Shown here piece after piece: positions 1-59,090 of a stretch of 59,090 bases of DNA. Made by a program: the position numbers and the translations under genes. The stretch comes from a virus. Taxonomy: Duplodnaviria; Caudoviricetes. The DNA lies in IMG/VR virus record IMGVR_UViG_3300029309_000035, positions 1-59,090 of that record; one strand, 5' to 3'. The number at the start of each line of letters is the position of its first letter. Position 1 is the first letter of the stretch. The notes under the pieces were generated by a model. It was given only the letters and a program-made list of their open reading frames with translations. It ran no database searches and was not told the origin of the DNA.

Positions 1-458
1 CGACCATGTTTAATAACACTCTTCCAACATCTAGTGTTATAAACTTAGGTTCTAATTTTAACACAAATATGTCTGGAAAAATGATTTGCTATGCGTGGCA
101 TGAAGTGGATGGCTATAGTAAATTTGGTAGCTACATTGCTAATAATAATACCGATGGACCTTTCGTATACACAGGATTTAAACCAGCATTTGTTATGGTT
201 AAAAATATAAATAGTGCTTATAGTTGGTTTATGTTTGATAATGCAAGAGACCCATCTAATCCAGTATCAAATTTTTTAGCCGCAGACCAATCTACTGTAT
301 ATAGTAGTCAAGCTGTTTTGGATTTTGTATCTAATGGTTTTAAAATAAGAATTGGTAATGCTTCTGGAGCTAATCATTTAACAAACACACATATCTACAT
401 GGCATTTGCTGAACATCCATTTGTAGGTGATGGTACAAATCCTGTAACTGCGAGGTAG
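1..458 (+). CDS. C-terminal part of tail fibre/lectin-like virion protein (probably the continuation of 56869..59090)
   Basis: YAWHEVDGYSKFGSY...GPFVYTGFKPAFVMVK...YMAFAEHPF is a C-terminal module typical of marine phage tail proteins; no RBS is visible and the ORF begins at the window edge. Confidence 0.7.
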   Translation, partial: TMFNNTLPTSSVINLGSNFNTNMSGKMICYAWHEVDGYSKFGSYIANNNTDGPFVYTGFKPAFVMVKNINSAYSWFMFDNARDPSNPVSNFLAADQSTVYSSQAVLDFVSNGFKIRIGNASGANHLTNTHIYMAFAEHPFVGDGTNPVTAR

Positions 459-512
459 GGTTGTATATATGAAACAAATATTTAATAATAGAAACATACA
501 TAAAGGAGTATT

Positions 513-1106
513 ATGTCTTGGGCAATAGTAAAAAACAATCAAGTAATTGAGATACTAAATGGTGCAAAAGCTGTAACCATAAATGGTATACAATACCCTA
601 GTAGTATTTTTGGTGCATGGACAAAAGCTGATCTTAAAAATATTGGGATTTATCCAACACAGATTACAAGTACAATAGATAGTAAAACTCATACACCAAC
701 TGGTGGTGTAACTTATACAATTAATACAGACCACGTAGCTGTTCATCATGGTAAAAAAGCACATGTGCTTGAAGATGTTACCAATGAAGATAAAAGTGTA
801 ACAGCAGGTTTAAAATCGAAACTACTTGCAGAAGTTGATAACAATGCATACAACGTATTAGCCCCATCAGATTGGATGACTACACGTCAAATGGAAACGG
901 GTGTAACTATAGCTGACGATTGGAAAACATGGAGAGCTAGTGTACGAACTCAAGCTAAAGCTATGAAGACAGCTATTAATGCTGTAACAACAATCACTGA
1001 TGTTCCGGGATTATATGTAGTGTATGGATCAGCTAGTGATGGAACAATGACATCTGTGTCTAGTGGTCATCTATGGCACTGGCCAGCTAATCCAGATGAG
1101 GCTTAG
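513..1106 (+). CDS. tail fibre assembly-like protein
   Basis: AGGAG RBS; L.PSDW...R motif and terminal WP..P typical of fibre chaperones; follows the fibre gene. Confidence 0.55.
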   Translation: MSWAIVKNNQVIEILNGAKAVTINGIQYPSSIFGAWTKADLKNIGIYPTQITSTIDSKTHTPTGGVTYTINTDHVAVHHGKKAHVLEDVTNEDKSVTAGLKSKLLAEVDNNAYNVLAPSDWMTTRQMETGVTIADDWKTWRASVRTQAKAMKTAINAVTTITDVPGLYVVYGSASDGTMTSVSSGHLWHWPANPDEA

Positions 1107-1125
1107 AGAAAGGTGGAGAAAATAA

Positions 1126-2970
1126 ATGTCCACCGATACGATTCTATTTGATGTAAATTTCAGACCGGGGATAGACAGAGAGTCTACACAGTATGCCTCC
1201 AAAGGTGGCTGGTTTAATGGTGACAAGGTACGGTTTCGTGCGGGTAAACCAGAAAACATTCGTGGTTATGAGAAAAGAGTTCAACAAGAATTTATAGGAG
1301 TAGGCCGTTCGGCACATTCTTTTACAAGTAACGATGGTTTAAAATATCATTCTTTCGGCACACCAAGTCATTTATATATTTATGCTGGTGGTAAAAATTT
1401 TGATATAACACCACTACGAACATCAACAACATCAAGTGTTACTTATAAAACAGTTGCCTCTAGCACTCGCATACTTGTGTCATCTACAAGTCATGGAGCT
1501 AATGTTGGTGACTATTTTATTCTTGTATCTTCAGCTACTGTTGGTGGTAATCATAGATTTTTAAATAATGAATTTGAGGTTGTATCAGCTACACCTACTA
1601 ATTTTACATTTAATGCTTCAATAGCTTCGTCGGCAACTACAACTATAACAACACGATCTAAGTTTCAATTTTATATACACTCAGGCGGATCTCAAAATAT
1701 TCCTGAACTTGGTTGGAGTATTGGAGTTTATAATGCTGGTGTTTCAATCACTGGTCGTCGTACTTGGAACAGTCCAGCTAGTATATCTGGTGATGCACAA
1801 ACACAACCATTACGACAATGGGCACTAGATAACTTTGGCGAAGACTTATTAGCTTTACCAAAGGAAGGTAGATTACATGTATGGGAAGAATCGGACGGCA
1901 CGGGCACAAGAGCTGTGGTTGTATCGACAGCCCCAAGTGCATCCAACTTTATGTTTGTATCACAACAGGATAGACATGTTATTTGTTTAGGCACACATGG
2001 TGTAGCTAGTGGGTTCGATCCCATGTTAGTTAGATGGTCAGACCAAAACGATTACACAAACTGGAACGTCAATGTTAGTAGCACATCGGGTGAGAATCAA
2101 CTGGGTGATGGTAGTGAATTAGTCACGGGTCTTAACACTCGTAACCAATCACTAATCTGGACAGACAATGCTGTACATGCTATGGAGTTTGTTGGTCCAC
2201 CATTTATATTTAACTTTAGACAGTTGGGTTCTAACTGTGGTATAGCTGGACAACATGCAGCTATTGAACTTGATGGTCGTATATTCTGGATGGGTGCCAA
2301 AGATTTCTTTGTGTATGATGGTGCTGTTAAAGCTCTACCATGTACGGTTCGTCGTTATGTTTATGATGACTTTAACTTTGACCAAAAAGAAAAAGTGTAT
2401 GCAGGCACGAACCAAGAGTTTAGAGAAGTAACATGGTTGTACCCCAGTAAAGATTCAACAGAGATAGATCGATATGTAAGTTATAATCCTGTTGAAAATT
2501 ATTGGACATTTGGTACAACTATATTTACAACATGGGAAGATAAAGAAGTATTTCAAAACGTGATAACTACTGGTAAAGAATCTGACGGTGATAACTATTT
2601 ATACACAAATGAACCCGAAGGTATCTATACAGCCGATGGTCAGAGACAAGAAGCTTTTCTTGAATCATCAGAATTTGACACAACTCCACCATCATATGGA
2701 CCAGGAGATAGTATTATGTACTTGGATAGAATCGTTCCAGACTTTACAATAAATGATGGTGGTCGTGTTACTTTAAAAATGAAACTTAAAAACTTTCCCA
2801 ACGGCGAGGTTAAAGAAAAGGGACCTTTTGTTGTAACACCGACAACACAATTTATAAGAACACGTGCTCGTAGTCGTCAAGCTATCATTCGTATCTCGAC
2901 ATCTACGGGTGGAACTAACTGGCGACTAGGATCTTTCAGAATGGATGTAACACAAGATGGCAAAAGATAA
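1126..2970 (+). CDS. tail nozzle/hub (P22 gp10/T7 gp12-like packaged-DNA stabilisation protein)
   Basis: 614 aa, beta-rich; VRWSDQ, GSNCG, FWMG..DFFVYDG motifs; ends in DGKR. Confidence 0.7.
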   Translation: MSTDTILFDVNFRPGIDRESTQYASKGGWFNGDKVRFRAGKPENIRGYEKRVQQEFIGVGRSAHSFTSNDGLKYHSFGTPSHLYIYAGGKNFDITPLRTSTTSSVTYKTVASSTRILVSSTSHGANVGDYFILVSSATVGGNHRFLNNEFEVVSATPTNFTFNASIASSATTTITTRSKFQFYIHSGGSQNIPELGWSIGVYNAGVSITGRRTWNSPASISGDAQTQPLRQWALDNFGEDLLALPKEGRLHVWEESDGTGTRAVVVSTAPSASNFMFVSQQDRHVICLGTHGVASGFDPMLVRWSDQNDYTNWNVNVSSTSGENQLGDGSELVTGLNTRNQSLIWTDNAVHAMEFVGPPFIFNFRQLGSNCGIAGQHAAIELDGRIFWMGAKDFFVYDGAVKALPCTVRRYVYDDFNFDQKEKVYAGTNQEFREVTWLYPSKDSTEIDRYVSYNPVENYWTFGTTIFTTWEDKEVFQNVITTGKESDGDNYLYTNEPEGIYTADGQRQEAFLESSEFDTTPPSYGPGDSIMYLDRIVPDFTINDGGRVTLKMKLKNFPNGEVKEKGPFVVTPTTQFIRTRARSRQAIIRISTSTGGTNWRLGSFRMDVTQDGKR

Positions 2971-3271
2971 CAGAAGAATACCAAGAAAAAAAGGACAACC
3001 AGTCGGCAGTAAAAAACATTCCGACTTGTATACCGACGAGAATCCAAAAGGCACGATACGTGGTTTAAAATTTACAACGGTTGCTGATGCACGAGCTTCA
3101 GTAGCTAAAATTAAAAGATCGAATAGAACACATGCCCATAAAACACAAGCAGCAATAGCTATGGAACAACGAGCTAGGGTTGCCGGTAAAAGTAAACAAG
3201 CTGCTGTGTATAGAGCTTTTATAAATCAACAAAAGAAAAAGACACAACAAAAGAAAAGGAGTGTGGCTTAG
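2957..3271 (+). CDS. small basic conserved phage protein
   Basis: HSDLYTDENPKGTI motif; K/R-rich; overlaps the upstream stop. Confidence 0.65.
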   Translation: MAKDNRRIPRKKGQPVGSKKHSDLYTDENPKGTIRGLKFTTVADARASVAKIKRSNRTHAHKTQAAIAMEQRARVAGKSKQAAVYRAFINQQKKKTQQKKRSVA

Positions 3272-3691
3272 ATGTCTGACTATCCAAGATTTCCTAGAAT
3301 ACGACCGAACATGTCAGATAGTTCAACGACGTTTACAACGGGGTCTCCACGACAAATTGGACCGGGACCAGCCCAACCAGCTCCAACGGCAACGGTATCA
3401 TTTCTTGGTGCAGGCACAGCTAATGCAGCAGCACAAGATGCTCTTACACAAATGGAACAGTGGGCGGATTCATTAAATGATAAGTTGTCATCGGATGGAG
3501 TTAAAATTAGAAATAGTGTACAACAAGATCAGTTTGGATCTATAAGTATACGAGGACGACTAAGACTTAATAGTAACTTAACCGACCCTGATACGGCAGA
3601 AGTCACACCATTAAAAGGGCAGATTAGATTTAATGTTGATACCAATAAGTTTCAAGGCTATGACGGTACAGCTTGGAGGGACTTTCACTAA
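3272..3691 (+). CDS. hypothetical virion protein
   Basis: translationally coupled; C-terminal GQIRFN...FQGYDGTAW motif seen in tail proteins. Confidence 0.55.
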   Translation: MSDYPRFPRIRPNMSDSSTTFTTGSPRQIGPGPAQPAPTATVSFLGAGTANAAAQDALTQMEQWADSLNDKLSSDGVKIRNSVQQDQFGSISIRGRLRLNSNLTDPDTAEVTPLKGQIRFNVDTNKFQGYDGTAWRDFH

Positions 3692-5856
3692 TGTTTAAAA
3701 GTATAGGTAGATTTTTTAAAACAATAGCCACGGATATTTTACCTCCAGCTATATTAGGTATTGCTGGTGGTCCAGTATTTGGACCTTATTTAGCCGCAGC
3801 TTATTCAGGTATTAAAACGGGTGTTGAAACAGGTAGCCCGTTTGCTGGTATTGGATCAGCTGCTATGTCTTTTGGTTTAGCTCAAATAGGACAAGGTTTA
3901 AGAGGACAAGGTCCGGCAGCTTTAGATACTGGTAAAGGACTAACAGCAGGTCCTTTAGCTGGTACAAGTCCTATCGATGCAACAAAAGGAACTGCATCTT
4001 TTATGCAATCTTCAGGTAAAGTAGCTCAACAGTTAGGATCAGCTGCTAACATTACACCAGGTTTAGCAGAAAGTATTGGGTATACTGGTAAATTAACACA
4101 AGGTGTAGCTCCGACTCCAACAGATATAATTAAAGGAAAAGATGCTTTTCAAGTAATTACAGATGCAAGTGGTGCTTCAAGAGTAGTTAGACCAGATTTA
4201 GTTTCTGCACCAAGAACAGGTCTTATGGGATTTGCTAAAGATGCTGTTGACATAGCAATGAAACCTGCACCATTATTTCAAGATGTAGGTATTGATTATA
4301 ATGTAAGACCAGCCACTGTTGCCGGATTAGGACTAGTGGCTAAAGCAGCAGGAACACCTTTACCCGAACCAGAGCCACTACCATTAATGCAACAACAACC
4401 ACAAAGAGATTTAAGTAGATTTGCTTATAAAGGTCCGTTACAAAGAGGACCATATCAATATGCTGATCCTGAATCTTTATATGGTCCAAGGGATGCAAGT
4501 ACCTATGGATATATGGGAGCTAAAGAGGGAGGAGTTATGAAGTTTCAATTAGGTGGTGCTTCTATGATCGGTGGTTTCTCCCCCATTGACCCAAACATGA
4601 GACCAGCTCCATCATTACAAAGAACGGGGGGTGAGCCTCCTATAAATATTGTTAGTCCTCCAGGTGGTCAAGCTGACCCAGTTGAAACAATTAATTTTAT
4701 AGGACCATCACCAATCAATCAACCACCAATGTCTGGTATAACTCAAACATTACAAAAGGCGGGTCAACAACAACCGGGTATGCCTACACCAAGTCCAACA
4801 CAAACATTACAAGGTCTATCACAACAGTTATCTAAAGATGTAAACTTACAACCACCTGCACCAATTCCGGCTCAAGCCCCTATGATGCCGCAACAACAAT
4901 TAAATGTTCAAGGACTACTTGATCAACAAGGCATGAATAGATTAAGTAATCTTATTAAAGATCTTCCTCGTAAACCTTTAGATATTTCTATTAGTGGTCT
5001 TGGTAATCTTGGTTTAGCTGCCGGTGGTCAAGTTCCGGGTATGGCAGGAGCTTCTCCTATATCACAAACGGCTATGTCACCTATAGCTCCCCAACAGTCC
5101 CCAACTACACCTGCCCAAGAACGACCCAAAAATTTAACTATTGGACCAAGTTCAACAATGGATCCAACAGCTGTGGAAACCACTAAAGCTGTATATGGTG
5201 AAGGGGGTGATCCTGGTGAAGAAGAATTTATAAATACGTTTAGTAATATATTTAATAGTAATCCAAACATTGTTACTCGTGTAGCTCAAAGAGAATTATT
5301 ACCAAATGTTGGTCGTCAAATGTATCAACAAATGAAAGAGGCTAATGCTTTTACTCCGGGACTACCAATACAACAACCAACAATTCCAACTATCGGAACA
5401 GATACGGAACCAAAACAAATGGCTGAAGGTGGAGAAGTAGAGTCCGGTCAAATGTTACAAGAGAATGCATTCGTTATACCAGCAGATGTCGTAGGTCACA
5501 TAGGTGACGGTTCATCTGATGCTGGTGCTCAAAGATTACAAAGTTATTTGGGTATGAACCCGCAGCAGTATCAGGCGGGTGGGATTATGGCGGGTGAACT
5601 ACAAGGACCGGGTGGTGGTATGGATGACCTCATTCAAACCAGTATTGAAGGAAAACAAGCCGCAGCTGTGAGTCCTCAAGAGTTTGTAGTGCCACGAGAT
5701 ATTGTTGCAGAATTAGGAAAAGGTAGTTATGATCAGGGTTCTAAAAAATTATATGCCCTTATGAGAAATGTACGTAAATTTAAAACAGGTAAAACAGAAC
5801 AACCGGCTGAACTAAATAGAGGTTTAAACACCTTGATGAGATCTGCGGTTGCTTGA
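3691..5856 (+). CDS. internal virion (ejection) protein, P/Q/G-rich
   Basis: ATG at 3691 coupled to the upstream TAA; glycine-zipper N-terminus; duplicated C-terminal FV[IV]P.D[IV]V..[IL]G.GS...G module; repeated hydrophobic-x-x-GG motifs. Confidence 0.6.
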   Translation: MFKSIGRFFKTIATDILPPAILGIAGGPVFGPYLAAAYSGIKTGVETGSPFAGIGSAAMSFGLAQIGQGLRGQGPAALDTGKGLTAGPLAGTSPIDATKGTASFMQSSGKVAQQLGSAANITPGLAESIGYTGKLTQGVAPTPTDIIKGKDAFQVITDASGASRVVRPDLVSAPRTGLMGFAKDAVDIAMKPAPLFQDVGIDYNVRPATVAGLGLVAKAAGTPLPEPEPLPLMQQQPQRDLSRFAYKGPLQRGPYQYADPESLYGPRDASTYGYMGAKEGGVMKFQLGGASMIGGFSPIDPNMRPAPSLQRTGGEPPINIVSPPGGQADPVETINFIGPSPINQPPMSGITQTLQKAGQQQPGMPTPSPTQTLQGLSQQLSKDVNLQPPAPIPAQAPMMPQQQLNVQGLLDQQGMNRLSNLIKDLPRKPLDISISGLGNLGLAAGGQVPGMAGASPISQTAMSPIAPQQSPTTPAQERPKNLTIGPSSTMDPTAVETTKAVYGEGGDPGEEEFINTFSNIFNSNPNIVTRVAQRELLPNVGRQMYQQMKEANAFTPGLPIQQPTIPTIGTDTEPKQMAEGGEVESGQMLQENAFVIPADVVGHIGDGSSDAGAQRLQSYLGMNPQQYQAGGIMAGELQGPGGGMDDLIQTSIEGKQAAAVSPQEFVVPRDIVAELGKGSYDQGSKKLYALMRNVRKFKTGKTEQPAELNRGLNTLMRSAVA

Positions 5857-6274
5857 GGTAGAAGAGGTTAAATCTTTTGATGATATTGAAGAATTGTTTA
5901 TGTTGTTCCCAGTGGAGATTGAACGAGGACCGTTTGATAATAAATACACACCCGAATTACTTAAACATCATATTGAAACAGGAGTATTAGGTTTGTTAAG
6001 GATAAAACATAATGGTAGAATAATCGCAGGTTATGTAATAAGAATCAATGTTTATCCAACGACCAAACGACTGTTGGAAATTTTGTTTATCTTTGGAAGA
6101 AATCTCAATCTTCGTATAGGTAAACAAATATTTAAAAAGCTTGAAGACTTGGCTCGACAGTTAAAGTTAGATGGCATTGAATTAACCGGTCGTATGCAAT
6201 GGAATAAAGTGTGCGACAAGCTTGGTTTTGACAACCAACAATTTATACAGAGAACAAAATGGCTGACTTATTAA
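5849..6274 (+). CDS. GNAT-like protein of the ejection module (P22 gp14/T7 gp13-like position)
   Basis: 141 aa; LEDLARQLKLDGIELTGR..W motif; lies between internal virion genes. Confidence 0.5.
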   Translation: MLEVEEVKSFDDIEELFMLFPVEIERGPFDNKYTPELLKHHIETGVLGLLRIKHNGRIIAGYVIRINVYPTTKRLLEILFIFGRNLNLRIGKQIFKKLEDLARQLKLDGIELTGRMQWNKVCDKLGFDNQQFIQRTKWLTY

Positions 6275-8775
6275 AACGACTTAAAATTTCTGAACAACAA
6301 TACGGTGTAGGAATGGAAGATAATCCATTTCAAAATGCATCTCCTGATGAGTGTATTAATGTATGCTTTGGTGGTAGTGGTGGTGGTGGATCACCTCCTC
6401 CCCCTCCTCCTCAAACAGTCACACAGCAAACAAGTAATATACCGGAATATTTTCAACCATATCTTGAACGATTGTTTGAAAGAGCTGAAGGTGTAACAAC
6501 AGAACCATTTCAAAGATATGAAGGTCAACGATTAGCAGAAGTAACACCTCAACAAAAAACAGCTTATCAAGGAGTAGAGGATTTAGTTGGTGGTTATAAA
6601 CCATACATAGGTACAGCTGATGTGTTAACAGCTCAAGCTGCACAACAATCAACAGATCCAATGGCTGTTGCCTCACGTATGAATCCATATCAACAGTCAG
6701 TTATTGACATACAAAAAAGGGAAGCTCTAAGGGATGCTGAAAAATTACAGCAACAAATAGGAGCTTCAGCCGTAGGAGCAGGGGCCTTTGGTGGATCACG
6801 TCAAGCTTTACAAGAAACAGAATTAGCTCGACAAACGGGACAACGACTAGCCGATATACAAGCCGTTGGTTCACAACAAGCCTATCAACAGGCCCTCAAT
6901 CAACTAGCTGCGGATCGTGCTGCTTCTCTAGCTGCGGGTCAACAGTTTGCTGGATTGGGTACGACCCAACAACAGTTAGGATTAGCCGGACTTGGTGCTC
7001 TTGAAACAGTGGGTCAGACACGACAAGCTCAACAACAACGTCCACTTGATATTGCTTATGAAGACTTTGCTCGTGAGACTACATTCCCATCACAACAAGT
7101 ACAACAAATGTCTTCTGTGTTACGTGGATTTAATTTACCAACATCAACCTATGCTACGACACAAACACAACAAGCTCAACCGGGTTTTGGTCAACAGCTA
7201 CTGGGTTATGGTTCAGGTGCTTTAGGATTATACGGTGCCGGTAAAACATTTGGATTGTTTGCCGGGGGTGGAGAAGTAAACCCCGGACTAAAAGCACTGG
7301 CTAAGAAAGCTCCTGAAGCTGTAGAAAACATGGGTTATAATCCTGATGAAGTAGCTAATGCTTATGTGGGTGGTCGTATGAACTTTAATATAGGTGGTCT
7401 TTCAGATATTGAAAGAGGAACTAAAAGATTTAAGGGAGATAGAACATATCCAGACGGCACTCCTTTACCTCTTCAAATAGGACCTGAATTTTTTAGAAGT
7501 ATGGGTGCTGAAATTATTGAAGAAAAAGATAAAAAAAATTTTAGAGATGATTCAATAAATAAATTATCTCGAGATGCCTCTGGTTTTAGATCAGATAGAG
7601 ATGAAGTTGAGCCTATAAGACCAAAAGAAGAAAAGAGTTTATTTGAAAATTTATTTGCAGAAGATGGTGGGCCAAGTGATAGTGATACTATTCAAGATGA
7701 AATTGATTTTTTACAAGGGGGTCAAGAAACAAATCTACCAATTAGTGATTCAACTATTTCAAATCAACAAAATAACCAACCAACAAATTTTTTACAAATA
7801 TTAAATCCAATAGGTCAAGCTCAAGCTAAAGCTAAAGAATTAATAGATCAAAAAAAAGAGGAACAGAAGATTGTTGATAAAAAAGAAAGTGATAAAGAGC
7901 CATCAACAATTATTCAAAGAAAAACACCGTTAATGAGTGGATCTAATGCCATGACAGGATATGCACAAAATATATTAGGAACTATTGATAAACTTGAATC
8001 TGAAATAAAAGGAATATCTGAAGAACAAAAAGGGTCAACGAAAAGAGCTGGTGCTATTTTAGAAGGACTAAAGAAAGCTAAACAAGATAGACTATCTAAA
8101 GTTAAAGAAGATGCACAAAACGAAGGTTTAATGGAGTTTTTAAATATATCAAAAAGAATATTTGAAGCCGATCCATCAAAAGGACTAGGAGCTATTGCCT
8201 TTGGGTCTTTAGCTGATTCAACCGATAAGTTTGTAGATATTGCAAAAAGAATTAAAGACATACCGGTTCAAGAACAAGAGATAGCTTTAGAAGCAGAGCT
8301 TGGTAAATTAGAATTAGGAGATAAAGAAAGAGCTATTGCAAAAGACTTTATTACTCAAAGATTAGCCACAACGACAGCTAGAATAAATGTTCTTGACAAA
8401 GTAACAACTGCTTTGGGTAAAGGTATAAAATCTTTTTTACCAACTAATAATGACATCAATGCTATCGCAAAAAGATTTTTGGGTAGGGAAGCTCGAGAAC
8501 CAGAAGGGCAAAAAATACAACAATATGTAGACGAGGCTTATAAAGAAACTGCACAATTTGGAGAACAACAAAGAATGAAAGGTATTACAACACCAAAAGA
8601 TGAATTAACTATGATGTTTACTAATCGTTTAGGACAAAAACTTATGAGTGATGAAAGCATTCGTAAATATAATCAAGAAAATACAGATGATTTTATTGAT
8701 CCAACAGCTGGTAAGACTTTAGATAACCAAAAATTTAAAAAAGTGCAGAAAGGTTCAAATCAAACGGGTAGATAA
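6259..8775 (+). CDS. internal virion/DNA transfer (pilot) protein
   Basis: MNPYQQSVID, GAGAFGGSRQ motifs, Q/A-rich coiled coils, glycine-zipper segment. Confidence 0.65.
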   Translation: MADLLKRLKISEQQYGVGMEDNPFQNASPDECINVCFGGSGGGGSPPPPPPQTVTQQTSNIPEYFQPYLERLFERAEGVTTEPFQRYEGQRLAEVTPQQKTAYQGVEDLVGGYKPYIGTADVLTAQAAQQSTDPMAVASRMNPYQQSVIDIQKREALRDAEKLQQQIGASAVGAGAFGGSRQALQETELARQTGQRLADIQAVGSQQAYQQALNQLAADRAASLAAGQQFAGLGTTQQQLGLAGLGALETVGQTRQAQQQRPLDIAYEDFARETTFPSQQVQQMSSVLRGFNLPTSTYATTQTQQAQPGFGQQLLGYGSGALGLYGAGKTFGLFAGGGEVNPGLKALAKKAPEAVENMGYNPDEVANAYVGGRMNFNIGGLSDIERGTKRFKGDRTYPDGTPLPLQIGPEFFRSMGAEIIEEKDKKNFRDDSINKLSRDASGFRSDRDEVEPIRPKEEKSLFENLFAEDGGPSDSDTIQDEIDFLQGGQETNLPISDSTISNQQNNQPTNFLQILNPIGQAQAKAKELIDQKKEEQKIVDKKESDKEPSTIIQRKTPLMSGSNAMTGYAQNILGTIDKLESEIKGISEEQKGSTKRAGAILEGLKKAKQDRLSKVKEDAQNEGLMEFLNISKRIFEADPSKGLGAIAFGSLADSTDKFVDIAKRIKDIPVQEQEIALEAELGKLELGDKERAIAKDFITQRLATTTARINVLDKVTTALGKGIKSFLPTNNDINAIAKRFLGREAREPEGQKIQQYVDEAYKETAQFGEQQRMKGITTPKDELTMMFTNRLGQKLMSDESIRKYNQENTDDFIDPTAGKTLDNQKFKKVQKGSNQTGR

Positions 8776-8777
8776 AT

Positions 8778-11700
8778 ATGTTAGCTAATTATAAAACAGC
8801 TACCTTTCAAGAAACTCGAAAAGAATTATTAGACAATCAAGATAAAGGTAAGCTTACACAACAAGAAGAAATTAAAAAATTTCTACAAGACAAAGGTTAC
8901 GATTATCAAGATTTTTTTAATGAAGAAGATAGGTATGAAGCCGACTATTATAAACAACAGCAGGAAGAACAAGAAAAAGGTGCTGTTGCTAAACAATTAT
9001 TACCTGAAAGTGAAGTAGCTCGTCCTGAATTAACTGGACTAGGTGTTATTGATTCTCCGGTAAGAGTTGCTGGTAGAGCTGTTGGTGAAGCTACAACTGG
9101 ATTAAAAGATACAATAGCTACTTTTTTTCCTAAGTTTGAAGAAAAAAGAGTTGAGATTGGTAATTTTTTAAGAGAGAGTTTACCAGAAAGTGTGCAACGA
9201 TTTGTGTATCAAACTATGGATCCTTATCACGGGGGTGAAGGACTTGGGGCTACGGTCGAAGAAACAGCTGGAAAGATCGGATCTTACTTTGTTGGTTATG
9301 GTGGTGTAACTAAAGGTCTCCAAGGTATAGCTAAAATAACTCCAGGTGCTCGATCGGTAATGACTCAAACATCTCGTAAGTTAAAAAGAAAAGCTAGAAA
9401 AGCAGCTCGATTAACTGGAGCTGGAGTTCGTTTTGGTGCAGCCGCAACCATAGTAGAAGATCCAGAAGAAAATTTAGTAAATGTTTTAAACGAACAATTT
9501 CCAGAATCATTTGAGTTTCTTGAAAAATATACGATTGATCCAACCGATAAAAAATCTAAACAATATTTAGATGCTCTTGTAAACAATCTAGTAGCCGAAG
9601 GTGTGCTCACAGCTGGGGTAGCCACAGTTGGTGGTTTAGCTAAACTTTATAAAACTATTAGACGTAGTAAAACTGTTACAGAAAGATTTCCGTTAAAAGA
9701 TTTTGGAAAAAAAGCTGGTCGATTAGATAAAATAGCTGCGGGATTATCATCCAGAATGGGTGTTGATGAGTCAACTATGGAGAAATTAATTTTAAGAGAT
9801 AATGCTGCAAAATCAGCTGCAATAAAATCAACAGGTTTAGCTAGTGAATTAGAAAACTCTTTAAAAAAAATAGAGGGAATAGATGATAATTTTTTATCTG
9901 ATGTTGTTAATCAAGCTTTACAAAGTAAAAACACAATAACACGATCTGTTGACGGTCGTAGATTTGAAACAGGAACTGATGCTTTAGAAGCACTTAGACA
10001 AAAGTCTCCAGAGGCAGCTAACATAGTTAAAGAAATGAGAGACAATATTGATGAATTATCTATGTCAATTAGTGATAAAGTTGGAGGAAAATTTTCAGCA
10101 ACGATTGATAACAATCTTAAAACATATTTAAACACATCCTATAAAATATTTGATAATCCTGAATATCGTCAACAAATTTTAAAAAGAGTAAAAAATTTAA
10201 AAGATGATGATGAGGTAGTTCAAAATGCCATGATTTATATGCGAGAAAAACTTGGATCAGAGGCCACAGAAGAGTTAGCTCAAAAAGAATTAATTGAATT
10301 ATTAACTGATAAAGGGTCAAGAGAATTTTTTAAAAGTTTAAGTGGAGCTAAAGGATATAATTTATTTGGTAGTTCTAAACCGACAAAACCTAAACTTACT
10401 GATTTTGATAATAGATTAAAAGCTTTATATGGAGAGGTTAAAAATCCATTTAGAAATTATTTAAATACATTTAATAAGTTATCAGTTATTAAAGCTGAAC
10501 AAGATTTTTTAGATGAACTAGCTAGTGATCTTGTATCTCGTAACATAGCCAAAGTATCTCCTAGTGGTAGAGTGGATGATGGTTTAGTTAGTGTTGAAGA
10601 TGCGGCAAAAGCTAGGTTAGATAAAATATTTGGTAAAAATTTAACTGAAGGAAAAAAATTAAATATTCTTGATGAGAGTAATAGAGAAATTATAAGCTCT
10701 TTTGTTACTCAACCTAACGTAAAAAATCCATTTAAAGATGTTTACGTAAATGAAAATTATGTGAAAGCTATTAGTGAGGGTTTAAATATGTTGGAACAAC
10801 CAAGTGGTAATCCAATTATGAAAGCCTATGATTATTTTTTAAAAGCAAAAGGTTTATCACAGGTAATGAAAACAATCTACTCACCCTCAACACATGGTCG
10901 TAACGTCATGGGTAATGTTATGATAATGGGAGCAAACGGCATGATTCCTTTTGGTAAACAAGGCAGTCAAGCTTTTGCTGACTTAGGAAAAAGATTTGCA
11001 GGTGTATCAAATAAAGAATTAGGAGAACGATTAGCTCGATATTCTGAACTTGGTATAACTGATAGTGGAGTTGGTTTAGGAACAATAAAAGATAATTTAA
11101 ATATGTTTTTAAGTGAGCCTGATAAATGGTTAGACAAATCTATAGTACAAAAAACTAAATCAGCACCTTCTACATTTAATAAAAAACTATTTCAATTATA
11201 TCAAGCTGAAGATGACATATTTAAAATTATGCATTTTGAGAAAACAAAAGATTATTTAAAAAAAGCTTTTCCTAATAAAAATATTTCTGAGATTGAAAGT
11301 TTAGCTGCCAGTCGTACTCGTGATCTTATGCCCAACTATGCTCTTGTTCCTAAATATTTTAAACAACTAAGAGGTTTTCCTGTTGGAGACTTTTTATCTT
11401 TTCCAGCTGAGATGGTTAGAATTAGTAAAAATTTAATTAAATACACTCTTGATGATTTATCTTCTGGTAACTTTGAATTAACTAAACAAGGAGCTAAAAG
11501 ATTAGCCGGACTAACAACTGTTGGTATAAGTGGTGACTATCTTAAAAATAAATCAATGATGTTAATGAACATTAACAAAGATCAAGATGAAGCTATTAAC
11601 AATACTATACCATATTACGAACAAGATTATTCAAGAATATATTTAAGTCCTATTCAGAAACGAAAAGATGGATCAGTCGTAGTCGATTATGTAAATTTAG

Positions 11701-12560
11701 GTCCTGTTGATCCTTTTGAATATTTAAAATCAGCAGCTCGAATGGCACAAGATGCTGTGTTTAGTAATAAGCCAGTAAAAGGTGAAGAAGCTATGTATAA
11801 AATTTTTGATAGAACTCTATCACCATTTTTAGGTCCATCTATGATTGTTGAAAATTTTTTAAACTTACGTTTTAATCCTGATTCATCAGATTTTAGAACC
11901 GGAGCCATAGCTAGAGGAGTGGGTGGAGCACTTTATAAAACATTTGAACCTGGTTTTGTATCTAATTTAAGAAAAAATTTACAGGCCTATAAAAGTAGAC
12001 AGTTAAGGGGCGATGAATATGGTGTCTATGATAAAGGACTACGATCAATTCCTGATGGTGATATAGATCTTATGGCTCACTTAGGAATAAGAAGGCAACG
12101 ATTTGATATGACATCTTCTATACCATATAATTTTACACCGACGTTAAGATCCTACAGTCGTCCAGACACAAAATTAAAACAACTGTTGAGAAGTAGTGTG
12201 GGTGGACAGTTTGATCCTATTCGTCCTGTAACTCAAGAAAGAATTTATGATGCATACGTACGAGCACAAAAAAATAGACTTGTAGATCAACAAAAATTAA
12301 GAGGATTAATTAAAGATTATAAAGCCATGGGTTTTGATTTGCCAGATATTATTGCATCATTTAGTAGATATGGAGCTTTGCCTGATAAAAAACTTGGTAA
12401 AAAAAGTAGACAAGCTTTAGAGTCATCTGATTTAAATTATTTTATTCCTGTTCCATATAGTGAAGATGTAACAGCTAGAGATATATATGGTTTACAAATA
12501 CCTTATGATCAAATGGATGATCTTTATAGATCATTGAGTAATAATAAAATAGAAAAATAA
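8778..12560 (+). CDS. large internal virion protein (T7 gp16-like position)
   Basis: 1260 aa, helical; last gene of the virion operon; SPSTHGRN and GDFLSFPAEMVR motifs. Confidence 0.6.
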   Translation: MLANYKTATFQETRKELLDNQDKGKLTQQEEIKKFLQDKGYDYQDFFNEEDRYEADYYKQQQEEQEKGAVAKQLLPESEVARPELTGLGVIDSPVRVAGRAVGEATTGLKDTIATFFPKFEEKRVEIGNFLRESLPESVQRFVYQTMDPYHGGEGLGATVEETAGKIGSYFVGYGGVTKGLQGIAKITPGARSVMTQTSRKLKRKARKAARLTGAGVRFGAAATIVEDPEENLVNVLNEQFPESFEFLEKYTIDPTDKKSKQYLDALVNNLVAEGVLTAGVATVGGLAKLYKTIRRSKTVTERFPLKDFGKKAGRLDKIAAGLSSRMGVDESTMEKLILRDNAAKSAAIKSTGLASELENSLKKIEGIDDNFLSDVVNQALQSKNTITRSVDGRRFETGTDALEALRQKSPEAANIVKEMRDNIDELSMSISDKVGGKFSATIDNNLKTYLNTSYKIFDNPEYRQQILKRVKNLKDDDEVVQNAMIYMREKLGSEATEELAQKELIELLTDKGSREFFKSLSGAKGYNLFGSSKPTKPKLTDFDNRLKALYGEVKNPFRNYLNTFNKLSVIKAEQDFLDELASDLVSRNIAKVSPSGRVDDGLVSVEDAAKARLDKIFGKNLTEGKKLNILDESNREIISSFVTQPNVKNPFKDVYVNENYVKAISEGLNMLEQPSGNPIMKAYDYFLKAKGLSQVMKTIYSPSTHGRNVMGNVMIMGANGMIPFGKQGSQAFADLGKRFAGVSNKELGERLARYSELGITDSGVGLGTIKDNLNMFLSEPDKWLDKSIVQKTKSAPSTFNKKLFQLYQAEDDIFKIMHFEKTKDYLKKAFPNKNISEIESLAASRTRDLMPNYALVPKYFKQLRGFPVGDFLSFPAEMVRISKNLIKYTLDDLSSGNFELTKQGAKRLAGLTTVGISGDYLKNKSMMLMNINKDQDEAINNTIPYYEQDYSRIYLSPIQKRKDGSVVVDYVNLGPVDPFEYLKSAARMAQDAVFSNKPVKGEEAMYKIFDRTLSPFLGPSMIVENFLNLRFNPDSSDFRTGAIARGVGGALYKTFEPGFVSNLRKNLQAYKSRQLRGDEYGVYDKGLRSIPDGDIDLMAHLGIRRQRFDMTSSIPYNFTPTLRSYSRPDTKLKQLLRSSVGGQFDPIRPVTQERIYDAYVRAQKNRLVDQQKLRGLIKDYKAMGFDLPDIIASFSRYGALPDKKLGKKSRQALESSDLNYFIPVPYSEDVTARDIYGLQIPYDQMDDLYRSLSNNKIEK

Positions 12561-12587
12561 CACTCTGTCAAAATGTTGACATAACAG

Positions 12588-12616
12588 TTGACACTATAAA
12601 TAAATAACTATATATC
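12588..12616 (+). promoter_or_regulatory. sigma70-like promoter for the glycosyltransferase operon
   Basis: TTGACA (12588-93), 17 bp, TATATC (12611-16); preceded by palindrome TGTCAA-N4-TTGACA at 12566-81. Confidence 0.5.
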
Positions 12617-12623
12617 TATACAA

Positions 12624-13409
12624 ATGAAAGATGTCCATGTGGCGATCGGTTGGGACTCCCGTGAAATAGATGCTTATCAAGTATGTGAACATTCACTTGT
12701 AAGACGTTCATCTATACCGGTAGCTGTAACACCCCTTATGCATAACAATCTACGATACTTTAGATTATTTAATCGTGAGTGGCGGATTGATAAAAAAGGA
12801 CAACACTGGGATGTGGAGGACAATGCTCCTTTTTCGACAGAGTTTAGTCACACTCGTTTTCTTGTGCCAGAATTAGCCAGACGTAATAAAGTAAAAGGCT
12901 GGGTAATCTTTTGTGATTGTGATTTCTTATGGCTTGATGATATAAAAAATTTACTGGATGAACTTGATGATAGTTACCCTGTATGTGCAGTTCATTTTAA
13001 TTATGAACCCGAAAGCAATACAAAGATGGACAACAAGATACAAACAAAATACAACTGTAAATTGTGGTCTTCTCTCATGGCTTTTAATATGAATCACAAA
13101 GCCAATAAAAAACTTACACATAGTGCTGTTAACGAAATGAAAGGTCTTGATCTTCATCAGTTTGCTTGGTTACCAAAGGGGCCTGGTAGTGTAGGAGAGA
13201 TAAACCCACGATGGAATTATGTTCCAGGCATTATGGGAGAAAACACACCACTTCAACCCTCAGCTGTTCATTTTTCTTTGGGCGGTCCGTGGATGAAGGG
13301 CTTTAAAGATTGTGAGTTTTCAGACAAATGGTTTGCTGAAAGAGCACACAGAGAATATCAAACAGGAGATACATTAAAGGATATGAAATGTCTACATTTT
13401 CACTTGTAA
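12624..13409 (+). CDS. GT-A fold glycosyltransferase (GT8-like)
   Basis: IGWDSRE, STEFSHTRFLVP, FCDCD (DxD), WSSLM, HFSLGGPW motifs. Confidence 0.8.
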   Translation: MKDVHVAIGWDSREIDAYQVCEHSLVRRSSIPVAVTPLMHNNLRYFRLFNREWRIDKKGQHWDVEDNAPFSTEFSHTRFLVPELARRNKVKGWVIFCDCDFLWLDDIKNLLDELDDSYPVCAVHFNYEPESNTKMDNKIQTKYNCKLWSSLMAFNMNHKANKKLTHSAVNEMKGLDLHQFAWLPKGPGSVGEINPRWNYVPGIMGENTPLQPSAVHFSLGGPWMKGFKDCEFSDKWFAERAHREYQTGDTLKDMKCLHFHL

Positions 13410-15019
13410 CATCATTTAGAGGCGACCATTGGAATATCTATGCCAAAGATTGTATAGAAAGTTTTATCAAACACTGGCCTGAAGACACCAAACTTTATGC
13501 TTATTATAATGATTGGCCCGAACGTGGTCTTCAATCGTACGATCCCAAAAGAGTAGAGTTTATAGATCTTATGGGTGCCTCCCAAGAGCTATGTGAATTT
13601 TTTAAAAAATTTAAAAGTCCAAAAGACACACCCAACTGGAGAACAGATGTTAAACGATGGGCATACAAAGTCTATACCGAATATGAGTTCTTTGTAAAGA
13701 ATCCACCAAAGTGTGATGTAGGTATATGGATTGATGCTGATACTGTAACATACAATGACATACCCAAAGCTAAGCTTGAAGAGTGGATGCCTAAAGATAA
13801 AGATATAGCTGTGCTTGGTCGTGAAGCTGTAAATTATATTGAAGCTGGTTTTGTTATGATGCAGATGACAGAACTTAATAAAGCTTTGTTTGCAGATTTA
13901 TTTGGAGTGTGGAACTCTGGTGAAATCTACAACTACAAAGAATGGCATGATGCGTTTGTGTTTACTAGAATCATGAATCTACATCAAGCACATGGTTTAC
14001 AGATAAATAATCTGTCACCTCATTGTGCTGACCTCAATGCATTCGAAGCCTCACCCCTTGTGAGATACATGTATCACAACAAAGGTCTACTTAAATTTAA
14101 ACAAGAACAAGCTGGTCAAGAACCGCCACAAACAAAAGTCAAAGCAACAAAGACAGAAGAATCAACTAAGAAACCTATCGTTGTTACACCACAGGACTGC
14201 ATGCCTATAGAAGATATTCGTATGAATATTCTTACAAATGCTAAACGTCTGCCAATATCCATAACAAAACGGTGTCAATGGAATGATGAAGAAGTAGCTA
14301 TTGTGTCGGCCGGCCCGTCACTTAAAAAAAGTTTTAGAGAGATACAACAATTACAAAACAGAGGAGTAAGAATTGTATGTGTTAAACACAGTCACAATAC
14401 TCTCCTTGAAAATAATATCCAACCGTGGGCTTGTACAATATTAGATCCAAGACCCTTCAATGAAAAATCTACACATGGTTATGTACGTAAAGAATTGTTA
14501 GCTGAGCCACATCCACGAGTAATGTATTGGGTAGCAACTATGTCTAACCCCGATGTGGTTACACACTTGCTTGATAAGAAAGCAAAGGTTGTAGCTTGGG
14601 ATGCTTATTGTAATGCAATAGAAGGATGGGACTTTTTCAAAGATAGACTGCTTATCACGGGTGGTACATGTGCCGGTATGAGATCAATAGGATTATTACA
14701 CACCCTTGGTTTTAGAACTATGCATCTATATGGTTTTGATTCGTGTATTGAAGGTGAACCAGAAAACAAGGATGAGTTAGCTGAAGACGGTCGTAAGAAA
14801 TGGTTGAAGGTATCGGTTGGTGAAGACAACAAACCATACTGGACAACGGGTGAATTACTGGCTCAAGCTCAAGACTTTGAAAAGCTTATGCAAAGAGAAG
14901 AGATAGATCTTGATATTCATGTTCATGGTGATGGGTTAGTTAAAGCATTATGGGACGACGGATTAAAAGATAAGATAGAAAAAACAACATACAAGGAGAT
15001 CTTCGATGACATCCCGTAA
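13388..15019 (+). CDS. two-domain glycosyltransferase: N-terminal GT-A plus C-terminal MptE/Maf (DUF115)-like domain
   Basis: WIDAD DxD motif and EWHDAFVF in the N-half; VAIVSAGPSL...LGFRTMHLYGFDS in the C-half. Confidence 0.7.
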   Translation: MSTFSLVTSFRGDHWNIYAKDCIESFIKHWPEDTKLYAYYNDWPERGLQSYDPKRVEFIDLMGASQELCEFFKKFKSPKDTPNWRTDVKRWAYKVYTEYEFFVKNPPKCDVGIWIDADTVTYNDIPKAKLEEWMPKDKDIAVLGREAVNYIEAGFVMMQMTELNKALFADLFGVWNSGEIYNYKEWHDAFVFTRIMNLHQAHGLQINNLSPHCADLNAFEASPLVRYMYHNKGLLKFKQEQAGQEPPQTKVKATKTEESTKKPIVVTPQDCMPIEDIRMNILTNAKRLPISITKRCQWNDEEVAIVSAGPSLKKSFREIQQLQNRGVRIVCVKHSHNTLLENNIQPWACTILDPRPFNEKSTHGYVRKELLAEPHPRVMYWVATMSNPDVVTHLLDKKAKVVAWDAYCNAIEGWDFFKDRLLITGGTCAGMRSIGLLHTLGFRTMHLYGFDSCIEGEPENKDELAEDGRKKWLKVSVGEDNKPYWTTGELLAQAQDFEKLMQREEIDLDIHVHGDGLVKALWDDGLKDKIEKTTYKEIFDDIP

Positions 15020-15914
15020 AGTAGTAGGAGTATTTTTAAACTCTGCCACACATCAACCTCACGTTAATACACTCACAGCCATGACTCATGGTATTAGAGA
15101 GACAACAGATAACCTTGTTTTCTTATCTAACTCTACGAAGTATATGGATTGTGATGTGGCTATCATCTTTGGGTCATGGAAAGACAGACATACGCAACAT
15201 CACATTTTAAAAAATGATGTCGTAAATAATCACAAAGGTGATTTATTAGTAGTTGAGACTCCGTTACTTGGCAGAACTATAACAGAAGATCATAGATACT
15301 ACAGAGTGGGTAAAGGACATTACATGGACTCACTGGGATACTTTAATAATAAAAACTCTGATAAAGATAGATGGGGTATTATTAGAACTGATCTTAGCCT
15401 TGATGTAAAAGACTGGAGAAAAGATGGTAAACATATAATGTTTCTTATGCAACTACCAGGAGATGCGGCAACAGCTGATGTTGATATTCTTAAATGGTTA
15501 CAAGATGAAATAGTAAAGTGTAAAAAAATATCTGACAGACCTGTTAGAGTTCGTATGCATCCGTTAATATCATCTTATGACCTATCTAAATTTGAAGAGT
15601 TTGTGGAGAAACAAAAAGATGTTAGCATGGTGTTCGGACATAAAGATCCGATTGCAATGGATCTGGAAAACTGTTGGGCGACGGTTGCCTTTACAAGTGG
15701 AGGGGCTGTGGATAGTTTGCTTGCTGGTATCCCTGTTATTACACCTAGTCCTCTTAACTTTGCTTATCCAATATCATCCCATTCCATAGATGATGTAGAG
15801 AATCCAAAGATGGAAGACCGTCAACAGCTACTTAATGATCTAGCTTACACACAATGGACCGTGACCGAGATGGCTCATGGTCTACCTTACAAACATTTAC
15901 TAGCCAATGACTGA
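15006..15914 (+). CDS. capsular polysaccharide synthesis (KpsS/KpsC-like, GT-B) protein
   Basis: MQLPGD, RVRMHP (HP motif), S..AVDSLLAGIPV, LAYTQWT motifs. Confidence 0.65.
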   Translation: MTSRKVVGVFLNSATHQPHVNTLTAMTHGIRETTDNLVFLSNSTKYMDCDVAIIFGSWKDRHTQHHILKNDVVNNHKGDLLVVETPLLGRTITEDHRYYRVGKGHYMDSLGYFNNKNSDKDRWGIIRTDLSLDVKDWRKDGKHIMFLMQLPGDAATADVDILKWLQDEIVKCKKISDRPVRVRMHPLISSYDLSKFEEFVEKQKDVSMVFGHKDPIAMDLENCWATVAFTSGGAVDSLLAGIPVITPSPLNFAYPISSHSIDDVENPKMEDRQQLLNDLAYTQWTVTEMAHGLPYKHLLAND

Positions 15915-16224
15915 TAATAAAGATAAAGACAAAGAAGATGTCGTTGTAAACTTATTTAAAGATAAAGATGAGCACATCATGACAACAGGTGCAGCTCAAC
16001 AAATACCAACGGAACACTTTACAAAATTAGTTATTGATCAGATTGATCGTGTAAAAGATGATGCTAATAAACATAAGGCTGTCGGTGTTATTGCGGTGTT
16101 GTTTGATGATAAAGGACCTCTGTCTGATTATTTTGCCGGTAGTGTTAACTTACATATGGCCTATGTTTTGATGGACCAACTAAAGAATGTTATACTAGAG
16201 AAACTTGAAGAAGGGACAGAGTAA
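15907..16224 (+). CDS. hypothetical protein
   Basis: coupled ORF of 105 aa. Confidence 0.6.
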   Translation: MTDNKDKDKEDVVVNLFKDKDEHIMTTGAAQQIPTEHFTKLVIDQIDRVKDDANKHKAVGVIAVLFDDKGPLSDYFAGSVNLHMAYVLMDQLKNVILEKLEEGTE

Positions 16225-16634
16225 TGTTAACAGCATTGATAGGTCCAGTTACTGGTCTACTGGATAAATTTATAGAAGACAAAGATCAAAAAGCTAGGTT
16301 GGCTCATGACATTGCTACCATGTCAGAGAAACATGCTAATGCTCTAGCTAAAGAACAGGCCAAAGCTAATACTGAAGCAGCTAAACATCCGAGTATGTTT
16401 GTTGCCGGAGCACGTCCAGCTATCATGTGGGTGTGTGCTATTGGTTTGTTTGTAAACTTTTTTATATTACCGTTAATGACTTGGTTCACAGCCTTGTTTG
16501 CACCAGAAATAAATATGCCAAACTTTGTGGACACAGGTGAACTCATCTCTCTAACCATTGCCTTACTGGGAATGGGTGGACTCCGTAGTTGGGAAAAGAC
16601 AAAAGGGGTTGCCAGAGAGAACATGAAGAAGTAA
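16224..16634 (+). CDS. holin of the 3TM (GTA-release) family
   Basis: LIGPVTGLLDKFIEDKD, FVAGARPAIMWVC, LLGMGGLRSWEK motifs. Confidence 0.8.
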   Translation: MLTALIGPVTGLLDKFIEDKDQKARLAHDIATMSEKHANALAKEQAKANTEAAKHPSMFVAGARPAIMWVCAIGLFVNFFILPLMTWFTALFAPEINMPNFVDTGELISLTIALLGMGGLRSWEKTKGVARENMKK

Positions 16635-16637
16635 TAT
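16609..16637 (+). promoter_or_regulatory. sigma70-like promoter upstream of pqqA
   Basis: TTGCCA (16609-14), 17 bp, TAATAT (16632-37). Confidence 0.6.
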
Positions 16638-16710
16638 ATAAATATCAGTGGACTGCGGTCATTCGATGGCAACCAGCACTGTTTGTTAACCATAACAAAT
16701 GGAGTTGACT

Positions 16711-16785
16711 ATGTGGTCTAAACCAATAATCACAGAAATAGCAATCGGTCTTGAGATCAATAGCTATGCATGTGCAGAGAAATAG
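16711..16785 (+). CDS. pqqA: pyrroloquinoline quinone precursor peptide (MWSKPIITEIAIGLEINSYACAEK)
   Basis: translated by hand; W-x-K-P N-terminus and G-x-E-x-x-x-Y core of PqqA; GGAG RBS at 16701-04; below the ORF-track size cutoff. Confidence 0.9.
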   Translation: MWSKPIITEIAIGLEINSYACAEK

Positions 16786-16815
16786 TATGGTGGGAGCCTT
16801 AGTGCTCCCCCTATT
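16781..16815 (+). terminator. hairpin immediately after pqqA (terminator or stabiliser)
   Basis: GGGAGC-CTTAGT-GCTCCC core (16792-16809), extended by AATAG/CTATT. Confidence 0.45.
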
Positions 16816-17071
16816 ACTTTCGTTCTGCGATCCTGTTCTTGCCACCAAGGGTAGGCTGTACGATCAACGCAACCAATACTTTGTAACTTGTAGATTACAC
16901 AAAGAGAAAAGAGTTGAACCTTTTTTTGGGGAAGATTCTGTCAAATGCTTTTATACCTGTACCGATAAAGATAATATAGTTATAACAACACACAGTGATC
17001 ATGTGTGTGAAAAACAAATACAAACTCCAAGGGGAGATCAAAGGGATTGGCGAAACAGATTGAAGTATTAA
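16787..17071 (+). CDS. small Cys-containing, probably exported protein
   Basis: ATG 1 nt after the pqqA stop; hydrophobic N-terminus ending VLA; four further Cys. Confidence 0.55.
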   Translation: MVGALVLPLLLSFCDPVLATKGRLYDQRNQYFVTCRLHKEKRVEPFFGEDSVKCFYTCTDKDNIVITTHSDHVCEKQIQTPRGDQRDWRNRLKY

Positions 17072-17211
17072 CCTTACAAGATTGTAGTGGAGAAAGATTT
17101 CCAGTAAAAAAATGTAGTCGTGCAGCTTATAAAAGTCCAGTAGTTTATTATGGTAAAAAAATTTCAAAGAGTAGAATACAATCCAATAAAGAAAACAAAG
17201 AGAAGATATAA
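17047..17211 (+). CDS. small hypothetical protein (54 aa, TTG start)
   Basis: hand-translated ORF MAKQIEVLTLQDCSGERFP...; GGAG upstream. Confidence 0.35.
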   Translation: MAKQIEVLTLQDCSGERFPVKKCSRAAYKSPVVYYGKKISKSRIQSNKENKEKI

Positions 17212-17269
17212 GAAGCTGGGTCTTAGACATCGAAAACAACTAGGACCTAAATCACATCTAAGGAGTTAA
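17150..17269 (+). CDS. small basic peptide (39 aa)
   Basis: MVKKFQRVEYNPIKKTKRRYKKLGLRHRKQLGPKSHLRS; ends immediately before the terminator. Confidence 0.4.
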   Translation: MVKKFQRVEYNPIKKTKRRYKKLGLRHRKQLGPKSHLRS

Positions 17270-17303
17270 ATCTCTAGAGGTTTACGGTCCCACCTCTAGA
17301 GAT
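17270..17303. terminator. bidirectional terminator between convergent operons
   Basis: perfect 12-bp stem ATCTCTAGAGGT/ACCTCTAGAGAT with a 10-nt loop. Confidence 0.75.
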
Positions 17304-17330
17304 CCTTTTGACGACGTTGTTTCAATTAAG

Positions 17331-17358
17331 AGTATATATTATTTTGTAGCTTGGTCAA
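17331..17358 (-). promoter_or_regulatory. leftward sigma70-like promoter
   Basis: minus strand TTGACC, 16 bp, TATACT. Confidence 0.5.
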
Positions 17359-17364
17359 GTATAA

Positions 17365-17715
17365 TTATATCTTCCATTCACTACCATAGTTGTGCTCAAT
17401 CCTTATTATATCGTTTTCATCTAGTTTTTCACCTTCCCAAACCTCGAATATCCTTAGATGCCCATTAGAAGCCCTTACACAATGAAGAGTATTTTTGGGG
17501 ATATAAACCCTATGACCACGTGTAAATGTCCACCAGTGGTCTCCTATGAGGGTCGTTGCTTCGCCTTCCATGATTTTCCAGTGCTCATTTCTATATTTAT
17601 GGTACTGAACGGACATTGCCTTGCCGGGATAGACATGTAACATCTTTGTCACCATTTTTGAAGTAGATTTTAACACACGATAAGTACCCCAAGGTCTAAC
17701 AGTTAATTTTTTCAT
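17365..17715 (-). CDS. cupin, mannose-6-phosphate isomerase type II C-terminal-like
   Basis: RPWGTY, SVQYH..R.EHW, E.DIIRI motifs of the ManC C-terminal domain. Confidence 0.85.
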   Translation of the reverse strand: MKKLTVRPWGTYRVLKSTSKMVTKMLHVYPGKAMSVQYHKYRNEHWKIMEGEATTLIGDHWWTFTRGHRVYIPKNTLHCVRASNGHLRIFEVWEGEKLDENDIIRIEHNYGSEWKI

Positions 17716-17804
17716 ACGACAGTTAAATACATTACAAAAAAAATAATTTCAATAGCTAATAAAACCAATAATATTTTTAATATAACCCATAAAAATTTAT
17801 ACAT
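17712..17804 (-). CDS. 30-aa membrane peptide
   Basis: MYKFLWVILKILLVLLAIEIIFFVMYLTVV; coupled to both neighbours. Confidence 0.45.
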   Translation of the reverse strand: MYKFLWVILKILLVLLAIEIIFFVMYLTVV

Positions 17805-18373
17805 TATTGAAATGGTGGACCCATAAACCAACATACTAAGCTGTGTCTTATACCTTCGGTCACAGCTTTGACTCTGTGTAAATAAAAAGATGGAAATATA
17901 ATCATATCTCCTTTATCTTTAAATCCCTCTATCGGTTCTATCTTTCCATCCATATTTTTAATTTGTAATATACCACCCTTGTAATCCTCAAAGTTAGATA
18001 AGTTTACAATCATAGATAACTTTCTAACTAATCCCGGATAAGGGCCATCATATTCTGGTGGGTATATATCTCGGTGCCATTGATAGTGTTGTCCCTTTGT
18101 GTATTCAGTAAACTGTGGACACTGTAAGTTTGTAACATTAAATAAATAATCTTGTTTGTTTATTTCTGATGCAATTTCACATAACTTTGGAACAATCCAA
18201 TGATCAAGTGGATACCATCTTACCTTTGAGTTCCTATCTTTTTTTAGGTCAACTTCTTTTTTCCACATAACTCCGGCTAATTGCTCATCATACTTAGGAG
18301 ATTCTTTAACCATCTCATCACAGAGTTTATCAGGAACAGCTTTGGGTATAGTTACAAAAGTTTTATACATCAA
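17804..18373 (-). CDS. 2OG-Fe(II) oxygenase (prolyl-4-hydroxylase/PKHD-like)
   Basis: WHRD (HxD), RKLSM, Y.GG.L, IFPSFYLHRV..VT.G.R.SLV.W..G. Confidence 0.9.
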   Translation of the reverse strand: MMYKTFVTIPKAVPDKLCDEMVKESPKYDEQLAGVMWKKEVDLKKDRNSKVRWYPLDHWIVPKLCEIASEINKQDYLFNVTNLQCPQFTEYTKGQHYQWHRDIYPPEYDGPYPGLVRKLSMIVNLSNFEDYKGGILQIKNMDGKIEPIEGFKDKGDMIIFPSFYLHRVKAVTEGIRHSLVCWFMGPPFQ

Positions 18374-20357
18374 CTATCTCACATGAATTAGCACTACAAG
18401 CAAGAGTTTGAGAGGATTTAGTGTTATCCTCTTGTTCATGTAGTGATAAGTCACTCCAGTTTATTTCATCTGGTTGGTTCTTTTTTAACTTATTATAGGT
18501 ATCGTTGTCAATATCCTCGTACGGTGCTTGTTGATATACATGTCCAAAGTTAGGTAAAAAAGACACACCACTAAGATCATCAAAGTTTGTCCAACACCAA
18601 TCAGCCACACTCAACCACTCATCTTCATTAACCGATATGGTTATACTAGGTTTATGTTCACACCAGTGTTGTGCATATAATAACCAATGATTTAGTTGCT
18701 CAATGGCTGATCGTTGGTGACGAGTAATACAACGGTTTGGGGCTTTCTCAACAAATGAAAAGACAGCCGTTGAATCTGGTTTCATAACACAATCTTCTGT
18801 CGGTATGTTTTGTGTTTGTAGGAATTGTGTTAGTGGATCTTTCTTATCACCTCTCACTCTTCTAATATAATGTTCGTTGTGTCTAGCATGAATACCTGAT
18901 GCGGCATTAACTAATTGTGATACCGTACCAGATGGTTTGACACAAGTAATAGCTGTGGCTTGATTAATACCAAATCGTTTCGCCCACACCTTATTAACCT
19001 CAACAGCTTTTTGTTTCATCTCATCCAACAGTTTAGTTAATCGAGTTATGTTATGAATATCCCCGGCTAATATTTGATGATCCATAATTCCTGTCAACGA
19101 TACCCCAAGAAGTCTTTCTTTTTCTGTAGTATCTTTCCACTGACGACGTAGGTATTTGAAGTTTGTCAGAGTTGCTTGCATCGTACCAAGAATAGTTGCA
19201 GCTTCAACTTTATCAAGTAATTTCTCATCAGTGTCATCTGCACGAACAACAACTTCAGATAGGTTACAAAACTGAAAAGGTCTAAGAATTATTTCTGAAC
19301 ACGGATTAGTTCCAAACTCAAAATCTGCATCACGTCTTTTGTTTCTACCGGCAACTGTCTTTGATGCTTGTCTGTTAAATATACCTCGTTCACCACTACC
19401 CGATTTATATAGAGCTAACCACTCTTCCATAAATGTACCGATGTTATCTGGTTTTGCTTCGTATACAGCTGAGTTATTTGATAAAGCTCTTTGTGCCTCA
19501 ACTCTATACCACTCTCCAGACTTAGCATCTCTCATATCTCTATCATTTAAATCAGATAAACTAATCATAGCTGATCGTCTAACACCACCAACTACAACAA
19601 TCTCACCAACTTTACACACAAGGTCGTGACACTCTAACGAGGTAAGCTTTCTGCCCTTTGCTTTAATAAAGGTTTCTTTTGCAAAGTTGAATAGATCCAC
19701 GAGTGGTGCAGGACCCGAAGCTCTTCCCCCGAAAGTGTGAAGTCGTGCCCCTGAAGGTCGCACGTTAGAAATATCCCACCGGGGGATTTGCCCGGCATAC
19801 AATAATGTAATGACCTCCCGAAATGCTTTTGCCCAACCAAGTTTAGAATCTCTGACCACGACCACAGACTCTGTATCGTGAAAATCGTCAGCCACACTAG
19901 GCAGATGTTCGGTATATTTTTTTTCAACACTGAAACCAACTCCCGTCCCGCACATAAGCACATACAATATTTCATCAAAAGCTTTAGGATGATCTACCGG
20001 TACGTAAGAACAATTATACCCTGCAATGTTTTCTTTTTCCAAGGCAGGACCAGCTGTCATGAGTGCTCTCATAGAGGGCATAACCTCTAAGTTTAAAACT
20101 TTATTTTCAAGATACTCTCTTGTCTTTTTATCTATTTTATATTTACAATTTTTCTCTATTTGTTTTTCAAAGAAATCAAAATAACGGGACACAGTTTCAT
20201 GCCATTCTTCTCTTCTCTTTTCTTCTGGCAGCCACCTAGCATACCTAGACTTATGTATAAACTGTTGATAAACAGTTGGTAATTTTTTATTTAACTTCTT
20301 GTTTCCTTCAACATTTCTTTTGTGTGTTGTTTCATTAAATATAGTTGTAGTCGTCAT
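18363..20357 (-). CDS. nrdJ: class II (adenosylcobalamin-dependent) ribonucleotide reductase
   Basis: MPSMR, GYNC, VGGVRRSA, GTNPCSEI, TCVKPSGT motifs and C-terminal Cys pair; no beta-subunit gene. Confidence 0.9.
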   Translation of the reverse strand: MTTTTIFNETTHKRNVEGNKKLNKKLPTVYQQFIHKSRYARWLPEEKRREEWHETVSRYFDFFEKQIEKNCKYKIDKKTREYLENKVLNLEVMPSMRALMTAGPALEKENIAGYNCSYVPVDHPKAFDEILYVLMCGTGVGFSVEKKYTEHLPSVADDFHDTESVVVVRDSKLGWAKAFREVITLLYAGQIPRWDISNVRPSGARLHTFGGRASGPAPLVDLFNFAKETFIKAKGRKLTSLECHDLVCKVGEIVVVGGVRRSAMISLSDLNDRDMRDAKSGEWYRVEAQRALSNNSAVYEAKPDNIGTFMEEWLALYKSGSGERGIFNRQASKTVAGRNKRRDADFEFGTNPCSEIILRPFQFCNLSEVVVRADDTDEKLLDKVEAATILGTMQATLTNFKYLRRQWKDTTEKERLLGVSLTGIMDHQILAGDIHNITRLTKLLDEMKQKAVEVNKVWAKRFGINQATAITCVKPSGTVSQLVNAASGIHARHNEHYIRRVRGDKKDPLTQFLQTQNIPTEDCVMKPDSTAVFSFVEKAPNRCITRHQRSAIEQLNHWLLYAQHWCEHKPSITISVNEDEWLSVADWCWTNFDDLSGVSFLPNFGHVYQQAPYEDIDNDTYNKLKKNQPDEINWSDLSLHEQEDNTKSSQTLACSANSCEIVDV

Positions 20358-20599
20358 AGTCTCCCTTTCATTTTAAAAATATTTCGTATATGTGTTAGTG
20401 TCATAAATATATTTAATATAATCATAAAGTACAAATTGTTTTTAAGTGACCAAGCCCACCAAAATACTTGCGATACTAGTCCTATCCACGGTGCTCGTGG
20501 CGATTTGTTGCCATAAAAGTAAACAGACACACAGGCACTGATGGCGGCTAATAACTCTAGTATTGGAAAGCTGTCATAAGGTAATAAGTCTAACATCAT
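20354..20599 (-). CDS. small membrane protein (PnuC-like 3TM)
   Basis: three hydrophobic segments; adjacent to the RNR gene. Confidence 0.45.
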   Translation of the reverse strand: MMLDLLPYDSFPILELLAAISACVSVYFYGNKSPRAPWIGLVSQVFWWAWSLKNNLYFMIILNIFMTLTHIRNIFKMKGRL

Positions 20600-21065
20600 T
20601 CACAGGAATATTAAAGAAATATTCTCCCTTTCGTTTAAATTTATTTGGAATCTCAATCACCATATCATCTGTTAGCTGTGAACCCTTAATTTTCCAGGCT
20701 TGTTTAAGATCTTTTCTTAACACATAGAATGTTAAATCATCTTTATCTTTCATCATACTTATTAATCTTTTTTTTCTAAACGGTATGTGTAAAGTTTTCC
20801 AATGAGCTGGCCATTCGTCCACCCACCCATTCTTGACTTCAACCTCATGATAAGATTCAAGTGGCTCACACGTTACAATATCGGCTCCATAGTCTTCTAT
20901 ATCCTCTGCAAGCACACAACCTAAACTAATTAAATAGTTTCTGACAGCTTTCTTAGCTGGTCCATCCCACTTTTCGTATTCGTTTTTTCTAAAGGGTGAC
21001 TTATTGTTTACTATCGTGTTCACTTTTTTTAGTCTCACAGTTGTGTTTAAAATATATATCACCAA
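20574..21065 (-). CDS. PD-(D/E)xK nuclease-like protein (true start probably near 21010)
   Basis: DYGADIV...HEVEVK motif. Confidence 0.5.
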   Translation of the reverse strand: MVIYILNTTVRLKKVNTIVNNKSPFRKNEYEKWDGPAKKAVRNYLISLGCVLAEDIEDYGADIVTCEPLESYHEVEVKNGWVDEWPAHWKTLHIPFRKKRLISMMKDKDDLTFYVLRKDLKQAWKIKGSQLTDDMVIEIPNKFKRKGEYFFNIPVNDVRLITL

Positions 21066-21228
21066 AAATAGTTAAACTTGTGTTATTGGGATCAGGTTTA
21101 GTCTGACCTACGTACTCCCACTCACAATCCATTTTCTTTTTATTGATAGCTTGTTGATGAAAAAAATCTATGTTACTTAGTGTATAAAAGTTCATAGCTA
21201 ATCCAACAATTATTGATACCGGATCCAT
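21001..21228 (-). CDS. hypothetical protein with N-terminal hydrophobic segment
   Basis: 75 aa, in operon, GGAG upstream. Confidence 0.5.
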   Translation of the reverse strand: MDPVSIIVGLAMNFYTLSNIDFFHQQAINKKKMDCEWEYVGQTKPDPNNTSLTIFGDIYFKHNCETKKSEHDSKQ

Positions 21229-21230
21229 AA

Positions 21231-21467
21231 TTATAACTCCTTTTTTAATAGTTCAATGTATCGTTTTAAATACCATTCAGCCTTTTCTAAATCCTCTAAT
21301 CTTTTTCCCTTATAGTTACATCTCCAAATATATTTTATAACTTGCCCTCGTAAGTAACCCCTAAATTCTTCAGGTGTAAGGGTGGCTTCAATCGCATCAA
21401 TACATTCAATACCTTTAGTATTTAATTTATAATGTGGTGGATGATTAACTATATCACTTTCACTCAT
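21231..21467 (-). CDS. DUF3310 (T7 gp1.7 nucleotide kinase-like) protein
   Basis: VNHPPHY, ECIDAI, IKYIWR, EDLEKAEWYL. Confidence 0.85.
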   Translation of the reverse strand: MSESDIVNHPPHYKLNTKGIECIDAIEATLTPEEFRGYLRGQVIKYIWRCNYKGKRLEDLEKAEWYLKRYIELLKKEL

Positions 21468-21866
21468 TTATGTCTCCTCTTTATGTGTCATGTTTAATAA
21501 TACGTTTAATCTTTTTCTTTGGAACTCTGTGTTGTCAGGGTCGTTAATAACTTTAAGAGCAAATGTCCTGACTTGTTGACTATTAAGACCAGCAAGATCA
21601 CAAACATCAATAAACCAAGTAGCAGTAACGCCAACACTTTTACTGAACCATCGTACAGCTTCTTCCCTAACGTGAATAGACTCTTTAGACTCCAATTCAT
21701 TATCGTTACTGGCATCCAACAGAGCTTGATAAATAACAGCACGAAATAATGCTCTTTCATTTTCTCCTTCTTTATTATCATAGCTTGACTCTACTGCTGG
21801 ATCTACCTGTATTCTTGACATATTTGTCATTTTTATTTTGTGTGTGTCTTTCTTTTCTTCTTTCAT
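21468..21866 (-). CDS. hypothetical conserved phage protein
   Basis: LFRAVIYQALLDA...WF..VCDLAG motif. Confidence 0.6.
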   Translation of the reverse strand: MKEEKKDTHKIKMTNMSRIQVDPAVESSYDNKEGENERALFRAVIYQALLDASNDNELESKESIHVREEAVRWFSKSVGVTATWFIDVCDLAGLNSQQVRTFALKVINDPDNTEFQRKRLNVLLNMTHKEET

Positions 21867-22224
21867 GTATCCATTCTATTGGTATATTTTTTTCAGACCA
21901 GAAAAAATTATTCTTGGTTAGCCACTCACCATAAGTTGTTTTACTTCCTTTGTAAAGTTTTACTTTATAATTTTGTAAAACAAAACGAATATCTAATTCT
22001 GGTTTCTGTTCTTTAATATATAAATGTTTAAACCTATCTTGTTTTGTTAGTCTACCTTTTATCTCAATTATGATTCCATTTGGTAGTATAACATCTGGTA
22101 TGTATGTATGATTTGTTTCGGGAATAATATATTTAATTTTAATGGGTTCGTATTTAAATTTAATTTTTTGTTGTATTAATTCACCACACACTTGCTCTTC
22201 AAATTTTGATCTATACTTTGGCAT
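21778..22224 (-). CDS. T7 endonuclease I-like resolvase
   Basis: YRSKFE, Y.PD..L.NGIIIE.KG, HLYIK...PELDIRFV, SKTTY..W. Confidence 0.9.
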   Translation of the reverse strand: MPKYRSKFEEQVCGELIQQKIKFKYEPIKIKYIIPETNHTYIPDVILPNGIIIEIKGRLTKQDRFKHLYIKEQKPELDIRFVLQNYKVKLYKGSKTTYGEWLTKNNFFWSEKNIPIEWIHERRKERHTQNKNDKYVKNTGRSSSRVKL

Positions 22225-23078
22225 TAAGCAAGATCCTCCATAACATTCGGCTGTTTCTTAACTACGGTTAACCATCGAGGACCACTACTGTAAATAAATT
22301 TTCTTAATCCAGAACCATCATTCACATCTTGCCAACAATCAACTTTGAATGCACAATAACTACATTCAACACTTAGCTTACGATTACCAGATGATCCATC
22401 CTCTACATCCTCATAACAACGAGGGGGTTTATTTTCTTTGTCCGATAAATATTTTTTTAAACTAGCTATTCTTTTTTTTATATCGGGATATTCTTTATTA
22501 TCGGGAGTGCACAAAGCTAAAGCTCCACTTTGTTTATCAATAGCTAAGAATGCTAATTTATTATTACCTTGAGCTTCACCATAAGCTTTTATTTGTGCAA
22601 GATAACCAAACGAATCGTTCTCTCTGTTTAAACTGTTTCCTTTAAATTTTTTAAAACCAAAGTTAGAAGCTGACTTAACATCAACTACCCACCCATCTAT
22701 GTTTGCATCTTGATGTCCGGCTATACCATCAAGTGTTAATTGTTTCTGCTCATCAGTTACAGTATGTCCCGACGTACGAGATAGTAACAACAATAGCTCT
22801 TCAAGTATATGACCATATAGAAATTTTATTTTTACATAAGGTGGTAAATGTTCCCGAAGATCTGGTCTATAAAATTCATACCATAATTGACGAGCCGGTT
22901 TACCAAGACTAGACATACGTAACTTACGGGGTTTATCTTTATTATCTTCTGTAAGACAGGTCTTTATAGATTCACATACATTTTTAGAGAACAAATCAAG
23001 ATCACTTTTTGTGGGTTCTTTGTTGTTGTTATCAAAGAGTTTATAAATATCGTCAACAAGAGTTTTTATATCAGCCAT
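22224..23078 (-). CDS. PD-(D/E)xK (Cas4/RecB-like) exonuclease
   Basis: LRMSSLGKP, GHQDA.ID..VVDVKS, GYLAQ, C-terminal CxxC...C. Confidence 0.8.
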   Translation of the reverse strand: MADIKTLVDDIYKLFDNNNKEPTKSDLDLFSKNVCESIKTCLTEDNKDKPRKLRMSSLGKPARQLWYEFYRPDLREHLPPYVKIKFLYGHILEELLLLLSRTSGHTVTDEQKQLTLDGIAGHQDANIDGWVVDVKSASNFGFKKFKGNSLNRENDSFGYLAQIKAYGEAQGNNKLAFLAIDKQSGALALCTPDNKEYPDIKKRIASLKKYLSDKENKPPRCYEDVEDGSSGNRKLSVECSYCAFKVDCWQDVNDGSGLRKFIYSSGPRWLTVVKKQPNVMEDLA

Positions 23079-23128
23079 AAAAAAAAGGTGGCTAGGAAAA
23101 GTGAGTGAATGAGAAAAACCTAGCCACC
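23079..23128 (-). terminator. intrinsic terminator after ssb with an unusual 22-nt loop
   Basis: 10-bp perfect stem GGTGGCTAGG/CCTAGCCACC followed by U8 on the minus strand. Confidence 0.85.
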
Positions 23129-23156
23129 ATTTATTCCCTAGTAAATAATAAAGTTA

Positions 23157-23684
23157 TTAAAAGGGAAGCTCGTCGTCCAAGCTATCTTTATTAACAGCTT
23201 GGCCATTCTTTTGTTGTGGTTTATCATCAGCCGGTGACTCAAACCCACCTTTGACTTTAGGTAAGTCTCCAAGTTCCTCCTTGTACGATACAAGATCTAT
23301 AACTTGCACAGCCTTCAATGCTGAACCCACACCTTTGTTACCGGCAACATCATAATCGTACGTATCAAATAATACATTTACTTTTGATCCGTTACCTATC
23401 AAGGTTGTTTCCGGGATTGGATTCTTTTGAGCATCAACAACTCTAACCGGTGTATTCGTACTACCATCTCTCTTCTTTACTCTTCTCTTGATCTGTATGA
23501 AGTTACCACGATCATCTTCTTTATTCTTAATTCTTTTACCAAGGCCTAACTTTTTTAGTTGTGCCTCAGTTTTAGAATCAACAGCTACGTCAATAGAATA
23601 TATTCCATCCGGATTATAGTCATCAACTGCTGGTTTGTGGACTTTCGCCCAATAAGATATACCACTTATTAAATTAGTTGGCAT
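23157..23684 (-). CDS. ssb: single-stranded DNA-binding protein (T7 gp2.5-like)
   Basis: IGNGSKVNV, L.AVQVIDLV, acidic tail ending DDELPF. Confidence 0.85.
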   Translation of the reverse strand: MPTNLISGISYWAKVHKPAVDDYNPDGIYSIDVAVDSKTEAQLKKLGLGKRIKNKEDDRGNFIQIKRRVKKRDGSTNTPVRVVDAQKNPIPETTLIGNGSKVNVLFDTYDYDVAGNKGVGSALKAVQVIDLVSYKEELGDLPKVKGGFESPADDKPQQKNGQAVNKDSLDDELPF

Positions 23685-23747
23685 AGTTAACTCCTTTTTT
23701 CTTGGTGTCTTTAGTTAGCTAAAGACTATATTAATAATACGATAATT

Positions 23748-23774
23748 AGTATAACATAAGTGTGCAGTTGTCAA
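23748..23774 (-). promoter_or_regulatory. promoter for ssb
   Basis: minus strand TTGACA ... TG-T-TATACT (extended -10; short 15-bp spacer). Confidence 0.5.
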
Positions 23775-23779
23775 CACAC

Positions 23780-25486
23780 CTAGTGAGTATCTTTCCACGT
23801 TTTACCTATGCTATATTCACTGTCCAATGGACATTTAAAATAAAGTTGCTTTTCAGTACATTTCATTGCCTCCTTTGTAATGTTACCAAATTCTTCTGCT
23901 TGTTCTTTAATAACTTCAAACTGAACTTCGTCGTGTATGTTAGCTACCGGTTTTGCCTTTATCTTTTTTTGTTTCATTAAATCAATTATATTTACCAACC
24001 ATTGTTTACAAACAATAGCACCGGCTCCTTGTAACAAAGTATTAAGAGCTGAGTGTTGATTACGAACAATAAGATAACGACCATCAATGGCTTTTACAAT
24101 TCCTTTACGAGCTGATTGATCTACATAATTTCTTAATCGTTTGATAGCTGGGATTGCATCCATAAATTTTTCTCGTAGTTGACGACCTCGTTCAATACCT
24201 CCTCCAACTATCTCTCCAATTTTTTGGTCACCGGCTCCATACAACCACGCATATATAAATGTTTTTGCTGTTGGTCTATCCGGTAGTTCAGCTAGTCGTT
24301 GGTTGTAGCTATGTATATCTCCATGTACTACTTCTTCTGTATACTTCTCATCATTAATGTAATGAGCAAAGCATCTTAGCTCTAATGAACTAGCATCTGA
24401 TCCTACCAAACAATACTTTTCAGGGTCACTAACTGTCCAACAATCTCTACATTCTTTTCCGTAAGGTGAATAACTAGCCGGAACTTGAGCCATGTTTGGA
24501 CTATTATGTGACATTCTATGAGACACACAACCAAGAGTAAAGACTCGTCCATGTACTTTGTTGTCATTACCTACTACATCCAACCAACTTTTTATTTGTG
24601 ATACTCTTTTTTGTAACAGTAAATATTGTGATACCTCTTTAGCTTCTGGATAATCAAGACCACTTAATATCTTTTCATCAACGATTGGTTGTTTTGTTGG
24701 TGTAAACTTACGTGGTTTCCAACCAAGTTCCATGAGTCGTGAAGCTATTTGCTTTCGTGATCCTGGATTAAATACTTCAACCTTACTTTTTAATTCTTTA
24801 CCCGTCTTTTCTGAAATTCTTTTATGAGTTATGGGTGGAAATATCTTTTGTAAGTTATCTTTAATTATGTTTGACTCGTCTTCTAGTTTACCCATAAGAC
24901 CAAAAGCTTTTTTAGTATCCAGATAAAAACCTTCTCTCTCTTGCCAATTAAGTATCATCTTAACTTTATGTTCAAGTCTTACTGACTCGTTACTAAACTT
25001 GGCAATCTGTGGTCGTAAGTGTTGCATCAATCGTCTTGTTAAATCAACATCAGCTTTACAATAGGTAAGCATCTCTTCACAGTAATTCTCAAAACCCTTA
25101 TCATAATCTATCTTACCCTCTCCATCTAATCGTTGACCCCAAGCTTTAAGACTATGCCCTCCGTCTATATGTGGGTTAATCATTTGTGAGATGATGAGAG
25201 TATCAAGTATCTGTGATAGTTTTATCTTTACACCTAAGATTTTGTTAAGAACCGGTGCATCAAACGATATACCATTGTGCATAATATATTTTCGTTCCGG
25301 ATTATCATTTATAAACCCTACTAATTTAGTCGGGATTATTTCACCTACAAACGATAACATCTCTCCGGTATCATAATCTTGCACAACCACACAATGAATT
25401 GTAGTGGCATTAAGATCGTCGGTTTCTATATCAAGGACAACGGTATTAAACTTTGAATCCATTAGTCGGCATATCCTGGAAGTCAT
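23780..25486 (-). CDS. polA: family A DNA polymerase (T7-like) with 3'-5' exonuclease
   Basis: DIET, HNGISFD, DASSLELR, AKTFIYAWLYG, IHDE motifs; true start probably 25462. Confidence 0.95.
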   Translation of the reverse strand: MTSRICRLMDSKFNTVVLDIETDDLNATTIHCVVVQDYDTGEMLSFVGEIIPTKLVGFINDNPERKYIMHNGISFDAPVLNKILGVKIKLSQILDTLIISQMINPHIDGGHSLKAWGQRLDGEGKIDYDKGFENYCEEMLTYCKADVDLTRRLMQHLRPQIAKFSNESVRLEHKVKMILNWQEREGFYLDTKKAFGLMGKLEDESNIIKDNLQKIFPPITHKRISEKTGKELKSKVEVFNPGSRKQIASRLMELGWKPRKFTPTKQPIVDEKILSGLDYPEAKEVSQYLLLQKRVSQIKSWLDVVGNDNKVHGRVFTLGCVSHRMSHNSPNMAQVPASYSPYGKECRDCWTVSDPEKYCLVGSDASSLELRCFAHYINDEKYTEEVVHGDIHSYNQRLAELPDRPTAKTFIYAWLYGAGDQKIGEIVGGGIERGRQLREKFMDAIPAIKRLRNYVDQSARKGIVKAIDGRYLIVRNQHSALNTLLQGAGAIVCKQWLVNIIDLMKQKKIKAKPVANIHDEVQFEVIKEQAEEFGNITKEAMKCTEKQLYFKCPLDSEYSIGKTWKDTH

Positions 25487-27173
25487 CTACGACATTCTTT
25501 TTTCTTTTAGTATTTCTTCTATTGTTGTTACGATTAACCGGTGCATCACACTCTGACATACGACCGGTGTCTTTGTTCCACTTCAACCAACAACAAGGCC
25601 CGGTCTCTCCCGAGAATCTATTTTTAAGAACTCTTATCGTTGTTGTGTTTCGTATATCTTCGTCGTCGTGTTGACCATTTCTTTCTAAACTAAAAACCAT
25701 ATCAGATAGTTGGGCAATACCGGCTGACCCTCTTAGTTGTGATAGACTTACGACGGCTCCCTCCTCGTGACCAGAGTCAGATGTACCTCTTCGTAAATGT
25801 GATACCAACATTAGATGTATCTTTTGTTCTTGCACTAACATTCTCAGTTTAGTCATACATTCATCAATAGCTTTTCGTTCGTCGCCATTCTCCATAGCTG
25901 ATACTACCATTGATAAGTGATCGAGTATTATGTATCGGCAATCAAGACCACTAGCTAGGTACTGAACCTTTGATACTATGTTTGATATTTCTGTTGAACC
26001 AAAGTGATCCCACAATCTAATACGTCCGGTGCCTAGGGTTTGTTCCCACGACAATCTCTTTTCTTCTTTAGTTGATTGGCATGTTGGTAAATGAAAAGGT
26101 TTACAACCATGTACTGACATAATCCCTTTAGCTGTTCGTTCTATTGATTCTTCTAAGAACAAACAACCCACAGATTCTTTAGTGTTTTTAATTATGTGGT
26201 AAGCTAACTCTCTCATGATACTTGACTTACCTATACCCGAACCGGCAGTAAAGGTACATAGTTCTCCAAGTCTCATACCATAAGTCATTTTGTTCATGCC
26301 TTCCCACGGATACGGTAGTGATTTTATTTCATCTTCTTTGCTAACAATATCCCAAGTATCTTCACCAAGAACAATACCATCAGGTGTATAGACTTTTGCA
26401 TTGTACCATCTGTCTATAAACTCTTGTCGTTTATTTTTAAATAGATATTCGTTTGGATCTTTGAGATCCATTTTAACTATGGATACTTTCTGTGGAGGAA
26501 ACAGTTCAGCTATCTCTCGTGCTGATTGTTGACCGGGATCATCCATATCAAAACACAACACAACCTTTTCAAAGCTGTTGATGAACTCATAGTTTCTTTT
26601 ACAATCCATCACTCCCCCTTGAGAACCGGAACGGATACTGACACTTGGAAACTTCTGTCCAAAAATTTCATAGACAGCCATAGCATCACATTCTCCCTCG
26701 GTAATTGTTAGATATTGACCACCTTGCTTAAAGCATTGCTGACCAAACAACATACATTGATTACCTCCATGTCCTTCAAAGTGAAAAGTTTTATCTGTTA
26801 CATTACGAGTCTTTACAGCAATCTGTTTAAACGACTTACGATCAAAGTAAGGATAGTGGTGGTGACTAATCTCTCCGTCTTTGTTTATAGTAGCTGTAAC
26901 TCCGTATCGGTGAGCCGTCTTCTGTGAGATGTTACGATCCGTAAGGGGATGGATATCTCTTTGCCTATCAGCTAGGTTAATGGTTGTTTGTAGTGATGGT
27001 GTATCTTCTATCTCCACAGCTTCTGTCCCTTGTTTCTCAAAGGTGTTGCATACGAAACAGTAGGTTGACCCGTCTTCGTAGATGGCTCGTCCATCACTTG
27101 AACCACAGTTGTTGCACTTACTGTGTCGTAAGAACTTACTTTTGTTAGTTGTTGTTTGTGTCATTGTCGTCAC
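25446..27173 (-). CDS. T7 gp4-like primase-helicase
   Basis: N-terminal Zn finger CNNC...CFVC, TOPRIM ITEGECDA/FDMD, Walker A AGSGIGKS, ILDHL, LRGS, KNRF.G.TG. Confidence 0.95.
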   Translation of the reverse strand: MTTMTQTTTNKSKFLRHSKCNNCGSSDGRAIYEDGSTYCFVCNTFEKQGTEAVEIEDTPSLQTTINLADRQRDIHPLTDRNISQKTAHRYGVTATINKDGEISHHHYPYFDRKSFKQIAVKTRNVTDKTFHFEGHGGNQCMLFGQQCFKQGGQYLTITEGECDAMAVYEIFGQKFPSVSIRSGSQGGVMDCKRNYEFINSFEKVVLCFDMDDPGQQSAREIAELFPPQKVSIVKMDLKDPNEYLFKNKRQEFIDRWYNAKVYTPDGIVLGEDTWDIVSKEDEIKSLPYPWEGMNKMTYGMRLGELCTFTAGSGIGKSSIMRELAYHIIKNTKESVGCLFLEESIERTAKGIMSVHGCKPFHLPTCQSTKEEKRLSWEQTLGTGRIRLWDHFGSTEISNIVSKVQYLASGLDCRYIILDHLSMVVSAMENGDERKAIDECMTKLRMLVQEQKIHLMLVSHLRRGTSDSGHEEGAVVSLSQLRGSAGIAQLSDMVFSLERNGQHDDEDIRNTTTIRVLKNRFSGETGPCCWLKWNKDTGRMSECDAPVNRNNNRRNTKRKKNVVDDFQDMPTNGFKV

Positions 27174-27194
27174 TCCTTTTTTTATTTACGATTC

Positions 27195-27223
27195 GTTATA
27201 TATACTTTTTCGGGGTTCGTCAA
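27195..27223 (-). promoter_or_regulatory. promoter for the replication operon
   Basis: minus strand TTGACG, 17 bp, TATAAC. Confidence 0.6.
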
Positions 27224-27324
27224 GCATCAGATAAAACTTGGGAATAAACATAAGACAAACCCCCGTATTCCACCATTGTATAAGGGGAAGGAAATGGGGT
27301 GGAATAAAAAGTTAGTCAAGGGGG

Positions 27325-27353
27325 TTGTCAGATGTTTAATCCTATGGTAGGAT
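27325..27353 (+). promoter_or_regulatory. rightward promoter facing the AT-rich repeat
   Basis: TTGTCA, 17 bp, TAGGAT with TG extension. Confidence 0.5.
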
Positions 27354-27372
27354 TCGGATAGATTCCGAGGGG

Positions 27373-27492
27373 TAATAGTATTATTAATAATATTATTAAT
27401 AGTATTATTAATAAATAGATTAATAATATTATTACTACTACTATTACTACTACTATTACTACTACTATTAATATTACTATTAATAATATATA
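27373..27492. repeat. AT-rich low-complexity repeat, putative replication origin
   Basis: almost entirely A/T, with (TACTACTACTAT)x3 and TATTATTAATA repeats; intergenic, upstream of the primase. Confidence 0.55.
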
Positions 27493-27539
27493 GACGGTTT
27501 GTGTCTTTTTTAGAAATAGGGGTAGTAGTAATCATTAGT

Positions 27540-27782
27540 TCACTCGGTATCACAAGGTTTCGTTGAGTCAATATGAGCATCAGCAACGGGTTGCTTGGCT
27601 CTAGCTTTACGATAAGATTCCAACTCAACAATGCGATCCTGATAATTACTTGCACCAAAACAGTAGAGTTTCATCTCAGCATTGTCTCTGTCAATACGAT
27701 TGTTTAAGAAATCATCAAGCACTTTCTCAATCATTTCCATGCGTAGCTTGGGGTTCATAGTGTTATCATTATTATCAGCCAT
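27540..27782 (-). CDS. hypothetical protein
   Basis: ORF in the early/middle operon, AGGAG RBS. Confidence 0.55.
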   Translation of the reverse strand: MADNNDNTMNPKLRMEMIEKVLDDFLNNRIDRDNAEMKLYCFGASNYQDRIVELESYRKARAKQPVADAHIDSTKPCDTE

Positions 27783-28119
27783 AGTTTTGTATCTCCTTTA
27801 TGGTTTGGTTATAGTATCGTCTATCGTATCCCTTTACCAACCAATTTGTAATCTGACGATAGTCGGATGGTATTGGTTGAACGGCTTGTGTTACATTGTG
27901 TATGACAATTTGTGAACCCAAGTCGTCTGATTTGTATTGTACTCGCCATATAAAGTCTATGTTATTTGAACCCAAACATAATTCAGGTGAACCAAATACT
28001 CTGACGAGTGTTTCATATCTTGTCTTAATGTTGCCTAGTGTTAGGTGACCACATCCAACAAGCACTATGTCGTTATGTGTAACAAATGTAGCTTTGTCAT
28101 GCTTATGTATAAGTGTCAT
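27775..28119 (-). CDS. hypothetical protein
   Basis: coupled ORF. Confidence 0.55.
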   Translation of the reverse strand: MTLIHKHDKATFVTHNDIVLVGCGHLTLGNIKTRYETLVRVFGSPELCLGSNNIDFIWRVQYKSDDLGSQIVIHNVTQAVQPIPSDYRQITNWLVKGYDRRYYNQTIKEIQNYG

Positions 28120-28322
28120 TGTCTTTGAAAATACTCCTTTTTTTCACGATAAGTTTTTGATGTATCACATTTTACAGCAATAAGCTTTTCAGGTCTATCT
28201 TTAAATTTATCGTATAATTTTTTAGCTGTTTGTTCACATTCTCGTGTTGGTGTTAATTCGTATGAACGCAATTCCCCTCCGTCATACTCTAACCAAAAGG
28301 TTATAATAAATGCTTCAAGCAT
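28116..28322 (-). CDS. hypothetical protein
   Basis: coupled ORF with AGGAG RBS. Confidence 0.5.
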   Translation of the reverse strand: MLEAFIITFWLEYDGGELRSYELTPTRECEQTAKKLYDKFKDRPEKLIAVKCDTSKTYREKKEYFQRQ

Positions 28323-28503
28323 ATCTATGCTCCTGAGTTAGATTGGTGTCCAAACATTGTTTAGCTTTCTCACCTGTTACAAAAACATAATTGGTTTCTT
28401 TTAAGTCCCAATCATCCCATATTACCCACAGTTTATTATTACCTTTTTGTTTAGTAATAATATATCTTTTATATCTGTCATAAAATAAATCAAGTTGTCT
28501 CAT
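28315..28503 (-). CDS. hypothetical protein
   Basis: RBS GAAAGGAGTGAATAATG. Confidence 0.55.
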   Translation of the reverse strand: MRQLDLFYDRYKRYIITKQKGNNKLWVIWDDWDLKETNYVFVTGEKAKQCLDTNLTQEHRYA

Positions 28504-28718
28504 TATTCACTCCTTTCCATTTTTACAGACCATCTATACTCTGGCTCTGTATTTGCATCTATGAATGTTGTTTTTAATTTTAATCCATACTTTTTTAGTA
28601 AGATATTAATAATTTCTATTCTCTCTTTAAATCCCTCAGAGTCATAGCTATCATTAAAACGTATCTCTAGTAATTGTTCTACCTTAGTAAGATTAATAAA
28701 ATCATAAACTCTCATCAT
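28503..28718 (-). CDS. hypothetical protein
   Basis: coupled ORF. Confidence 0.5.
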   Translation of the reverse strand: MMRVYDFINLTKVEQLLEIRFNDSYDSEGFKERIEIINILLKKYGLKLKTTFIDANTEPEYRWSVKMERSE

Positions 28719-28993
28719 TCAGTCTCCCTTATTGGTGCACTACAAGGACTAGACTTAGGTTGTGGTGGTGGTACGTCTTTACCTTGTAGCTTTTGTCGTA
28801 TGAGATGGAACTTCCAACCGATACACATGTGACCAGTTTGTCGGTGTTCATCTCGGTTAATATTCAATCGTTTAAACTCTTGTTCAACGATCGGTTCTAG
28901 GTTCTTACAGTTCTCTCGTTCCATAACGAACCTCTCCTCCACACCCGTTGGTGTAGAGAAAACTAGGTATAATGCAAAGAGTTCTTTAGTCAT
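28715..28993 (-). CDS. hypothetical protein
   Basis: coupled ORF with GGAGG RBS. Confidence 0.55.
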   Translation of the reverse strand: MTKELFALYLVFSTPTGVEERFVMERENCKNLEPIVEQEFKRLNINRDEHRQTGHMCIGWKFHLIRQKLQGKDVPPPQPKSSPCSAPIRETE

Positions 28994-29193
28994 AACACTC
29001 CTCCCAAATCTACATTCTCTAATTCTTCTCCGTCATTATTATAATGAATACCTAAAAATTCAATCTTGTTATCCATTACTTGTTTGACTAACCATTGTTT
29101 GATCTCATCATCTGACCAAACTGTTTCCAAAAGTTTCTTTTCTTTTTCAGAAACCTCGTGGACACTTGATATATCAGCTATGTATTTAGTCAT
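28990..29193 (-). CDS. hypothetical protein
   Basis: GGAGGAG RBS before ATG at 29193. Confidence 0.5.
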   Translation of the reverse strand: MTKYIADISSVHEVSEKEKKLLETVWSDDEIKQWLVKQVMDNKIEFLGIHYNNDGEELENVDLGGVL

Positions 29194-29380
29194 CACTCTC
29201 CTCCTCAACTACGTCTAAGAGTTCTGCTTGTGTATAATTATGTTGTTCTAAACGTAACTCCCCATCAAGACTAAGACCACCCTCTCTGATTAAAATTTGT
29301 GTGGCTTCTTCTTCACTCTTTGCTGTAACAGTATAAATGTATTCACATGGAACACTAAATGTATAATATTTAATCGTCAT
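29186..29380 (-). CDS. hypothetical protein
   Basis: AGGAGG RBS; V.A.SEEEA motif. Confidence 0.55.
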   Translation of the reverse strand: MTIKYYTFSVPCEYIYTVTAKSEEEATQILIREGGLSLDGELRLEQHNYTQAELLDVVEEESDD

Positions 29381-29507
29381 TATCTTCCTCCTTATCTAAA
29401 TCAAATCTAATCCATATTGATGCACCAGCTTCATCACTAAAGTGTTGTACTTCTTCATAATCAACGGGTGCATTGTCTAACCATTTAATAAGTTCTTCGT
29501 AAGTCAT
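29373..29507 (-). CDS. small acidic hypothetical protein (44 aa)
   Basis: hand-translated MTYEELIKWLDNAPVDYEEVQ...; RBS GGAGAAGTGAATAATG; fills the gap between neighbours. Confidence 0.5.
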
Positions 29508-29722
29508 TATTCACTTCTCCTTTTATCTGAATTAACACCAACTACAAACAAAGTTAGCTTATCAGAGTTCTCACCCATTACTTGTAGTATTTGTTCCCAT
29601 ACACCCTCTTGGAAATCCTCGTGGTATAAATCTAAAACCTTACCTTGAGGTGTTACATCCCATTTGAATTTTCTAAGAACCTTTTGTTGTTCGTTAGTTA
29701 ATATAAATAAATCTTTAGTCAT
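29507..29722 (-). CDS. hypothetical protein
   Basis: coupled ORF. Confidence 0.5.
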   Translation of the reverse strand: MTKDLFILTNEQQKVLRKFKWDVTPQGKVLDLYHEDFQEGVWEQILQVMGENSDKLTLFVVGVNSDKRRSE

Positions 29723-30149
29723 CTAATCCCATTGCCTCTCTGTGATACACTCCAGAATAATCCCAAGTTTCTTCTAAATAGTGTCCTATTATTGTTACTT
29801 CGTTTTTATCAAACATCTTGTGTAGTTTCTTTATTATTGGAATAGGGGGTGCCCAAGCTGTGCTAAACCTAATGGATATTCTATCATCATCAATATCTAT
29901 ATCCTCTGTGTCAGCATTCCACTTCGTACCCCAATTATCTATTGACCAATCATACCAATTTTTCTTACCATATTTCTTCTGTTCCTTGTCCCCAAGTTCA
30001 CCTCTGTATATGTCTTTAGGCATGGGTATTATCTTTTCAAAATCTAATTTGTCTTTTGAATCAAGTATTTTATTTTTAATATCAGAAATAGTTGTTTTAC
30101 TATTATCACTTACTAATATTTCTAGTTCGTTGTAACACCAATTAGGCAT
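29715..30149 (-). CDS. DUF1281/YubB ferredoxin-like fold protein
   Basis: MPNWC.N, DF.KIIPMP, NWYDW..NWGTKW, F.TAW.PP motifs. Confidence 0.8.
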   Translation of the reverse strand: MPNWCYNELEILVSDNSKTTISDIKNKILDSKDKLDFEKIIPMPKDIYRGELGDKEQKKYGKKNWYDWSIDNWGTKWNADTEDIDIDDDRISIRFSTAWAPPIPIIKKLHKMFDKNEVTIIGHYLEETWDYSGVYHREAMGLDD

Positions 30150-30441
30150 CTCTGTCCTCCAATCTTTCTTCTACTTTTTGGGATAGTTCTATCCCTATGG
30201 TTGTTAATAATAAATGTTGTGCTGATAGTGTATCAGGTGCAGTATCGTGTATATAACTTACACATAGTTGTGCTAGTCCTCTGCTCGTATTGAAAGCATC
30301 AAACCCTTTAGCATCAGCTTTCTTTAATACCTTTACTACCTCTTTAACTACCCACTCAATCTGGTGGTCATCACAAAGTTTAGTTTGTTTAAACGGCTTC
30401 TTTGATTTTATATCTATTACTTTAGGCATCTTCCACCACAC
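30142..30441 (-). CDS. hypothetical protein (start probably 30429)
   Basis: ORF in the early operon. Confidence 0.5.
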   Translation of the reverse strand: MWWKMPKVIDIKSKKPFKQTKLCDDHQIEWVVKEVVKVLKKADAKGFDAFNTSRGLAQLCVSYIHDTAPDTLSAQHLLLTTIGIELSQKVEERLEDRDA

Positions 30442-30679
30442 TTTCTATTGTTTCGTCGTGAACATCAGTTGGCATTCCGTCATTGCATGGTTCACCCCAC
30501 CCTTGACTAAACTTTTCTTCAGCTTCCTCTTCCGTATCAGCTTCCACATAATACTCAAAAGTTGCTGTGCCATAAGTTGTTATCTTAAAAGTTTTATTAG
30601 CACCAGTAGACTTCGTCATTGTTGTCCTCACTTTCTTCTCTTGGTTTTTCATTTTGTCTATGCTCTTGGACATCTTCAT
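30422..30679 (-). CDS. hypothetical protein
   Basis: VEADTEEEA motif; start probably near 30620. Confidence 0.5.
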   Translation of the reverse strand: MKMSKSIDKMKNQEKKVRTTMTKSTGANKTFKITTYGTATFEYYVEADTEEEAEEKFSQGWGEPCNDGMPTDVHDETIESVVEDA

Positions 30680-30962
30680 CTAAAAAATTATACAGTTTAT
30701 CCATTACATAGTTTCTTAGTTCATCTTGCTCGTCATGAGTAAGTTGTCCTTGCCTATTAAAGTAAGCATTTAGTTTATCAAAAATGTATGTGAATTGGTG
30801 GTCTATGAAATCATTATCTTCTGCCACCTCTTCAAAGTTAAACTTGGTAATTGGCTTACCATAAAATAAACAATTACTCATCAGTTCATTATAATTTTTT
30901 TCTATCCTATGGTCTAACTCAGCCCACGTTTTCTCTTGTAGTTTTAAATGTTGGTTACCCAT
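30597..30962 (-). CDS. hypothetical protein
   Basis: RBS GGGGAGTGAGATAATG before ATG 30962. Confidence 0.55.
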   Translation of the reverse strand: MGNQHLKLQEKTWAELDHRIEKNYNELMSNCLFYGKPITKFNFEEVAEDNDFIDHQFTYIFDKLNAYFNRQGQLTHDEQDELRNYVMDKLYNFLDEDVQEHRQNEKPREESEDNNDEVYWC

Positions 30963-31141
30963 TATCTCACTCCCCAATCTTCAGCAATTACTTTTCTGCT
31001 TTCTCGTGTGTTATCATATATTCTAACGTCATATCCCTCCATGCCTTGCACCTCTGCAAATTCATAAGCTTTGGATAAATCGTTAAACTCTCTCTCTTTT
31101 ATTTTATTAGTAGTTTTATATTCTACTGTGTAGCATTTCAT
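30962..31141 (-). CDS. hypothetical early protein
   Basis: RBS AGAAAGTGAGTGAGATTATG. Confidence 0.55.
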   Translation of the reverse strand: MKCYTVEYKTTNKIKEREFNDLSKAYEFAEVQGMEGYDVRIYDNTRESRKVIAEDWGVR

Positions 31142-31158
31142 AATCTCACTCACTTTCT

Positions 31159-31692
31159 TTAATTTTTTATTATATTTTTCATTGATATTTTTTCAATGTA
31201 AAAAGTTTGACTCATTGACAAATCTTTTTTATCTAACAAACCATATCTACGACCAAAAACTACGATACAGCTTGGAAATGGTGCTGAATTTTTAGCATTA
31301 CCAAACTTTAATCTTCCTTTAATGTATCGTATCTGACCATAAATACAGTAGTCATGCCAATACTTCGTATCTGTCCTACTAGGAATTAACATAACAACTG
31401 TACAACCTTTTAAACTTTCTTCGTATGCTTTTTTTACAAACTCACCAATATTTGAATAAGGTGGGTTGCACCATATAAAAGGTTCAAAGTTATTCTCATC
31501 TTTTAATAGCATAGACCAATCATAATTTAAACTGTTATGGTCTTTAGTTGTATAAAATGTTTCTACTTTTGTATTCTCATGACTAGCACATATATCATAA
31601 TCAAACTTAAATTCATTGTTTAATCTATCATATAAATGTTGGGGTGTTTCCCATTCATCAGAATTTTTACTAAATAAAACTTTATCTACCAT
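31159..31692 (-). CDS. dam: phage DNA N6-adenine methyltransferase (Dam family)
   Basis: DEWETP, WCNPPYS, LIPSRTDT..WH, GRLKFG, APFPS motifs. Confidence 0.9.
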   Translation of the reverse strand: MVDKVLFSKNSDEWETPQHLYDRLNNEFKFDYDICASHENTKVETFYTTKDHNSLNYDWSMLLKDENNFEPFIWCNPPYSNIGEFVKKAYEESLKGCTVVMLIPSRTDTKYWHDYCIYGQIRYIKGRLKFGNAKNSAPFPSCIVVFGRRYGLLDKKDLSMSQTFYIEKISMKNIIKN

Positions 31693-31727
31693 TTTTCTCA
31701 CTCACTTTCTTTTATTAATTAATATTA

Positions 31728-32144
31728 TTACAGTTTGGTTATGATGTAAAATGTTTCTCCAAAATCTGTATATTCTTTTATCTGATACCTAGTTTTATGC
31801 TTTCTGATATACTTAATCTTTTCAATCTTGATACATCTGTACGCATTTTTTTCCTGGTCAAATACTTGTAGAATATTATTTTGTTTTAGATTCTTTCTTA
31901 ATCCTAACATGGAATCTCTTTTGCTATATACAAAAGTTCCCTTATCTTTATTAAGATATTTAATTCTATTCTTAATATCTCCAATAAGGTATCTATCAGA
32001 ACCATCAGCTTTGGTAAAACAAACCTGAAGTTTCTTCGTGTTATCTTTATTAATAAGATTAAACAATGCTCTTTTATATTTCTCAATATTAAGAGGAATG
32101 TTTAAACTGTATGTATAGTTTTCTAGTTTAGTTTTTGTTAACAT
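31728..32144 (-). CDS. SH3/WYL-like beta-barrel early protein
   Basis: V.FTKADGSDR...VFD.EK.AYRC motif. Confidence 0.55.
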   Translation of the reverse strand: MLTKTKLENYTYSLNIPLNIEKYKRALFNLINKDNTKKLQVCFTKADGSDRYLIGDIKNRIKYLNKDKGTFVYSKRDSMLGLRKNLKQNNILQVFDQEKNAYRCIKIEKIKYIRKHKTRYQIKEYTDFGETFYIITKL

Positions 32145-32186
32145 TTAATCTCACTTTCTTTTGTTAATGTTAATTGTCTATCTTAA

Positions 32187-32215
32187 TTATTAAAGTATAA
32201 ATTTTTATATGTCAA
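32187..32215 (-). promoter_or_regulatory. early sigma70-like promoter
   Basis: minus strand TTGACA, 17 bp, TAATAA. Confidence 0.5.
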
Positions 32216-32327
32216 ATAAAAAGTTATTTATTTAGTTAATTATTTTTTTTAAAATACTAATCCTATTAATAACCATTGTATAAATAGTATTGAACAGAAT
32301 AGAATTGCTAATGCTTTTATAATTGGA

Positions 32328-32861
32328 TTAACCATAATATTTATTTCCTTTTTTAATGTTATCTATTGCCCATAATGGTTGTAGATTTTTATAATTAAAA
32401 CATTCTAGTTGTTCTTCTTCAAGTTCTAAGTTAAACAAACTACAAGGTTTTATGTGGTCAATATGCCATTCGCCATAGTTATTCCAATTCATACCTTGTT
32501 TAAACATACTCTCTAAATGTTTAATTAATTCTTTTTGAGTACATCCAATTAGTTCTCTAGTTGTTTTACTTTTACCTAATCCATTAATAAAATTTCTTAG
32601 TCGTCTTGATAAATTTTCTCTTATTAAAAATCCAACGTCAGTTTTTCTTTTTTTATTAATATACTTTTGTTGGCTCTCAATAATCTTTTCTTTATTATCT
32701 CGTCTATATATTTGCCGTTGAGCATTTATTTTTTCCTTGTTCTCAGCTTTATATTTACGACACCTTAAACGGCTCTTCTCAATAAAACCTTTTTCAAGTT
32801 TCTTTTTTTCATACCATAATTTTTGGTATTCTTTTTGTTTCTCTTTATTTTTATATCCCAT
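32328..32861 (-). CDS. HNH endonuclease
   Basis: GMNWNNYGEWHIDHIKPC...CFNYKNLQPLWA.DN.KK. Confidence 0.85.
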   Translation of the reverse strand: MGYKNKEKQKEYQKLWYEKKKLEKGFIEKSRLRCRKYKAENKEKINAQRQIYRRDNKEKIIESQQKYINKKRKTDVGFLIRENLSRRLRNFINGLGKSKTTRELIGCTQKELIKHLESMFKQGMNWNNYGEWHIDHIKPCSLFNLELEEEQLECFNYKNLQPLWAIDNIKKGNKYYG

Positions 32862-33023
32862 TTAATAATCCCTTATAAAACTGTATGCAATACAAATAAT
32901 TGCAATCATAAAATATATGAACATGAATATTAAAAATATAGGACTAACCATAATAAGGGCTAGTGATATTATTGATAATATAAAGCATAAAAAACTTGCT
33001 TCTAATAGTTTATAATTTTTCAT
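32862..33023 (-). CDS. 53-aa membrane protein
   Basis: hand-translated MKNYKLLEASFLCFILSIISLALIMVSPIFLIFMFIYFMIAIICIAYSFIRDY; GAGGTG RBS. Confidence 0.5.
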   Translation of the reverse strand: MKNYKLLEASFLCFILSIISLALIMVSPIFLIFMFIYFMIAIICIAYSFIRDY

Positions 33024-33373
33024 TATGCCACCTCTAATTTATTGTTTTTAAAATAATCATGCATGACATCATAACCAATTATAAAAGTATACATATTTAC
33101 AACTTTTTCAGGTTCTGAAAAGTCTGTATAAACTTCTCCAAAATTGTCATTTTCATATTCTTTTATCATTTCTATTATATTAAATACTTCATCAGATAAC
33201 CATTTTGTGGCTTGATACCTACCTATAATATAATAATCCTGATTGAATGCTTGATGATGTATATCTGAAAAGTCATTTTCAGCTAAATAGTCTTTATTAT
33301 ATTTTAATTGTTCTTTAATAAAATCTTCAAAATGTGAATAGATCTCATCATATTTATAATAATTATTTGTCAT
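33023..33373 (-). CDS. hypothetical early protein
   Basis: FNQDYYIIG...PEKVVNMY motif; AGAAAGTGAG RBS. Confidence 0.6.
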   Translation of the reverse strand: MTNNYYKYDEIYSHFEDFIKEQLKYNKDYLAENDFSDIHHQAFNQDYYIIGRYQATKWLSDEVFNIIEMIKEYENDNFGEVYTDFSEPEKVVNMYTFIIGYDVMHDYFKNNKLEVA

Positions 33374-33376
33374 TGT

Positions 33377-33667
33377 TTATCTCACTTTCTTTTTTAAGTT
33401 TATTTTTAAATTTGGTTTTTTAAGCCACTCATTCATACTTTTTAGATATAGTTCATCTCTATATGTTTGAATTGCGTTGTCGTAATCGTCGTATATTTGT
33501 TCGTGTCTATACCATTCATTTAATTGACAATCTGAAGTTTTATATTGTTTACTACAATGTCCACAATAAAACCATTTCGTCATATAAGGCATAAAAGTTT
33601 CGTGGTCATGTGGACACACCCACAAATACCCCTCTACTTCTATTTGTATTTTTCTTTTTGTTGTCAT
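33377..33667 (-). CDS. first early gene, Cys-containing hypothetical protein
   Basis: CPHD...CGHC; AGAAAGTGAG RBS. Confidence 0.55.
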   Translation of the reverse strand: MTTKRKIQIEVEGYLWVCPHDHETFMPYMTKWFYCGHCSKQYKTSDCQLNEWYRHEQIYDDYDNAIQTYRDELYLKSMNEWLKKPNLKINLKKKVR

Positions 33668-33742
33668 TTTCTCACTTTCTTTTTTATGTTTAAATGTTTG
33701 TTTTTATGTAATTATTATAAAAACGACTCACTATAATTATGT

Positions 33743-33770
33743 ATATTAAACTAAAAAAATTTAAATTCAA
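33743..33770 (-). promoter_or_regulatory. early promoter
   Basis: minus strand TTGAAT, 16 bp, TAATAT, AT-rich upstream. Confidence 0.4.
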
Positions 33771-33829
33771 GTAAAAAAAAATTATTTTTGATATTTAATT
33801 TTAGATAAATCATTGAAACATATAAAAAC

Positions 33830-34002
33830 TATATAATTATAATGTATAGATTATATATAATTATAATGTATAAATCTAAATATGATAATGCAAATTAGAA
33901 TTATTCTAAATTGTAATTGTACACAAAAAAAGATGTAGAATCAGGATTAACTACAATTAAAAAATGTAGTATAATATAATGTACACAAAAAAAATGTAGA
34001 AT
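33830..34002. repeat. direct repeats in the non-coding region (candidate genome end/packaging region)
   Basis: TATATAATTATAATGTATA at 33830-48 and 33854-72; TGTACACAAAAAAA(G/A)ATGTAGAAT at ~33920 and ~33980. Confidence 0.6.
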
Positions 34003-34147
34003 TATAATGCCTATATCTCATGGGGGAGAAAAAAAATATGCCGTGCTTTGCTGTATATATATATGCACCCCCCACAAAATTAGCAAACAAAACAGAATTA
34101 CTATATGTCAATTATTTGACAGAACTTTATCAAAATAAATGTCAAAA

Positions 34148-34828
34148 TTATGACATCATAGTTTCCTGGGTTTCCAAAACACCCCCCTTTATTTTATTTT
34201 TAGGGTACCCATACCCCTGTTTAGAAAACACAGCAATCATAAATTTACCACCCTCTAATCCGGGTCGTACCTCGTAGTGCTTACCACTAGTCTGACAGTA
34301 GAAATCCACGTCATCAAAACCGGCTTGTCTACCCATATCCTCAAACTCTTCTGGTGTGTAGTGTTTATAATGAAATTCATTCACCGGAGGTAACTGATGA
34401 GGTCTCACCCGTTCATTAGGTGATGAACATATAAATAAATTTGATTTCTCTCCAGCTAAATCAAATACACTTTGTGCTAAATTAGGCGGTATGTGTTCTA
34501 TAAACTCAAAAGATACGACAGCATCATAGGAAGCTGGCAACCTATCTGTTTTTATTTTTGTAAAATCTTCAACAATATAATTAATACCAGGAGATTTTTT
34601 TGCAAAAGATTCTAAGAACACACCATGAGCCACAGGTGATTTATCAATGCAATCTACTCCACAAGAAAGCATATTGTGTAAAATATATGATCCATATCCT
34701 ATTCCACAACCAACGTCTAAAATGTCAGAGGGTTGTTTAATAAATTCTTTTATTTTCTTCACGGCAAAGTTATATCGTTCCAAATGATCGGCTCTAATAT
34801 TATTGGGATCCATGATTCGTTCAACCAT
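34148..34828 (-). CDS. class I SAM-dependent methyltransferase
   Basis: HLERYNFA, ILDVGCGIGYG, YDAVVSFEFIEH, NEFH. Confidence 0.85.
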   Translation of the reverse strand: MVERIMDPNNIRADHLERYNFAVKKIKEFIKQPSDILDVGCGIGYGSYILHNMLSCGVDCIDKSPVAHGVFLESFAKKSPGINYIVEDFTKIKTDRLPASYDAVVSFEFIEHIPPNLAQSVFDLAGEKSNLFICSSPNERVRPHQLPPVNEFHYKHYTPEEFEDMGRQAGFDDVDFYCQTSGKHYEVRPGLEGGKFMIAVFSKQGYGYPKNKIKGGVLETQETMMS

Positions 34829-35021
34829 TTAATGCTTTCATTCTTGTTGTCCAGTATCGATCAAGTACGTAATACCAACATCCATTGATACATGGTTCTA
34901 CTAAAGCAACTAATCCAGCTTCAAACAACGAAGCACCAGTTAACCAGTAGACAACATTCATAGCTATAAACACATGACCACATGTATAAATAAAAGCACG
35001 TCCAATACTCGTGTTTATCAT
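34821..35021 (-). CDS. DUF2061-like small membrane protein
   Basis: two TM segments; ALVEP..N..WYY.LDR.W motif. Confidence 0.6.
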   Translation of the reverse strand: MINTSIGRAFIYTCGHVFIAMNVVYWLTGASLFEAGLVALVEPCINGCWYYVLDRYWTTRMKALNG

Positions 35022-35617
35022 GTTACAACTTTCATAATACAACCTTGTTTCCAAGATCTGGCGAGTGGTATAACTTCTCTCTTAAATTGTTTACACCACT
35101 CACTTAAAGCTTTCCATTCTCCCTCTTCCCATTTTGGGTATGGAGATATAGGTGATGGTAACAAATCATCAAAACGTATTAATGTTCCTACTACAATTTG
35201 ATTATTAAGTAGATCAAGAACAGTTTTTGTAGATTTATAAAGATCACAATCAATATTCATAAACGATATGTGTCGTTTGTGGTCTTTTTTCCACACAGGA
35301 ATGGTATCTTCAAACCAGCCCTCATGTAAAACTACGTTTGGTACCACCTTTGGTAGCTCTGACACAGCAAAATGTCCCTTCTCTATAACTTTGTGTCCCA
35401 TAAACCACTGCTCAGGCAGCCCTTCAAAGCTGTCAAAGCCATGAAACGTAACATTTTTGTTAAGACTAGCTAAATAATTTATAGATTTACCTTCATATAC
35501 CCCAAATTCTACATAATGTCCCTTTGGATGTAGTATATTTTGCATACAAAATTGATATTCCATCAATCGGTTGTCTAATAAGACCATGGGTCTATATAAA
35601 AACTCCTCTGTTTGCAT
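35018..35617 (-). CDS. TylF/MycF/NovP-like O-methyltransferase
   Basis: EFGVYEG, GFDSFEGLPE, GWFEDT, NIDCDLY.ST, FDD. Confidence 0.85.
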   Translation of the reverse strand: MQTEEFLYRPMVLLDNRLMEYQFCMQNILHPKGHYVEFGVYEGKSINYLASLNKNVTFHGFDSFEGLPEQWFMGHKVIEKGHFAVSELPKVVPNVVLHEGWFEDTIPVWKKDHKRHISFMNIDCDLYKSTKTVLDLLNNQIVVGTLIRFDDLLPSPISPYPKWEEGEWKALSEWCKQFKREVIPLARSWKQGCIMKVVT

Positions 35618-35645
35618 ATTATCTCCTATATAAATCTATTTTGTG

Positions 35646-35689
35646 ATAATAAACAATGACTTGCCAACTGTCAACAAACAAAGTATATT
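35646..35689. promoter_or_regulatory. overlapping divergent sigma70 promoters
   Basis: minus: TTGACA (35669-74), 17 bp, TATTAT (35646-51); plus: TTGCCA (35661-66), 17 bp, TATATT (35684-89). Confidence 0.65.
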
Positions 35690-35692
35690 AGA

Positions 35693-35786
35693 TATACTGG
35701 TAGAATCTACCTTATACGTCTAAAGTTATAAGGGATAAGGCCTTGTAAATGTTAATTGTCTCCTACGGCTAAGTGATCCCAGTGTA
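35693..35786 (+). ncRNA. candidate structured RNA/leader upstream of terS
   Basis: closing stem TATACTGG/CCAGTGTA and inner CCTTATA/TATAAGG stem; lies between a promoter and a terminator. Confidence 0.4.
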
Positions 35787-35789
35787 AAT

Positions 35790-35819
35790 AGGGAGGGGTC
35801 GATAGCCCCTCTCTAATTT
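35790..35819 (+). terminator. hairpin terminator/attenuator
   Basis: AGGGAGGGGT-CGAT-AGCCCCTCTCT followed by AATTT. Confidence 0.55.
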
Positions 35820-35837
35820 AATAAGCACGAGGGTTAT

Positions 35838-36608
35838 ATGGATGTTTTAAAAGAACGTAAGAAAAAAATAAAAGATATTTTAACTCCACACATTCTGTAT
35901 GGTAAGCTATCAGAAGAACAGATTGTTGAAATGATTCGTATTGAGAGTGCTGATTACAAAAATAAGTCAGCTGGTAAAATGGGAGAGTTGAGAGCTGAAC
36001 TAGAACGAAGAAGACTATTAAGACTTCGTAGAACAAACCCTGATGAATTTGATAGGAGGATAGACATAATGTTAGAAAGACCATCAAAAGATGTAGATGA
36101 AAAAAGAACACGACTACCACGAGGGCTAACACCCATGCAAGAAAAGTTTTGTATGGAGTATGCAGCCACTGGTGATGAACTAGATTCGTATAAGAAAGCT
36201 GGATTCAAAGAAGCCAAAGATGATCCCAATACACGAATCCGGGCTCGTCAACTTTTTAAGAACGAGAAGATTCAGGCAAGGATTGATGAATATCAAAAGG
36301 AGGCCATCCGTAAAATATCGTGGACAAAAGAAAAAGTCCTTGAGAAAATAGGAGAGGTCTACTCTAATTCTATAAACGACGGAGACTTTACAAATGCAAA
36401 CAGAGCTATGGAGAATATAGCTAAGCATCTTGGAATGTTTGTTGACCTATCAAAAGTAGAGCAAACAGTAAAAACAACCGGGTTCGAATCAGGAGACAAA
36501 AAGGCTGACATAAAAAAATTAGCTGACCTTGCTGGATTTAAGTTGATTGATGGTGGAGTTAGTGGTAAAAAAGTAGCCGATAAAGATGGAACATCAGGAA
36601 ATAAGTGA
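35838..36608 (+). CDS. terS: terminase small subunit
   Basis: LTPMQEKFCMEY...SYKKAGF HTH-like motif, AME.IAKHLGMF; directly upstream of terL. Confidence 0.75.
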   Translation: MDVLKERKKKIKDILTPHILYGKLSEEQIVEMIRIESADYKNKSAGKMGELRAELERRRLLRLRRTNPDEFDRRIDIMLERPSKDVDEKRTRLPRGLTPMQEKFCMEYAATGDELDSYKKAGFKEAKDDPNTRIRARQLFKNEKIQARIDEYQKEAIRKISWTKEKVLEKIGEVYSNSINDGDFTNANRAMENIAKHLGMFVDLSKVEQTVKTTGFESGDKKADIKKLADLAGFKLIDGGVSGKKVADKDGTSGNK

Positions 36609-38121
36609 CGAACAACTTGACCAACTCAGGCATTATGCTTACGAGAATATACGTCAAGACTTTCTCAGCTTTGTAAAAGGATTTGCACCAAAGCTAGTGG
36701 CTGATTTTAAAATGGGTCGACATATTGAAGTTATCAGTGAAAAACTACAAAAGGTTGAAAACGGTGACATCAAACGTCTGATGGTGTTCTTACCACCTCG
36801 TTCATCAAAGTCTCTTGTGTGTTCTAAATTATTCCCAGCCTGGTATCTAGGCCGACACCCTAATCATGAAATCTTATCGGTATCTCACAGTGATCAACTT
36901 GCTTCTGACTTTGGTCGTGGTGTAAGGGATCTGGTTAGTGACCCAACGTATCAAGATGTATTCGATATTAAATTACGTTCGGATGTCCGTGCTGCGGGTA
37001 AATGGCAGACCAACCGTAACGGTGTCTATGTAGCTGCCGGTGTTCGTACACAGATAGCTGGTCGTGGTGCACACGTGGCTCTTCTTGATGATGTGATGTC
37101 AGAGGAGGATGCCTTTAGTGAAGCTGGTCGTCGATATATTAAAGAGTGGTATCCTGCCGGTTTACGAACCCGACTTATGCCTAACGGCTCTATCGTTATT
37201 ATTAATACACGATACCACGAAGATGATTTATGTGGATGGTTATTATCATCAGAAGCTAGTGATAGTAGTTCAGCTATATCTGATTATTGGGATGTGGTAA
37301 ACATACCCGCATGGGTTGATGAAAAAAGTAGTAAGCTATTAAAACTACCTGTCGGTGAATCATACTTTCCCGAATGGAAACCAAAAGAAATTCTTAAAAA
37401 AGATGAGATGGAGATTCGTAGACACAACGGTTCACGATACTGGGAATCACTCTATATGCAAAACCCCGTTCCTGATGAAGGTGGTATTCTTAAAAAGTCA
37501 TGGTTTCAAATGTGGGAATACGAAGATCCACCTCACTGTGATTTCGTAATACAAACTATGGATACAGCTTTTTCAACACGAACAACAGCTGACTATAGTG
37601 TTATACAAACCTGGGGTATCTTTACACAAGTAGAGGCTGACAGTTCCGGAGCTGAACATGATGTTGGTCATTTGATTTTATTAGGCAACACACGAGGACG
37701 ATTTGAATATCCGGAGTTACGACAGAATGCTCAAGATGCATTTGATGAACATGAACCAGATGTTATCATTATTGAGAAGAAAGCTAGTGGTCAATCATTA
37801 ATACAAGATTTACGACGAGCTGGATTACCGATCATGGAATATACACCCGATCGGGACAAGGTAGCCAGAGCTTATGCTGCTTCACCATTAATTGAATCAG
37901 GACGAGTATGGTTACCGAAACGGCCGTGGGCACAAACATTGTTTGACGAAGCCATCACTTTTCCAAACGGAGCACATGATGACCAAGTTGATTCAATGGT
38001 CATGGCTATACACTATATGAAAGACTCATGGCACTTGCAACATCCCCATGATCCGTATTATAGTGATAATGACAATACTTATAAAAAAAATAAGGCAACC
38101 TACTGGAAGGTATCTAATTAA
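36586..38121 (+). CDS. terL: terminase large subunit
   Basis: PPRSSKS Walker A, GRGAHVALLDD, TRYHEDDL, DTAF, EKKASG, FPNGAHDDQVDS. Confidence 0.95.
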   Translation: MEHQEISDEQLDQLRHYAYENIRQDFLSFVKGFAPKLVADFKMGRHIEVISEKLQKVENGDIKRLMVFLPPRSSKSLVCSKLFPAWYLGRHPNHEILSVSHSDQLASDFGRGVRDLVSDPTYQDVFDIKLRSDVRAAGKWQTNRNGVYVAAGVRTQIAGRGAHVALLDDVMSEEDAFSEAGRRYIKEWYPAGLRTRLMPNGSIVIINTRYHEDDLCGWLLSSEASDSSSAISDYWDVVNIPAWVDEKSSKLLKLPVGESYFPEWKPKEILKKDEMEIRRHNGSRYWESLYMQNPVPDEGGILKKSWFQMWEYEDPPHCDFVIQTMDTAFSTRTTADYSVIQTWGIFTQVEADSSGAEHDVGHLILLGNTRGRFEYPELRQNAQDAFDEHEPDVIIIEKKASGQSLIQDLRRAGLPIMEYTPDRDKVARAYAASPLIESGRVWLPKRPWAQTLFDEAITFPNGAHDDQVDSMVMAIHYMKDSWHLQHPHDPYYSDNDNTYKKNKATYWKVSN

Positions 38122-38123
38122 TT

Positions 38124-41100
38124 ATGGCAATCGAAAAAAATCCAAACGACATTTCAACACCTTTAGATAAAGCTAAAGAAAAGGTTCAAGCCGGTGCGGC
38201 TGAACTTGGTATTAACGTAGATATAAAAGAAGAACAAGATGAGGACTTAGCTGTTAATGTAGACCCGATAACGGGTGAAGTTGAGATGGACTTAAACGAA
38301 GATAGTGGTAAAGTATTAGCCTCTATCAGTGAAGACTTTTATACAAACCTTGCTGACTTGATGGAAGAAGATCAGCTTGAAGAAATATCAAATACAGTTT
38401 TTGATAACTATCAATCGGATAAAGATTCACGAGAAGAGTGGGAGCAAACCTTTGAACGTGGTTTTGATTTACTCGGACTAAAACTAGAAGAAACAACAGA
38501 ACCGTTTGATGGTGCATGTACGGCAACTCACCCTTTAATTATTGAGAATGCTGTTAAGTTTCAATCAAAAGCATCACAAGAATTATTTCCTAGTAAAGGT
38601 CCAGTAAAAACACAAGTCGTAGGTGCTGTTACACCGGACAAAGAAAAACAAGCACAACGTGTAAAAGATTTCATGAACTATCAGCTTACCGAAGAAATGC
38701 CAGAGTATTTTGATGAGTTTGAGAAAATGTTATTTCACCTACCGTTAATCGGTACGGCCGTTAAGAAAGTTTATTATGATGAAACATTAGGGCGACCAAT
38801 ATCAGAGTTCATACCTATTGACCAGTTTCATGTATCTAATTTAGTATCTGATCTTAGACGTGCTGATAGATACACTCACGTTATTTATCGTAGTGAAAAT
38901 GATTTACGAAAAGATATGGATGCTGGTATGTATAGTGAACTTGATCTCGGTGATCCAGAACAAACAGACAGAGGATCAATCACATCTAAAGCAGAACAGA
39001 TTATGGGACTATCGGCATACGATGAGAATCCATATGACCCAAGCTACCAACTCCTTGAACAACATCTGTATTTAGATTTACCAGAACCTTTCAATAGTCC
39101 AACAGGTGTAGCCTATCCGTACATCGTTACTGTCGATAAAAGTTCAAAGAAGGTTCTTAGTATTCGTCGTAATTGGAATGACGGAGATCCACGATTTGTA
39201 AAAAGAGAACACTTCGTTAGTTATAAGTTTGTACCCGGTTTTGGGTTCTACGGATTAGGTTTAATACATTTCCTTGGTAATCTAACAATGTCGGCAACGG
39301 CAGCCATGAGAGCATTGATTGATGCAGGTCAGTTCTCTAACTTACCAGGTGGATTTAAAGCCAGAGGTGTTAGAGTTGTAGGCGATAACTCTCCGATAAT
39401 GCCGGGGGAATTTCGGGACGTTGAGTCAACGGGTTTAGACTTGGGCAAGTCCATAGTTCCTCTTCCGTATAAAGAACCATCTCAGACTCTCTATCAGATG
39501 TTAGGCTTTGTAGCCACTGCCGGCCAGAAATTTGCTGACACGACAGATCAAGTAGTGTCTGACGCAACGAATTATGGACCGGTTGGCACGACATTAGCAT
39601 TATTAGAAGCATCAGGTAAGTTTTTTTCAGCAATTCACAAACGACTCCACAAGTCTCAACGAGACGAGTTTAAAATATTAGCAAGAATAAATAATGAGTT
39701 TTTACCCACAACTTATCCTTATGACATTATAGGACAGTCTGCTGAAATATTCAAGCAAGATTTTGATGGTCGTGTTGATGTAGTTCCGGTTAGTGATCCA
39801 AACATTCCATCGAACTCTCATAGACTAGCACAAGCACAACTAATGTTACAGTTAGCTTCACAATCACCTCCGGGAACATTTAACATGCCTGAGATAAATA
39901 AAGCTGTATTAGCTGCGGCAAATGTTGACAACCCTGATAGATTTATTACAGCACAAGCACAAGCCGTTCCTCAAGATCCAATAGCTGATATTATGTCAGC
40001 TGCAAAAGGACGACCAATAAAAGCTTTCCCCGGACAAGATCATGATGCACATATAGCTGTAAAGACAGCTTACATGCAAGACCCTATGAACGGAGCTAAT
40101 CCAGTTATGAAAAATGTACAACCGTTGTTGATGAACAATATTCGTGAACACATGGTTCTACGATTCCAAGAACAAATGGGTGGACTCATGAAAGCTCAAG
40201 AAGGTCAGGTAGATCAAGGAGCCAGTTTAGGAATGATTATGTCACAATCAGCTCAACAAATATTACAAGCTAACCAACTAGCAGCTCAAGGGGGATTAGC
40301 TAGTATTGAACAACAAAACATTGAGTTACAAAAATCTGAACTTGAATTAAAGAAACAAAGAGAGATGGTTGATGCTCAATTCAAAGATAGAGAAATAAAA
40401 CTTAAAGAAAAAGAAGTTGATATTGATGCGATGGTTGAAGCAGCTAAGATTCAAGAAAAGAAAGATAACGATTCAAATAATCTTACAGCTAAAGTAGTTA
40501 TGGATTTGTTAAAAATGATTGACAAAAATAAGTTAAATGGTACACAAGAGTTACAAGCTGGTGGTGATGTTCAAGCTTTTAAACAAGCAGCCGATATGGC
40601 CGTTACTCAACAGCAACCACCGATGCCTATGCAAACAACAATGACACAACCACAAAACTTTTTAGATATGGCTCGACAGGCACAAAATATACCAACTGAT
40701 CCTCAACCTGAAACGGTACCAGAACAACAAGAAAAGGAGCAACCAAAAATGAATATGGGTAAATTTACATACGAACAAGAGATCGGACCAAATAGCACAA
40801 AACTTCATCATCCGACAAAAACAAGTGGAGTAACTATTGGTGCTGGTTATGATATGAAAGAAAAATCACAAGACACTATTATTGAAGACATGGCTAGTGT
40901 TGGTGTCCCTGAAGATAAGGCTGATAGATTATCGTTAGCTTCCGGTTTATCGGGAAAAGAAGCTAGTGATTTTGTAAAAGAAAACTCTGATCTTGAGATT
41001 ACACTCCCTGAACAAGAAAAATTATTTACAATTAGTATGAGTGAGGCTTTTAAACGGGCTGATAATGATTTAAGAAGTTTAGGATATGATCCCGATCAAG

Positions 41101-41303
41101 TTCCTGAAAATAAAAAAGAAGTATTAGCTGATTATACTTACAATGTTGGTGGTCTTATAAAATTTCCAAAATTTACAGATGCTTTTCTTAAAGGTGATCT
41201 TAAAGTAGCTTTGGCAGAATCTGATAGATATTCAAATGGAAAACCACTTACTCGTAGAAATAAAGCAACAAGAGCTATAGTTACAGAGATTTTAACAGCC
41301 TGA
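38124..41303 (+). CDS. portal protein with C-terminal pesticin-type muramidase domain
   Basis: portal motifs (HPLIIE, GTAVKKVYYD, GFYGLGL, NLPGGFK, PVGTT.ALLE); C-terminal ~185 aa with E...SGVTIGAGYD...LADYTYN...RRN. Confidence 0.9.
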   Translation: MAIEKNPNDISTPLDKAKEKVQAGAAELGINVDIKEEQDEDLAVNVDPITGEVEMDLNEDSGKVLASISEDFYTNLADLMEEDQLEEISNTVFDNYQSDKDSREEWEQTFERGFDLLGLKLEETTEPFDGACTATHPLIIENAVKFQSKASQELFPSKGPVKTQVVGAVTPDKEKQAQRVKDFMNYQLTEEMPEYFDEFEKMLFHLPLIGTAVKKVYYDETLGRPISEFIPIDQFHVSNLVSDLRRADRYTHVIYRSENDLRKDMDAGMYSELDLGDPEQTDRGSITSKAEQIMGLSAYDENPYDPSYQLLEQHLYLDLPEPFNSPTGVAYPYIVTVDKSSKKVLSIRRNWNDGDPRFVKREHFVSYKFVPGFGFYGLGLIHFLGNLTMSATAAMRALIDAGQFSNLPGGFKARGVRVVGDNSPIMPGEFRDVESTGLDLGKSIVPLPYKEPSQTLYQMLGFVATAGQKFADTTDQVVSDATNYGPVGTTLALLEASGKFFSAIHKRLHKSQRDEFKILARINNEFLPTTYPYDIIGQSAEIFKQDFDGRVDVVPVSDPNIPSNSHRLAQAQLMLQLASQSPPGTFNMPEINKAVLAAANVDNPDRFITAQAQAVPQDPIADIMSAAKGRPIKAFPGQDHDAHIAVKTAYMQDPMNGANPVMKNVQPLLMNNIREHMVLRFQEQMGGLMKAQEGQVDQGASLGMIMSQSAQQILQANQLAAQGGLASIEQQNIELQKSELELKKQREMVDAQFKDREIKLKEKEVDIDAMVEAAKIQEKKDNDSNNLTAKVVMDLLKMIDKNKLNGTQELQAGGDVQAFKQAADMAVTQQQPPMPMQTTMTQPQNFLDMARQAQNIPTDPQPETVPEQQEKEQPKMNMGKFTYEQEIGPNSTKLHHPTKTSGVTIGAGYDMKEKSQDTIIEDMASVGVPEDKADRLSLASGLSGKEASDFVKENSDLEITLPEQEKLFTISMSEAFKRADNDLRSLGYDPDQVPENKKEVLADYTYNVGGLIKFPKFTDAFLKGDLKVALAESDRYSNGKPLTRRNKATRAIVTEILTA

Positions 41304-42304
41304 TGAATTATATAACAAACCACGGTGTGGAACTTCCTGATCCTGCCGTTTGTTTTGATGACGAAGGTTACGAACCCAGTAATAATGACATACCTAAAAC
41401 ATACGAGGTATTATCCAGAGCTATACGAGAGTTAGACATAAATTCATTTTCTTTAGGTATCAACAGTCTTTACACTAGTGTTAAGCCTACGGTTACCGTT
41501 CAGAACCAACTTAAATCTGCCTTAGTTGGTTTTACATTACGACAACAATCTAACAATATATCATATGATGGACCTAAACAATTTAAAGAGCTTGGCTATT
41601 ATGACACTATTATTGATACTGATTCGTTACTTGCGTGTCTCGAAAAAGATATTGTTGAGTTAAAATCATTAGAACCTATTAGAAATACACGAATGCAAGA
41701 TAGAATGTTAACCATACCGTTAAGTCATAAGGCTTTTAATATTCTAAACGATGTCTATAGTAAATTAAAGTTATTACCGCAACCGTATTCGATTACCAAT
41801 ATTAATTTACATGTAAGTGATAAAGACGATACCTTTAATGAATACTTTCAAAATGATCAAAAGCATAAACCTAAGAATGATTTGTATACATTACATATAG
41901 ATCCAAAATATACTTACATCAAAACAATTATATATCTTAACACAGTTCAACGGGGTAATGGTCCTTTTGCTTATATACCAGAAAGTCATAGATGGAAGTT
42001 TGATGATGTTGAAATGTTATTCTGTAAAAGTAATCAGTTAGTTAATACATTATCAACTGTAGAACAAAGAAAAATAAATGCCGGTCTTCCGTTATGGGCA
42101 CGGAAAAATTCATACTTTTCACGACAGTTTAAAAATAACACTTCTCTATCTGAACACTTATATAAAAAATTAAAACACTTTACATCAGATAAAAGTAATT
42201 TTATACTATTTGAACCGAACTTTGGTTGGCACAGGGGTACTCATGTGCAAACAGGAGAACGGATTGCGTTACAAATAATATTAAAACCAAACGGAAATAA
42301 ATAA
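41303..42304 (+). CDS. PhyH-like Fe(II)/2OG dioxygenase
   Basis: LHID, IIYLN.V...NGPFAYIPESH, WHRG...ER motifs. Confidence 0.7.
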   Translation: MNYITNHGVELPDPAVCFDDEGYEPSNNDIPKTYEVLSRAIRELDINSFSLGINSLYTSVKPTVTVQNQLKSALVGFTLRQQSNNISYDGPKQFKELGYYDTIIDTDSLLACLEKDIVELKSLEPIRNTRMQDRMLTIPLSHKAFNILNDVYSKLKLLPQPYSITNINLHVSDKDDTFNEYFQNDQKHKPKNDLYTLHIDPKYTYIKTIIYLNTVQRGNGPFAYIPESHRWKFDDVEMLFCKSNQLVNTLSTVEQRKINAGLPLWARKNSYFSRQFKNNTSLSEHLYKKLKHFTSDKSNFILFEPNFGWHRGTHVQTGERIALQIILKPNGNK

Positions 42305-42306
42305 TT

Positions 42307-42495
42307 ATGAGATGTTGGCATTGCCATACAGAGTTAATATGGGGTGGAGATAATGATGTTGAAGATGAGGAAGATCATTATTTAATAGTATCAAACTTTA
42401 GCTGTCCCGGTTGTGGATCTCATGTTGATGTTTATTTTCCTAAAGAACCTAAAGGCACGGCCGTAAAAAGTGATTTAAGATATTATGATAGTTAA
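42307..42495 (+). CDS. small zinc-ribbon protein
   Basis: CWHC...LIWGGD...CPGC. Confidence 0.65.
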   Translation: MRCWHCHTELIWGGDNDVEDEEDHYLIVSNFSCPGCGSHVDVYFPKEPKGTAVKSDLRYYDS

Positions 42496-43204
42496 TCCCA
42501 ATCTTTCGAAAGAAGTATTACAACGACGAGTGTTTAATCCATACTATTACGATTTACATGTTAAAGAATTTTTAATAGGTAAGACAAGACAATATATAGA
42601 TTCTAACGGAGTCGTTCTTGATGTGGGAGCTGGTGTTGGTCAGTACACCCGATGGTTTACGAAACATGCCGATCATGTTAAGGGGTATGAAGCTGTCCCT
42701 GAAGTCTACGAACAACTATGTAAAGTTCAAGATGATTATTTAAATTTCTCACCTTTTAACCTAGCTGTTGGTGATAAACCGGGTAAGGAAAGATTTTACG
42801 TTGATAACAAACGATTATCTAATTCATCTTTTCAAAATTTAGTTGATGGTTATCCTATTGATATTGAAGTTATCACATTAGATGAACATTGTAGATCAGC
42901 TGATAATATTTGTTTTATAAAAATAGATACCGAAGGCACAGAACTTGATGTGTTAAATGGTGCACAAAAAATTATTGATAAACATAAACCTCACATGATG
43001 ATAGAGATTTACGATAAGTTTAATAAATATCCAGTAGATACAACTTTTAAATTTTGTTTTGATAGAGGATACTCTTGTCTTTATAATCACAGAGGTCAAG
43101 GATTAAAACCAATAAATGACATTGAGCATGGTGTAAAAGTAGCTATGACAATGCCAGAAATAACTGATGGAGATTTTTTGTTTTTACATGGCAGTAGAAC
43201 TTAA
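42485..43204 (+). CDS. FkbM-family methyltransferase
   Basis: LDVGAGVG, ITLD, FIKIDTEG.E.DVL.GA, MIE. Confidence 0.9.
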   Translation: MIVNPNLSKEVLQRRVFNPYYYDLHVKEFLIGKTRQYIDSNGVVLDVGAGVGQYTRWFTKHADHVKGYEAVPEVYEQLCKVQDDYLNFSPFNLAVGDKPGKERFYVDNKRLSNSSFQNLVDGYPIDIEVITLDEHCRSADNICFIKIDTEGTELDVLNGAQKIIDKHKPHMMIEIYDKFNKYPVDTTFKFCFDRGYSCLYNHRGQGLKPINDIEHGVKVAMTMPEITDGDFLFLHGSRT

Positions 43205-43802
43205 AAATAGTATGTTTATACATGTCCCAAAAACTGGGGGACGATGGGTAAAACAAATGTTGTTTAATTATGTAGAGGGAGCTAAAGCTGTTGGCGATGC
43301 TGTATATGATTCACATAATACACCCATGACTCACAAACAAACCTTTGCTTTTCTTAGACATCCTATGACATTTGTGCATAGTTTATTTCACCATCGTTCA
43401 CGAAAAAAGTCAAACACCAGAGGACATCAATGGAACTGGCAGAACGATTTAAGACTGGAACGAGAGTGTCAAGCCGAAGAATATGAAGCATTCCTTACTA
43501 AAATAGTCGGGAATAAAAATGTTGTTAAGGATTATTATGATCATTACACAACTAATCATTATCCTAATATTAAGTTTGGTTATATGGAAACACTATGTAA
43601 TGATTTGATTATTATGATTGATGGTCTTGGTGAAAAGTTTGATGAACCGTCTATTTACATGCACGGAAAATTAATTGTTGGTGGTCGAGATGCTGGTGGT
43701 CCCATAACTGTACAAGAGGCAATGATAAAACAAGAGTATCTTGATGCTATGTATGAATCTGAAAAAGAGTTATTTGAAAGACATGAAGTATGGATGCCGT
43801 AG
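43188..43802 (+). CDS. sulfotransferase-like protein
   Basis: FIHVPKTGG (5'-PSB) and FAFLRHP...S (3'-PB) motifs. Confidence 0.7.
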   Translation: MAVELKNSMFIHVPKTGGRWVKQMLFNYVEGAKAVGDAVYDSHNTPMTHKQTFAFLRHPMTFVHSLFHHRSRKKSNTRGHQWNWQNDLRLERECQAEEYEAFLTKIVGNKNVVKDYYDHYTTNHYPNIKFGYMETLCNDLIIMIDGLGEKFDEPSIYMHGKLIVGGRDAGGPITVQEAMIKQEYLDAMYESEKELFERHEVWMP

Positions 43803-43987
43803 CTAATTATCTTACTGAAAAACTTACGACGACAAAAAATAATCTAGCTGAAACAATTTCAACTGGGTCATCTGAAAATTATGCTGACTATAAATATCAA
43901 GTCGGTATTATTGAAGGCTTGACGATTGCTCTTGAAGAAATTAAATTAGCAGAGAAAAACTTATATAATGAAGGAGAAGACGAATAA
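43790..43987 (+). CDS. conserved small head-module protein
   Basis: YADYKYQVGIIEGL motif upstream of GroES. Confidence 0.65.
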   Translation: MDAVANYLTEKLTTTKNNLAETISTGSSENYADYKYQVGIIEGLTIALEEIKLAEKNLYNEGEDE

Positions 43988-44409
43988 TGAAAGCAGCAGG
44001 AGTCGCAACAACAGTTGCAGGTAATGATGATTGGATTACAAACAAAGAAACACCAGATCCAGAAGTATTACCACACTTACCCGGATACCATGTATTAATT
44101 AGACCAGTGGCTATTCGTGATAAAACAAAAGGTGGCATATTATTACCAAGTAAATTTAAAGACGATGCTCAATATTTAACTACAGTAGGTCGTGTTTTAA
44201 AAGTTGGAGAACTTGCATATGCTGATAGAGATAAATTTAAAGGAGGAGCATGGTGCAAACCTGGTGACTATGTTGTTTATGGTAAATACCAAGGTGATAA
44301 ATTTTTTTACAAAGGTATTAGAATGTTAATTGTATACGATGATCAAATACTTATGGTTATACCTGATCCAGCAGATTTAGATTCGCAGTTGGATATAAAT
44401 AAATCATAA
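43987..44409 (+). CDS. groES: co-chaperonin GroES-like protein
   Basis: VLIRP...KTKGGILLP, G.VLKVG, GD.VVYGKY.G, DDQIL. Confidence 0.9.
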   Translation: MKAAGVATTVAGNDDWITNKETPDPEVLPHLPGYHVLIRPVAIRDKTKGGILLPSKFKDDAQYLTTVGRVLKVGELAYADRDKFKGGAWCKPGDYVVYGKYQGDKFFYKGIRMLIVYDDQILMVIPDPADLDSQLDINKS

Positions 44410-44459
44410 TGTATAATTAGTAAATTAACGTAATCGTAACTCGTAACTACGGAGAAAAT

Positions 44460-45467
44460 ATGAACGAAGAAAACAAAACACAAGACGACGGCTATCAAGA
44501 GATAGACATTTCAAAACCCCAAAAAGAAGAACCAGAAAAAGACTACGAGGTTGAAGAAGAAGAAACTGAACAACCAAAGGTCGAAACAGCTAAAAAAGAG
44601 GAACCAACTGAGGAATCTAAAAAACCAGAGGAATTAGATGGTATTAATACTGCTGGTGCTGAAAAAAGAATAAGACAACTAATTAAACAACGTAAAGAAA
44701 AAGAAGAACAACTTGAATCTCAGCAACAACAGATTGCCGAACTTCAGTCTCAACTTAAAAATTCAACACAAAAAGTACAAGAGACAGAAAAAGCTAGTTT
44801 AGTTAGTTATGAGAATCAACTTAAAGAAAAACTTAAATTAGCTGAAGAAGGTTATAAAAGTGCTTATGATTCTGGTGATAAAGATAAACTATTAGAAGCA
44901 CAAAAAGCTATTGCTGATACTACCACTGAACTACGAATGGTAGATGCTAAAAGATTTTATCTTGATGATCAAGCTAAAAAAACTGAACCACAACAACAAA
45001 CAAACGGAGAAGCTAAGACTGCTGAACAACCACAACAAACACAAGCACAAACACAAACAAAAGCTCCTCAACAACCTAAGTTACATAAACTTGCAAGGGA
45101 GTGGATCTCAGATAACAGTGAGTGGTATAATAAAGATAGAATCTCTACACAAGCTGCACATGTTATAAACGAAGATTTATTACAAGAGGGCTTTGATCCA
45201 GAGACTGAAGAGTTTTATACTGAGATAAGTAAAAGGCTAAAGAAAGAATTGCCTAACAAGTTTGGTCAGCAGGAAGAACCAACAAATAAACCTGCTCAAG
45301 TGGTGGCTGGAAAGTCACGTACTTCGGCCTCGTCTAAAGGTAAGATAAGATTGTCGCAAGAAGATCTTCGTCTTGCCAAAAAGATGGGAGTACCACTTGA
45401 TGTGTATGCTAGAGAAAAAGCCAAGGTCGAGAAGGCCGGTGATGACTACACTACTGTAAATGCATAA
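44460..45467 (+). CDS. capsid scaffolding protein
   Basis: acidic N-terminus, KRIRQL coiled coil, C-terminal L...LAKKMGV.L..YA. Confidence 0.7.
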   Translation: MNEENKTQDDGYQEIDISKPQKEEPEKDYEVEEEETEQPKVETAKKEEPTEESKKPEELDGINTAGAEKRIRQLIKQRKEKEEQLESQQQQIAELQSQLKNSTQKVQETEKASLVSYENQLKEKLKLAEEGYKSAYDSGDKDKLLEAQKAIADTTTELRMVDAKRFYLDDQAKKTEPQQQTNGEAKTAEQPQQTQAQTQTKAPQQPKLHKLAREWISDNSEWYNKDRISTQAAHVINEDLLQEGFDPETEEFYTEISKRLKKELPNKFGQQEEPTNKPAQVVAGKSRTSASSKGKIRLSQEDLRLAKKMGVPLDVYAREKAKVEKAGDDYTTVNA

Positions 45468-45494
45468 CGTGGATAAAGAAAGGTAATAATTGAT

Positions 45495-45998
45495 ATGACT
45501 ACACCAAAAATAAATAATGACGTAAAAGCTGCGACTCGTGCTTCGCAAACAACTTCTCGAAACCAAAGAGGTTCCTTTGAGAAGAAAAATTGGTTGAAAA
45601 TACCAGACGAGGTTATCACTAGATTTAAACAAAGAGGACTTACTCTTCGTTGGATTCGTGTCTCCTTGAAAGGTACGTATGATGATCAGAATGTACAAGA
45701 GAAACAATATGAAGGTTGGGATTTTGTCCGACCTGAAGATGTTCCTGAAATGAGTACAGGTTTCCAAAACCAAGCTGTAGGTGGACTCGGTAAACTTGTT
45801 ATCCGTGGTGATGTAGCTTTAGCTGCCAATACTATTGAAAACAATGATGGTTATAAAAAACATGTAAATGATTTTACACAAGCCCAAACTGATGCTATCA
45901 ACAGACAACTCATGAGCAAAAACGATCCTCGAATGCCAATCACAAATAGCAGTCGATCAAAAGTTACCACAGGTAGACCAGCACACTTTGATAAATAA
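45495..45998 (+). CDS. conserved head-module protein
   Basis: RWIRVS...EGWDFV motif; lies between scaffold and capsid. Confidence 0.6.
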   Translation: MTTPKINNDVKAATRASQTTSRNQRGSFEKKNWLKIPDEVITRFKQRGLTLRWIRVSLKGTYDDQNVQEKQYEGWDFVRPEDVPEMSTGFQNQAVGGLGKLVIRGDVALAANTIENNDGYKKHVNDFTQAQTDAINRQLMSKNDPRMPITNSSRSKVTTGRPAHFDK

Positions 45999-46049
45999 AG
46001 GGTGTCGGTTAAACTTTAATGTAAACACTAACTTTTGAAGGAGGATGAG

Positions 46050-46640
46050 ATGGCAACATCAAAAAATCTTAATGGACTCCAACCTTCTAGAATGCGTGGT
46101 GGTGGATACAATACGAGTGGTATGAATGAGTACGACATTGCAAACGGCAATGACGAAAACATTTTCCAAGGCGATTTAGTAAAAATTGTCAACGGTGCTA
46201 TTCAAAAGGTATCAGCTACTGGCAATCTACAAGCTGGAGTTTTTATGGGTGTTAACTGGGTGGATCCAACTACTAAACAACCTACGTTTAGTAATTTTTA
46301 TCCAGCAGACACTTCATCATCAACTGGTAATCCAAAAGCTTTAGTTCTTGATGATCCTAATGCTACATATATAGTACAAGCAGATGCGACTGTCGCAGAC
46401 ACTCAAATCGGTTTGAACTTTGATGTAACTTTAGGTTCTGGTTCAACTATTACAGGTATCTCTGGTTTCGGCATGAAAGGCGGAGCAGGAGATGAGGCTG
46501 CAAAAGCATTAAGAGTGCTTAGAAGGTCTACACTACCTGATGAAACTGCAACCGATCGATTTCCAAAGTTTGAGGTTAAACTTAATCTACATAGAGATGA
46601 CTACGGTAAAGGGTCAGTCGTTTCTATAACTGACTTATAG
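46050..46640 (+). CDS. capsid decoration/cement protein
   Basis: GGAGG RBS; IFQGDLV, GVFMG, DDPN motifs; precedes the MCP. Confidence 0.6.
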   Translation: MATSKNLNGLQPSRMRGGGYNTSGMNEYDIANGNDENIFQGDLVKIVNGAIQKVSATGNLQAGVFMGVNWVDPTTKQPTFSNFYPADTSSSTGNPKALVLDDPNATYIVQADATVADTQIGLNFDVTLGSGSTITGISGFGMKGGAGDEAAKALRVLRRSTLPDETATDRFPKFEVKLNLHRDDYGKGSVVSITDL

Positions 46641-46652
46641 GAGGGAAATATT

Positions 46653-47615
46653 ATGGCTATAAATAGAGGTAATATCGCAAAACAGCTCCTTCCTGGATTA
46701 AATGCAATCTTCGGAATGGAGTACGGCTCAATAGAGGACGAACACGTTCCTTTGTTTGAGATTGAAAACTCGGATAGAGCTTTTGAAGAAGAGGTTCTAT
46801 TTACTGGATTCGGTGATGCACCAACTAAATCAGAAGGTGCCGCAGTACAGTATGATTCTGCTACAGAGTCATTCACCAGTCGTTATTCACATGATACAGT
46901 AGCTCTTGCTTTCGCAGTAACGGAAGAAGCTATGGAAGATAACTTGTATGATACTTTTGCTAAAGTACGTGCTAGAGGTCTTGCTAGAGCTATGGCTACA
47001 ACAAAGCAAACTAAAGCTGCTAATGTGTTTAACAATGGTTTTAACACTGCGTTTCCAGGAGGGGATGGGCAACCATTCTTCTCAAACTCTCACCCTGTAG
47101 TGGGAGGCACTCAAGACAACCTATTAGCTGCTTCAGATCTTTCTGAAACAACTGTAGAGACTGCTTTGATTGCTATCCAATTAACTAAGGATGATAGAAA
47201 TATCTTAACAGGTACTCGTACGGAATCATTACATATTCCACCTGCCTTACAGTTTACTGCTGAGAAAATATTAGCAAGTACACTATCTACAACTCCAATT
47301 CATTTCGGTTTCGCATCAAATGGATCTGGACCAACTAATAAAGATGGTGTAACAAACGTCAATGACGTTAATGCTATACGTTCTATGGGTATGCTGCCAA
47401 GGGGTTACTTTGTTAACCATAGATTTACGGATACAAATGCGTATTTCTTTAAAACGGATGTACCTAACGGAGCTAAAATGTTCGTAAGAGCACCATTAGC
47501 TACGAAGATGGAGCCAGACTTTGATACTGGTAACTTGAGATTTAAAGCTAGAGAAAGATATAGCTTTGGTTTCAGTGACTGGAGATCTTATTATGGTTCT
47601 TCTGGTTCATCCTAG
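46653..47615 (+). CDS. major capsid protein
   Basis: MAI.R..IAKQL.PGLNA.FG, SDRAFEEEV, EEA.EDNLY, DFDTGNLRFKARERYSFG. Confidence 0.93.
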   Translation: MAINRGNIAKQLLPGLNAIFGMEYGSIEDEHVPLFEIENSDRAFEEEVLFTGFGDAPTKSEGAAVQYDSATESFTSRYSHDTVALAFAVTEEAMEDNLYDTFAKVRARGLARAMATTKQTKAANVFNNGFNTAFPGGDGQPFFSNSHPVVGGTQDNLLAASDLSETTVETALIAIQLTKDDRNILTGTRTESLHIPPALQFTAEKILASTLSTTPIHFGFASNGSGPTNKDGVTNVNDVNAIRSMGMLPRGYFVNHRFTDTNAYFFKTDVPNGAKMFVRAPLATKMEPDFDTGNLRFKARERYSFGFSDWRSYYGSSGSS

Positions 47616-47627
47616 AATGTAAATGAT

Positions 47628-47659
47628 AATAGGGGTCAGTAATGGCCCCTATTGTTTTA
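47628..47659 (+). terminator. intrinsic terminator after the MCP gene
   Basis: AATAGGGGTCA/TGGCCCCTATT stem followed by GTTTT. Confidence 0.75.
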
Positions 47660-47673
47660 TTAAGGAATTAAAT

Positions 47674-47955
47674 ATGGCAACAAATATAAAAGCAATATTC
47701 GCAACATCTACATCTACAATAGATTCGGTTCCTGGTAGACTTAGAGGATACAGCTTAGTAAACGGTATGGCTTCAGCAACCGATATTGTTTTAAGAGATG
47801 GTGGTGCTGCTGGTTCAATTATTATGAAACAAAGATTAATAGCCGGTGGTTCATCTGATCAATACATTGAGGATGCGGGTATTCGTTACGAAACAAATCT
47901 GCATGTCACTATGAATGCAGGAGTTAGTGTAGCTGGTACATTCTTTGTAGGATAG
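47674..47955 (+). CDS. small virion protein
   Basis: AAGGA RBS before ATG; beta-rich sequence. Confidence 0.55.
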   Translation: MATNIKAIFATSTSTIDSVPGRLRGYSLVNGMASATDIVLRDGGAAGSIIMKQRLIAGGSSDQYIEDAGIRYETNLHVTMNAGVSVAGTFFVG

Positions 47956-47958
47956 CAC

Positions 47959-48261
47959 ATGGCCGTTCGTAAAAAGAGAAAGGGCATGGGCATAAAGTCT
48001 AGTGTTAAGTCAGGTAATTTTAGACCGACTAAACAAGGTGCCGGTATGACAGCTAAAGGTGTAGCTGCCTATCGTCGTGCTAATCCTGGATCTAAATTAA
48101 AAACTGCTGTTACTGGTAAAGTCGCAAAAGGGAGTAAAGCTGCAAAAAGAAGAAAGTCATTTTGTGCACGATCTGCGGGTCAAGCCAAGATGCATAATAT
48201 TAATTGTCGAAAGACACCTAATAAAAGAATCTGTCAAGCAAGGAGGAGATGGAAATGTTAG
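47959..48261 (+). CDS. small basic protein (DUF6321-like)
   Basis: GMTAKGVAAYRRANPGSKLKTAV...RRKSFCARS...WKC. Confidence 0.7.
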   Translation: MAVRKKRKGMGIKSSVKSGNFRPTKQGAGMTAKGVAAYRRANPGSKLKTAVTGKVAKGSKAAKRRKSFCARSAGQAKMHNINCRKTPNKRICQARRRWKC

Positions 48262-48374
48262 ATATAAATATGATATGGGAAAAAATAAAAGAACAAGTTA
48301 AATGTGCTACATGTAATAGACACTGGTACATTCTAGCAGCTATAGCAGTAGTTGCTTGGTGTTGGATTTGGTAG
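48255..48374 (+). CDS. 39-aa membrane peptide
   Basis: AGGAGG RBS; CxxC followed by a TM segment. Confidence 0.45.
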   Translation: MLDINMIWEKIKEQVKCATCNRHWYILAAIAVVAWCWIW

Positions 48375-48375
48375 T

Positions 48376-48597
48376 ATGACTAACAAAGAACTAACTGATA
48401 TTAAACTTGAATTAACTCGACACATAGAACGTGAACAACAATTACGTGAGGATGTATCTGAGTTAAAAACAGATATGGGTTGTGTTAAAAAATCTATCTT
48501 TCAAGTTAAATGGTTAGTCATAGGGGCTGTGTGTGCTACCGTTGTTATGCAGTCAGGAGCAACATCAGTTATTGCAAAGATACTTATAGGTATTTAA
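48376..48597 (+). CDS. coiled-coil plus TM protein (XhlA/holin-like)
   Basis: N-terminal coiled coil, C-terminal hydrophobic helix. Confidence 0.45.
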   Translation: MTNKELTDIKLELTRHIEREQQLREDVSELKTDMGCVKKSIFQVKWLVIGAVCATVVMQSGATSVIAKILIGI

Positions 48598-48598
48598 T

Positions 48599-48754
48599 AT
48601 GGCCATAAGTCGTGCTAATATAAGACAACAAGTAACGAAAGGACCACAAAAGAAAAAGTGGACCCGAAAGTACAAGAAGTCTATTAACTGCAAAAACCCA
48701 AAAGGTTTTTCACAACGAGCACATTGTGCTGGTAGAAAGAAGAGAGGTAGATAA
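48599..48754 (+). CDS. small basic protein (51 aa)
   Basis: hand-translated MAISRANIRQQVTK...KKSINCKNPKGFSQRAHCAGRKK. Confidence 0.6.
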   Translation: MAISRANIRQQVTKGPQKKKWTRKYKKSINCKNPKGFSQRAHCAGRKKRGR

Positions 48755-48879
48755 TGCAAGTAACAAAAAACGTAATAAGGTTTAATAATATGCTTGTTAA
48801 GATTCCACAGGCTACAAAAAGAGTGTGGGATTTATCAGAAAATAGATGGGGATACAGCTATGCCAAAACTATGTCCTAG
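48754..48879 (+). CDS. small hypothetical protein (41 aa)
   Basis: GAGG RBS; coupled to both neighbours. Confidence 0.4.
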   Translation: MQVTKNVIRFNNMLVKIPQATKRVWDLSENRWGYSYAKTMS

Positions 48880-49114
48880 AGGTAAAAAAGCAGCTAAAGC
48901 TAAATTCGCAGTTTACCCAAGTGCATATGCGAATGCGTATGCATCAAAGGTCTGTGCTGGTAAAATAAAAGGACCGGGTGGTAAAAAGAGAAAAGACTTT
49001 AGAGGACCGAAACCAAAGGCAGCTGGAGGCGGCACTATTAAATTAAACGGTGGTGGAAAGGTTGCTCGTGGTTGTGGTATAGTAAAACGAAAGAAGAAAA
49101 CTAAATACAGATAA
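48860..49114 (+). CDS. small basic protein (DUF5872-like)
   Basis: AKAKFAVYPSAYANAYASKVC motif; ATG at 48860. Confidence 0.65.
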   Translation: MPKLCPRGKKAAKAKFAVYPSAYANAYASKVCAGKIKGPGGKKRKDFRGPKPKAAGGGTIKLNGGGKVARGCGIVKRKKKTKYR

Positions 49115-49206
49115 CATGACTAAAAAAAATTACTATACACAAAGACAATGGGACAGAGTTGTTGGTTATGGAAAGGTTCCAGATAAATATAAATTAGAGA
49201 AAAAAA

Positions 49207-49485
49207 ATGGCTAAAAAAGGTTTAAAGACTTGGTTCAAAGAAAACTGGGTAGATATATCTACAGGTAAAAAGTGTGGCCGTAAATCAGCTAAGTCATCAA
49301 AAAGAAAATATCCCGTTTGTCGCCCAAAGGCAGTTGCTAATCGAATGACAGCAGGTCAAAAAGCTGCGGCTGTTAGAAGAAAAAGAGCCAAGACCAACGT
49401 AGGTCCAAAACCCACATCTATTCGTTATCCTATTAGTGCAAGTGGACGTAAACAAAAGGTTAAGAAATCTAAAAGAAGGGCATAG
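49207..49485 (+). CDS. small basic protein
   Basis: GLKTWFKENWVDI...CGR...YP.CRP motif. Confidence 0.65.
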   Translation: MAKKGLKTWFKENWVDISTGKKCGRKSAKSSKRKYPVCRPKAVANRMTAGQKAAAVRRKRAKTNVGPKPTSIRYPISASGRKQKVKKSKRRA

Positions 49486-49491
49486 ACGACG

Positions 49492-49950
49492 ATGATTGAT
49501 CCATTAATGGCTTTTGCTGCATTAAAGACAGCTAGTAGTACAATATCCAGTGCTGTTAAAGCCGGTAAAGATTTAGCTTCTTTAGTTGGTCCTATAACAA
49601 GACTGGCTAAAGCTGAAGCTGATTTATCATTTGCTGCCGAAAAAAAAGGTGGTATACTTGGTAAATTAACGGGAGCTGAGCAGACAGCAATCGATGCTCA
49701 CTTTCGTAAAGAGGAAGCCAACCGTATCCGTGATGAGATGCGAGAACTGTTTATGTTGTTTGGTTCTCCGGGACAGTGGGAAAGACTACAGGCTGAGATA
49801 GCTGCGGAAAGAGTTCGTCGTAAGAAAGCTTTGGAAGCAGAAGCTCGTCGTAAACGTCGACTAAAGAATATGATTATTTTAACATTGTCTTTAGTGACAG
49901 CAATAACTATACTAACACTTGAAATAATGTACTTAAAAGGAGTAATATAA
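49492..49950 (+). CDS. membrane-anchored coiled-coil protein
   Basis: MIDP N-terminus, C-terminal TM helix. Confidence 0.6.
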   Translation: MIDPLMAFAALKTASSTISSAVKAGKDLASLVGPITRLAKAEADLSFAAEKKGGILGKLTGAEQTAIDAHFRKEEANRIRDEMRELFMLFGSPGQWERLQAEIAAERVRRKKALEAEARRKRRLKNMIILTLSLVTAITILTLEIMYLKGVI

Positions 49951-50300
49951 TGGTAATGAAAAAGAAATCAACAAAGAAAAAAATGATGGCCGGTGGTAGA
50001 ACCAAAGGCACTAAATACAAAGCAGCTGGTGGTGGTCGAATGACTAAAGGCACTAAATACAAAGCAGCTGGTGGTGGTAAGATGCCTATGGTTAAAAAGA
50101 ATGGAAAAATGATTCCAGCTTTTGCAGCTGATGGTAAAGGTAAAATGAAAAAAGGTGGTAAAGCCAAACTTATGGGTGGCGGGATGACTAAAGGCACTAA
50201 ATATAAAGCAGCCGGTGGTCGAACCATGAAGACATCTAAGTATAGAGCCGGTGGTGGAATCAAAGGCACTAAGTATAAAAGAAGAGGCGGCAAGGTTTAA
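49950..50300 (+). CDS. K/G-rich repeat protein
   Basis: about 5 copies of (M)TKGTKYKAAGG; DNA-level repeats of AAAGGCACTAAATA. Confidence 0.7.
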   Translation: MVMKKKSTKKKMMAGGRTKGTKYKAAGGGRMTKGTKYKAAGGGKMPMVKKNGKMIPAFAADGKGKMKKGGKAKLMGGGMTKGTKYKAAGGRTMKTSKYRAGGGIKGTKYKRRGGKV

Positions 50301-50302
50301 TA

Positions 50303-50974
50303 GTGGCATATACAATTTCTAACATCCCACACTTTAAGTGTTGGGTGAGGAAAGAGTTCACGCATAACCACGAGAAATACCAAGGAGAGTTTCTCCATGC
50401 TTTGGCTTTTGCAGTGTGCACTATTCCAGACCGTTGTTTAAGTTTTCAAGTTGTGTTTACAGGATGTGGCGAAGACCACCCTAATCCCCACGGTGGAGCT
50501 ATGTGGGCACGTATACCAATAACGTCTTTAGTGGGGGACACACCGTTTGATGAATGGCCACCAAACATACAGACTCATTTAGCCCAACCATGGGACTGCT
50601 CCAGTCGTAATCATGCTATCATCAGAATGGATCGAATTAGTTCAAGTCCGTGGTTGTGTAAGATAGACGGAGAGTTCTATAATGGTAAGTACATGTTTAC
50701 GGTTGATTATACCGACAGTTATATATCGGATGATCCAGCACAACATAAACAATCACATGTGTTGGAATTAACATCGGGTCCGTATAAAGGTTGTATAGTA
50801 GCACTACCGAACAATCGTGTACGTGTAACCAATCCTGCACTATGGGTTGTTGGAGAGGGACCACCAGACTTTGTACCGTCACAGTGGGAACACTCCGCAG
50901 AGCAACACGATAGTTATATGGACTGGGAAACAACATTTGATAACCTATATGAATGGGGAAAGAAAAAGAAATGA
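50303..50974 (+). CDS. conserved hypothetical phage protein
   Basis: HGGAMWARIP, PWDCSS, HKQSHV, ALPNNRVR motifs. Confidence 0.65.
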   Translation: MAYTISNIPHFKCWVRKEFTHNHEKYQGEFLHALAFAVCTIPDRCLSFQVVFTGCGEDHPNPHGGAMWARIPITSLVGDTPFDEWPPNIQTHLAQPWDCSSRNHAIIRMDRISSSPWLCKIDGEFYNGKYMFTVDYTDSYISDDPAQHKQSHVLELTSGPYKGCIVALPNNRVRVTNPALWVVGEGPPDFVPSQWEHSAEQHDSYMDWETTFDNLYEWGKKKK

Positions 50975-51300
50975 CAGATAATATGGATAAAAAATTAGAT
51001 TCAATAACACTCACAGAAGAGGAGTATAAGAAGAAAAAAGCTAGAGGTGATTTTGAAAACAAAAAGTCTCCGATACCTACTTATATAAGAACAAAAAAAA
51101 CAAAACCCAAACCTGAACCTAATCCGTTACCACCAGATGTGAGAAAAGCCATGGATCAAGTATATAAAAAAGATACTGAAGGAAGACAAATTCTAAAAGA
51201 ATTATATGATGAAACAAAAACAAACGAACCAAAGAAAAAAGAATTCATGACCGGTGGCATGGTTAATCCATCATTTGGAACTGAGTTTGACGATAGGTAA
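50971..51300 (+). CDS. hypothetical protein
   Basis: ends FMTGGMVNP...; start probably 50971. Confidence 0.5.
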   Translation: MTDNMDKKLDSITLTEEEYKKKKARGDFENKKSPIPTYIRTKKTKPKPEPNPLPPDVRKAMDQVYKKDTEGRQILKELYDETKTNEPKKKEFMTGGMVNPSFGTEFDDR

Positions 51301-51311
51301 GGAGAAATATT

Positions 51312-51422
51312 ATGGATAATAAAAAAGTACGTAAAATTATTAGTGGTTTAAAAAAAGCATCAAAGCTACATGCTTCTCAGGCTAAACAACTTGAGGGTAT
51401 GTTAAAACAAAAGAAGAAATAG
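51312..51422 (+). CDS. small basic peptide (36 aa)
   Basis: AAGGAG RBS; GLKKASKLHASQAKQL. Confidence 0.55.
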   Translation: MDNKKVRKIISGLKKASKLHASQAKQLEGMLKQKKK

Positions 51423-52115
51423 ATGGCAACTTCGGGTACAACAACATTCAATCTAGATATAGCTGATGTGATCGAAGAAGCTATGTCTATGTTAGGTGGA
51501 GAACAAACTCTAGGGTTTGAACCATTAGAGGCACGTCGTACACTTAACCTTCTTCTTATTGATTGGATGAACCGTGGTATATTACTATGGAAACAGAACC
51601 TAGCCACATTGGATATAACAAGTGGCACAGCTGAATACACATTACCCACTTCACTTATAGATATAACTGAACTAGTTCATAGAACAGTTAGTGGTTCAAC
51701 AACTACAGATTTAGCTTTAGAACGTATCACTATGGAAGCTTATCAAAGAATTACAAACAAGACACAAACAGGTAGACCTACACAGTATGCTGTTAATAGA
51801 TTAAGAGATGCAGCTGAATTATATTTATGGCCTACACCTGATACCACAACTTCTAGTGGCACACCATTATTGTCATACTTTAGCTTTAACAAAGTTGAAG
51901 ATGTAACTAAATCTAACCAAGATCCTGATGTTCCTTTTAGATTCTTACCATGCTTATCAACAGGCTTAGCTTATAAAATGTCTATTAAAAGACCAGGCAT
52001 TACATCTGAACGAGCTAGTATGTTAAAGCAAATGTACGAAGAAGAATTAACATCAGCAATGTATGCAGATAAAGAAAGAGCTAGTCTTTTGATTAAGCCA
52101 TCGTTTAGGTTATAA
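51423..52115 (+). CDS. head-tail adaptor (P22 gp4/T7 gp11-like)
   Basis: MATSGTTTFNLD, ARRTLNLL..W.NRG, GRPTQY, LWPTPD, PFRFLPCL..GLAY; ATG 51424 to TAA region. Confidence 0.7.
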   Translation: MATSGTTTFNLDIADVIEEAMSMLGGEQTLGFEPLEARRTLNLLLIDWMNRGILLWKQNLATLDITSGTAEYTLPTSLIDITELVHRTVSGSTTTDLALERITMEAYQRITNKTQTGRPTQYAVNRLRDAAELYLWPTPDTTTSSGTPLLSYFSFNKVEDVTKSNQDPDVPFRFLPCLSTGLAYKMSIKRPGITSERASMLKQMYEEELTSAMYADKERASLLIKPSFRL

Positions 52116-52384
52116 TGGCAAAAGGTAAGTATGCATACTTTGTCTGCGATCGATCAGGGTTTAGATTTAAATACTCTGAACGAATCAAAGAGCCGACGGG
52201 ATTAGTAGTTGGAGCTTCGGAAACGGATGGTCGATATAATATATTAGATCACCCGCAGAACAAAACTCCAAGGATTAATGACGATGAAAACTTGAGGGAT
52301 GCACGTCCAGAAGTTGCACTAGCTACAACTGGTGATGCTGGATGGAGTCCTGATGATTCAACATTTACAAAGAGAGGTAACTAA
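52115..52384 (+). CDS. conserved small virion-module protein
   Basis: CDRSGFRF...HPQ...LRDARP. Confidence 0.6.
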   Translation: MAKGKYAYFVCDRSGFRFKYSERIKEPTGLVVGASETDGRYNILDHPQNKTPRINDDENLRDARPEVALATTGDAGWSPDDSTFTKRGN

Positions 52385-52386
52385 AA

Positions 52387-52824
52387 ATGGCCATTACACA
52401 AGCTGTATGTAATTCCTTTAAATCGGAAGTTTTACAAGAAGGGCATCAGATTAAAACTGATACCTTAAAGATAGCTTTATTCACAAGTGCGGCTTCTTTG
52501 TCTGCGGGTACGGCTGCGTACTCAACGTCTAATGAAGTTGTATCAAGTGGTGGGTATGCTCCTGGAGGTGGTACACTAACTGGTGTAACTATTTCCCTTG
52601 GTGGTACATCTGCTTCTGGTGGAACAGCAATTATTGATTTTGCTGATATATCTTTTACAAGTACAACATTCTCAGCTAGAGGAGCATTAATATATAATTC
52701 ATCTAATAGTAATAAAGCTATTGCTGTTTTAGACTTTGGGTCTGATAAAGTATCAACTAACGGTACTTTTACTATTTCATTCCCAGCTGCTGCTGCCGCC
52801 ACTGCTATTATCACACTTTCATAG
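52387..52824 (+). CDS. virion structural (tail) protein
   Basis: MAITQAVCNSFK, ARGALIYN, AVLDFG.DK. Confidence 0.7.
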   Translation: MAITQAVCNSFKSEVLQEGHQIKTDTLKIALFTSAASLSAGTAAYSTSNEVVSSGGYAPGGGTLTGVTISLGGTSASGGTAIIDFADISFTSTTFSARGALIYNSSNSNKAIAVLDFGSDKVSTNGTFTISFPAAAAATAIITLS

Positions 52825-52840
52825 TCGAGGTTAATCGTCT

Positions 52841-53815
52841 ATGTCTGTGGTTACTAGTGGATACAGTAGAAATACTTGGAACTCAGGTGCATGGAACCGT
52901 AGTGTCGTTGACCGATCGGTTACAGTAACAGGAGTTTCATTATCTACTACTCTCCGTTCTGTAGAAATAGTTATTCCAGGCACGGCTTTTGTAACTAACG
53001 CAGGAATAAGTTTATCTCTTCGTAGTGTAGCTACAACAGCTAATGTAAACGTACCGGTAACCAGAGCAAATATAGGATTTAGTTTACGGTCTGCTACTGT
53101 TGAAGTTGTTAAAACAAGCAATGTAACGGGAATATCTTTGGCGACTACTTTACGTAGTCCATCACTCACAGGTAGCCCAAAAGTTTCTCTAACAGGATTA
53201 TCACCAAGCTTTACATTAAGAGATGCTATAGCTTTCTTCGGAACAAATGTTATACCGTCACAAACATCAGCAACATTTGCAACGGGTAATGAAAAAATAG
53301 GAGCTGGTGCTAATCCAGTTATATATGGTGAGGCGAAAACATTTAAGGTAACTGTTGTAAATGTGGGTGGTAATAATAAATACTTTATTGATGGTAGACA
53401 ACAGTATGGTTTAAATTTAGTTAAAGGTCGTACACTTTATACCTTTGATCAATCCGATAGTTCTAATAGTGGACACCCATTAAGATTTTATTTAGATGCA
53501 GCTAGAAGCACACTTTTTTCAACTAGTGTTTATACAGTAGGAACTCCCGGTAATGCTGGAGCTTATACACAAATATTTGTTGCGAATGATGGTCCAACTA
53601 CATTATACTATCAATGTAGTATACACGCAGGTATGGGAGGTAAAGCAAACTTTCAACCAGTAATGAGAACAAGAGTTGTATCACCAAATATAAACGGTGA
53701 TGGCAACTTGGTATTAACAGGAGTTAGTGCTAGATTTAGAACACGCATAAGAGGAATATGGACACCGAAAGTTTTTGGTGGTACTTCTGAAATATGGAAG
53801 GCTAAGAAGATATGA
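52841..53815 (+). CDS. tail protein with an inserted cupredoxin-like domain
   Basis: V.VTG repeats; FDQSDSSNSGHPLRF...YYQCSIHAGMG. Confidence 0.65.
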   Translation: MSVVTSGYSRNTWNSGAWNRSVVDRSVTVTGVSLSTTLRSVEIVIPGTAFVTNAGISLSLRSVATTANVNVPVTRANIGFSLRSATVEVVKTSNVTGISLATTLRSPSLTGSPKVSLTGLSPSFTLRDAIAFFGTNVIPSQTSATFATGNEKIGAGANPVIYGEAKTFKVTVVNVGGNNKYFIDGRQQYGLNLVKGRTLYTFDQSDSSNSGHPLRFYLDAARSTLFSTSVYTVGTPGNAGAYTQIFVANDGPTTLYYQCSIHAGMGGKANFQPVMRTRVVSPNINGDGNLVLTGVSARFRTRIRGIWTPKVFGGTSEIWKAKKI

Positions 53816-54474
53816 GTATAACATTTAACCAATTAGTAAACAGAATTAAAACAACAAGTGAAGATACCAGCACAGAGTTTGTTGGTGACATTCCAGCTTT
53901 TATAGAAAGAGCTGAAGCAAGATTAACAAGAGAAATAGATTCGTATGGTGTTGTTCAATATGCAACATCAAATTTGGTTATTGGTGATCCATTTATTACC
54001 AAACCTGTAGATACATTAATTATAAAAAATTTAAATATTTTAAAGTCTGACGGAACACGTATTAATTTATTACAAAAGACAGATGAATATTTAAATGATT
54101 ATTGGCCAAAACGTACAAGTGTAGGAGTTCCTCGTTATTATGCCAACTTTGGTTTTAATAACTTACTTGTAGCTCCCACACCAGTATCGGCCTATGATTG
54201 TGAAATGTCTTACATTGTCCAACCAACAGCAGCAACCTCAGTGCATCAAGAGAATTTCTTTACTGAATATTGTTCTAATGCATTGTTTTATGCTAGTATG
54301 AAGGAAGCTTGTATGTTCATGAAGAACTACTCAGCAGCTCAAGTTTGGGAACAAGAGTATCAACGAGCCTTTACTGACTTATTGAATGAAGCTAGAAGAA
54401 CAAGACAAGATGATATGAGAAACAATGCCTCACCAGCTGGAGGCGATAATACATTAGTAAAAGGAAGTAATTAA
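53812..54474 (+). CDS. second head-tail adaptor-like protein
   Basis: FI..AEAR..R, G.PRYYA, APTP, LFYASM.EA. Confidence 0.65.
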   Translation: MSITFNQLVNRIKTTSEDTSTEFVGDIPAFIERAEARLTREIDSYGVVQYATSNLVIGDPFITKPVDTLIIKNLNILKSDGTRINLLQKTDEYLNDYWPKRTSVGVPRYYANFGFNNLLVAPTPVSAYDCEMSYIVQPTAATSVHQENFFTEYCSNALFYASMKEACMFMKNYSAAQVWEQEYQRAFTDLLNEARRTRQDDMRNNASPAGGDNTLVKGSN

Positions 54475-54476
54475 TT

Positions 54477-55415
54477 ATGCCCAGTACGTATACAACTAGA
54501 CTTAGATTAGAGAAACAAGCTGATGGTGAAAATGCAAACACTTGGGGTGATCGTCTTAATCAACAAGTTATTGACATGGTTGACGAAGCCGTTGGTGGTG
54601 TAGTCGTTGTCAGTACAACAGGAGCCACAACATCATTAACCGCAAGTAACGGTGCAGCCGATCAGTCTCGTAATGCTGTATTAAGAATTGAAGGAACATT
54701 AGGATCTGACTCAACTATAGTAATTCCTAGTGTTGAAAAGTTATATGTTGTTGATAACCAAACATCTGGTGGCTCACATACAGTTAAAATAAAAACAGCT
54801 GCAACAACAACAAATGTTATTGCTCCTCGTGGTGGTTCAAAGTTTATTTATTGTGACGGAACAAATGTACACAATGCTGTCGACCCAGTAGGTGTAAGTG
54901 CATTGTCTACAGAGGGTGGTGCCGTTGGTCCTATCACAGTAGGTGGCACGGTATCAGCTACGTCAGTTGTAGCCACTCGTATGGCTGCTACAAGTATTTC
55001 AAGTTCAGTCACAGATACAACTAAACTATTTGCAACGACAGCCATATCCGTTAGTGCTGTTGATTCACTGGGTAAACAATTACGATTAACAAAAGCAGCT
55101 GTGGCCGACGTGGTTTCATTAACAGATGCAACATCAATTACTGTGAACCTTGATAATGGTCAGAACTTTGATGTAGTTCTTGGTGGGAACAGGACGTTAG
55201 CTAATCCAACAAATGTACAAAAGGGGCAGACAGGATCATTCTTTATTCGACAGGATGGCACTGGATCTCGTACGTTGGCTTATGGTGGTAACTATAAGTT
55301 TGTTGGAGGCACGGCTCCCACTCTTACAACGACAGCTTCTGCCGTCGATCGTATAGACTACATTGTGTTTTCAAGTTCAAGTGTACACATGCAGGCGAGT
55401 TTAAACGTAAGTTAG
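54477..55415 (+). CDS. tail fibre proximal protein
   Basis: GENANTWG...N N-terminus; GNRTLANP, QDGTGSRTLA, APTLTT..SAVD C-terminus. Confidence 0.7.
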   Translation: MPSTYTTRLRLEKQADGENANTWGDRLNQQVIDMVDEAVGGVVVVSTTGATTSLTASNGAADQSRNAVLRIEGTLGSDSTIVIPSVEKLYVVDNQTSGGSHTVKIKTAATTTNVIAPRGGSKFIYCDGTNVHNAVDPVGVSALSTEGGAVGPITVGGTVSATSVVATRMAATSISSSVTDTTKLFATTAISVSAVDSLGKQLRLTKAAVADVVSLTDATSITVNLDNGQNFDVVLGGNRTLANPTNVQKGQTGSFFIRQDGTGSRTLAYGGNYKFVGGTAPTLTTTASAVDRIDYIVFSSSSVHMQASLNVS

Positions 55416-55424
55416 AGGTTACAC

Positions 55425-56867
55425 ATGGTATTTCAAAATAATGTTCTTGCTGGTGGAGCTGGTGGATCAGGTACAACCGGATACACAATAGGGCAATCAA
55501 TTAGATTTAATTCTGATGATAGTGCATATATGCACAGAACACCATCTAGTTCAGGTAATAGAAAAACTTTTACAAGTAGTTGTTGGGTTAAATTAGGAGA
55601 TGCATTAGATAGCTCCTTTAGTTGTGCTTTACCTATGCCAACTGTAGCTCAAACAGCATCTTATGGTATGTATCTATCTGGAAATGATATTCAAATTTTT
55701 ATTTACTATACAGGTTCTGCTTGGCAAGGTCAGTTGTATACAAATAGAAAATTTAGAGACCCGTCAGCATGGTTCCATTTTGTTCTGGTAGTTGACACAA
55801 CTCAAGCAGTACCTACTGAAAGAGTTCGTTTTTATATTAATGGAACTAGAGAAACTGATTGGCAAATTGAAAACTATCCAAACCAAAATCAAGATACTGA
55901 TTGGAATAATAGTGGTGAAAAAATGGGAATAGGTGTTAATGCAAATGGTTTTGGTGGTAGCTTTGGTGAATACTATGCGGCAGAAATGGTGTACATAGAT
56001 GGCACTGCTTATGGTCCAGAAAATTTTGGCGAAACAAATAGTTCCGGGATATGGGTCCCCAAAGATGTCAGTGGTTTATCATTTGGTACGAATGGTTTTT
56101 ATATTGATGGTAGAGATAGTTCTGACCTTGGAGACGATGAGTCTGGACAAGGCAATGATTTTACAGTTGTGAATCTTGCCTCACACGACCAAGTTAGTGA
56201 CTCACCTTCAAATAATTTTGCAGTAATGAATCCATTAGATAATTATTATTTTGGCTCTACATTTTCAGAAGGTAATTTACAAGTTACAACACCAAATTCC
56301 GCTGTATACACATTTAATACATCTTCAATACTTGTATCATCTGGGAAATGGTATGTGGAATTTGAGGTGCATCATTATGATTCTAATTTGATAGGAGTAG
56401 CTGGTCAAGCAAGTGGAGGTACAACTCATGTATTAGGAACTAAAAATGACCAAGTTGGTTATTATGCACCAGATGGAAGTTATTATAAAAATAATTCTCA
56501 AACATCTTATGGTAATAGTTATGGTGCTGGTGATATAATTGGTGTTGCATTAGATTTAGATAATAGCAAATTATATTTTAGTAAAAATGGAACTTTTCAA
56601 AATAGTGGTGTTCCAACAAGTGGTGCAACTGGTACTGGGGCTATATCTATTCCAGCACCATCTGCAACTGTTGATGGTGGTTATAGATTTGCTTGTGGAG
56701 AATTTTCAAATAATTATGCTTCACATAATATAAATTTTGGGCAAGATGGAACTTTTAATGGTAATGTAACTGCTGGTGGTAATAGTGATGGTAATGGTCA
56801 TGGGAATTTTAAATATAGTGTACCAAGTGGATATTTGGCTTTGTGCACAAAAAATTTAGGGAGTTAA
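55425..56867 (+). CDS. tail fibre/receptor-binding protein with ConA-like lectin and SPRY domains
   Basis: SIRFN, FRDPSAWFH, FGTNGF, SGKWYVE, GDIIGVALDLD, INFGQ, PSGYLALC. Confidence 0.75.
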   Translation: MVFQNNVLAGGAGGSGTTGYTIGQSIRFNSDDSAYMHRTPSSSGNRKTFTSSCWVKLGDALDSSFSCALPMPTVAQTASYGMYLSGNDIQIFIYYTGSAWQGQLYTNRKFRDPSAWFHFVLVVDTTQAVPTERVRFYINGTRETDWQIENYPNQNQDTDWNNSGEKMGIGVNANGFGGSFGEYYAAEMVYIDGTAYGPENFGETNSSGIWVPKDVSGLSFGTNGFYIDGRDSSDLGDDESGQGNDFTVVNLASHDQVSDSPSNNFAVMNPLDNYYFGSTFSEGNLQVTTPNSAVYTFNTSSILVSSGKWYVEFEVHHYDSNLIGVAGQASGGTTHVLGTKNDQVGYYAPDGSYYKNNSQTSYGNSYGAGDIIGVALDLDNSKLYFSKNGTFQNSGVPTSGATGTGAISIPAPSATVDGGYRFACGEFSNNYASHNINFGQDGTFNGNVTAGGNSDGNGHGNFKYSVPSGYLALCTKNLGS

Positions 56868-56868
56868 T

Positions 56869-59090
56869 ATGGCAGCACCAACAATACCAAATGGCGAAGA
56901 ACATTTCTTTCCTGTAATTTATTCTGGCAATGGACAAGGACAACGTGCCGGAAAGTTCGTACCGTTTACTGATGACGGCACGATTGTTAATAGTTGTATG
57001 TTTAATAAAGCAGATAGTCCTAGACTAGCACGAACACCAGGTAGTGCTGGAAATAGAAAAACGTGGACATTTAGTGCTTGGATAAAAAGAACCATACTCG
57101 GAAGTCCTAGACATCAAATATTAACACAAACCCCTTCAAATGGAGCATCAGGAGATGTTTTAAATTTTAATACCGATAACACCATTAAATTTACAGATGC
57201 CACTTCTTCATACTATAATTTAATTACCAACGGAACATTTGAGGATACTTCAAAATGGTATCACGTTCTTTTGGCAGTTGACACAACTCAAGCAACAGCA
57301 TCAAACAGAGTAAAACTTTATGTAGATGGTAACCAAATAACAAGTTTTTCAACAGAAACATATCCCTCACAAGATTTTCAATACACAATAAATAATAGTG
57401 GTACTCCAATGAATGTTTATAGTGATTATGGTAGTTCAGGTGCTGAATATTCTGATGGTTATATTGCTGAAGTCAACATGGTAGATGGTCAAGCATTAAC
57501 ACCATCAACCTTTGGAGTTACTGATACCTCAACTGGCAGATGGATCCCAAAGACAGTAGTGCCATCACCTTCATCAACTTATACATATACGGTAACTGTT
57601 GTTAGTGGTAATCCATCAGACCATCCTTATTACAATTTTGGGTCAACAAATAAATATGCTATTGATGGATCTACAGCTACGGGAAATGTCGCCCTCCAAT
57701 TAGTTGAAGGTGCCACTTATAAATTTGACCAAAGTGATAGTTCAAATTCTGGACATCCATTACGATTTTCCACGACTCCAAACGGCAGTTGGGGTGGTGG
57801 TTCTGAATATACAACGGGAGTTACTACTAGTGGAACCCCCGGAAATAGTGGAGCTTATACACAGATTACTGTAGCTTCAGGTGCCCCTACTTTATATTAT
57901 TATTGTACTAATCATTCAGGCATGGGGTGGTCTGCCGAAACTCCAACCTCTGGAATTACCTATGGCACAAATGGATTTAGATTAAAGTTTCAAAATAGTT
58001 CAGCACTTGGAGATGATACCAGTGGAAAAACAAATGATTTTAGTGTTACAAATTTGACAGCATCTGATCAACGAACTAATACACCCACAAATAATCTACC
58101 TATTATGAGACCATATAATCCTAGTTATTCTCAAACATTAGCTGAAGGTAATTTAAAAACTACTACAGGTGGAACTAATGTCGGTTATCCAATGGTTCCA
58201 ACTTTACGACCCAAATCAGGTAAATATTATGCTGAATGTAGAGTAAGTGGTGATGGAGGTGGTAATACTGTAGACCTTGGGGTATATCTTCAAGAAGATA
58301 TGCATAATTATTCAAGTGGTAATTGGTACCCAGGAAATAATAATGGTAGTGGTTGGAACTCAATTACAGGTGGTTATGCAGGTAGAGGGTTTTATCAACA
58401 GCTAGGGGGCTCTAGCACTTATGTTCAATTTATTAGTGAAACTATTGGAGCAGGTGATGTCATAGGTATGGCTTTAGATATAGATAATGGTTTACTTTCA
58501 TATTATAATAACTCTGGAAGTTTAGTTGGAAGTGTGCCTTTTGACAATAACAAAACACCTATGTTTGCAGCTATGTCAAATACTAATATTACTTTCGATT
58601 GGAACTTTGGCGATAACGGCACATTTAATGGTAATGAGACGGCAGGTGGTAATAGTGATAGTGATGGTAATGGAAACTTTTATCATAGTGTTCCTAGTGG
58701 ATTTAAAATGCTAACCCAAGATAATATGCCAACCACAGATAGAGGTATCCCTGGACTTTCGTGGGTTAAGAATCGTGACCAGTCGAGTAACAGTCATGGA
58801 CTAATTGATTCAAGTCGTGGTCAAAGTAAAAATATATTTTCTAATTCTGATAGTCCAGAGCAAGATTATGATAAAAGAGGATTAGTAAAATTTTTAAAGG
58901 GTGGATATTCTTGTGGAGAATATCAATATATAAATGGAAGTGGTGATCGTTTAGTAAGCTGGAACTGGGCAGGAAATGGAGGAACCACTAGTACTAATAC
59001 TGATGGTTCAATCACAACAACCACCCAAGTTAATTCGACAGCTGGCTTCTCAATTATACAGTACACAGGGACAGAAGCTAATGCCACTAT
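56869..59090 (+). CDS. large tail fibre/lectin protein (ConA-like, cupredoxin-like and SPRY domains), truncated by the window end
   Basis: ATG at 56869 after GGAG; frame appears open to the end (absent from the ORF track); paralogous to 55425..56867. Confidence 0.8.
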   Translation, partial: MAAPTIPNGEEHFFPVIYSGNGQGQRAGKFVPFTDDGTIVNSCMFNKADSPRLARTPGSAGNRKTWTFSAWIKRTILGSPRHQILTQTPSNGASGDVLNFNTDNTIKFTDATSSYYNLITNGTFEDTSKWYHVLLAVDTTQATASNRVKLYVDGNQITSFSTETYPSQDFQYTINNSGTPMNVYSDYGSSGAEYSDGYIAEVNMVDGQALTPSTFGVTDTSTGRWIPKTVVPSPSSTYTYTVTVVSGNPSDHPYYNFGSTNKYAIDGSTATGNVALQLVEGATYKFDQSDSSNSGHPLRFSTTPNGSWGGGSEYTTGVTTSGTPGNSGAYTQITVASGAPTLYYYCTNHSGMGWSAETPTSGITYGTNGFRLKFQNSSALGDDTSGKTNDFSVTNLTASDQRTNTPTNNLPIMRPYNPSYSQTLAEGNLKTTTGGTNVGYPMVPTLRPKSGKYYAECRVSGDGGGNTVDLGVYLQEDMHNYSSGNWYPGNNNGSGWNSITGGYAGRGFYQQLGGSSTYVQFISETIGAGDVIGMALDIDNGLLSYYNNSGSLVGSVPFDNNKTPMFAAMSNTNITFDWNFGDNGTFNGNETAGGNSDSDGNGNFYHSVPSGFKMLTQDNMPTTDRGIPGLSWVKNRDQSSNSHGLIDSSRGQSKNIFSNSDSPEQDYDKRGLVKFLKGGYSCGEYQYINGSGDRLVSWNWAGNGGTTSTNTDGSITTTTQVNSTAGFSIIQYTGTEANAT

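Follow-up and report, generated by a model that had tools for sequence, protein, structure and literature searches.

PQQ is made from the ribosomal peptide PqqA: a Glu and a Tyr of the peptide are cross-linked and cut out, so that each peptide yields one PQQ molecule. PqqA and PqqD form a textbook pair. Dehydrogenases that depend on PQQ act in the periplasm, where their oxidation of small alcohols such as methanol feeds the respiratory chain. Virus-encoded PqqA is known from Lake Baikal (population VP_266; PMC7678222), a PQQ precursor peptide is reported among the viral genes of reservoir sediment (PMC13188868), and a phage pqqA as such is not unprecedented. Regarding bacteria, a methylotroph with five pqqA copies has been described in a study that regards PqqD as reusable (PMC9851590). 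Here we present a pqqA gene from a marine phage, first marked in an earlier note made from the DNA letters alone, together with its expression signals, its relatives and a candidate host. With this peptide the phage probably feeds a consumable substrate into the PQQ pathway of the host during infection.

The window (i.e., the whole stretch of 59,090 nucleotides that was analysed) is a virus record of 59 kb rated 100% complete. Phage hallmark genes in the record are those for terminase, portal, DNA polymerase, primase/helicase, RNR and holin; tRNA genes were not found in the window. The holin gene next to pqqA matches that of Roseobacter phage CRP-701 at 76.5% on the DNA level. A summary of the features at the locus is shown in Table 1.

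Table 1. Features of the pqqA locus, in order of their start positions in the window.
Feature	Position	Strand	Evidence or remark
Holin gene, upstream neighbour, end of structural/lysis module	16224..16634	+	phrog_3427, E 2e-30
Predicted sigma-70-type promoter TTGCCA-17-TAATAT in holin 3' end	16609..16637	+	9/12 match
Conserved 5' hairpin with invariant bulged/unpaired bases	16647..16680	+	Alignment A2, model R1
Possible alternative helix sequestering GGAG	16674..16707	+	MFE and centroid fold of 16644-16815
Shine-Dalgarno GGAG	16701..16704	+	6 nt upstream of start ATG
pqqA, 24-residue PQQ precursor peptide, cross-link residues Glu15 and Tyr19	16711..16785	+	PF08042, TIGR02107, pN/pS
orfX, companion ORF of 94 aa	16787..17071	+	ATG 1 nt past pqqA stop; conserved
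G+C-rich 3' hairpin GGGAGCCTTAGTGCTCCC	16792..16809	+	6 pairs, 5 G-C; begins 7 nt past pqqA stop

Translation of the 24 codons of ORF 16711-16785 on the + strand yields MWSKPIITEIAIGLEINSYACAEK. The HMM search that the earlier note had proposed was run, and both models match above their curated cut-offs and over their full length: PF08042 (Pfam) with 32.8 bits (E 6.8e-8; GA 21.1; model positions 1-19 of 19) and TIGR02107 (NCBIfam, equivalog) with 35.2 bits (E 7.6e-9; cut-off 20; model positions 1-21 of 21). The ORF has the length, the W-x-x-P leader and the G-x-E-x-x-x-Y core of PqqA-type peptides, and the cross-link pair with ExxxY spacing, which the note had read as EINSY, is present as E15-I-N-S-Y19. 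The ribosome binding site that the note had seen was also confirmed, and GGAG or AGGAG precedes nearly all listed phage and bacterial pqqA copies. A second in-frame ATG, at 16699, is not kept across other lineages, and the family models align from the Met at 16711. A six-frame scan of the whole record found only this one PqqA site. Judged from the sequence, the ORF is real and is a genuine PqqA, and the assignment lies far above chance.

The exact peptide is absent from a collection of 15 billion proteins, which fits gene callers missing the ORF; with 75 nt it is below the minimum length that many of them report. PDB and PADLOC yielded no match for the peptide, and a tblastn search against 50,697 cultured phage records, restricted by the short query and the low-complexity filter, yielded none at E<=10.

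The enzymes of the pathway are absent from the phage, as had been stated before. Family scans of the 59-kb record yielded no pqqB, pqqC, pqqD or pqqE (the pqqC control matched nowhere), and tblastn of PqqB-E from the candidate host group against the record gave a best E of 0.63, with positive controls 60-95% identical. A PQQ alcohol dehydrogenase was not found in the record either.

The earlier note had regarded the gene as a stand-alone transcription unit with its own promoter and a hairpin right after the stop codon. The promoter sequence is present, its -10 overlapping the holin stop codon. Taken singly, the 9/12 site is no better than expected by chance (15500-18000 contains 7 promoter-like sites vs 9.1 +/- 3.2 in shuffles), but its placement is conserved across contexts: a comparable promoter recurs elsewhere, and its -10 ends 4-10 nt upstream of the 5' hairpin. 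The mean best promoter score was 8.0/12 in 30 instances compared with 4.58 at 900 control positions, and scores of at least 9/12 were reached by 12 of the 30 instances vs 3.4% of the controls. The hairpin after the stop is present, too, but it lies inside the conserved, tightly coupled ORF 16787-17071 (orfX), whose first, signal-peptide codons it overlaps. Terminator-like sites were found once (1.2 +/- 1.3 expected). Of the distinct cassettes with the 5' element, 19/30 have a G+C hairpin no more than 25 nt from the stop, compared with 29/357 random 45-mers; in two relatives without orfX (L010 and L013) another hairpin takes this position. What stands of the stand-alone unit is thus a predicted promoter with conserved placement; because the 3' hairpin lies inside the translationally coupled downstream ORF, the unit in this phage probably comprises pqqA and orfX, and the hairpin may cause attenuation.

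Contigs from four metatranscriptome libraries (four studies) span the ORF with 95-99% identity and cover the neighbouring genes as well; being contigs, they give neither strand nor level, and DNA carry-over is possible. A transcript start at the end of contig X1 (16649, near the predicted start) was considered and rejected, as contig X4 (16517-16667) crosses this point.

Within alignment A2 of the 5' hairpin (29 distinct instances), 96.6% of the cells are paired and 7/11 pairs show compensatory double changes; the covariation score was reached by none of 500 shuffles. Model R1 yields 49.7 bits at the hairpin, compared with 10.6 bits at the next best site of the window, and Rfam 15 families gave no hit at E<=1 in 16300-17400 on either strand. 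In phage DNA the hairpin was found only upstream of pqqA. Except on a misbinned phage contig, none of the bacterial pqqA copies examined was preceded by it, and it was seen once upstream of rpoH in the candidate host group. (Note that it is not a general rpoH leader: 4/5 rpoH loci lack it, with a best score of 11.9 bits, and it occurs in 1/42 genomes of the order.) A covarying 5' hairpin with this distribution is what is new here, and a phage leader hairpin common to one host rpoH gene is a concrete small RNA element. A possible alternative helix has its 5' strand in common with the 3' strand of the hairpin; it appears in the consensus fold of the 10 close relatives with one compensatory pair only and is not evident in other phage lineages.

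The product of orfX has a signal-peptide-like N-terminus and four conserved Cys (alignment A3). Its homologues fall into 52 unnamed clusters with viral atlas neighbours throughout, so the family is apparently restricted to viruses; Pfam, PDB and PADLOC yielded no match. In 22 of 24 occurrences orfX lies directly downstream of pqqA, and it was found in none of 70 phage loci without pqqA. Such linkage to an unnamed, apparently virus-only family, together with the position of the cassette after the holin gene in this phage, would fit a different product or role, i.e., a non-PQQ modified peptide or signal, perhaps made with orfX, or an unmodified peptide acting near the lysis genes. We regard this as improbable. 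Among the matches listed, orfX is present at 15/119 pattern-derived pqqA loci, so that PqqA does not need it, and it has no recognisable enzymatic family; pqqA itself occurs in many contexts unrelated to lysis, matches PqqA at the equivalog level and has the same core as the host peptide.

Ten close relatives with the gene were found by tblastn without any constraint on Glu or Tyr. Both Glu15 and Tyr19 are kept in 10/10, the Glu codon varying silently between GAG and GAA, and the check on these residues suggested at the outset thus came out in favour of PqqA. The window and the 10 relatives differ at 17 sites (4, 2 and 11 at the three codon positions) and give 9 distinct nucleotide sequences; the overall pN/pS is 0.18. 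Core codons 13-24 show a pN of 0 and a pS of 0.26: the core GLEINSYACAEK is unchanged across the relatives, and 5 of its codons vary silently. Changes cluster in the leader (pN 0.108 vs 0 in the core), with four of them, E9V among them, in L010 and L013. This substitution pattern is that of an ORF under purifying selection. The gene is nevertheless dispensable, since 3/13 close relatives lack it (L011, L012 and L048).

A pattern scan of IMG/VR with degenerate DNA patterns yielded at least 119 further loci with PqqA-like ORFs and at least 85 distinct peptides. (Note that Glu and Tyr were a required part of the search pattern, which makes their conservation in these 119 loci circular.) PqqB-E were found in the fetched flanks of 0/119 of these viral loci, among the matches listed. 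Long ORFs sampled from contigs unrelated to this phage matched phage families in 8 of 10 cases, baseplate wedge, tape measure, terminase and portal included. Among the matches listed, the gene families on either side of the 111 loci with both neighbours form about 60 different pairs.

Such a gene could be a mobile moron, i.e., recently captured host DNA that is kept mainly by mobility and strong expression signals and is of little benefit to the phage. Its presence or absence varies among close relatives, its site is hypervariable and lies where convergent modules meet, the cassette with both 5' and 3' hairpins recurs in many genomic contexts, and the leader is common to a host rpoH gene. This account is nonetheless quite unlikely: the core under purifying selection has a non-synonymous rate of zero, the 85 or more peptide variants are distributed over very different phage lineages, which argues for long retention, and many pqqA contigs show no cassette signals, the gene being embedded in structural operons.

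The nearest cellular peptides are from an order of small-genome marine Alphaproteobacteria. Among the genome pattern matches listed, 48/121 read MAWTKP.I.EISVGLEINSYACAEK, with the last 12 residues as in the phage, which bears out the alphaproteobacterial affinity claimed before. Identity to the host peptides is 19/23 for the window peptide and up to 22/23 for other phage contigs. The gene lies in a bona fide phage genome and derives from a metabolic gene of bacteria, as expected of an auxiliary metabolic gene. Genomes of the candidate order carry pqqA in 39/42 cases, with 1-5 matches each and the extra copies unlinked. The earlier note had asked for a check of pqqBCDE in the predicted host, and the candidate hosts carry the full pathway: pqqE was found in 4/5 of the genomes with the above pattern (568-575 bits), and a canonical pqqABCDE operon adjoins a PQQ-dependent dehydrogenase of the methanol/ethanol family (668 bits). 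The dehydrogenase cluster is xoxF-like and includes genes for a MoxJ-like protein and cytochrome c. We infer that this order is the host, on the basis of the similar peptides, the G+C content and the shared leader. The phage terminase was found in 0/42 genomes of the order, an empty result that shows nothing either way; among cultured phages, the nearest (39-46% identity) have Pelagibacter and roseobacters as hosts.

If the peptide is a substrate, the phage would add PqqA for the host's own PqqB/C/D/E machinery, and the supply of PQQ would be kept up or raised for the periplasmic xoxF-like alcohol dehydrogenase and, through it, for respiratory energy. The benefit would fall at a time when expression of the host pqqA may fail. 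PqqA is the only part of the pathway that is consumed stoichiometrically and hence the one that costs a phage least. The cassette is compact: a predicted sigma-70 promoter is followed by the 5' stem-loop, which lies at or close to the predicted start of transcription, and then by the Shine-Dalgarno sequence, the ORF and the 3' hairpin. Such a build would suit a stable and abundant small mRNA. That the phage supplies only the substrate of a host RiPP pathway is supported by the family models, the conservation of Glu and Tyr, the lack of pqqBCDE in the phage and the pathway of the candidate hosts; that it thereby boosts PQQ is what we infer from this. Extra copies of pqqA/D/E raise PQQ, and precursor supply has been called rate-limiting (PMC13527115). 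PqqB and PqqC have also been named as possible rate-limiting steps (PMC9851590); should they limit synthesis in the host, extra substrate would help little.

That the peptide is a decoy or competitor, which would occupy PqqD/PqqE without yielding product and stop the host from making PQQ (e.g., redirecting radical-SAM or SAM resources or silencing a PQQ-dependent response), would agree with its standing alone without enzymes and with a leader that varies and differs from the host-type peptide at several positions, but is very improbable because neither cross-link residue would be needed, yet the core is strictly conserved, identical to that of the host and kept in all 10 independently found relatives, while some phage peptides equal the host's at 22/23 residues and the multiplied pqqA of candidate hosts indicates a demand for substrate.

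Taking the peptide as a substrate, a wider reading is rather doubtful as a whole: enzyme-less pqqA would be pervasive and overlooked in marine podo-, myo- and sipho-like phages, tuning PQQ-dependent (xoxF-type) alcohol oxidation in abundant small-genome Alphaproteobacteria, and the 5' hairpin (in about one third of the cases) would be a new cis-regulatory RNA, shared with the host rpoH leader and alternating with a helix that sequesters the Shine-Dalgarno sequence. Peptide synthesis would then be governed by a signal of stress or infection. The enzyme-less class is likely to escape surveys of viral metabolic genes, given the 75-nt length and an exact peptide missing from the protein collection despite at least 119 viral relatives. 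If phages do top up the consumable input of PQQ, they would influence the conversion of volatile carbon to energy in infected marine bacteria.

The viral PqqA of Lake Baikal and of reservoir sediment is likewise located on phage contigs and has been read as an auxiliary gene supporting a PQQ-dependent dehydrogenase (PMC7678222, PMC13188868). The Baikal phages are from freshwater, have predicted methylotroph hosts and carry a viral methanol dehydrogenase (PMC7678222), whereas the phage described here is marine and without a PQQ dehydrogenase. Breadth across phage lineages, the enzyme-less pattern and the leader RNA are not described in these two papers, supplements aside (PMC7678222, PMC13188868). 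Compared with the PqqA of bacterial pqqABCDE operons, the phage peptide is alike in length, W-x-x-P leader and G-x-E-x-x-x-Y core; the bacterial gene is encoded there beside pqqB-E, whereas the phage copy is without them and is preceded by a covarying hairpin. Location beside pqqB/C/D/E is not universal in bacteria either, as the unlinked copies of the candidate order show. Extra stand-alone bacterial copies are likewise apart from pqqBCDE and have their own expression signals and a 3' hairpin, but they share the cell with the enzymes permanently, whereas the phage copy arrives by infection. Cyanophages with psbA carry only the rapidly consumed component of a host energy system, D1 being a subunit that is turned over. 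By analogy the logic of the phage pqqA would be the same, although protein and pathway are unrelated and PqqA is a substrate destroyed in the making of the cofactor. The gene would be a clean example of an auxiliary gene encoding a substrate and not an enzyme.

The pqqA ORF of the window phage encodes the product MWSKPIITEIAIGLEINSYACAEK and covers the whole of both family models for PqqA, the ribosomal peptide precursor of the redox cofactor PQQ: Pfam PF08042 (32.8 bits, gathering threshold 21.1; E 6.8e-8) and the NCBIfam equivalog TIGR02107 (35.2 bits against 20; E 7.6e-9). No second PqqA site came up when the entire record was scanned in six frames, and E15 and Y19 of the peptide are the Glu/Tyr pair cross-linked by PqqE. 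The 24-codon ORF, GGAG, promoter sequence and 3' hairpin described in an earlier note on this DNA are all present in the sequence, and its assignment of the peptide to PqqA is confirmed by both models. Neither promoter-like sites (7 vs 9.1 ± 3.2 in shuffles) nor terminator-like sites (1 vs 1.2 ± 1.3 expected) were above chance by consensus scan.

Coordinates of the pqqA cassette in the window and of related elements (L, fetched loci; G021, a bacterial genome of the candidate host order; the instances from L203 to L320 are some of the further ones)
Feature	Position	Strand	Remark
Holin	16224-16634	+	just upstream of pqqA
Predicted promoter TTGCCA-17-TAATAT	16609-16637	+	within 3' end of preceding gene
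5' hairpin	16647-16680	+	upstream of pqqA
Possible competing helix	16674-16707		would hide GGAG
GGAG	16701-16704	+	before pqqA start
pqqA ORF	16711-16785	+
orfX	16787-17071	+	94 codons
6-bp G+C-rich hairpin	16792-16809	+	3' of pqqA
5' hairpin	L203:618-654		covarying, invariant bulges
5' hairpin	L237:1365-1400		covarying, invariant bulges
5' hairpin	L292:1183-1222	-	covarying, invariant bulges
5' hairpin	L320:706-744		covarying, invariant bulges
G021 hairpin	L333:1501-1540 = G021:C2:10943-10982	-	directly upstream of rpoH
G021 chromosomal rpoH	L334:10019-10918	-	343 bits vs 323; flanked by purA and rluD

The record is rated 100% complete (59,090 bp; G+C about 36%) and encodes a large terminase, portal, DNA polymerase, primase/helicase, ribonucleotide reductase, structural proteins and a holin; tRNA genes were not found in the window. 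The nearest cultured relatives are distant: the terminase is 39-40% identical to those of Pelagibacter phages HTVC023P and HTVC027P, and the DNA polymerase about 46% identical to those of HTVC103P, HTVC104P and HTVC115P and about 40% to those of roseophages. As the earlier note had stated, the phage carries no pqqBCDE: family scans of the window gave no pqqE, pqqD, pqqC or pqqB (the pqqC scan is weak alone, its control having rung in no genome), and tblastn with PqqB-E from a candidate-host operon gave chance matches only (best E 0.63), the same queries being 60-95% identical to their matches at two further host loci. A PQQ-dependent alcohol dehydrogenase was likewise not found in the window. 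Accessory-looking genes (17365-17715(-), 17804-18373(-), 13388-15019(+), 41303-43204(+) and 34148-35617(-)) have products that include cupin/mannose-6-phosphate-isomerase-like, 2OG-Fe(II) oxygenase, MptE-like domain and PhyH-like dioxygenase proteins, together with several methyltransferases (FkbM, TylF-like).

Among 80 viral loci retrieved via the holin, identity of that protein was at least 92% in 13 and 48-57% in the remainder. By tblastn of the peptide, ten of the 13 close relatives carry pqqA (L002-L010, L013), and the 70 loci beyond these ten gave no match. The window and the ten relatives comprise nine distinct nucleotide sequences with 17 variable sites (4/2/11 by codon position) and a pN/pS of 0.18. 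All replacements lie in the leader (pN 0.108); codons 13-24 (GLEINSYACAEK) show no amino-acid change but silent variation in five codons (pS 0.26), a pattern that marks a translated peptide with a strongly constrained core and leaves the Glu/Tyr pair conserved throughout this set. Because the other three close relatives (L011, L012, L048) hold other sequence where pqqA would sit, and because relatives vary over the stretch from pqqA to the convergent genes, pqqA is an accessory gene. In these three (L011:4409-5300 for the first) it is the sequence after the holin that differs from the pqqA-bearing kin; the next ORF past the holin in L011 is putatively lysozyme-like, by eye only.

A degenerate DNA pattern, W..P...[DE]h.hGhE[IV]N.Y, matched at least 120 viral contigs. 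The matches listed gave 119 new loci with 85 distinct peptides, of which Glu and Tyr are part by construction, being demanded by the pattern; 74 loci are of the type ...EINCYACAE[IL], 33 of the type ...EINSYACAEK, as in the window, and 12 of other types. PqqB, C, D or E was found in the flanks of none of the 119. About a dozen are close kin of the window phage (seven being the same contigs as holin-derived loci), and some 55 have terminase, portal or capsid genes 35-70% identical to its own, with pqqA near the portal/capsid module, not the holin. The remaining listed loci, about 50, share nothing with the window phage; eight of ten long ORFs sampled from them matched phage families, including a T4-type baseplate wedge (636 bits), a tail protein (760 bits), tape measure, large terminase and portal/adaptor. 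A crude analysis of neighbours in 111 listed loci gave 44 upstream and 45 downstream gene families in 60 distinct pairs. A second recurring hairpin (GGTGAGTTCCTAGTAACAGAATACTCACC and variants), seen in a separate set of phage contigs (L237, L272, L279 and L295) at the end of the gene before pqqA, may be the terminator of that gene.

The 5' hairpin was an unexpected find. Across 29 distinct aligned instances, 96.6% of alignment cells are paired, compensatory double changes are seen at 7 of the 11 pairs, and several bulged or unpaired bases are invariant; the covariation score of 0.318 was reached by 0 of 500 shuffles, and slid controls gave at most 0.073. The covariance model has one site in the window, at 49.7 bits, the runner-up scoring 10.6. 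It matches 36 of the 119 listed pattern-derived loci and ten of ten pqqA loci of the holin kin, just upstream of pqqA in all 46, and nothing elsewhere in the roughly 1.44 Mb of phage sequence scanned, 70 loci without pqqA among it; this absence is the informative part, since the sequences from which the model was made are bound to match it. Rfam gave no match. A sigma-70-like promoter recurs across contexts with its -10 ending 4-10 nt before the hairpin; the mean best score was 8.0/12 against 4.58 at 900 control positions, and 12 of 30 instances reached at least 9/12 against 3.4% of controls (the instances being non-independent). This placement would fit a transcript that begins with the stem-loop, and it lends some support to the predicted promoter of the window. 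Single-sequence folding of the window lineage prefers a helix that would mask the GGAG and that vies with the 5' hairpin for its 3' strand; this helix was not seen in other lineages.

Regarding the 42 genomes of the candidate order, the covariance model matched G021 alone (47.6 bits), where hairpin and spacer precede rpoH and match window 16647-16708 at 82.5% identity over 63 nt. In four further genomes of the order the rpoH leader is without the element (best at most 11.9 bits). Since one rpoH leader carries the same hairpin and spacer, sequence comparison shows exchange, in one direction or the other, between these phages and the candidate order, and points to the element as an expression signal not tied to PqqA chemistry.

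Downstream, a G+C hairpin stands right after the stop in 19 of 30 distinct cassettes with the 5' element and 19 of 73 without, against 29 of 357 random 45-mers; relatives without orfX have a different hairpin in the same place, and bacterial pqqA copies also have one after the stop. In the window the hairpin consists of the signal-peptide codons of orfX, a conserved ORF whose ATG lies 1 nt past the pqqA stop. The post-stop hairpin of the earlier note is thus recurrent, but here it is coding sequence, and its stand-alone transcription unit holds in part: pqqA in the window phage is not strictly a unit alone. The orfX product has a hydrophobic N-terminus and four conserved Cys, with no match in Pfam, PDB or PADLOC; its 52 homologue clusters include no named one and its Atlas neighbours are all viral. 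Among fetched loci, orfX directly follows pqqA in 22 of 24 occurrences and was not found in phage loci without pqqA. It appears as a small secreted-looking protein of an unnamed virus-only family that travels with pqqA between phage contexts.

A stricter pattern matched at least 120 genome loci. MAWTKP.I.EISVGLEINSYACAEK, whose last 12 residues are those of the phage peptide, occurs in 48 of 121 listed genome matches, the source genomes being small marine alphaproteobacterial ones, single-cell or metagenome-assembled; identity to host peptides is 22/23 for some phage peptides and 19/23 for that of the window. pqqE was identified in four of these genomes, at 568-575 bits (cut-off 381), and one locus holds the full operon of pqqA, pqqB (390 bits), pqqC (346), pqqD (81) and pqqE (568), with a pseudoazurin-like gene coming next. 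A few kb beyond lie a PQQ methanol/ethanol-family dehydrogenase (668 bits vs 480), a methanol-metabolism-type cytochrome c (below cut-off), a MoxJ-like binding protein and a quinoprotein-associated SoxYZ-like carrier, by sequence a xoxF-like module. Five marine genomes with the EINCY-type peptide likewise each carry pqqE. The candidate order comprises 42 species-level genomes of 0.8-2.0 Mb; pqqA is present in 39 (1-5 matches each) and pqqE scores above its cut-off in 20 of the 41 relatives examined, a set with many incomplete genomes. Within this order (G001-G059), one copy lies in a pqqABCDE operon and others are stand-alone with their own 3' hairpins. The pqqBCDE sought in a host are thus present in the candidate group, but phage terminase was found in 0 of the 42 genomes, and the case for this order as host of the window phage is indirect. 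The most phage-like "genomic" match, L085, is a phage contig (portal, several PHROG families); this 13.8-kb contig with pqqA, 5' hairpin and orfX, in a 4.1-Mb MAG (Maricaulis sp.) without true pqqE, is probably misbinned.

Metatranscriptome contigs from four libraries of four marine/seawater studies cover the pqqA ORF at 95-99% identity (e.g., 16649-16945, 16683-16833 and 16665-16929); they cover neighbouring genes too and DNA in the libraries is a possible source, so that they are compatible with pqqA transcription and no more. The simplest model is that the phage would supply PqqA as substrate to host PqqB-E already present, since PqqA is destroyed in PQQ making and PqqB-E are catalytic (PMC7678222, PMC9851590), extra pqqA/D/E copies gave more PQQ in engineered yeast (PMC13527115), and candidate-host genomes of about 1.3 Mb carry pqqA in multiple copies; five copies are reported for a methylotroph (PMC9851590). 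Extra PqqA might sustain PQQ for a periplasmic dehydrogenase while host transcription declines. Possible alternatives are a distinct product made together with orfX, or a largely selfish cassette. A decoy is unlikely because the core is conserved and identical to that of the candidate hosts.

In the literature searched, there was no account of pqqA across many marine phage lineages, of a consistent lack of pqq enzymes beside it, of a link to small-genome Alphaproteobacteria with multi-copy pqqA, or of a pqqA cassette with a covarying leader. Phage-borne pqqA as such is of a kind already known, since two papers in that literature report viral pqqA: one in a single virus population from Lake Baikal, where a viral methanol dehydrogenase accompanies it (PMC7678222), the other among virus-encoded genes of reservoir sediments (PMC13188868).

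What the first reader, a model, noticed from the sequence alone, without database searches (positions are those of the whole stretch)
23079..23128. ssb terminator loop is antisense to the shared RBS of early genes: candidate RNA-based early-gene shut-off
Seen: the minus-strand terminator after ssb has a 10-bp perfect stem, U8, and an unusually large loop, 5'-UUUUUCUCAUUCACUCACUUUU-3'. Early minus-strand mRNAs share the initiation motif AGAAAGUGAG. Pairings with the loop: dam leader AGUGAGUGAGAAAAA (15 nt, one G:U); 31141 gene AAAGUGAGUGA (11 nt); 33667 gene AGUGAGAAAA (10 nt, one G:U); 33373 and 32144 genes AAAGUGAG (8 nt). The GAGUGAAU/AGUGAAU variants before 28503 and 29507 match the AUUCACUC part of the loop. 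The loop therefore looks like a composite of the early RBS variants. Inference: the abundant middle-phase ssb transcript (or a 3'-derived sRNA) exposes this loop and silences translation of many early genes at once. That would be a temporal switch needing no phage repressor or RNA polymerase.
Basis: partly seen in the sequence, partly recalled or inferred. Interest (0 to 1): 0.85.

Follow-up and report, generated by a model that had tools for sequence, protein, structure and literature searches.

The report
Large-loop terminator after phage ssb gene
A conserved hairpin-plus-U8 terminator behind a marine phage's ssb gene carries a loop that could pair with the ribosome-binding box shared by the phage's early genes, but nothing yet shows that it does more than end the ssb transcript and damp the next gene.

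Summary
There is a 10-bp perfect stem, a 22-nt unpaired loop and U8 (23128-23079, minus strand), abutting the ATG of a Cas4-like exonuclease gene that has no adjacent SD. It is the only strict terminator-like hairpin in this 59-kb marine phage. AGAAAGTGAG occurs exactly six times, always 3-8 nt before early-gene ATGs. The loop's last 9 nt (CUCACUUUU) complement it.

The loop pairs better than composition-matched shuffles (p about 0.01) and prefers early over late start regions (p about 0.002). The pairing part is invariant in all 12 close-relative sequences. More distant clades lack both the hairpin and the box.

But there is no RNA evidence. Most targets pair over only 8-9 nt. The box is by itself a good extended SD and serves as an RBS in unrelated phages. 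The ssb promoter is the same sigma-70 type as the early promoters.

The hairpin sits where an intermediate relative has the exonuclease SD and start. Best reading: an intrinsic terminator/attenuator that closes a self-contained ssb cassette and throttles the exonuclease. A trans-acting anti-RBS function remains possible (about 0.18).

The parts
23748..23774 (-). sigma-70-type promoter of ssb: TTGACA (23774-23769), 15-nt spacer, TGn plus TATACT (23756-23748)
   Evidence: Read. The hexamers and TGn are conserved while the spacer varies, in clade A and clade B relatives.
23707..23726 (-). 5' leader hairpin of the ssb mRNA (GUCUUUAG / CUAAAGAC, 4-nt loop)
   Evidence: Fold. Kept in L005 with two G:U pairs where the window has G-C.
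23157..23684 (-). gp2.5-like ssDNA-binding protein gene (175 aa) with an AAGGAG SD at 23696-23691
   Evidence: PHROG 112, E 1.9e-14; tblastn hits to annotated phage SSBs.
23127..23138 (-). Relic of the exonuclease start region: SD-like GGGAA (23138-23134), ATG 23130, GTG 23127. It now opens a 12-codon uORF that runs into the hairpin.
   Evidence: Aligns with the SD and ATG GCT start of exo in clade C locus L178; 14 of 17 columns are invariant. A uORF is present in 11 of 11 sequences.
23119..23128 (-). 5' arm of the stem, GGTGGCTAGG
   Evidence: invariant in clade A.
23106..23118 (-). 5' part of the loop (UUUUUCUCAUUCA), variable in length and sequence among relatives
   Evidence: Loop lengths are 22, 24, 25, 26 and 26 nt; the indels and substitutions lie here.
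23097..23105 (-). 3' part of the loop, CUCACUUUU: complement of (G)AAAGUGAG, the candidate seed
   Evidence: AAAGTGAG on + at 23098-23105. Invariant in all 12 clade-A junction sequences.
23087..23096 (-). 3' arm of the stem, CCTAGCCACC
   Evidence: One C-to-T change in L006 keeps a G:U pair.
23079..23086 (-). U8 tract (U7 in some relatives)
22224..23078 (-). Cas4-domain exonuclease gene. Its ATG directly follows U8 and it has no adjacent SD.
   Evidence: PHROG 1990, E 2.9e-41. The N-terminus matches the homologues' starts. Its pairing energy with the assumed 16S tail is +0.6.
33671..33680 (-). Early RBS box AGAAAGTGAG before ATG 33667
33381..33390 (-). Early RBS box before ATG 33373
32150..32159 (-). 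Early RBS box before ATG 32144 (WYL_2 protein), behind TTGACA-18-AATAAT
31701..31710 (-). Early RBS box (extended GTGAGTGAG) before ATG 31692 (Dam)
31149..31158 (-). Early RBS box (extended GTGAGTGAG) before ATG 31141, behind TTGAAA-16-TATAAT
30627..30636 (-).

Best explanation
The element is a Rho-independent terminator/attenuator that closes a self-contained ssb expression cassette. The cassette runs: conserved sigma-70 extended -10 promoter, 5' leader hairpin, strong SD, ssb, then a 10-bp GC-rich hairpin with U8.

In this clade the hairpin was placed inside what had been the start region of the downstream Cas4-like exonuclease gene. The old SD and start survive at its 5' foot, and the present ATG follows U8. 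Inferred consequences: most ssb transcripts end here, with a protected 3' end; the exonuclease is made only from read-through RNA and is initiated poorly.

Shown: the structure, its uniqueness in the genome, its conservation, the promoter, and the position relative to the old start. Inferred: termination itself and the step-down in exonuclease expression.

The sequence-conserved 3' half of the loop (CUCACUUUU) is not explained by this role. It is either an added function (see the rivals) or a CUCA microsatellite carried along.
For: - Stem of 10 bp with 7 GC pairs, -18.6 kcal/mol, z = -7, followed at once by U8, on the coding strand 28 nt after the ssb stop.
- It is the only strict terminator-like hairpin in 59 kb.
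- The stem arms vary at 1 of 20 columns, against 204 of 434 third-codon columns, among six clade-A sequences. That one change gives G:U.
- The promoter hexamers upstream of ssb are conserved across clades A and B while the spacers vary.
- Clade B couples ssb to exo by a TAATG overlap or a 6-nt gap. Clade C has a 48-nt spacer with its own SD and no U-tract hairpin. So the hairpin is a clade-A insertion.
- The clade C exo SD and start align with the 5' foot of the hairpin.
- The present exo ATG has no SD; its energy with the assumed 16S tail is +0.6.
- From general knowledge: SSB is needed stoichiometrically and a nuclease catalytically, which fits a step-down between them.
Against: - The loop of 22-26 nt is far above the 3-8 nt usual for intrinsic terminators, so efficiency may be low.
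- No 3'-end or RNA data exist.
- This role gives no reason for the invariance of CUCACUUUU in 12 of 12 sequences while the 5' part of the loop varies.
- It also gives no reason why the loop is the best transcriptome-wide complement of the long early box.
Confidence: 0.6

Rival explanations
1. The ssb transcript, or a 3'-derived fragment ending at U8, displays the loop. Its CUCACUUUU box, plus upstream CUCA repeats, pairs in trans with the AGAAAGUGAG box of the early mRNAs. This blocks 30S binding and/or triggers decay, and so shuts off many early genes at once. This can coexist with the terminator role.
For: - The real loop beats 1000 shuffles: best energy p = 0.008, sum of the best six p = 0.011, early-minus-late p = 0.002.
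- Five of the 6 box-bearing start regions pair more strongly with the loop than with the assumed 16S tail, against 23 of 70 others.
- The loop is the top site of 29,534 windows for the long box, and the third locus for the short box.
- The seed is invariant in 12 of 12 clade-A sequences while the 5' part of the loop varies.
- The box precedes 31 early genes across the window and six clade-A loci. Of the 25 box-preceded genes in those six loci, 13 have no homologue in the window. This is a regulon-like shared target.
- Clades B and C lack both the hairpin and the box.
- The hairpin plus U tail is the usual 3' module of base-pairing sRNAs (general knowledge).
Against: - There is no RNA evidence at all.
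- Both partners are invariant, so no compensatory change exists.
- The co-occurrence is a single evolutionary contrast.
- Four of the six targets reach only 8-9 bp, at -10.8 to -12.2 kcal/mol, about equal to their pairing with the 16S tail.
- Shuffled U/C-rich loops already reach a mean of -16.5, and the count of strong targets is not significant (p = 0.147).
- The best short-box site is inside a late gene at 49697.
- The box works as an RBS in unrelated phages that show no such loop.
- The ssb promoter is of the same type as the early promoters, so delayed expression is not indicated.
- The finding was selected after the fact.
Confidence: 0.18
2. A cis translational device for the exonuclease. 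The old SD (GGGAA) and start at the 5' foot of the hairpin still recruit ribosomes. There are two possible routes. In the first, the folded hairpin is looped out so that the old SD serves the ATG after U8 (a split RBS). In the second, ribosomes translate the 12-22-codon uORF through the hairpin, melt it, stop near the exo ATG and re-initiate. This replaces the TAATG coupling seen in relatives. Translation through the stem would also oppose termination.
For: - The SD-like block and ATG are conserved even where the upstream spacer is deleted or replaced, and they align with the clade C exo SD and start.
- A uORF is present in 11 of 11 sequences. Its stop begins between -16 and +11 of the exo A(+1) in every loop-length variant.
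- exo has no SD of its own, and relatives rely on coupling.
Against: - The uORF peptide and frame are not conserved.
- Stops are frequent in this AT-rich sequence, so their proximity may be chance.
- The start codon's G is the first base of a -18.6 kcal/mol stem, which should hinder initiation.
- The effective SD-to-ATG spacing with the hairpin looped out is 5 + 8 = 13 nt, longer than the usual optimum.
- This does not explain conservation of the loop sequence.
Confidence: 0.25
3. The conserved pyrimidine-rich loop is a protein-binding platform. Candidates are ribosomal protein S1, the phage SSB acting on its own message, or the early WYL_2/Sm-like protein. Binding would tune termination, mRNA stability or exo translation. 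On this reading the complementarity to the early box is incidental.
For: - The loop is 22-26 nt, unstructured and U/C-rich in all three folded haplotypes.
- The 3' half of the loop is conserved.
- An early gene encodes a WYL_2 Sm-like SH3 barrel (PF10902, E 2.6e-08) and is kept in relatives.
- Autoregulation of ssDNA-binding proteins on their own mRNAs is known for T4 gp32 and the M13 gene V protein (recalled, not checked here).
Against: There is no direct evidence. No binding motif is known for any of these proteins in this system. Nothing ties the CUCA repeats to a protein.
Confidence: 0.08

Closest known systems
Rho-independent (intrinsic) terminators used as intra-operon attenuators
   Same: A GC-rich stem followed directly by a U7-8 tract, on the coding strand after a highly expressed gene, with downstream genes dependent on read-through.
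   Different: The loop is 22-26 nt instead of 3-8. The loop sequence is conserved. The U tract abuts the next start codon.
Staphylococcus aureus RNAIII C-rich hairpin loops that mask Shine-Dalgarno sequences of several mRNAs (PMC2837412; abstract and passages read)
   Same: A pyrimidine-rich hairpin loop in the 3' domain of an abundant RNA pairs with the RBS of several target mRNAs and blocks initiation. One loop serves many targets through a shared signature.
   Different: The motif here is CUCAC(UUUU), not UCCC. The carrier would be an mRNA 3' end. No binding, RNase III involvement or repression has been shown.
Phage P1/P7 c4 antisense RNA (review PMC12197685; passages read)
   Same: A phage-encoded trans-acting RNA whose loop sequences are complementary to the ribosome-binding region of a phage mRNA and block its translation.
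   Different: c4 serves immunity in a temperate phage and has one target (ant). Here a lytic-type phage would silence many early genes. Processing of the RNA is unknown.
T4 RegB endoribonuclease (PMC1702504, abstract seen in the listing)
   Same: Early phage mRNAs are inactivated through a short motif in their shared SD (GGAG). This is the same logic of switching off early genes via a common RBS signature.
   Different: RegB is a protein nuclease helped by S1. Here the proposed effector is an RNA loop, and no RegB-like gene was looked for.
PeSL mobile regulatory cassettes of T4-type phages (PMC2839356 and PMC4122927; titles and abstract starts seen)
   Same: A short conserved regulatory sequence recurs at the borders of otherwise unrelated small early genes in a mosaic region.
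   Different: Here the conserved unit is the RBS box itself (about 13 nt), not a promoter plus stem-loop. Shuffling through it is inferred, not shown.
Hairpins between the SD and the start codon in T4 genes 38 and 25
   Same: An SD-like element lies upstream of a stable hairpin, with the start codon downstream of it.
   Different: The effective spacing here would be about 13 nt. The hairpin is also a terminator. It is unknown whether the old SD is used.

Membership tests
Intrinsic (Rho-independent) terminator | Stable GC-rich stem | tested here: met
   10 bp with 7 GC pairs, -18.6 kcal/mol, z = -7.0.
Intrinsic (Rho-independent) terminator | U-rich tract directly after the stem | tested here: met
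   U8 in the window, U7-U8 in relatives.
Intrinsic (Rho-independent) terminator | Short loop (about 3-8 nt) | tested here: not met
   The loop is 22 nt in the window and 24-26 nt in relatives. The built-in scan with loops of 3-8 nt does not list it.
Intrinsic (Rho-independent) terminator | Transcripts end in the U tract | not testable with these tools
   No RNA run holds the phage.
Base-pairing sRNA or 3'-end-derived riboregulator | Conserved single-stranded seed complementary to the target start regions | tested here: met
   CUCACUUUU is unpaired, invariant in 12 of 12 sequences, and complementary to 6 window boxes and 25 relatives' boxes.
Base-pairing sRNA or 3'-end-derived riboregulator | Pairing beyond composition-matched controls | tested here: met
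   p = 0.008 to 0.011 for the best energy and the sum of six; p = 0.002 for early versus late. The count of strong targets gives p = 0.147.
Base-pairing sRNA or 3'-end-derived riboregulator | Compensatory covariation of seed and target | tested here: inconclusive
   Both sides are invariant in clade A. The one loop change (C to U in the window) gives G:U outside the seed.
Base-pairing sRNA or 3'-end-derived riboregulator | A discrete, expressed RNA species that represses its targets | not testable with these tools
   No RNA holder is listed. The host is unknown.
RNAIII/Rsa-type C-rich loop anti-SD regulators | UCCC-type motif in the loop that pairs with the GGGA/GGAG core of the SD | tested here: not met
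   The loop has no CCC or CCUCC. It pairs with AAAGUGAG, not with canonical SDs. The mean loop energy is -5.4 for the 70 start regions without the box.
Known RNA families (Rfam 15) | Match to a curated covariance model | tested here: not met
   The only hit is a spurious lncRNA match: E 0.47, 18.7 bits against a gathering score of 80.
Split-RBS hairpin (T4 gene 38/25 type) | SD upstream and start codon downstream of a hairpin, with near-optimal effective spacing | tested here: inconclusive
   The SD-like GGGAA lies 5 nt before the stem and the ATG 8 nt after it. The effective spacing of 13 nt is longer than the optimum. Use of the SD is untested.

The most novel reading that the evidence does not exclude
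The 3' end of the ssb message is a phage riboregulator. The terminator loop carries an anti-RBS box (CUCACUUUU plus CUCA repeats) that titrates or silences a whole set of mosaic early-gene cassettes through their shared AGAAAGUGAG ribosome-binding box. It would be an RNA counterpart of T4 RegB-type early shut-off, in an abundant marine phage lineage that shows no T7-type RNA polymerase match.
Probability: 0.18. Interest if true: 0.75.

Novelty: new member of a known kind. Interest (0 to 1): 0.4.

Why it matters
If the loop acts only in cis, this is an ordinary terminator. It is still a tidy example of how one phage clade rebuilt the ssb-exonuclease junction: translational coupling gave way to a terminator inserted into the downstream gene's start region.

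If the loop acts in trans, it would be a one-RNA switch that turns off a whole class of early genes through their common ribosome-binding box. It would sit in an uncultured marine phage group related to pelagiphages. Post-transcriptional control by lytic phages through their own RNAs is little documented.

The hypothesis is cheap to test: reporter fusions with seed mutations and compensatory mutations.

The shared 13-nt start-region box in front of unrelated early cassettes is also worth noting in its own right.

Tried and rejected
- RNAcofold of a 67-nt 3' fragment with each start region. It cannot represent pairing to a closed hairpin loop, so it opened the stem or paired the flanks. I did not use it as evidence.
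- RNA evidence: no RNA holder is listed.
- Four DNA runs were laid as contigs. They showed only T8-to-T7 and a +2-nt insertion in the 5' part of the loop. 1354 difference rows were not shown, so nothing can be said about the seed from that call.
- Rfam: no family.
- Stem pattern in IMG/VR: 16 stretches. Nine are clade-A contigs. The other seven (L016, L017, L019, L022, L024, L026, L027) have unrelated loops and contexts.
- The CTCA-repeat 17-mer in IMG/VR: 10 stretches. Seven are clade A and three (L057-L059) are unrelated.
- An inverted duplication of an early leader as the origin of the loop: blastn-short found only 11-15-nt matches, E about 1. Neither supported nor excluded.
- A plus-strand promoter or ORF in the hairpin. 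The promoter-like match scores 9/12 and its -10 region is deleted in L002. The 4-codon ATG exists only in the window. Rejected.
- A conserved uORF peptide: rejected, because frames differ.
Most were single, probably chance, hits.
- G001 (the record that holds L012) has no AAAGTGAG, but it lacks the early region, so this is uninformative. L005's record is not held.
- The PF00940 search of the window found nothing, but it rang in none of the 14 control genomes, so it is weak evidence.
I therefore could not fetch longer clade-A contigs that link loop haplotypes to early regions.
- Supplementary files of papers were not consulted.

Full report
**What the window is.** The window is a complete 59,090-base virus record. 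Its nearest cultured relatives are Pelagibacter phages HTVC103P, HTVC104P and HTVC115P, with DNA polymerase about 46% identical and SSB about 42%. Minus-strand genes run from about 35.6 kb down to 17.3 kb. They are: small early ORFs, primase/helicase, DNA polymerase, a gp2.5-like SSB (23684-23157), a Cas4-domain exonuclease (23078-22224), an endonuclease and ribonucleotide reductase. No T7-type RNA polymerase match was found, but that search rang in none of the 14 control genomes either.

**The observation.**
- The minus strand reads GGTGGCTAGG, a 22-nt loop, CCTAGCCACC, T8 and then the exonuclease ATG.
- The hairpin folds at -18.6 kcal/mol (z = -7.0, 0 of 200 shuffles as good), with the loop fully open. 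The same holds for two relatives' versions.
- Under a strict scan it is the only terminator-like hairpin on either strand of the genome. The built-in scan, which allows loops of 3-8 nt, found nothing convincing in 17-36.9 kb: 12 hits against 8.4 +/- 3.2 in shuffles.
- AGAAAGTGAG occurs six times exactly. All copies are on the minus strand between 30.6 and 33.7 kb, each 3-8 nt before an ATG. One of these genes is a Dam methylase and one a WYL_2 protein.

**Is it more than chance?**
- The 8-mer AAAGTGAG occurs 8 times on both strands, against 2.85 expected. The copies are the six start regions, the antisense copy in the loop, and one inside a late gene at 49697. One antisense copy somewhere is therefore expected. 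What is unusual is that it lies in this loop.
- I compared the loop with 1000 mononucleotide shuffles against 76 start regions. The real loop has a better best energy (-22.2 against -16.5 +/- 1.9; fraction as extreme 0.008). It has a better sum of the best six (0.011) and a larger early-minus-late difference (0.002). The number of targets at or below -14 kcal/mol is not unusual (0.147).
- Shuffled U/C-rich loops already pair well with the A/G-rich start regions.
- In a scan of 29,534 22-nt windows of the transcribed strands, the loop is the best site for the long box shared by the dam and 31141 leaders (-17.3). It is the third locus for the short box (-11.2). The best short-box site is the late-gene site at 49697 (-13.7).
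- Allowing for after-the-fact selection, I put the coincidence probability at a few per cent.

**Relatives.**
- Clade A (SSB 86-100% identical) comprises 11 other contigs and the window, 12 junction sequences in all. L031 is identical to the window over this junction.
- All twelve carry the hairpin with the same stems; one C-to-T change gives G:U. There are five loop versions of 22-26 nt. The last 17 nt are CTCACTCACTCACTTTT in four versions, and the window has one C-to-T change. CTCACTTTT next to the 3' arm is invariant. The 5' part of the loop carries indels and substitutions.
- Among six aligned sequences, 204 of 434 third-codon columns vary. Only 1 of 20 stem columns and 2 of the 17 3'-loop columns vary. 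So both the stem and the 3' half of the loop are under constraint. The neighbouring 5' foot and the first exo codons are also well conserved.
- Clade B (SSB about 55%, including contigs of 56-90 kb with 10 kb of upstream sequence) has no hairpin. There ssb and exo overlap (TAATG) or lie 6 nt apart. All its early genes use AAGGAG-type SDs, and AAAGTGAG is absent.
- Clade C (L178; primase 71%, SSB 65%) also lacks both features.
- Hairpin and box therefore appear together on one branch. This is consistent with a link, but it is only one contrast.

**The early box.**
- In further clade-A early regions the box precedes 8 (L254), 6 (L255), 3 (L256), 3 (L258), 2 (L259) and 3 (L175) genes, always 2-10 nt before an ATG.
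- Of these 25 genes, 13 have no homologue in the window.
- One gene that has a canonical SD in the window (33023) carries the box in relatives.
- The box is therefore a shared 5' border of mosaic early cassettes, reminiscent of PeSL cassettes in T4-type phages (PMC2839356; title and abstract start only).
- It is also a plausible strong SD. Read as AGAAAG[U]GAG, it pairs with a ...CCUCCUUUCU 16S tail at -9.6 to -12.5 kcal/mol, as well as canonical SDs here do.
- The same 10-mer serves as an RBS in unrelated IMG/VR phages, for example six times in L135 and three times in L061. The box therefore does not by itself call for a dedicated regulator.

**What the hairpin is in its context.**
- ssb has its own promoter: TTGACA, a 15-nt spacer, then TGn and TATACT or TATAAT. 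The hexamers are conserved and the spacers vary across clades A and B.
- It also has a small 5' leader hairpin.
- Together with the hairpin and U8, this makes a self-contained ssb cassette.
- The 5' foot of the hairpin (GGGAAUAAAUGGUGGCUA) aligns with the exonuclease SD and ATG GCT start of clade C; 14 of 17 columns are invariant across both clades. RTGGCT occurs again at the present start after U8.
- The hairpin was therefore placed inside the old exonuclease start region. The present ATG has no SD.
- The old SD and ATG 23130 now open a uORF of 12-22 codons. In 11 of 11 sequences it ends between -16 and +11 of the exo start, in varying frames.

**Mechanism.**
- The best-supported reading is an intrinsic terminator/attenuator. 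It would end and stabilise the ssb message and let only read-through RNA, with a poor start region, make the exonuclease. Termination and the expression step-down are inferred, not shown.
- A cis translational relay through the old start region is a compatible addition (0.25).
It rests on no RNA evidence. Most targets pair over only 8-9 bp. There is one evolutionary contrast. The timing premise is unsupported, because the ssb promoter is of the same sigma-70 type as the early promoters (0.18).
- A protein-binding loop is possible (0.08).

**Comparison with known systems.** In function, the trans model resembles three known systems.
- S. aureus RNAIII, whose C-rich hairpin loops mask the SDs of several mRNAs (PMC2837412; abstract and passages).
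- The P1/P7 c4 antisense RNA, whose loop sequences pair around an RBS (review PMC12197685; passages).
- T4 RegB, which inactivates early mRNAs at the GGAG of their SDs (PMC1702504; abstract in the listing).

Phage-encoded Hfq-dependent sRNAs were recently described for lambda (bioRxiv 10.1101/2024.10.31.621285; abstract and section 17). My one search on this topic listed no paper describing a terminator-loop anti-RBS that shuts off a lytic phage's own early genes. That single search does not show it is absent from print.

**Verdict.** The most likely role is ordinary: a terminator/attenuator with an unusually large loop. Interest is 0.4, mainly because the trans model is specific, was not refuted, and is cheap to test.

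Noticed in passing
window 23748-23774 (minus strand): ssb has its own sigma-70-type extended -10 promoter (TTGACA, 15-nt spacer, TGn, TATACT). The hexamers are conserved and the spacers variable in clades A and B, a pattern that supports a real promoter.
   Followed up: partly
window 23707-23726 (minus strand): An 8-bp hairpin with a 4-nt loop lies in the ssb 5' leader. It is kept in L005 with two G:U pairs where the window has G-C. It may be a 5' stabiliser.
   Followed up: partly
L254 2230-5142; L255, L256, L258, L259, L175: The box (A)nAGAAAGTGAG precedes 25 early genes in clade-A relatives, and 13 of these have no homologue in the window. It is a conserved start region at the borders of mosaic cassettes, PeSL-like.
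   Followed up: partly
window 31728-32144 (minus strand): An early gene encodes a WYL_2 Sm-like SH3-barrel protein (PF10902, E 2.6e-08). It is conserved at 86-98% in relatives. It may bind nucleic acid and could bear on RNA-level control.
   Followed up: no
window 49697-49706 (plus-strand RNA): A second near-perfect complement of the early box (CUCACUUUCG) lies inside a late gene. It is the best short-box site in the transcriptome scan and is probably chance.
   Followed up: no
window 32865-33023 versus L254 3259, L255 3103, L258 2884: The same 53-aa gene has a canonical SD (GAGGTGG) in the window but the AGAAAGTGAG box in three relatives. Start regions are therefore exchanged between the two types.
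   Followed up: no
L036 1-10000, L042, L035 (clade B early regions): A repeated motif TATATATAGTTATA (up to 8 copies of its 9-mers) lies in the early region of clade B phages. It may be a phage-specific promoter or a cassette border.
   Followed up: no
L258 about 2226-2262: A hairpin AGGTTGCA / TGCAACCT with a 20-nt loop lies directly upstream of a box-bearing start region. It is another large-loop hairpin in this clade.
   Followed up: no
L175/L032 282-912 versus window 30962-32144: The Dam gene of the window (31692-31159) is absent from the 38-kb clade-A relative. There the WYL_2 gene is followed directly by the 31141 homologue. That relative's loop also lacks the UUUUUCUC stretch that pairs with the dam leader's GAGAAAAA. 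This is a single case.
   Followed up: partly
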